The notes under the pieces were generated by a model that worked only from the letters and a program-made list of their open reading frames with translations, had not been told where the DNA came from and searched no databases. A program made the position numbers and the translations under genes. Below are positions 1-21,154 of a stretch of DNA of 21,154 nt, one piece after another. The stretch is from Octopus sinensis (lineage: Eukaryota): assembly GCF_006345805.1 (NCBI RefSeq), contig NW_021823797.1, forward strand, positions 1 through 21,154, written 5' to 3'. Numbering within the stretch: position 1 is the first letter of the stretch; the number at the start of each line of letters is the position of its first letter.

Positions 1-240
1 GTGTCAAATTTAATTTAGCGATCGAATAAAACCACATTCTTCCTGGATTTTGCAATATTTGAGCGAATTCATTATTCCATCTATTACAAATAATTTACCG
101 ACGCCTTTTGATGAAAAACAGCCTTACAGAATGTATAATTTCTCATCCGTGCTTTATAGTAAGTGCATTTTTGGTTATAAGCCTGATTGGTTTACTGCTA
201 AATGTAAATGTCAGTAAGACTAAATTTATGACGTCTGCTA

Positions 241-800
241 ATAATGGAATTAAAAATTAGGAATGAGAAATAGATAATCGCGATAATGTTGTCTTTCTTG
301 GATGGCTAATTAATCGAATGGTGACAAAGGCTTGGAAATCAAAAAGCAAATTGCCATAGGACAGTGTACTTTTCTGAAAATAAACATTATATGGAAAAGC
401 AGAGATATTTGCTTAAGGACCAAATGCAGACTGATAATGTAATTGTGTTTCTGGTTTTTCTATAAGGTGCTGAAATATGATACAGATAGACAAAAAAATA
501 ATGCTTTTGAAATTTAGTATTGGAGGAGTTTACTTTGGACATTCAAAATAACAAACATCTATGGAGTTTACTTTAAGAAAAAGTCGTAAAACACAGCTTG
601 ACGTTTTTTGAACAGGTCGCCCGCTTTAATTCACTGTAAAGAACTATTATTCCGAGCAAAATTACTGGGAAGAGAAGTCCCAGCCGACCGAAGGCTCGAT
701 TGCTATCAACGGTAGAAAACGTCACGAGATTGCCTTTATTAAGGCTTGAGAATGATCGGAAGGGGTGGAAAAGATTTGCTTATAAGATCTCCAAAGCGTC
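241..800 (+). mobile_element. Degenerate 3' part of an RTE-like non-LTR retrotransposon (post-RT region)
   Basis: Frame-hopping translation gives VVFLGWLI...EIKKQIAIGQCTFLKINIIWKSRDICLRTKCRL...FL*GAEI and GKRSPSRP...LENDRKGWKRF. This resembles RTE C-termini (F.YLGS...EI..RI...WKSR.IS..TK.RL...LLYG.E.W; GKR..GRP; A.DR..W). Many stops and frameshifts; boundaries approximate. Confidence 0.7.
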
Positions 801-2005
801 GGACACGACTTAATTAGATAACCTAATCTATCCTAATTAAATAATAATTAATGTCCCAAATAAACTTTTGGTATCTCAAATCAATTCTCCGTTGTATTAG
901 GGTAAGCAACTTTTGAAATAATCACATGAATGTTGACTTAAATAATTATTTCAAATTATCAAATAGTAACTAGTGACTCCGAATCTGTATTTTTGGATTT
1001 TTAAATATGGAACCAGGATTCAAGAATCAAGCCGACAATTTAACCTTTGACTGCTGGTTTGTGTCCTCAAACCCGCAATCATCAAAAAATCTTAGCATTA
1101 GGATAATCAGCAAGTCTCCAAATGAACCAGTCGACTGCCTATTTTCATCATCACTGAAAATTAAGTGTAAAGTAATATATATTAACAAATAAAGTTCAAT
1201 AAATATATTGATTAAATGTCTAACCAATGTGTTATTCACAATAAAATATGATTTTTAACTATAATCAGATCTGTATGTGTGTAGTGCCCTTCGTTTCCTG
1301 CATGTAGATGCCTTGGCAAGTCTACAGAGTTTAAAATCTCTGTAAAAATCTTATTTTAACATTAAAGTTACATGCCAAAAAATTTCATTTTTCAGTCCCC
1401 CAAAATCAGTCGTATTCTAGAAATTTCGTATTTTAAAATATTCACTGTGTAGTATTTATGGATTTAATAAAATGTGCATATTTAATAACGCGTCCCAACC
1501 CACAATATATACTTAAAACATTCTCATATAAGGATTACTAAAATGATGATAATGAGAGATTCGACGGGTGTCTTATTAACTGACAAACTTGTGAGAATAA
1601 ATGCAAGTCCATCTTACGAGGTATTACTAGTAATAGAGGAGGCATATGGTGGGTTAGTTTACTAACAGTAAATTGCAACCTATGCCGGGCATCAAACAAT
1701 TTTTTATGCAGAAAAGATTGTACTTAATTTAATATTAGGATGTCAATAATTAACTAACTTGATAATTCACTCGAATATTTCCTTTTTCCTTTTCTTATCT
1801 CTAATTAGTGTTAAATGGACTAGTAAAAATTAAAATTGCAATTAACTTATTTGAGTGGAATTGTTTAGATACGTCCGAGAATTTTTGGAAAGCGTTATCT
1901 GCTACCGATCCGAGCACCGGTATCCTGCCAAACGAGTCTGTTAGGATTGATGGGTGTTACCGTTGAGTTGACTCTTAGGGCTTCGACTATTTTCTTATCT
2001 GCATA

Positions 2006-2031
2006 CAGTCGGGCCAAAAAGTCATGAAACG
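2006..2031 (+). repeat. Possible solo Tc1-type terminal repeat
   Basis: TA followed by CAGTCGGGCCAAAAAGTCATGAAACG resembles Tc1-family ends (CAGT..GGCCAAAAAG). No partner found in the window. Confidence 0.3.
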
Positions 2032-2049
2032 CTTCCATTATTATTAGCC

Positions 2050-4250
2050 TTATAACGAGAGCCTCGAATAGGCAGCAAACATATTTTTAGCGGAAAGTCC
2101 CCAAGTTCCGGCATTATATAGAAGTATTGGCTTCACTAGTGAATTGTATAGTCGTATCCGTGTTTTTGTGCTGAGTCCTTTGCGTTTTAGCCAATTTTCC
2201 TTTAAGCTGCGTAGTGCACTGTCTGCATGTGTTTTTTGCATAATCACGTCTTGTTCGTCTCCCAATAGAGATCCGAGTTTCTTTACTTTTCTCCAATGTT
2301 CGTCCAGCTTAGACTTCTGTCTTGCTAGTTCAGTAAATTCTGTTTTCTCCAAATTTACATTGAGGAACTACTCAGCAAGTCTATTTGGCATCACCTTTCG
2401 GAAGAAATAAAATCTACGTCATCCGCGTATGCCACCACATTGATCCGTTTCCTTCATCTATGGGTACACACGATATCAGAAGTCGATCTTCCTTCCCGAA
2501 ATCCGTTGTGAAAAGCGGATATAAATAGTTCGATGCGAGTTTTTATTCTTTCTAGCGTAATGATTGCAAGAACTTTTCGTATTCTATTCATAAAAATTAC
2601 TGGCCTCAGATTTTTTTACTTTTCCCTTAGCTTTGTTCGGTTTTTGGACAGGGACCAGTATCACTCGTCCAATGGGTAAATGGTTGTTTCTTTTAAACAT
2701 TCCGTTGAAGAGGTCCGCAATGAGGACATTTAGCTTTTCACTTCCATATTTGAGTAGCTCTGGTCCTAGTCCGTCTGGTCCTGGGCTTTTATTGTTTTTA
2801 AGCTTAGCATATGCTCTTTGCACTTCTGCAGAAGTTATTTCCAACTCCAATTTCATGGGATGCCCGATATATCCATAAATTCCTTTGCTGTTGGATCTAA
2901 ACAGTTTCTCCAAGTGGCCGGCGATTAGTCCTGCTAATTCTGTGGAATCTGCAATTCGTCTTTTATTTTTGTCATTTATGATTAGTGCTTGTCTGTGTTT
3001 ACGTCCTCGTAATAATCTGATCGCCTCATAATATCTTACATTGTCTTTCAAGGCTTCTCTGGCCTTGATCTGTATCTCAGCTTCCTTCCTTGACATATAG
3101 GACACGGACTTCTTGATCTTCTTCTTAATATTCGATCTTTCCCGACCAAGTTTTTCTTTGATGTGCTTGTCCTCCGTATTTTAATATTGTAGTCAAATAG
3201 ATTTTTGTTTCTTCACAAGGAGCGATATCTCAGTTGTTCCATTTGGTGATGTGGTAATCATTTCTGTATCCATGAGCTGTTTCTCCGCTGCTCCTCGTAT
3301 TGATTCTTGGATTTGTCCCCAGAGTTTGGGGAATGGTTGATTTGTTTCCACACTTCCCAAATACGTATCAAGTTATCTCCCTTTTGTTGTATTGAGAGTC
3401 CATTTAGGTCGAGTTTTCTTTTCCTAAGGATATCCTGCCTCCCTTTGATATTTGTTTTGTTTTTGTTTAGATGTTTATTCAGTGATATTCTTGCAATGAC
3501 CATTTTGTGGTCACTGTCAATGTTTGACCCACTATATGATCTTGCGTCAGTGAAAAGAGCTTTGTCTTTAGATCGACAGATTATATAATCTATCTGGTTA
3601 TAAATATTTATAAATTCGCCGGATAAATTCTTCCTAAACCCAGCCCAAGTAGTTTTGTGTCTTGCAGGGTGCATGAATGCAGTGTTGCAAATGACCGTTT
3701 GCCTGACAAAAATCGGCAAGTAATCTTCCTGCCACGTTCCTCATTCCCATCCCGTGTTTTCCCATAAAGGTTTCATCCGGCTTTCTTCGTAATCCCACTT
3801 TGGCGTTAAGGTCGCCAGCAATGACGAGTGATTGACGAGTGAACAAGTTCAGAATAAGCTTCAGACAGGCAAGAGTAGAACAAGTCTATCTCAGTGGGGT
3901 CTTTTTCAATCCATCCACTGTGGGGTGGGTATACGTTTATAATGGATAGTAAGCTTTTAGATAGGCAAAGCTTATTCATGCTAATCTGAAGTACACAAAT
4001 CCGATCATTTATGCTTCAACCATAGGTTTCAATTCCTTTTTATTACAAATCCTTGGCCAAAGTGTCTGCATTCACTTCGGAATGAGATGAAGTGATAGCC
4101 CGACAGTTCCTCTTAATTCCCCATGCAGTTTTGTCTCGTGTAAACATCCAAGAGAGACTGTATCTTTACAGATCTTTGCACAATGTTTTTCTTTTCCAAG
4201 ATTTAGCGATTCCTTTAACATTAAACGAGAGTAGCAAAAAAGGTGTTAGT
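2050..4250 (-). mobile_element. RTE-like LINE copy 1 (APE endonuclease + RT), degenerate, with an internal RT deletion
   Basis: APE motifs: FNVKG (~4220), IINVY.P (~3935), LVIAGDLNAKVG, TW...NQIDYII, SDHKMV. RT motifs: KSPGPDGLGPELLKYG, RPVIF...GFREGRSTSD (2460-2610), VVAYADDVDF (~2410-2440), IRLYNSLVKPILLYNAGTWGL. RT domains 3-4 are missing at the ~2458 junction. Confidence 0.9.
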
Positions 4251-4556
4251 TTCCTGTGCTTTTTAGACTCTATCTTTAAAAAACCACATCACAAGTTCAA
4301 ATAAAAAGACGACATAATGTTAATTAATCAAGGACAGAGGAAATGATCTTCACTTGTTCTTTATTTTTTGTTTCTCTTCGAAAATACTATTAAATACTGT
4401 AGTTTAAAAGAGAAATTAGAAATTTAAGATATTTTATATTAATTGTTAAAAAATTAGACTAACTTAAGTAATTTATATCACAATAATCAGGGATTTTTCC
4501 CGACAGTATAATGAATATATTTATTTAATAATTCAAATTAACTCACTCTAGTTGTG

Positions 4557-7285
4557 ATGCGGCAAAATAAATTTTTTGACACGTTGCAAGGAACTAGTTT
4601 CAAAGGCACGTCTAATTCCGTACTAAATAAACATTAAAATAATTACAAGGAAGAACTGGAATCTCGAATTCTTGGATTTCAAAACCAAAAACTCTCCGAG
4701 GCCCTCAAATATGCCAAAAATCAAGACTTTAGACAAAAAAGCAAAATCGCTGTTTTTGCAGAAAGAAGAGAAACCGATGAGGCACTTTTTGCACTTATAA
4801 ACCGACATTGGAACCAAGTTAATCCCACTTAGTCACACTTAGCACAATATTGAAGTACGCAGCCTCATTGAACATTATAACTGTGATTCCTTCGAGAATA
4901 TTCCACCGGATGGTACCCATCTGCTTTTAGTTGTAGAAACTGAATCACTCAAAGTGTTTCAGAGAAAAATATCGACAATGGAGACTGAAGAACTCGAGAA
5001 GGAATTTCAAAGGCGTGTTGAATATTCGAATACTTTAATGCTTATCCTTCATCAGGTCTTCGAAGGGTTTCCTATATATATCAAAGATCATAGACTGGTG
5101 ACTAAACTGGACAAATTAACCACGTTTTACAACACTCTTAAAGAATCCCCCGACAGTGCTATTCAAGAGAACCTTAAACTTCTCTCAGCTGATTTGGTCA
5201 CACAACTTACTAATGAAAATGTCTGTCTAAACAACCAACTGATCAAAGTAAACAAACAAAACAGTGGACTATTCTATAAGGTTAATCCTACTGAGTTATT
5301 ACGTAATAGCTTAATGAAACGGATGATAATTTGACTATTGAAATTAATTCAGCTGCAGAAAATAAACGGAAATTGGATGAACTGAACTATGAATTTGCCA
5401 TGCTTGAAAAATATTCAATAAAACTCGAGGAATCTTTAAAACAATCACAACAAGACATTTCTAAAATATCCACAGAGACAAAGGACATTAATCCTCCTCA
5501 GGAGCCCACTAACCCACAGCTCAGTACAGAAGATATGACAGAACTACAACAACTACGTCTGGAAGAACACAATCTTAGACATTTAAATGACTCTCGTCTG
5601 CAGGAATTGGAAACAATGCAGAAAGAGATTGACAGGCTGACTGTGTTAGTGGAGAGTGGGAATGAGAGAGTGGACTATCCAGACTTGTCTGTCGAGTTGT
5701 CATCAGTGAAAAGACAGCTTTCCACCTGCATTTCTGACTTGGCAAGAGTGAAGGCCAGACTGACAGAAAGCAACGAATTGAATTATATTCTTAAAGTAGC
5801 AATTCAGCAGATTAAAGATGATTTAAAAATCGGGAAAGAAATATCAGAGAGTCAGAAGGTGGAGGATATTATTAGGCTGACTGAACAACTAGCAGGCAAA
5901 GAAAAGGAATTAGAACTGGTTAAGCTGGAGAATGAGCAATATGCTTTAATAAAAGAACACACGAATGACGTCCACAGAGAAATGAGACATCTTATAAATA
6001 GTCTGCAGGCATTTAATAAGCAATTGAAGAATAAAAATAATAAATATCACATTAAACTAAATGAAACTCTCAGAAATAACGAGGTTAGTTACTAATGTGA
6101 CACCACTAGATCAATCTACCTGATTTTGCCGGGTATTTTATTACTAATTAATTAACTAATTATTATAGAACAGAATTACATATTTTTGAAGAATTTGAGG
6201 TTTATAGTTATTAGTTTATTGATAGTATTCATTGGGAACAATCAGCGAGTTGGACAAGGCTAGGGACCTTTGTTCAGAACTAATAAGAAGACTGAAGGAA
6301 TCAAGTGAGAACGAAAAGAGTCTACAAAGATGTATAAACCAGCATAGAATTACCAACGAAGACATTAAACGTAAACTGACGTGGCATAAACAGGTAAACT
6401 TGGTTATTTGGAGCCACTTTAAGCAAGAAGATACTCTAATGCAGGAAATGGAAGTGACAGGCCAAGCTTTAGAAGATATGCAGGAGAGGAATCGAGTTCT
6501 AATAGACCAGTTGACTGCAAAAGAGCAAGCCTATGTGGGACTGTTAGCCGAAGTATTAATTTGTTATGAAACATTGAAGAGAATAAAGCATAGACATGTC
6601 ATTGATGAGCTCAACAAGGAGAAGGAGGAGTGGAGACAACAGGAGGGACTACTTCGGAATCAGTTGGACACAACAATCCACATTAGTTCACAATTGGAAG
6701 AAAAGGAGAGTTCATTAACAAGACTATTGACTAATCTTGAAAGCGAGTGCAAGTTGAAGAGGCTTATTTGGAGTGTAGACTGAGAGATGATCGAATTGAG
6801 CTGAGTGGTCGTCGATACTCGGAAGTGCTGCAAAAGTGTGATGAGTTCAAAATAATATCTGACTCACATTACGACCAGTTGAAGGACTCACAACGATTAT
6901 TGCAGGAGAAGAGTAAACTGGTGAGAGACGGGCATTTCCGTGAGAGAAGATATGAGGTTGTTATGATTTGTCATTTTTGTTAGGAGGAGATTGATGGATT
7001 GAAGAGAAAGTTGGCCAAGATATCAAAGTTGAGGGGAGTGGAGGGAGACAGTATGTTGTTGGATGAGATTAAGGAACTGAAGGTAGTCGAATGTGAGGGA
7101 ATGTTTAGGACAGACTGACATGTCCGTGTTGTAATATTCATAGGAAGAATGCAGTGCTGACAACCTGCTTTCATGTGTTTTGTTTGGAGTGCTTGACTCA
7201 CCTATATCAGACGAGGAAAAGGAAATGTCCTAAATGTAATGCTTCTTTTGATGTGAATGAGTTTAAACGTATTTGGTTTGATTGA
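4557..7285 (+). CDS. BRE1: E3 ubiquitin ligase BRE1 (RNF20/RNF40 family), multi-exon, about 798 aa
   Basis: Exons: 4557-4619, 4650-4817, 4843-4912, 4937-5280, 5310-6083, 6110-6132, 6169-6199, 6226-6393, 6424-6552, 6580-6752, 6779-6956, 6984-7082, 7109-7285. All introns are GT-AG with consistent phases (4913-4936 is optional because it is in-frame and stopless). N-terminus [15 protein letters not shown]...[16 protein letters not shown]; core [17 protein letters not shown]; C-terminal [32 protein letters not shown]...[12 protein letters not shown]. All match BRE1 family motifs as I recall them. Confidence 0.95.
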
Positions 7286-7689
7286 ATTTTTTATTGTTCA
7301 ATGCTTCAATTATGATAGGTGATAATTGTGTCCGACAATATGTATAACCAACATAAATTAACATTTTTTATTCCGACATATAAGTCAAGTGATAGGAAAT
7401 GCGTAATTAGTTTTTACTTACGCAAATGGTTTCTGTAAATGTTGAAAAATTGTATACAATGTATGTCGAAAAAACATTTCTTTTGCTGCATAAGAAACTA
7501 TTTTTTGAAAATTTTTTTAGCCCCAGGTGCATCATCTTTAATGTGATACTGCCATGTAATCAAAGTCTTGGTTACACAATCCAAATCGCGAGCGCTGAGA
7601 GTGACAGGTAATTTGACAGGCTCAACATCTGTCATGTTAAATTTTTTTTATAATTACAAATAGACAGTTAGAAAAGGGAGAAAGATTGT

Positions 7690-8700
7690 TTAAGACTACG
7701 CAGGTTAGGGCGCCCTCCCAGCCTCACGGATTGCGAAGCAGTTGCCACGGATTACGGCAATGGAGAGGCGTTGAAGAAGCCAAAAGGACTCTCTCGGGTC
7801 GTCCCTCCTTTTGGAGATTCTTCTCCCCAAACTGCGTAGGAAACAAAGCGACTTGCGGCCGAAGACCCCAGAGGTCTCAATGGCGATGAGCGTGAAAACG
7901 AAGCTGGAGAGATGACCGTATTTCAGGATTTTGAGATCTTCAGCGCGATTGGAAGCAAAGCCTGGGTCGACGGCCGACCTGGCTAGGTTCCCGTTGGAGA
8001 ATGTGTCACAGCAAGTAGAATCCCATATAAGGAATTTTCCCTCTCAAAGGGGAATGTAGTTAAGCCGTCAGGAGAGGGGATGTAACCCGAACTCGTCCAC
8101 AGTTCCGCCACAGCGACATTTATGGGTCTGACAAATTTTGTGTTGGTTAAGTATCGGAGTGAGTTTTTCGTACAAAGACCGACATACAATTTTGTCCCAC
8201 TGGCGCTGGTTGTCCTCGGACTCAGGCCGCCTCGAATCAAACCGGGCCTACCATAAGAGACCTGCCGCGATGAAGTCTGCAGACACTTTCTGTTCGGGAA
8301 GGTTTCGGAGAACGATGTCTGAGAGAGTGCGCAAGGCAGAATGAGAGGACAGATAAGCCGGAAGAGCCAAATCGGAACAGTATCTCAGACCAAGCCCACC
8401 CCAGCGCACAGGTAAGGTCGCTTGAGACCAGCCAGAATCGTCGAAAGCAAGATTGCATAGGGAGTTCATACCAAGCTTAAGGATGTAATCGAAATCAGAT
8501 ATGAGGTCACTTCTGTGGAAACAGGGTGCACATCTTAGCGTATAAGGACCTTGGGGACAGAAAAGTGATTTCGCAGAAGGAAAAATGCGACGTGGGCCTC
8601 GATGTTTTTAAGCCTCTCGATCATTTTAGAAAGATTCGAAATTTTTTCCGAAAATGAAGCTTCTAGGGCGGAAAGACACATGGGAGCCCCAATGATAAAG
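7690..8700 (-). mobile_element. CRE-clade non-LTR retrotransposon, 3' part (post-RT to REL endonuclease), degenerate
   Basis: IGAPM, RLKNIEAHVAFFLLRNHFSVPK, WSQATLPVRWGGLGLR, AEDLKILKY...IAIETSGVFG...FLRSLGRRI...RESFWLLQRLSIAVIRGN. Confidence 0.8.
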
Positions 8701-8745
8701 GAAGTATAAACTAAAAAAGAAGGCTAAAAAATTGTTTTAATAGAT

Positions 8746-9331
8746 CATTATTTCTTCAGGTCAATTAATTTTTATGACTAAAAAATTATTTATTCGTTTG
8801 AATATTTAATTAATTTTATTTCACGTTTTTTTGTTATTTGATTGTAATGGTTAATCGCAAATGGATTGATTCTTATGTCCAATATGGATTTACCAAATAT
8901 ACTGGATCTGAAAACGTGCATAAAGCGCAGTCCATGATATGCGACGTCATAATGGGAAACAACTTTTTGAAGCTGTCACAATTAAAATGACATAAGGAAA
9001 AAACTCACAAAATGTTGAAACTGTCAAAAGTTTTATTGCTATCTTATGTAAAAATGCACTGGAAGTGATAATTCCTTTCCAACCACTTATTTATGTGAAA
9101 TGGAAATGTCTTGTTATTCTGAAAAGTAAAGTTTGTAGCCGACTTAAGCTGGAAGACGATATGAGAATGGCACTTATTAACATTGTACCAAAAATTGAAC
9201 AGCTAGTTTCTGAAAAGCAGAATCAAAAATCACACTAACTCTAAATACTATGATTTTTTAATTTTGTTAGTTTTTTTATTAAATTGTTTTGTTACTGGTG
9301 GTCCCCGGTAAAAAAAGGTTAAGAAACACTG
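8746..9331 (+). mobile_element. Internally deleted Buster-type hAT (586 bp)
   Basis: Right TIR ggttaagaaacactg (9317-9331); degenerate left TIR cattatttcttcagg at 8746. 8-bp TSD taatagat (8738-8745) / taatagac (9332-9339) with central TA. A BED-finger N-terminus (RKWIDSYVQYGFTK...MIC...SQLK.HKEKTH) is joined to a hATC C-terminus (FPTTYLCEM...RLKLEDDMRMALINIVPKIEQL). Confidence 0.85.
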
Positions 9332-9399
9332 TAATAGACAGAAAGCTCTATTTTCAAGATTCTTTATTTAATCACAGGCTTGTTATTGCCTTGACTAAC

Positions 9400-9730
9400 T
9401 CACACGAGATGCAAACAATTGCGGAAGAGAGGCTGAAAAATTAAACGACATTTTCATGAGTCATGGCCCTTGCTGATATATACACTCTGATAAGTTATCT
9501 GTTATCAGTGATAACAGAATTCAGAAATACGGTGCACCGTCATATCTTTGCCCCGATCGCAGTGGAGACGTCGGGAGTCCTCGGTCCCATAAGTAAAAAA
9601 TTCCTTATTAAACTGGGGGACCTGGCAAGCAGAAGGAGAAATAATCATCGGAAACGAACATGGTTTTTCCAACGAATATCAATAGCCATCTTGATGGAAT
9701 TTCCATTCCATCTTATCCTCTGCTGCTAAT
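9400..9730 (+). mobile_element. CRE-clade 3' fragment
   Basis: FAPIAVETSGVLGP...FLIKLG...WFFQRISIAI in ORF 9463-9729. Confidence 0.7.
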
Positions 9731-9759
9731 TAAATAAATTCTAATCAATTTACTTATTA

Positions 9760-10060
9760 ATACTTACGACAATTGAATTCAAAAATATTCACATTTCTAA
9801 TTTATGTAAAGAATTCAAAATTACTCATGGAAGGCCGAACAATCAGGGGATATTTGAACGATTTGATCGGAGAATTACAAGGTTTTTATCCAAATTGATG
9901 GCCTCGGATGATAAACAAGAGTGGATAAAACACATTCGAAAGGGTGTATTTTTATGCAATCAGAGCTCATTCGTCCACTTGTAAATTGCATTTTTATTTT
10001 CTAGGCGCTAATCCACTTCAAAGATATCGTGGTATTCCTGGATTTAACATTGTTGCTGAA
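9760..10060 (+). mobile_element. DDE (rve) integrase fragment, Ginger/gypsy-like, with a probable 24-nt intron
   Basis: EFKNIHISNLCKEFKITHGRPNNQGIFERFDRRITRFLSKL...EWIKHI. After one frameshift, RAHSST|CANPLQRYRG spans GT-AG 9981-10004. Confidence 0.7.
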
Positions 10061-10199
10061 TCAGATGTTGAGAAAAATTTAAAAAGTTCTGATATAGTAG
10101 AATTGGAAGTGTAGAAAACCCTGAAATTTAGAATAAACGTTTTTTATTGCTATTTATTAAAAGATGATGACTAACTGTTTAATTCTGAGAGGATAATTT

Positions 10200-10900
10200 G
10201 CATGAATAGGAAGATGGGAGTCCATCAATCAAAATATGAATTTATGACCTCCTTGCAAACGAGCTAAGGCGGATACACCAGTGCAAAGTCAATGCCATTC
10301 CGTGTGTGATGAAATGGGATAGACTGGTCACCAAATACCACAAGCGGTACAGCTAAGTGTAGATAAGTCTCTACAGGCTTATATACAGTCAACTGTTCTT
10401 AAGAGAACTGTGGAGAGTGTCTCGTTTGATGCTCGCCGATTCAGCCCTTTCCTGGCGCTGGACTGCACCTTCTCGAAGGTCTAAAGTGCCAAAGAAGAGG
10501 AGGAAGAAAGGGAGGAGGTGCGTGGAGTGCCATCCTCTGTTCACTTCTGGACTTGGAAAATTATTTAGATAATTAGTTTCTTTTTTATTTCTGACAATCA
10601 TCAACATTGATGGATCGCTTGCAGCGCTTGATCACTATCTGCGCTCTCGACAAAATATGTTTTAAATATCTTCTTGTTCTCCTGGAATGACAGTAAGCGT
10701 CCAGATGGAACGACTATCCTTCTTTTTCGGGAAGAAAAGTCCCTCGTGTAGGATGGCACCTGCATCGACTCTTTTTCTGGACGATCCTACCTAAGACTCT
10801 CAGCAACCCGGGCTCTGGTTCTCCTCATGCTGAAGAGTCAAAAAAATGACTATGTATTTCGAATAGAACAGCTGTGCCACGCACAACAGCCAATAAGATC
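10200..10900 (+). mobile_element. CRE-clade fragment including the REL nuclease motif
   Basis: GAWSAILCSLL (~10515-10550), AALDHYLRS, KRPDGTTILLF...LV*DGTCIDSF (RPDG...WD.TC.D), PGSGSPHAEESKK. The left boundary is weakly supported. Confidence 0.65.
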
Positions 10901-11033
10901 GTTTGGATTAGGAAAATAAATTTTCTAGTATCTTTAGAGCATAATGAACAGAGGCAGCCAGATTTTGTTGAGATAATTTTAGACTGCAGGCCAACATGTA
11001 TCTAGCCAATTTTAATCAACACTTATTTTTTGT

Positions 11034-11037
11034 AAAA
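11034..11037 (-). terminator. Pol III T-tract downstream of the tRNA
   Basis: TTTT on the minus strand, 6 nt past the tRNA 3' end. Confidence 0.5.
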
Positions 11038-11043
11038 CTTAAA

Positions 11044-11117
11044 TGCCCCGACAGGGACTCGAACCCTAGACCTTCGCGTTATTAGCACGACGCTCTAACC
11101 AACTGAGCTACCGGGGC
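11044..11117 (-). tRNA. trnI-AAT: tRNA-Ile(AAT), eukaryotic type, no intron
   Basis: Reverse complement GCCCCGGTAGCTCAGTTGGTTAGAGCGTCGTGCTAATAACGCGAAGGTCTAGGGTTCGAGTCCCTGTCGGGGCA (74 nt). Acceptor stem, D arm, anticodon arm TCGTG-CTAATAA-CGCGA and GGTTCGA T-arm are intact; no encoded CCA. Confidence 0.97.
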
Positions 11118-11959
11118 ATTTTTATATGACAAATCTATAAAAAAAAAACTTTTACACTTTATATATTTTATAAAAGATTTCAATTTGCATCAAACTAAAA
11201 GGAACTTTTTTGGAATAGCTTTTCCTGCACCGATACTTTAGATTTTAATTAATGAAAGCTTTGATCAGGTTGACAAGTTACGCCGTCACAAATATTTTAT
11301 TTCAGGTGGATTTCCATATGAATTAATGTATTTCTAATGGAATGTAATGTGCCTTCCTCTATCTATCATCTGTACTCCAATAAAAAAAACATTAAAGACA
11401 AAAAAGAATTGGATCATATCTTAATTCGTTTTAAAATTGAATAATTAATTTAAATGTTTTTTCTCTAGCTCTTATAAACAAATGGTGTGTTTGGCACACA
11501 CGAAACCTTAAGCGTTTAGCGTTTATAGCAACGCAGATGTGATAGTTGTTGTCTATTTCTAGTGACACTTGACTCTATTCTCAATAACAATTAAGTTAGT
11601 TTATACTGATTTTACAGTATTTTAAAACTTTGAATTAATTTTCAGACCATTTCCCTTGATTTCAATTTCTAAAATTTATAATACATTTTATAATTCCAAA
11701 GTTCTGATTAAATCGGAAAATATAAGCGGAACAATAAAAACCAATTTATTTTGTTGGAATGGTAATTGAAGACGGTTTTCGTTGATTCCTTTAAAGTTCA
11801 GTATGAGGGGTATTTGATTGTACTTTTAAGCATGATCTTGACAAGAATCATCATTAATTAACCGAGACTGGCAAATATATTGCGAGGATTCGGCAGTCAT
11901 TTACCAACTAAATGTTTGAAAACGCAAATCTAAATCACTAGCATCACTATTCATGAATG

Positions 11960-12340
11960 ATTGTTAGTTGTATAAACATCCTGTATATAAGTATGTAAAT
12001 AAATCGTAAAATCAACTGCATGCTTTTACTGATGCAGTGTGCGTTGCCGCGAACAATGGCCAGACAGATGCGCTGGCGGGACCAGAGGCCCTCTCTCGGG
12101 TCCTTAATCCTCCTCCCAATGGACTGCCCGAACTCTTTGAGGAATGAGTCGGTCTCCTTTCCCGCGGCTGCAGCGGTCTCCAGTGCGATTGGCGTAACAC
12201 GGTAGCGGTCCGCGAGGGAAGAATATTTTTGTAGTTTCATCTTTTCGGCGTGGTTTCCAGCCGAACAAGATTTAGCAGCGGAAGAATGGATCCTCGACTT
12301 TGAGAAGGTATCCACAACGGTAACATCCCATACAAATTAA
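11960..12340 (-). mobile_element. CRE-clade 3' fragment
   Basis: WDVTVVDTFS...HAEKMKLQKY...PIALET...FLKEFG..IGRRIKDPREGLWSRQRICLAIVRGNA. Confidence 0.85.
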
Positions 12341-12399
12341 TATATGAATTCGAAACACGTTTAAATAATTTTAAAAAACTCTATCTATCATAACAACAT

Positions 12400-12860
12400 T
12401 TTCGTCACTTAGATAAACTGACATGCAACGATTTCATGCAACTTGAGCTACTTGAAATGCTTTACAACTTACTGCGGAATTTAAGATCATGAGCCGAATT
12501 TTTCGAGTCGAATTCCACAATGAAATATCTGATAGTTTTTGTCTTCTCGTATAATTATCTTTCGGTTTGATTAAAAAATCCAAATGTTTATTTTTTTCAA
12601 TCTTTGTGTGAAGTATCCAACTGAATTTTAAGTTTTTATGGCTTTGTTTCTGTATACCAATTAGAACTCTTTGTCCAAGTAAAACTTCTGTATGTATCGT
12701 AAATATGCCGTTTAGTATGTCGCATAACTGATGAGGAAGTGAGCTTGGCAAGTATTTTATAAGTTTGCCATTTATGTCATCAATACTTTGAAAGACTCAT
12801 ATTCTCAAAGATATCCCGCTTCTAATTCACTAGATGATATTTTTCAACATTGACCTGGAC
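12400..12860 (-). mobile_element. RTE-like LINE fragment (RT N-terminal region), divergent from copy 1
   Basis: INGKLIKYLP...LCDILNGIF...LGQRVLIGIQK aligns by eye with GPELLKYG...IADLFNGMF...IGRVILVPVQK of copy 1. Confidence 0.65.
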
Positions 12861-13338
12861 TCCTCTGCAGGTTTAGTGAAGACATGAATAACAGAAAAAG
12901 ACTAATTCTGACTATTAAACTGCCACAATAAAGGAGTTCCTTGATCAAATATCAGTGCAGATTGAGAGTAGTCGGGTAGTGATTGCTAATTATTTTGTAG
13001 AATCATCAGAGAGGAGCTGTTTTTAGGTATTGAAAATTTTTCGTAATTCTTTGAGATGTTATTTCGAAAATGGAAGGTTGCTCTAATATCACATAGAGGT
13101 CCAATGATTATCTAATGGAAATGTTTTTTCAAGGATGCACAAATTGTAGAATAAAAGTTTTTAATATTTTCTTCTTGAAAATAAGCATTTGATTGGACCG
13201 GACTTCTATTTTATTTAACCAACATTTTTTGCAAATTAATGTTTTGAATTTATCGGTATCAAGAAAAGAGCACAATTGTTGCTTTTTTAAAAATAAACAA
13301 GGCAGGAAAAAATTAAATGTTGTAGGCCGTTCCTTTAG

Positions 13339-13475
13339 CCTAACTTCAACCTTATCACTATCCCTAACCTTATCCCTAACCCTATCCCCAACCTTATCCC
13401 TATCCCTGACACCAACCTATCCTTAACCATTATTTTAACACAAGCCCCAACCCTAATCTATCTCCAACTTTAATC
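13339..13475. repeat. Degenerate hexamer array (CCTAAC/CCTATC/CTTATC), resembling the C-strand of (TTAGGG)n
   Basis: About 22 units in 6-nt register: cctaac ttcaac cttatc actatc cctaac cttatc cctaac cctatc cccaac cttatc cctatc cctgac... Confidence 0.8.
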
Positions 13476-13502
13476 ATAAAATAATGATTCTTAGATTAGC
13501 CT

Positions 13503-13520
13503 AAGTTCCGGCATTATATA
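13503..13520 (-). mobile_element. 18-bp left remnant of RTE LINE copy 2, ending in the TA target site
   Basis: aagttccggcattatata is identical to 2103-2120 and directly abuts the left Tc1 TIR. Confidence 0.85.
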
Positions 13521-13547
13521 CACTTCATGTAAAAAAAACGGATTTTC
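13521..13547 (+). repeat. Tc1 left outer TIR
   Basis: cacttcatgtaaaaaaaacggattttc versus right-end reverse complement cactccatgtaataaaaaaccggattttc (1 mismatch, 2 single-base indels). Confidence 0.85.
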
Positions 13548-13654
13548 GAATGCTTAATTTTTTGATATTCTGTTTTTATTTTAGACTTTTTTTAATTTAT
13601 AATGATAATCTTCGTAACATTTTTTTTTATATATTTTTCAATAATCTTTTTGTA

Positions 13655-13671
13655 CAGCTAAAGTTTAGCTG
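13655..13671. other. hAT hairpin (P-nucleotide) footprint / left target-site remnant
   Basis: cagctaaa-g-tttagctg. This equals the target site agctaaac (19136-19143) minus its last base, followed by the reverse complement of cagctaaac. Confidence 0.75.
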
Positions 13672-13917
13672 AGGGCAAAGAAGAGAAAATATGAAGCGCT
13701 GCGAGACCGATTCGTGTTCCGATTGTGGTCGAGACAACTGGAGGATAAGTGGGAAATCGCTTCACTTCTAAAGAACCTTGGACGCTTAGTCACATTAAAA
13801 AGCCACAACACACGTGAGACCCGGTGGCTTCTCCAGTTGATCTCCGTTGCTATCGTGAGAGGCAACGCAACGTCAATTATGTTGGCGGGGTCCACTTCGG
13901 ATGGATGGCTTTATTAA
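13668..13917 (+). mobile_element. CRE-clade 3' fragment inside the composite
   Basis: AE.KKRKYEALRDRFVF.PIVVETTGG...LLKNLGR...RETRWLLQLISVAIVRGNA, with frameshifts. Confidence 0.8.
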
Positions 13918-13929
13918 CTTCTAGTAAAT

Positions 13930-13980
13930 TACAATTAATTAATTAATTGTATTGCGTATTTATTATCGTAATAAATACGC
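13930..13980. repeat. 22-bp perfect palindrome plus a 12-bp-stem hairpin
   Basis: tacaattaattaattaattgta (13930-13951); gcgtatttatta-tcg-taataaatacgc (13954-13980). Confidence 0.8.
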
Positions 13981-14019
13981 CTTTATTAAAAAAAGCCATA
14001 TATAATAAAACAAAGAAAA

Positions 14020-16412
14020 ATTTCAGTAACGATAAAAAAGAACTAAGGCGGAGACAATATAATGTTTCTGAAAAGCTTGCAAGAGCTGTGGAGGCAAGCA
14101 CATCGGTGGATTTTCACACTGACCAACCATACGTCGAAAAAATGGGTAGGTCTGCAATTCTCACTTCATTGATAATAAAATAGTGCCAGATAATACTGAA
14201 TAAAATCATTCTTCCCCATTTTATAAAAAAACGAAGTTGTATATTACCCAGATTACAAATGGGGGACCTGTCTCCGACATGAACTTCCATAACTCTTCAC
14301 AAACAGAGCTTCAAGACTTTTTTTGGCAGAAATGATTTTGAATGCCTGATATGCAGAGTCTTGATTTTTCAGTAGAAAGGACAATAGAAAATATCATAAA
14401 CTAATTCTGGACATTGACCTTCAGCAAATAGTCAAGGGCATCATTTGGTCTCCCACATTTAAAAATAGTAATTCCATGCAGTCGAAAACTGAAAGGATCA
14501 CGGTGAAGTAAATTTAATATATTCAGTGCAGAAGTGTACTCCCCAATGTTGTACAAGCCAATAAATCCGTTAATAATTCGCATTGATTAGTGCCCGGATA
14601 TGAGACCAAAGAAGAAATATATTCTCCAGTCATTCTCAAATCGACAAGGCTTCTCTTGCGTTAAATATAACCGCACAATCAAGGCTGGATAGTTGTTCGG
14701 GGCGGAGAGAAAATACGTCGTTCTTTTCTGAGATGTGCTGTAAAGCAATTTTATTGCCGATCATCTGATGTTTGAAATCCATAATTCATGAACGACCCAA
14801 GTAGAGACTGAGCCATTGCATCGTTGGGTCGAGCCTCCAAATAATAAAAAAGACCTTCAATGGCCTTGGTGACTTGATCCTCTGGAGATGAATCCTTAGT
14901 GATATTACAAGACGGAATATTTTTTTTCCATTCTGAAAACAGGATATCGAACACTATTTTGTCGCCACGTGCACAGCAAAAAATCGATATGTAAAAATTG
15001 ATGGATTGAAGCCATTAATAGCTACCATCAAATGCTTGTCAATTCCATCAAAAATTTCCCAATGATCTGAAGTGCCCGCTTTCATTAGAAGAATTTTTAA
15101 CATAATTTCACTATCCCGAGAAAATGAAACATTCTTGGACATTTCAATGACACGAAAGGAGTGCTCATAATCCTCACATGTGTAATAAAGTACAGCCAAA
15201 TTGACAAATGCACGTTCGTTGTGTTGAGAAGCATCAATTGACTTGAAAAATGATTTTTCAGCGAGAACGTAATCCTTGAAAAAGTAAGCAACAGTCCCCA
15301 AAAGAAGCCACGAATCAGAACTCCCACCACTCTCAAACAGAGGAGACTGCACAACCCACGGACAAATCACGGGCACTCTCATTTCCATTAATTCTCCAAA
15401 GAAATGAGGCAGCCAAAGCACAGTTATAAAACGCAGAACACAGCCTGGTCATAATGGCCAAATGACCAAAGGCCCAAATACTCAACTTGACGTATGTCTG
15501 AAGAGTTTCATGGCCAGGAGGAGAATCGGGGTGGAAACATAGCTGGGAAAGACGAAAGGCAGAATAACCAAATAAAAACAGAACTATTTTCTGATCTCTG
15601 CTTTCCTGGGATAAAAAACAACGGAGACTGTCGAAAGCAATTGTATAAATGTCAAAAGCTTCCAAAAAACGATTTTCTGATAACAAATCGTCTCCGAAAT
15701 AGCACATAACTTCAGCATAAAGGACTTTAAAAATCGTCAAATCTTCCGATTCTTCGTTGGTTGAATTCAGCAATTCTTCGAGGGTTGAGGCGATCTCTTC
15801 AAAGTCCCCGCTTTTAAAGGAAGAGATTGTAATAATCAGTTTAACTAAAAGCCTCCATTGGGGCATGTCTTGAGACTTTTCGAGAAAAGATTTGTGGTTA
15901 AAAGTCAGACTCATTCCACTGAGTCGAATCAGTTCTGTTCTCAACATTACAAAAATGAAACAATCTTTGTCAATGTCGATTGCTAGGTCACAAATCCGCA
16001 GAGATTGGGAGTATTCTCCATTGCACATGTAAAATATTGCCAGTCTGCGGAGTGCGGGGATCATTGCTGGAGAAAGATCACTTCGCATGAAATTTTGAAG
16101 GTATTTTTGACTTGAATCTTTGTTTAGTAGACCGAACTACTTCCTGGTAGGCAATGGCATTTCTGGTACTAAGGAATCGAGAATGTAGGCTCTTTCATAG
16201 CAAGAATAAGCACGGTTTGAATCGTTCATGAAATATTGGAAAAAATCTCCAAATTTTAAGAAAATTTGAGCATTCTTTGGAACTAATTTGACTGCTTCTA
16301 AAAAACAGGAAAAAGCAGAATAGAGTCCTTCAGTTGTGTCTTTGTAGCAGTGTGAGTAGGCACGGGTTGTGTACATTTCGGCATTTTTTAAATTCAATGT
16401 TTCAGAATCCAT
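14020..16412 (-). pseudogene. SKI3: SKI3/TTC37 (SKIC3) TPR-protein copy, lacking the N-terminal TPRs and frameshifted
   Basis: Segments match TTC37 as I recall it, in the same order: CFLEAVKL...FLKFGDFFQYFMNDSNRAYSCYERAYILD; ALRRLAIFYMCNGEYSQS; SWLLLGTVA...LAEKSFFKSI...AFVNLAVLYY; YYLEARPNDAMAQSLLG; TGEY. Probable 30-nt intron at 16140-16111. Frame changes near 14955, 14780, 14640 and 14585 have no fitting GT-AG intron. The 3' boundary is approximate. Confidence 0.82.
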
Positions 16413-16710
16413 ATTTGTAGCCAGCTCTTTCGTTATTTATTTTATTTTATTTAGGATAATATGTTATGAAAATATAACCATAAATATGTAAAAAAAATAA
16501 TTAAATAGATTTTCCAATATTTTGATTAATAAAAATTAAATTTTGGCATAAAAACTACTTGTTTTAACAAATCTGACAATTTTGTAAAAATTTTAAGAAT
16601 CTGCTTTTCCGAATTTACATTGAGAGGAGTTTCTAATAATTAGCAGACAACCTGAAAACCTACGAGAAGCCCTGAATTGCATACTTTGATGCAAAATAAT
16701 TAGGGGCTAT

Positions 16711-16862
16711 TGTTTATTATTCCTCCTTACTGAAATCATTTTTCAAGTCAATTGATGCTTCCCAACACAACGAACGTGCATTTGTCAATTTGGCTGTACT
16801 TTATTACACATGTGAGGATTATGAGCATAATGAAATGCTTTCCGTGTTTATTATTCCTCCTT
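16711..16862 (+). repeat. Templated insertion: inverted 95-bp SKI3 copy flanked by an 18-bp direct repeat
   Basis: 16733-16827 is the reverse complement of 15162-15256 (94/95). tgtttattattcctcctt occurs at 16711-16728 and 16845-16862. Confidence 0.92.
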
Positions 16863-17032
16863 TACAAATTCGTAGATGTTTTCCAAAATGCTTCACTAGG
16901 AAGAAATGTCTGAACAAATTAGATCGAAAACAAATAAAATTGACTTAGCTATCTTTAATTTCTTTCTTACAAAAAAATAAATAAATAAAATTGATATCAA
17001 ATAATAAAATTTAATGAATTCCTTTATCGATT

Positions 17033-17108
17033 TTATTAAAATTAACAATAATCTATATATTTAATAAGATTCGTTATTAAAATTAACAATAATCTATATA
17101 TTTAATAA
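17033..17108. repeat. 35-bp tandem duplication (period 41)
   Basis: ttattaaaattaacaataatctatatatttaataa at 17033-17067 and 17074-17108. Confidence 0.92.
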
Positions 17109-19135
17109 ATGAAAATATTTTTAACAACGTTTGGATTCGCTAAATTCATTGCCCCAAATAATGAAATAAAGGCAAAATGCATGATTTGCCATAGAATTTT
17201 GGGAAACAATTCACTGAAACCTTCTCAACTTAGGCGCCACAAAGAGTCTGTACACCCAGAAAATTTTTCCTCACATGAATATTTTAAAGTCAAAAGAACG
17301 AAGTTTGATTCACAGCCAAAGCTTGAGTGGTTTAATAAATCTCAAGATAAACCGAGATTAGAAGCATCATATGCTGTAATTTTAATTTATCTAAAACAAA
17401 TAGGTCTCAATGATTATCGCAAAAAACAAAGCTGCACATAATTCTGGTGAAAAGTTATCAAACCAGCGGCTCTTGAAATGGCTCGAATTTTGTTTGGTCC
17501 GGATGCAGTTACCAAACTTAAGGACATACCATTATCCAACGATTCAATTTCCCGTAGAATTTCAGAATTGTCATCTGATATCCTGAAGCAATTAATTGAA
17601 AGAATCAATAAAAGTAAATGCAGAATAAGTATTCAATTGGACGAGTCAACTGACATTTCTAACGTCTGTCAGCTTGTGTCCTATGTTCGCTTTGTTGATG
17701 ATGAGAATATTATTGATGAGTTTTTATTTTGTTTGGAGATGGATGGACACACTCGTGGAGAGGACATCTTTAATATTTTTGACAATTTTATGAAGACGAA
17801 TAAAATCCAATGGGATAAAGTTGGATCTATATGTACTGATGGTGCACCTGCGATGATTGGTCATCAATCTGGACTTGTTACTCGTATTAAGGATTTGGTT
17901 CCTGATATTGTTACAAGACATTGTGCATTGCACAAATATGCACTTTGTTCAAAAACTATGTGTTCGTCGTTAAGAGAAACACTAAACACTATTGTAAAAG
18001 TGATAAACTATATTCGATCTCGACCACTTAATCATCGAATTTTCCAAACTCTTTGTGAAGAGTAGGAAGTGATCATTCTATACTACTTTATCATTCTGAA
18101 ATTAGGTGGCTTTCAAGGGGAAAAATCCTTTCGAGAATTTGTGAACTTTCCCCTGCGATCTCTTTGTTTTTGCGTGATAATATGCAGCATGATTGGGCCG
18201 ATCAATTCGATGATTTTACTTTTAAATCGAAAATGTATTATCTTGCCGATTTTTTTAACATTTTAAATGAGTTTAATTTGTCAATGCAGGGTAAAAATTT
18301 TATTAATTTATTTAAAGGTCTTATATATCAGTTGTCGAGGTCAATCAAATAATAATGGCTTTTAAAAAAAAGTTATTATTGTGGATAATGAAAATAAAAA
18401 AAGGAATAACATCAATGTTCCCAATGCTTGAATATCATCTCGGACACAACCCCGGATAATGTTCTTCTAAGTCTGATAATCAAACATCTGGAAAATCTCA
18501 AGACAAAATTTGATGATTATTTTCCTGTTGAAGACCCAATTCCAAACTGGATCGTTCAACCTTTCTTGACCTCATTTAAAGAATATCAGGAACTCAATTT
18601 TCAGCAGAGCTTGATTGAACTTCAATGTAATCAGTCTGCTCAGATTATTTTCAAATGTACTTCATTATTAGATTTTTGGTATTCTCATTAATAATTACTT
18701 TTTATTGTTAGGTGTCGATGGCGAAAGAATTCCCCATTTTGAGTAAAACTGCATTGGAATCAATACTTGCATTCCCCACTACTTATCACTGTGAAATGGC
18801 GATGTCGTGTCTGACTTTTCTAAAAACAAAATATAGAAATAGACTACGGGTACAAGATGATATGCGAGTAGCTTTGTCGAACATAGAGCCTGATATAGTA
18901 AAATTATTCTGAGCAAACAAGATCAGAAATCTCACTAAAACTATTAAATTTTCTGTTATTTTCATAATGTTCATGTTATTTTTATAATAAATATTCGAAC
19001 ATGTCTAAACCTGGCCCTGACGAGGCCAAAAATTGTGCGCTAATACCAAAAAATGTTTATTTTATTTAAGGTGGTCCCCACAAAATTTTATAGTGCAAAA
19101 GTGGTCCCCAGTCTAAAAAAGGTTGAGAACCGCTG
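17109..19135 (+). mobile_element. Buster-type (ZBED5/SCAND3-like) hAT, transposase pseudogene; right TIR present, left TIR not found
   Basis: BED finger (FGF...AKCMICHRILGNNSLKPSQLRRHKESVH); core PLSNDSISRRI...IQLDESTD...CTDGAPAM...RHCALH; hATC FPTTYHCE...KTKYRNRL. Right TIR ggttgagaaccgctg (19121-19135) is followed by agctaaac. Stops and frameshifts; candidate introns at 17376-17403, 18291-18317 and 18679-18711. Confidence 0.95.
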
Positions 19136-19164
19136 AGCTAAACTGACTATATTAAATTTTTTCT

Positions 19165-19183
19165 GTGTAAAAAAAACCGGATT
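19165..19183 (+). repeat. Tc1 left inner direct repeat
   Basis: gtgtaaaaaaaaccggatt repeats the core of the outer TIR. Confidence 0.75.
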
Positions 19184-19200
19184 AGAAAAAAGTCAAATGA

Positions 19201-20210
19201 TTAATAATTAATGTGTCCTCCATGTGCCTTATAAAGCTCAATGCTTCTTCTTGGCATGCTTTCAGTTAATTTTCTCACAAATTCCATTGGTATTTAGTCC
19301 CAAATTTTTATGATATTTTCGCATAAATCCTTTTTACTGTGCAGCATTTTTTTACTCAATTCTTCCTTTATGTAGCTCCACACATGTTCAATTGGGTTCA
19401 AATCTGGTGATTGTGGTGCCCAATTTAATAATTCAATTTTTTCTCATCCAAAAATTGTTTTGTTCTCCGTGAATTATGACAGGAGGCCAAATCTTGTTTG
19501 AAAATAAAACGATTTAGCCCCATTTTATCTGCCGATTTCCACAAATTATTTATTAAAATGTTGATATATACAGCAGAATTTATTTTTCATTTACTATAAC
19601 CAAATTCCCCTTTCCATGATAGGAGATACAACCCCATACCATAATTGTTCCACCACCAAACTTCAAAGTTGGCGTTAAATGGGGATAATTTAAGGCTTTA
19701 TTTTGTTTCTAAAGCAAAATTTTCTTTTTTTAGATGAAAAAATTTCAAAGGAAGCCTTGTCACTCTATATAACAGTTCTCCACGTTTCATTGCTTATTGC
19801 AGAAAAGATTATTAAAAGCTCGTATTGTTTTTCACTATTTTTTTTGATAAAAAAAGTTTTCTTTTACACACACATGCTTTGTAATGAATTTCATGTAGAT
19901 AATTGCTTATTGTTTTTTTGCAGACAACTTTTCCTGTAAAATCGAAGACTTCTTTCAGGTTGGCAAGTGTTTTTTTTGGATTTTCTTTCACAATGTTGAC
20001 AAGTTTACAAATATCTAAGTTAGAGAGCTTTTTGGGTCTTCCAGAACCAGGTATACGATCAACAGTCCCTTTTTTATTTAACTTATTCAGAAAATCATTG
20101 AGAGTCGAAGTTAGAATATTCAGCTCCTCAACAATCTTTTTTTGTGTCCAATTTAATTGAATGAGAGCTAGGATCTTTCCTTTAGTGATTTTATCAAGCA
20201 TTTTTTTCAA
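19201..20210 (-). pseudogene. Tc1 (DD34E) transposase pseudogene
   Basis: HTH and GSGRPKKL N-terminus (ORF 19812-20210), then WRTVIYSDK, FKQDLASCH, LLNWAPQSPDLNPIEHVW and ESMPRR...AHGGH across stops and frameshifts. Confidence 0.95.
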
Positions 20211-20249
20211 ATACCTAAAAATTGGCTTAGCAACAGACTAATCAAAAAA

Positions 20250-20269
20250 AATCCGGTTTTTTAATACAC
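20250..20269 (-). repeat. Tc1 right inner direct repeat
   Basis: Reverse complement gtgtattaaaaaaccggatt. Confidence 0.75.
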
Positions 20270-20408
20270 GCTAAGATTTTATCAAGATCAATTATTCAAA
20301 TATACATTATAATTTTAAAAATAGTAAAAAGATACAACAAACGATTGCTGAAAAGTAATTTAAAAATTGATATACATTTAAAAAATACTAGTAAAAACAT
20401 GCAAACTT

Positions 20409-20437
20409 GAAAATCCGGTTTTTTATTACATGGAGTG
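20409..20437 (-). repeat. Tc1 right outer TIR
   Basis: gaaaatccggttttttattacatggagtg, followed by TA and LINE sequence. Confidence 0.88.
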
Positions 20438-20439
20438 TA

Positions 20440-21000
20440 GAAGTATTGGCTTCACTAGTGAATTGTATAGTCTTATCCGTGTTTTTGTGCTGAATCCTTT
20501 GCGTTTTAGCCAATTTTCCTTTAAGCTGCGTAGTGCACTGTTTGCATGTGTTTTTCGCATAATCTTCGTCTTCCAATAGAGATCCGAGTTTCTTTACTTT
20601 TCTCCAATGTTCGTCCAGCTTAGACTTCTGTCTTGCTAGTTCAGTAAATTCTGTTTTCTCCAAATTTACATTGAGGAACCACTCAGCAAGTCTATTTGGC
20701 ATCACCTTTCGGAAGAAATAAAATCCACGTCATCCGCGTATGCCACCACATTGATCCGTTTCCTTCATAGTATGGTTTTAGTTCTTTCAATGCAGCTTCC
20801 AGATATATGACAAACAGTATAGGAGATAACGGATCCCCTTGAGATGTTCCAGATGTTGTTTCAAATGGTTTAGAGCACTTGTCTCGTACCCTGACCGATA
20901 GATAGGTTTCTGATAAGAGTGCCCTGATCATCCGGATAGAAGATTCATCAAGGGATTCATTGACATATCGATGCCAAGAATGTATGTCGCATTTTTGACT
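20440..21000 (-). mobile_element. RTE-like LINE copy 2 (RT domains 3-7 region)
   Basis: 20440-20768 is nearly identical to 2121-2457 (about 7 substitutions and one 8-nt indel by eye). Further upstream it has GIDMS and GTSQGDPLSPILFVIYLE, which copy 1 lacks. Confidence 0.92.
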
Positions 21001-21154
21001 CGCTCTCCCAGAAGGACAAGACGGTTCAGTGTGCCACTACGATGAATTGCCGGAGCCGTGGTTCACCGCCACGCGCTTCCGGCTATTCTAGTGGTGTCTT
21101 TTATTTTCTAGGCGAAAGCAGGAAGGAGAAGTCGAAGCCTGGACCCTCCCAGGT

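Follow-up and report, generated by a model that had tools for sequence, protein, structure and literature searches.

A sequence related to SKI3 (SKIC3, TTC37), the TPR scaffold of the cytoplasmic SKI complex, lies inside a Tc1-type transposon of Octopus sinensis, which raises the question of whether the transposon packaged a host gene or received foreign DNA in some other way. The window analyzed here (21,154 nucleotides) is the whole of contig VCDQ01009435.1 (GCA_006345805.1), a 21-kb, unplaced, and repeat-rich sequence, in which positions 13521 to 20437 form a 6,917-bp segment that is bounded by Tc1-type inverted ends, carries a TA duplication, and sits inside a LINE copy. The layers are nested in the order LINE, Tc1, hAT, and foreign DNA, as an earlier note on this DNA had proposed, and the nest, although instructive, is what ordinary repair of a transposon break produces rather than a Tc1 element packaging host SKI3.

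The Tc1 element and its target site

Direct reading of the filled site gave aagttccggcattata-TA-[CACTTCATGTAAAAAAAACGGATTTTC ... GAAAATCCGGTTTTTTATTACATGGAGTG]-TA-gaagtattgg, with the element at 13521-20437, and the corresponding empty site, aagttccggcattataTAgaagtattgg, was found at 2103-2131 on the reverse strand in a second copy of the same LINE (2103 to about 3719, reverse strand). The interrupted copy, also on the reverse strand, is represented by its last 18 nt at 13503-13520, including the left TA (13519-13520), and by 20438-21154, which starts with the right TA (20438-20439) and contains the reverse transcriptase core from about 20692. When these flanks were joined in silico, with the element and one TA removed, and aligned with 2100-2463, 347 of 356 positions were identical, straight across the junction. 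On the left, only a short stretch of flank matches (18/18 nt, with the sequences diverging beyond), but 18 exact bases at the predicted position are not due to chance. The Tc1-in-LINE structure with its matching empty site, already described in the earlier note, is real.

The Tc1 element lies on the reverse strand and its ends are CACTTCATGTA.. and CACTCCATGTA... It has an IR/DR layout, with two binding-site repeats per ~180-bp inverted repeat, and the motif AATCCGGTTTTTT recurs in each arm as a repeated binding-site motif (13532-13544, 19171-19183, 20250-20262, and 20412-20424). The right arm is an intact repeat of 188 bp (20250-20437), comprising the inner direct repeat at 20250-20270 and the outer direct repeat and end at 20409-20437. 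In the other inverted repeat, 5.5 kb now separates the outer direct repeat from the inner one: the outer part of this inverted repeat occupies 13521-13655 (outer direct repeat, 13521-13547), and the rest of the element (19144-20437) includes the inner direct repeat at 19165-19183. The two pieces (13521-13655 and 19144-19183) together amount to about 175 bp. The transposase remnant (19204-20210), which the earlier note had also recognized, matched the Pfam families HTH_Tnp_Tc3_2 (1.2e-13) and DDE_3 (3.3e-13), and its reading frame is broken in several places. The TA duplication with its empty site, the terminal inverted repeats (TIRs) with their repeated motif, and the HTH and DDE/D transposase domains together identify a Tc1-like IR/DR element.

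A hAT element without its left end

Between the two parts of the split repeat lies a Buster-type hAT on the forward strand (17130-19135), with a transposase pseudogene at 17109-18909 (forward strand). The same element was present at four other octopus loci (L002, L003, L004, and L005), with 98.2% identity; the match was confined to 17130-19135 (from 17230 for L004), and the siblings run 331 bp further left to a TIR. They have perfect 8-bp target-site duplications (TSDs) and the 15-bp TIR CAGCGGTTCTCAACC, as in the full-length copies at L002 (9388-11733, with GGCTATAC on both sides) and L003 (8669-11026, with TTCTAAAT on both sides). Because these two distinct full-length insertions continue to the left TIR, the hAT of the window has lost its left 331 bp. 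It retains the right TIR (19121-19135, forward strand, the reverse complement of CAGCGGTTCTCAACC), the right TSD AGCTAAAC (19136-19143, forward strand), and 7/8 of the left TSD, without the left TIR. The right TSD was defined by comparison with the four other copies, in which the 8 bp past the TIR differ between distinct insertions. We also observed at L002 and L005 that the assembly contains redundant contigs.

Domain evidence for this element includes a Pfam zf-BED match (9e-4) and precomputed matches to FAM200-ZBED5, DUF4371, and FAM200-GTF2IRD2-like, and its ORF clusters with four RefSeq proteins named "ZBED8-like [Octopus sinensis]." With its TSD and TIR, BED finger, and transposase core, the element belongs to the Buster group of the hAT superfamily, and the earlier note was correct in placing a Buster hAT within the Tc1.

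The left TSD copy AGCTAAAG (13656-13663, forward strand) is located exactly where the two Tc1 repeat halves sum to full length, and its last base is G instead of the C in the right copy. Next to it is the palindromic tract GTTTAGCTG (13663-13671, forward strand), which repeats the flank CAGCTAAA(C) in reverse complement; the probability that 9 nt would match by chance at one given position is 4^-9. Flank-hairpin chemistry is known from cleavage by the hAT element Hermes, and the left junction, flank plus GTTTAGCTG, is a hairpin footprint of hAT cleavage. The mismatch in the left TSD is predicted by the hairpin model but taken alone weakens the TSD call, and the length of the tract, 9 nt instead of the few usual for hAT footprints, counts against the model. 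Footprints complementary to the flank have been described for TcBuster (PMC3499496).

Composition of the filler

In place of the left 331 bp of the hAT are 3,466 bp of filler (13664-17129), absent at all four other hAT loci compared. Past the footprint tract it contains the 5'-truncated 3' end of a non-LTR retroelement on the forward strand (13672-13994), which the earlier note had taken for a CRE 3' end, with an ORF C terminus at 13669-13914, a stop codon at 13915-13917, AATAAA at 13970-13975, and an A7 run at 13988-13994. The ORF fragment has 37% identity (E = 9e-10) to the window ORF at 11947-12315, a family that occurs downstream of an RVT_1 ORF in L004. For the stretch between this tail and the SKI3-like remnant (13995-14255), no match was found. 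Beyond the remnant, AT-rich filler without assigned strand (16437-17129) contains a 95-nt inverted copy (16733-16827, 99%) of SKI3-like positions 15162-15256, flanked by direct repeats GTTTATTATTCCTCCTT(T)AC of 19-20 nt (16712-16730 and 16846-16865), and a 35-nt tandem duplication (17033-17067 / 17074-17108) adjoins the right junction. These inverted, direct, and tandem repeats suggest template switching. The retroelement and SKI3-like fragments are arranged tail to tail; this would not be expected had each of the two broken ends simply primed synthesis, and it speaks against the break-repair model.

The SKI3-like coding remnant lies on the reverse strand from 14256 to about 16436 and is collinear with SKI3 residues ~469-1016, probably to ~1150. 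Among natural proteins in a PDB search, human SKIC3 stood far ahead: it matched in two collinear stretches (E = 5e-11) with a score of 45 bits, and no other natural TPR protein exceeded 14. A profile built from 20 metazoan SKI3s matched at HMM positions 466-516 and 817-873 with consistent spacing, and hhalign of SKI3 against the fragment gave 96.8% over 507 collinear columns. These matches point to homology specific to SKI3, rather than to TPR proteins in general, in keeping with the SKI3/TTC37 relationship that the earlier note had suggested. The identity to every SKI3 orthologue tested was 17-20%, compared with 37-63% among animal orthologues over the same columns, and the fragment is further from animal SKI3s than fungal SKI3s are. 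Recent copying from a typical molluscan SKI3 thus does not account for it, contrary to the idea of a host gene copy. The fragment lacks the N-terminal ~450 and C-terminal ~350 residues and covers only the region matching about residues 450-1150, short of the family's full length (about 1,400-1,600 residues), and the frame is broken by in-frame stops (TAG at 16139-16137 and TAA at 14589-14587) and at least four frameshifts (near 15340-15440, 14960-15010, 14755, and 14400). The SKI3-like piece is not a gene, but it retains a strong coding signal, as its longest stop-free run spans 267 codons and none of 500 shuffles exceeded 151; the sequence is divergent but was recently intact.

The probable intron of the earlier note was not confirmed: the ORF breaks are these stops and frameshifts, the profile alignment runs collinearly through them, with about 720 codons contiguous, and no convincing intron was found. 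Frame-restoring GT..AG pairs occurred at every junction by chance (5-108 each), and none of those inspected had a good donor and a pyrimidine tract. The contiguity of about 720 codons with no evident intron makes a cDNA or retrocopy source more plausible than capture of a multi-exon locus at the DNA level, and the filler probably derived from a cDNA or from a retrocopy locus that already existed, not from a gene with several exons. A processed retrocopy was considered as an identity for the piece and rejected: it is intron-less, but neither of its ends is complete, the plus strand shows no T-run where one would be expected, and TSDs are absent. The intact parental gene that the earlier note had named as support for capture did not emerge, with no SKI3-like parent in protein searches (representatives of about 15 billion predicted proteins; none at E = 1e-30 or better) and no parental match in the four other hAT loci. 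It is rather unlikely, but conceivable, that the octopus has or recently had a fast-evolving, unannotated, intron-less SKI3 paralogue or retrogene, or acquired one from outside, and that the fragment represents a young copy of it, open to transcription from surrounding elements.

Origin of the nest

The best explanation, which we consider probable, is a four-step nest that includes a one-ended hAT cut and repair with 3,466 bp of filler. A LINE copy was in place when a Tc1-family IR/DR element of ~1.44 kb entered a TA within it. A 2.35-kb Buster-type hAT then landed in one of the Tc1 inverted repeats, between its outer direct repeat and its inner one, and duplicated AGCTAAAC. Later, hAT transposase may have cleaved the left hAT end only; the flank would have been sealed as a hairpin and opened 9 nt off its tip, leaving GTTTAGCTG behind, while the freed hAT end would have lost 331 bp before the break was closed by the retroelement 3' end, the SKI3-like fragment, and AT-rich DNA with templated patches. 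The LINE, Tc1, and hAT steps are shown directly, as are the missing hAT end, the footprint, and the templated patches, and we infer that one cut by hAT transposase started the repair.

Packaging by Tc1, in which a Pack-TIR took ~2.4 kb of a resident multi-exon SKI3 at the DNA level and remains movable in trans by Tc1 transposase, appears very improbable. Both Tc1 ends and a perfect TA duplication do bracket the segment, SKI3-like sequence is inside, and animals are known to have single-copy gap-filled Pack-TIRs, most of them in hAT and Tc/mariner elements, the usual hosts (PMC8277862). The foreign DNA, however, adjoins a truncated hAT and a hAT footprint rather than Tc1 sequence, replacing the left 331 bp of the hAT, so the earlier note's packaging by Tc1 does not stand; nor do the lack of a convincing intron, the low identity to any SKI3, and the missing parent favor it. 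Moreover, the published screen leaves out intron-less copies of multi-exon parents as retroduplicates (PMC8277862). For the suggestion that the outer ends might be mobilised in trans, no evidence was found: one Tc1 inverted repeat is split, and the filler is absent at 4/4 other hAT loci. The composite, of which one copy was examined, is probably an immobile single-copy by-product.

Separate retropositions of a 5'-truncated LINE and a processed SKI3-like retrocopy into the hAT 5' region, with an insertion-associated deletion of the left end and no hAT cut, would accommodate the 5' truncation and the AATAAA and A7 ending of the retroelement fragment as well as the intron-less SKI3-like piece. 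We regard this as unlikely, considering that the SKI3-like piece has no poly(A) or target duplications and is truncated at both ends, and that this model explains neither the 9-nt flank-complementary tract beside the retained TSD nor the inverted 95-nt patch and the direct repeats on either side of it. Least probable of all is an assembly artefact, in which reads from several repeat copies were fused into a chimeric contig and the SKI3-like DNA does not truly lie in the Tc1. The window is an entire short, unplaced, repeat-rich contig from an assembly with redundant contigs, as at L002 and L005, yet the two Tc1 ends match a single LINE target site with base precision, the split repeat halves sum to full length, and the hAT TSD is on both sides with a mechanism-specific footprint at the junction; a chimera would require several coincident joins outside repeated sequence.

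Break repair also agrees in several respects with known systems. As in the hAT footprints and abortive gap repair of Ac/Ds, Tam3, hobo, Hermes, and TcBuster, a flank-complementary palindromic addition lies beside the TSD, the TSD base nearest the element is changed to its complement, and filler with short templated repeats takes the place of a lost portion of the element; filler DNA is known at Ds breaks. Here, in contrast, one end was processed with the rest of the element in place, the 9-nt tract is long, and the filler is unusually large and includes retroelement and gene-like sequence. Retroelement- or mRNA-derived cDNA is captured at double-strand breaks, such as Ty1 cDNA at HO breaks in yeast, endonuclease-independent L1 insertion, and templated sequence insertions. 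The 5'-truncated retroelement 3' end and intron-less coding fragment, both without retroposition target duplications, may be analogous, although an RNA origin is suggested here by the lack of introns only, and the tail-to-tail layout and absence of poly(A) on the SKI3-like piece are atypical. Single-copy gap-filled Pack-TIRs (Tan et al. 2021, Nat Commun 12:4280, PMC8277862) similarly carry non-TE DNA between transposon termini, with a break within a TIR element, signs of template switching, and a single copy. They were defined by captured non-TE sequence between terminal parts of one and the same TIR element and by a unique, TE-unlinked parental copy at 90% identity or more, with intron-less copies of multi-exon parents excluded (PMC8277862), whereas our protein searches and the four hAT loci yielded no parental copy at 90% identity or more and the cargo is an intron-less part of a composite, 3.5-kb filler. 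In addition, only the right hAT terminus survives, so that the hAT is not on both sides of the cargo, and the Tc1 termini flank it only indirectly, with the hAT between the cargo and one Tc1 arm.

The locus is no demonstration that a transposon took up and spread a host RNA-decay gene, and the biological consequence suggested in the earlier note thus drops out. The nest is instead a base-resolved natural example from a cephalopod of a cut at one hAT end repaired with kilobases of foreign DNA, and most animal Pack-TIRs have been proposed to arise by such "gap-filling." The nest also implies that hAT transposase was active in the Octopus sinensis lineage after this hAT had inserted; the sibling copies differ by only about 1.8%.

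Tc1 insertion into a LINE copy with a preserved empty site

Direct reading of the contig showed that the filled site runs ...aagttccggcattata TA, then the element (CACTTCATGTAAAAAAAACGGATTTTC ... GAAAATCCGGTTTTTTATTACATGGAGTG), then TA gaagtattgg..., with 6,917 bp (13521-20437) between the two TA copies, and that the empty site aagttccggcattataTAgaagtattgg is uninterrupted at 2103-2131. This matched exactly what the earlier note had described, namely a Tc1-ended segment of that length with a TA duplication and an empty counterpart. When the flanks were joined in silico (element and one TA removed), 347 of 356 bases were identical to 2100-2463 across the junction. The LINE copy to the right of the element was 96-99% identical to 2119-2457, while the left flank shared only 18 nt with the empty site, exact and at the predicted place, and these bases are not there by chance. 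In addition, the LINE copies at 2103 and 13503 terminate at the identical base, 16 nt away from the TA that Tc1 targeted, with different outer flanks, and in both the ORF downstream of the reverse transcriptase is still open at this shared end, which marks either a genuine 3' terminus in an unusual LINE family or a common truncation. The copy with the empty site (2103 to ~3719) lacks the reverse-transcriptase core found in the interrupted copy (2457-2584 compared with 20768-21154), and their similarity ends at 2457/20768.

The outer element is an IR/DR-type Tc1 of ~1.44 kb without its insert. Its outer repeat occupies 20409-20437 (minus strand, reading from 20437), a copy of a motif in this repeat forms the inner motif AATCCGGTTTTTT at 20250-20262, the inner motif of the second arm lies at 19171-19183, and a fourth motif stands at the left end of the composite (13532-13544). 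The interrupted repeat (13521-13655 plus 19144-19183) amounts to ~175 bp, in agreement with the 188 bp of the intact one (20250-20437). The transposase remnant matched the Pfam families HTH_Tnp_Tc3_2 (1.2e-13) and DDE_3 (3.3e-13), with stops and frameshifts interrupting its frame. At the contig edge, window 1-188 is 77% identical to DNA beside a Tc1-like HTH gene (4545-4737) in L004, another O. sinensis locus, and thus represents another Tc1-family fragment.

Loss of the hAT left end and its replacement

The hAT inserted in the Tc1 ends at 19135 with ...GGTTGAGAACCGCTG, directly inside the Tc1 inner motif. Compared with four further O. sinensis loci at which this Buster-type family occurs (L002-L005), it was 98.2% identical, over 17130-19135 only (17230-19135 in L004). 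Full-length siblings are ~2.35 kb long, with a 15-bp terminal inverted repeat (TIR) CAGCGGTTCTCAACC and perfect 8-bp target-site duplications, at 9388-11733 in L002 (GGCTATAC on both sides; same coordinates and duplication in L005) and at 8669-11026 in L003 (TTCTAAAT on both sides). L002 and L005, which hold an identical insertion with shared duplication, flanks and coordinates, are probably a single locus on two contigs (haplotigs or redundant assembly). Because the 8 bp beyond the right TIR varied between distinct insertions in the sibling comparison, the right duplication in the window is AGCTAAAC (19136-19143), and a left copy, AGCTAAAG, lies at 13656-13663, precisely at the break in the Tc1 repeat. 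To the left of 17130 the siblings run on for 331 bp to the left TIR, and the window DNA there is unrelated. Taken together, the duplication copies and the sibling comparison thus indicate that a complete hAT formerly spanned the interval between 13663 and 19136; of this element, the left 331 bp are lost, and 3,466 bp of filler (13664-17129) occupy their place. The missing 331-bp end gave no significant alignment within the filler, the filler sequence was absent from all four sibling loci, and a search across the window for a second hAT left TIR found none, the one weak match (9317-9331) belonging to another hAT fragment. This second, related element is a 3' fragment (~9048-9331), 75% identical to 18743-18810, with a subterminal GGGGACCAC motif and, as its terminus, the TIR CAGTGTTTCTTAACC (reverse complement) at 9317-9331. 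The sequence CAGTTTAGCTCAGCGG... was also considered as a hAT end with the duplication ACTATATT, and was ruled out because the siblings set the end at ...CCGCTG. In L002, the canonical left end (9388-9641) contains a 127-bp tandem duplication of the TIR and subterminal GTGGTCCCC motifs, with a second TIR-like AAGCGGTTCTCAATC at 9515-9529.

The left junction reads GTAC AGCTAAA G TTTAGCTG AGGGC. Within it, GTTTAGCTG (13663-13671) forms a perfect reverse complement to the flanking CAGCTAAA together with the C expected to end the duplication, with 9 of 9 bases complementary at a position fixed beforehand by the duplication. Hermes transposase makes a top-strand nick at a point one nucleotide inside the flank, whose 3'-OH then attacks the bottom strand to form a flank hairpin; when this hairpin is opened off its tip, a palindromic addition results and the element-adjacent base becomes its complement. 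The left-junction tract is the outcome predicted by this hAT chemistry. Footprints complementary to the flank have been documented for TcBuster, a Buster-type element (PMC3499496). The flank-complementary footprint at 13663-13671 points to a cut by hAT transposase at the left end of the window copy, the right end of which would have remained joined.

The filler begins with a retroelement 3' end (13672 to ~13994, plus strand) comprising the C-terminal 82 codons of an ORF, a stop, AATAAA and A7. This fragment was 37% identical (E 9e-10) to an ORF at 11947-12315; the DNA of this ORF shares 87% identity with the end of an L004 element whose upstream part codes for an RVT_1 reverse transcriptase. 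An RT-bearing non-LTR element fragment is present at window 11947-12751 (minus strand) and L004 6182-8237 (87% identity between 12031-12333 and L004 6200-6502), and its C-terminal domain is a relative of the 82-codon piece. A domain downstream of the RT is compatible with restriction-like-endonuclease LINEs, CRE among them, and CRE is a putative clade for the filler fragment. After ~260 bp of DNA for which no match was found come the SKI3-like remnant (~14256-16436, minus strand) and, rightmost, 693 bp of AT-rich DNA. The latter contains a 95-nt inverted copy (16733-16827) of 15162-15256, 99% identical and bracketed by direct repeats GTTTATTATTCCTCCTT(T)AC, and a 35-nt tandem duplication lies near the hAT junction, its end 21 bp away. 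Such patches, in which a strand copies a nearby stretch before resuming at its point of departure, are the mark of template switching in repair synthesis, and the 99% identity of the patch and 98.2% identity to the hAT siblings suggest recent events. Rfam and tRNA scans detected no RNA gene in the element; the sole match was a tRNA-Ile (anticodon AAT) at 11043-11118 on the minus strand (Rfam, 64 bits; ARAGORN concordant), which is either a gene or the head of a tRNA-derived repeat. Elsewhere in the window, three adjoining open stretches (126, 254 and 183 aa) at 4954-6783 (plus strand), coiled-coil-like and without a Pfam match, might represent an exon of a gene, a retrocopy or ORF1 of a transposon.

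Homology, coding state and parentage of the SKI3-like remnant

A conceptual translation pieced together from the open stretches aligned with human SKIC3/TTC37 (E 5e-11) in two collinear stretches (24-185 to 473-635; 365-427 to 831-895), and no other natural TPR protein in PDB exceeded 14 bits. A profile built from 20 SKI3 orthologues of metazoans, which were reached through P0011 (an orthologue found by protein search; E 1e-196 against human SKIC3), matched the ORFs 16436-16140 at positions 466-516 (1.6e-11) and 15448-14957 at positions 817-873 (5.6e-7), with consistent spacing, and hhalign gave a single alignment of 507 columns (query 24-564, SKI3 469-1016; probability 96.8%). These SKIC3, profile and hhalign matches establish homology to the middle of SKI3, the remnant having neither protein end. 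Its open stretches of 267, 164 and 99 codons, compared with a maximum of 151 in 500 shuffles, are a clear coding signal, so the remnant was coding until recently. The remnant is contiguous; two in-frame stops (TAG and TAA) and at least four frameshifts break it, and the SKI3 alignment crosses these breaks without large insertions. Frame-restoring GT..AG pairs were enumerated at all six ORF junctions (5 to 108 each), and none inspected was convincing. Thus, the probable intron proposed previously is unsupported, considering the contiguous alignment and the presence of GT..AG pairs at every break without a genuine-looking splice pair. It is only from this absence of introns that we infer a cDNA origin.

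The remnant shared 17-20% identity with each SKI3 tested, those of molluscs among them, compared with 37-63% among animal orthologues over the same columns and about 30% between Umbelopsis (fungal) SKI3 and animals. A word-indexed protein search with the 251-aa ORF returned no match, and an exhaustive comparison with a representative set covering about 15 billion proteins, O. sinensis RefSeq proteins among them, yielded none at E ≤1e-30, the top matches being multi-TPR proteins from bacteria together with a single true SKI3, P0011. Results of a mixed-alignment search were swamped by generic TPR proteins, and exact-protein look-ups found no record of the SKI3-like, Tc1 or LINE ORFs, the hAT ORF alone being recorded. 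Given this low identity and the lack of a close protein, the remnant was not recently copied from an ordinary molluscan SKI3, and a fast-evolving paralogue, a retrogene or something else could have been its parent.

Origin of the composite

The contig is short and unplaced, and the 195-aa hAT ORF is recorded on this contig only (VCDQ01009435.1, GCA_006345805.1, Octopus sinensis ASM634580v1). This ORF clusters at 90% with four RefSeq "protein ZBED8-like [Octopus sinensis]" proteins on contigs of 45-522 kb, and the contig is therefore octopus DNA; a contaminant, such as an octopus parasite, was ruled out because four further O. sinensis contigs, the longest 522 kb, carry copies 98% identical to this hAT. 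An assembly chimera is unlikely because three independent junction pairs (Tc1 in LINE, hAT in Tc1, and the hairpin tract) fit base-exactly. A Helitron origin and a chimeric retrocopy both appear ruled out, judging from the sequences at the ends and from the retroelement and SKI3-like pieces pointing in opposite directions. The LINE pair differs by 2.5% and the hAT from its siblings by 1.8%, and such similar divergences would fit simple successive nesting, as judged from one copy.

The nest proposed in the earlier note holds, but neither packaging by Tc1 nor DNA-level copying of a multi-exon host gene does: the SKI3-like cargo is filler DNA at the broken end of a hAT, and its location within a Tc1 is coincidental. 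Mobilisation via Tc1 transposase is conceivable but unsupported; the two binding-site repeats of one inverted repeat now lie 5.5 kb apart, and the element measures 6.9 kb. Among described categories, the composite comes closest to the single-copy, gap-filling Pack-TIR (PMC8277862); that study excludes intron-less cargo as retroduplication. Set against its criteria, the window hAT is no longer on both sides of the cargo, and no parental copy of the cargo was found among the proteins searched. The L004 hAT copy (~9819-11728) is also left-truncated, at a different point (window-equivalent 17230), with AT-rich DNA adjoining, and the sequence retrieved there contains no left target duplication. Loss of the left end may have occurred repeatedly in this Buster-type hAT family.

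Follow-up and report, generated by a model that had tools for sequence, protein, structure and literature searches.

In a window of 21,154 nucleotides from Octopus sinensis (the whole stretch of contig NW_021823797.1 that was analysed; assembly GCF_006345805.1), a Buster-type hAT transposon nested in a Tc1-like transposon has lost its left end and is separated from its former target on that side by kilobases of foreign, partly genic filler. The junction between the Tc1-like element and this filler fits, base for base, the scar expected of an opened hAT flank hairpin, an assignment that is well supported by the letters of the junction and of the target duplication at the opposite end of the hAT, and we infer that a transposase hairpin was the maker of the palindrome found there. 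The whole succession, namely a Tc1-like carrier, a nested hAT, a break at the left hAT end, an opened hairpin and rejoining across filler, is in our judgement probable. The boundaries of the elements, the empty site of the carrier, the truncation of the hAT, the remnant of its target duplication and the palindrome are observed directly.

The carrier is a Tc1-like IR/DR element on the minus strand at 13521-20437, with TA on both sides (13519-13520 and 20438-20439). Its parts, flank and empty site are the following:

2103-2153: paralogous empty site of the Tc1-like element, within another copy of the LINE family that it entered
13503-13520: left flank, LINE-derived AAGTTCCGGCATTATATA, ending in the TA duplication at 13519-13520; an identical 18-mer stands at 2103-2120
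13521-13662, minus strand: outer part of one long inverted repeat, with the outer transposase-binding repeat at 13521-13547; ends in AGCTAAA
19136-20437, minus strand: remaining Tc1-like sequence, with inner repeats at 19165-19183 and about 20250-20269 and the outer repeat at 20409-20437

The transposase is decayed, with an HTH open reading frame left intact at 19815-20237 (HTH_Tnp_Tc3_2, E=1.4e-13), and at either end about 166-170 nt separate the outer repeat from the inner one. The TA duplication, the two binding repeats per inverted repeat and the Tc1-type HTH place the element among the Tc1/mariner IR/DR transposons; its DDE domain is decayed. The right flank (TAGAAGTATTGG..., 35 nt from 20438) matches the window from 2119 onward, and both flanks (18 nt on the left, 35 nt on the right) are joined at 2103-2153 with one TA shared. 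This paralogous empty site indicates that both Tc1 ends derive from one insertion and hence that everything between them lies inside the Tc1-like element; the hAT is thereby enclosed in it, as an earlier note on this DNA had held.

The two copies of the LINE family, both on the minus strand (2053-4015 and 20438-21036), are 95.6% identical over 339 nt, and the one that serves as the empty site (2053-4015) has lost most of its reverse transcriptase by internal deletion. To the left of the Tc1-like element, LINE homology ends after 18-24 nt (13497-13503) and the paralogue runs on for at least 200 nt, from which it follows that the 142-nt Tc1 stub has a second, unexplained breakpoint some 160 nt away from the scar. 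A degenerate telomere-like tract of about 150 nt (CCCTAA / CCTTAT variants) at 13331-13460 is bracketed by TTAGCCTAA(C/G)TTC direct repeats (13335-13347 and 13496-13508), in the manner of a small insertion with a target duplication.

Nested in this carrier are the remains of the hAT and the target copy at its right end:

17124-19135, plus strand: 5'-truncated Buster-type hAT, with a BED zinc finger, transposase remnants and the right TIR at 19121-19135
19136-19143: AGCTAAAC, the 8-bp hAT target duplication in its intact right copy, with TA at positions 4-5

The 204-aa open reading frame of the hAT (17451-18062) matches 'protein ZBED8-like, partial [Octopus sinensis]' at 99% identity; lower-scoring relatives bear ZBED5-, SCAND3- and FAM200-like names, and the precomputed Pfam assignments of the hits are PF14291 and PF27073. 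At locus L001 (GCA_006345805.1, VCDQ01013302.1), positions 9719-11738 match window positions 17130-19140 at 98.3%; the full copy there occupies 9389-11734, starts with CAGCGGTTCTCAACC, possesses both TIRs and is flanked on both sides by the target duplication GGCTATAC. Homology of the window hAT to this copy begins only at about 17124, and neither a left TIR nor the subterminal GTGGTCCCC motifs occur anywhere to the left of it, which together imply a loss of about 324 bp that took away the TIR, the subterminal region and the opening dozen codons. The idea that the 5' end is divergent and not truncated was rejected, neither TIR nor GTGGTCCCC motif being present on that side. About 2.0 kb of the element is still present, with right TIR and target duplication intact. 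The named relatives, together with the TA at positions 4-5 of both known target duplications (AGCTAAAC and GGCTATAC), support the Buster-type assignment, and it was on the same ZBED8-, ZBED5- and SCAND3-like relatives and the central TA that an earlier assignment to this type was upheld. The target consensus of TcBuster is nnnTAnnn (PMC3499496).

The left TIR and subterminal region of the L001 copy are tandemly duplicated over about 125 bp (9389-9630), with an inner TIR-like sequence at about 9514. In the window, a second, related and internally deleted hAT-like element lies at 8724-9331; it retains about 55 N-terminal codons from 8847 and about 80 C-terminal codons at 8996-9235, ends in the right TIR CAGTGTTTCTTAACC (9317-9331, minus) with the flank TAATAGAC, lacks a recognisable left TIR and adjoins a retroelement copy (7708-8723, minus).

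The evidence that carries our reading lies at the left junction, where the Tc1 stub meets the filler:

13655-13671, no strand: palindrome CAGCTAAA-G-TTTAGCTG, in which 13663-13671 would represent P-nucleotides left by the opening of a flank hairpin

Positions 13650-13679 read TGTAC AGCTAAA G TTTAGCTG AGGGCAAAG (the whole string being TGTACAGCTAAAGTTTAGCTGAGGGCAAAG) and contain this odd palindrome of 17 nt, with arms of 8 nt and a G in its centre. At the other end of the hAT, the right TIR GGTTGAGAACCGCTG is followed directly by AGCTAAAC. AGCTAAA occurs twice on the plus strand in the 21 kb, at 13656 and 19136, which are both of the predicted positions of the target duplication. An insertion at AGCTAAAC predicts a Tc1 stub ending in AGCTAAAC and followed by the hAT TIR; instead, the left remnant (13656-13662) keeps seven of the eight bases, the eighth, C, is replaced by its complement G (13663), and an inverted copy of the flank, TTTAGCTG, follows at 13664-13671. 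The left arm of the palindrome is the target copy itself, and its centre is the last base of that copy. An adjacent hAT with a TIR and an 8-bp target duplication, the complementary base and the inverted flank are the marks of a hAT flank-hairpin scar. The earlier note had taken AGCTAAAC behind the right TIR for an 8-bp target with a central TA and the AGCTAAA-G palindrome at the left edge of the cargo for the product of a flank hairpin; both strings read exactly so, the right target copy is intact, and the left boundary follows the prediction through seven target bases, the complement G and the inverted flank.

The scar argument has to rest on the position and content of the palindrome, because palindromes of such size are common here: with arms of at least 8 nt, the window has 5 of them against a Markov expectation of 1.3, L001 has 5 and the O. 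sinensis locus L002 has 2, about one per 4-5 kb, so that they are not rare in the octopus DNA examined. This abundance is what lends some credit to an account in which the palindrome arose by chance or is native to the Tc1-like element, and in which filler and truncation stem from ordinary deletion-plus-insertion (NHEJ or a mobile element) with no transposase hairpin; moreover, L002 and a further locus, L003, contain no other copy of the family that would display the native Tc1 sequence. A chance or native palindrome would nevertheless have to be built from the target copy, be centred on the exact base of the hAT nick and carry the complement of the missing target base. With the flank given, the exact scar string would follow over the next 9 bases with a chance of 4^-9 (our own arithmetic, for a site chosen after reading). 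Joining 13519-13662 to 19143 onward restores an inverted repeat that is colinear in length with three others, namely the element's own second inverted repeat and both inverted repeats of a related Tc1 in L002, and none of these three has a palindrome at the scar position; the inter-repeat region is variable and too poorly conserved to support CAGCTAAAC itself. The filler, for its part, shows neither ends nor a target duplication of any known mobile element. We therefore regard this account as unlikely.

The hairpin scar and its competitors make different predictions. If the scar is genuine, intact copies of the Tc1 family should read TTGTACAGCTAAACTGACTAT once and lack the palindrome; if the palindrome is native to the Tc1-like element, they should already read CAGCTAAAGTTTAGCTG; and if it came with the donor, it should stand upstream of GAGGGCAAAG at a Tc1-free locus. 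Comparison with L002 and L003 yielded the related Tc1 (72% identical) and other retroelement copies, and neither locus held a further copy of the Tc1 family, of the filler or of the fragment at 13669. A protein search with the HTH open reading frame gave one relative, at 54%. Scans for exact DNA matches to the Tc1 end sequences in viral, metagenome and prokaryote genome collections were empty, as was a metagenome protein scan, and an exact-protein look-up of one window open reading frame returned no match.

We propose the following order of events. A Tc1-like IR/DR transposon would have inserted into the TA of a LINE copy, and a Buster-type hAT would later have landed in its long inverted repeat, at a point flanked by the outer and the inner binding repeat, with duplication of AGCTAAAC. 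The hAT transposase may then have cut at the left hAT end with a nick one base into the flank, the 3'-OH of the flank closing a hairpin on the Tc1 side; because of the position of the nick, such a hairpin would lack the last top-strand base of the target duplication and bear its complement at the tip. Host enzymes opening it 9 nt from the tip would have converted ...CAGCTAAA into ...CAGCTAAA-G-TTTAGCTG, so that the scar would be a natural read-out of the hairpin-opening distance from the tip in this animal. The transposon-side end would have lost its TIR and about 324 bp, and the two ends would finally have been rejoined across 3.45 kb of filler, with a retroelement 3' fragment and a SKI3-like pseudogene lying tail to tail and short patches near the hAT. 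The hAT deletion and the filler presumably belong to the same repair event, and the filler may have arisen by error-prone synthesis with template switches, possibly annealing at GCTG, the data fitting either this or a ligation of fragments.

The note had envisaged the nested hAT as cut out and the result as gene capture into a transposon. Excision agrees with the scar at the left end only, since about 2.0 kb with the right TIR and target duplication remains. The result is a capture in layout only; the insert splits the left inverted repeat of the Tc1-like element, binding-repeat spacing matters for IR/DR elements, and any mobility of the composite is hypothetical. An intact right TIR and target duplication are at odds with a simple standard two-ended excision and leave either a one-ended cut on the left or full excision with partial re-copying from the sister chromatid, in which case synthesis could possibly have gone on to wander to other templates. 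The left end of Hermes is bound much more strongly than the right (PMC10368747), as would suit a left-only cut.

The filler, from 13672 to about 17123, is a patchwork between the scar and the truncated hAT. From left to right, and starting with the overlap at the scar, it comprises:

13668-14010, plus strand: 5'-truncated C-terminal fragment of a retroelement with its 3' tail; open frame 13669-13914, stop codon 13915-13917
14117-16436, minus strand: SKI3 (SKIC3/TTC37)-like pseudogene fragment with an in-frame stop at 16137-16139 and frameshifts; homology is supported over about 15120-16340
16437-16729: AT-rich filler with a LINE-like piece at 16605-16624 (18 of 20 positions match 2345-2364 and 20656-20675)
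16730-16827, plus strand: inverted copy (99%, 95 nt) of the SKI3 segment 15162-15256
16828-17123: AT-rich filler with a 35-nt unit at a 41-bp period (17033-17067 and 17074-17108), followed by the hAT junction at about 17118-17129

The retroelement family has four copies in the window, the paralogues of the scar fragment being at 7708-8607 (minus), 9510-9726 (plus) and 11950-12336 (minus), and at least four copies in L002. It is very abundant: L002 carries it at 3408-6449 and 11265-11802, with at least four truncated copies in 12 kb, near minisatellite arrays. Fuller copies carry CCHC..GDGKRPDG..WD.T..DT..AE.(R/K)K..KY, which we take to be restriction-like endonuclease motifs. The pieces gave no Pfam or PDB match, and no reverse transcriptase was found attached to them; the 'CRE' clade to which the fragment had been assigned is accordingly kept as the earlier reader's putative label. 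In six paralogues, Ala-Glu stands 7-8 residues before a conserved Lys-Tyr. At the scar, GCT GAG (13668-13673) fits this spacing only with a 2-nt deletion (frameshift) before AAG AGA AAA TAT; by our estimate, a fit like this would arise by chance in roughly 1 in 200-500 cases. It is thus plausible that the P tract and the retroelement share the 4 nt GCTG, and if they do, the donor should read as the retroelement up to GCTGAGGGCAAAG and differ from the scar leftward of GCTG.

For the SKI3-like segment, a stitched translation of 628 aa finds human SKIC3 (7qdr_B/9g8o_B) first in the PDB at E=1.6e-11, with designed TPR proteins ranking behind it, and is colinear with SKIC3 in two stretches, residues 473-635 and 811-895; against yeast Ski3 it gives E=0.036. 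This colinear similarity, extending beyond generic TPR repeats, identifies the segment as SKI3-like. Its 267-aa open reading frame alone found no relative in a 5.8-billion-protein index, a 1.84-billion representative library or the PDB, and, being unmatched even among O. sinensis proteins, the copy is not a recent duplicate of an annotated gene. Homology extends over about 1.2 kb with no intron, crosses one frameshift and adjoins the in-frame stop. The segment is therefore a pseudogene; the human SKIC3 gene has many exons, and by that comparison the pseudogene is probably a processed one. The earlier description of the cargo as CRE plus SKI3 over about 3.4 kb stands as regards a SKI3-like segment and a retroelement C-terminal fragment in about 3.45 kb; its choice of the parental SKI3 locus as donor fares less well, as the missing introns, the stop and the frameshifts make a processed pseudogene the likelier source.

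In the part of the filler next to the hAT, the inverted copy is flanked by 17-nt direct repeats GTTTATTATTCCTCCTT (16712-16728 and 16846-16862), and its source-side breakpoint lies within a native palindrome, TGAAAAATGATTTTTCA (15244-15260). This 95-nt patch, 99% identical to its source, is demonstrably templated from within the filler; for the main 2.8 kb, a templated origin is conjectural. Such an inverted self-copy and the tandem duplication are the kind of patches that error-prone repair synthesis with template switching would be expected to leave. TTAACAA occurs three times in 17033-17129 and is also found in the deleted part of the hAT (L001 9679-9685); a microhomology of up to 7 nt (TTAACAA) at the junction between filler and hAT is possible on these letters. 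A Helitron or other carrier for the filler was rejected, no matching ends having been found.

The same filler could be seen as a patch of reverse transcripts, in which a hAT break was filled by endonuclease-independent insertion of a retroelement, and possibly of a SKI3 cDNA, with GCTG as the microhomology of the 5' junction. Both main pieces invite the idea, the scar fragment being the 5'-truncated 3' end of a very abundant family (four copies in the window, at least four in L002) and the SKI3 segment being intronless over its 1.2 kb of colinear homology. Their arrangement tells against it: retroelement and SKI3 stand tail to tail, which is not a product of template jumping by a reverse transcriptase, the SKI3 piece is internal and has neither a 3' end nor poly(A), and the inverted self-copy and tandem duplication near the hAT look like DNA-templated switches. 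We hold this origin of the filler to be decidedly unlikely, and retain a hairpin-type break rejoined across filler as the preferred reading.

A further account treats the 3.45 kb as original local DNA, brought up to the Tc1 stub by a hAT-mediated rearrangement, that is, alternative transposition using the ends of two hAT copies, with their flank hairpins fused. The surroundings offer suitable material, in that the second hAT-like element (right TIR at 9317-9331) shares the orientation of the first and is found 8 kb to its left, three more retroelement copies just upstream could make the fragment at 13669 a local one, and the Tc1 stub is broken on its other side too. Alternative transposition, however, keeps both TIRs and creates a new target duplication, whereas the octopus hAT has no left TIR and begins within the coding region; we consider this account improbable. 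Mis-assembly of the contig at 13662, at about 17124 or at both would suit a TE-dense region, given that the related public assembly is a long-read draft and that sequencing errors could explain part of the frameshifts in SKI3 and hAT. Neither a palindrome built from the target duplication nor two Tc1 flanks matching one empty site would result from a collapse or chimera, and such an artefact is very hard to credit.

Set against known systems, the junction resembles the hairpin footprints of hAT elements (Ac/Ds, hobo, Hermes, Tol2 and TcBuster), in which, as here, the flank up to the last target base is followed by its complement and by bases complementary to the flank; P-nucleotides at V(D)J coding joints are the counterpart of such transposon flank-hairpin footprints. 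hAT elements form flank hairpins and are excised with a 1-nt 5' overhang (PMC6900584, PMC8151067). TcBuster, a Buster-type element like that of the octopus with an 8-bp nnnTAnnn target, has been reported to leave footprints in which some bases are the complement of the flank (PMC3499496). By the standard of typical footprints, the octopus P tract is long (9 nt, or 5 nt plus the 4-nt overlap) and the scar is present at one end only; the hAT is still there, and what adjoins the scar is kilobases of foreign DNA, not the other flank.

The repair side of the locus has precedents as well. Abortive gap repair is the origin of Ds-type deletion derivatives. Rubin & Levy in 1997 and Yan et al. in 1999 are said to have described abortive gap repair, or filler, at Ac/Ds and P-element excision sites. 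Filler DNA, occasionally genic, is known in Ac/Ds elements (PMC3260210). Abortive gap repair of Ac/Ds and the P element shares with the octopus locus the loss of element sequence on the side of the break, unrelated and partly genic filler, and short repeated or inverted patches. In the Ac/Ds cases, both TIRs are usually kept and the filler lies inside the element, whereas in the octopus the left TIR is lost and the filler lies between the hAT and the Tc1-like element; the filler is also unusually long in comparison with that of Ac/Ds and P elements.

Animal Pack-TIRs form a third point of comparison (Tan et al. 2021, PMC8277862): hAT and Tc1/mariner elements are their main carriers, most cases are single-copy, gap filling shows a median microhomology of 2 bp, and most single-copy cases are ascribed to breaks not involving transposition. 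The octopus locus has the same make-up, namely a TIR transposon with intact ends and a target duplication around a segment derived from a host gene, with the SKI3-like segment (matching SKIC3) inside the Tc1-like element. It differs from the surveyed cases in that its break bears a transposase signature, and one from another superfamily's element nested in the carrier.

Taken together, the locus matches what is known of abortive gap repair, filler DNA and Pack-TIR formation, and is a clean natural example of a mechanism that is already known; what is uncommon about it is that the break bears the mark of a nested element and not of the carrier itself. What causes the break before sequence capture by animal DNA transposons is debated, the largest survey (PMC8277862) leaning towards breaks unrelated to transposition. 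A locus that combines a transposase-type scar with captured DNA is a tangible instance of excision-type damage ending in capture on the kilobase scale, and its host is a cephalopod with recently active Buster elements (copies 98% identical); this is a single locus, and it changes no principle. If breaks by nested hATs in Tc1 inverted repeats were a general route for packing host gene fragments, with the composite or its relatives still moved by Tc1, one superfamily would load cargo into another and the Tc1 transposase would move the composite or its relatives, a generalization that we regard as highly doubtful.

Elsewhere in the window, a second odd-palindrome complex at 9487-9518 reads CTGATAA-G-TTATC-T-GTTATCA-G-TGATAACAGA. 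It lies exactly at the 5' edge of the retroelement fragment at 9510-9726, whose point of truncation is no more than 2-3 codons from that of the 13668 fragment. A retroelement-specific origin of junction palindromes, considered on account of this second one (9498-9518), was rejected, the copies in L002 having no such association. With no untemplated base needed, the complex can be read as a pair of opened flank hairpins on either side of a hAT, since lost, whose target was xTGATAAC, the left copy being CTGATAA and the right copy GTGATAAC, with the first base differing. A tRNA-Ile gene (anticodon AAT) lies at 11043-11118 (minus) in the midst of the retroelement cluster, and a run of long coiled-coil-like open frames resembling host-gene exons occupies 4843-6980 (plus).
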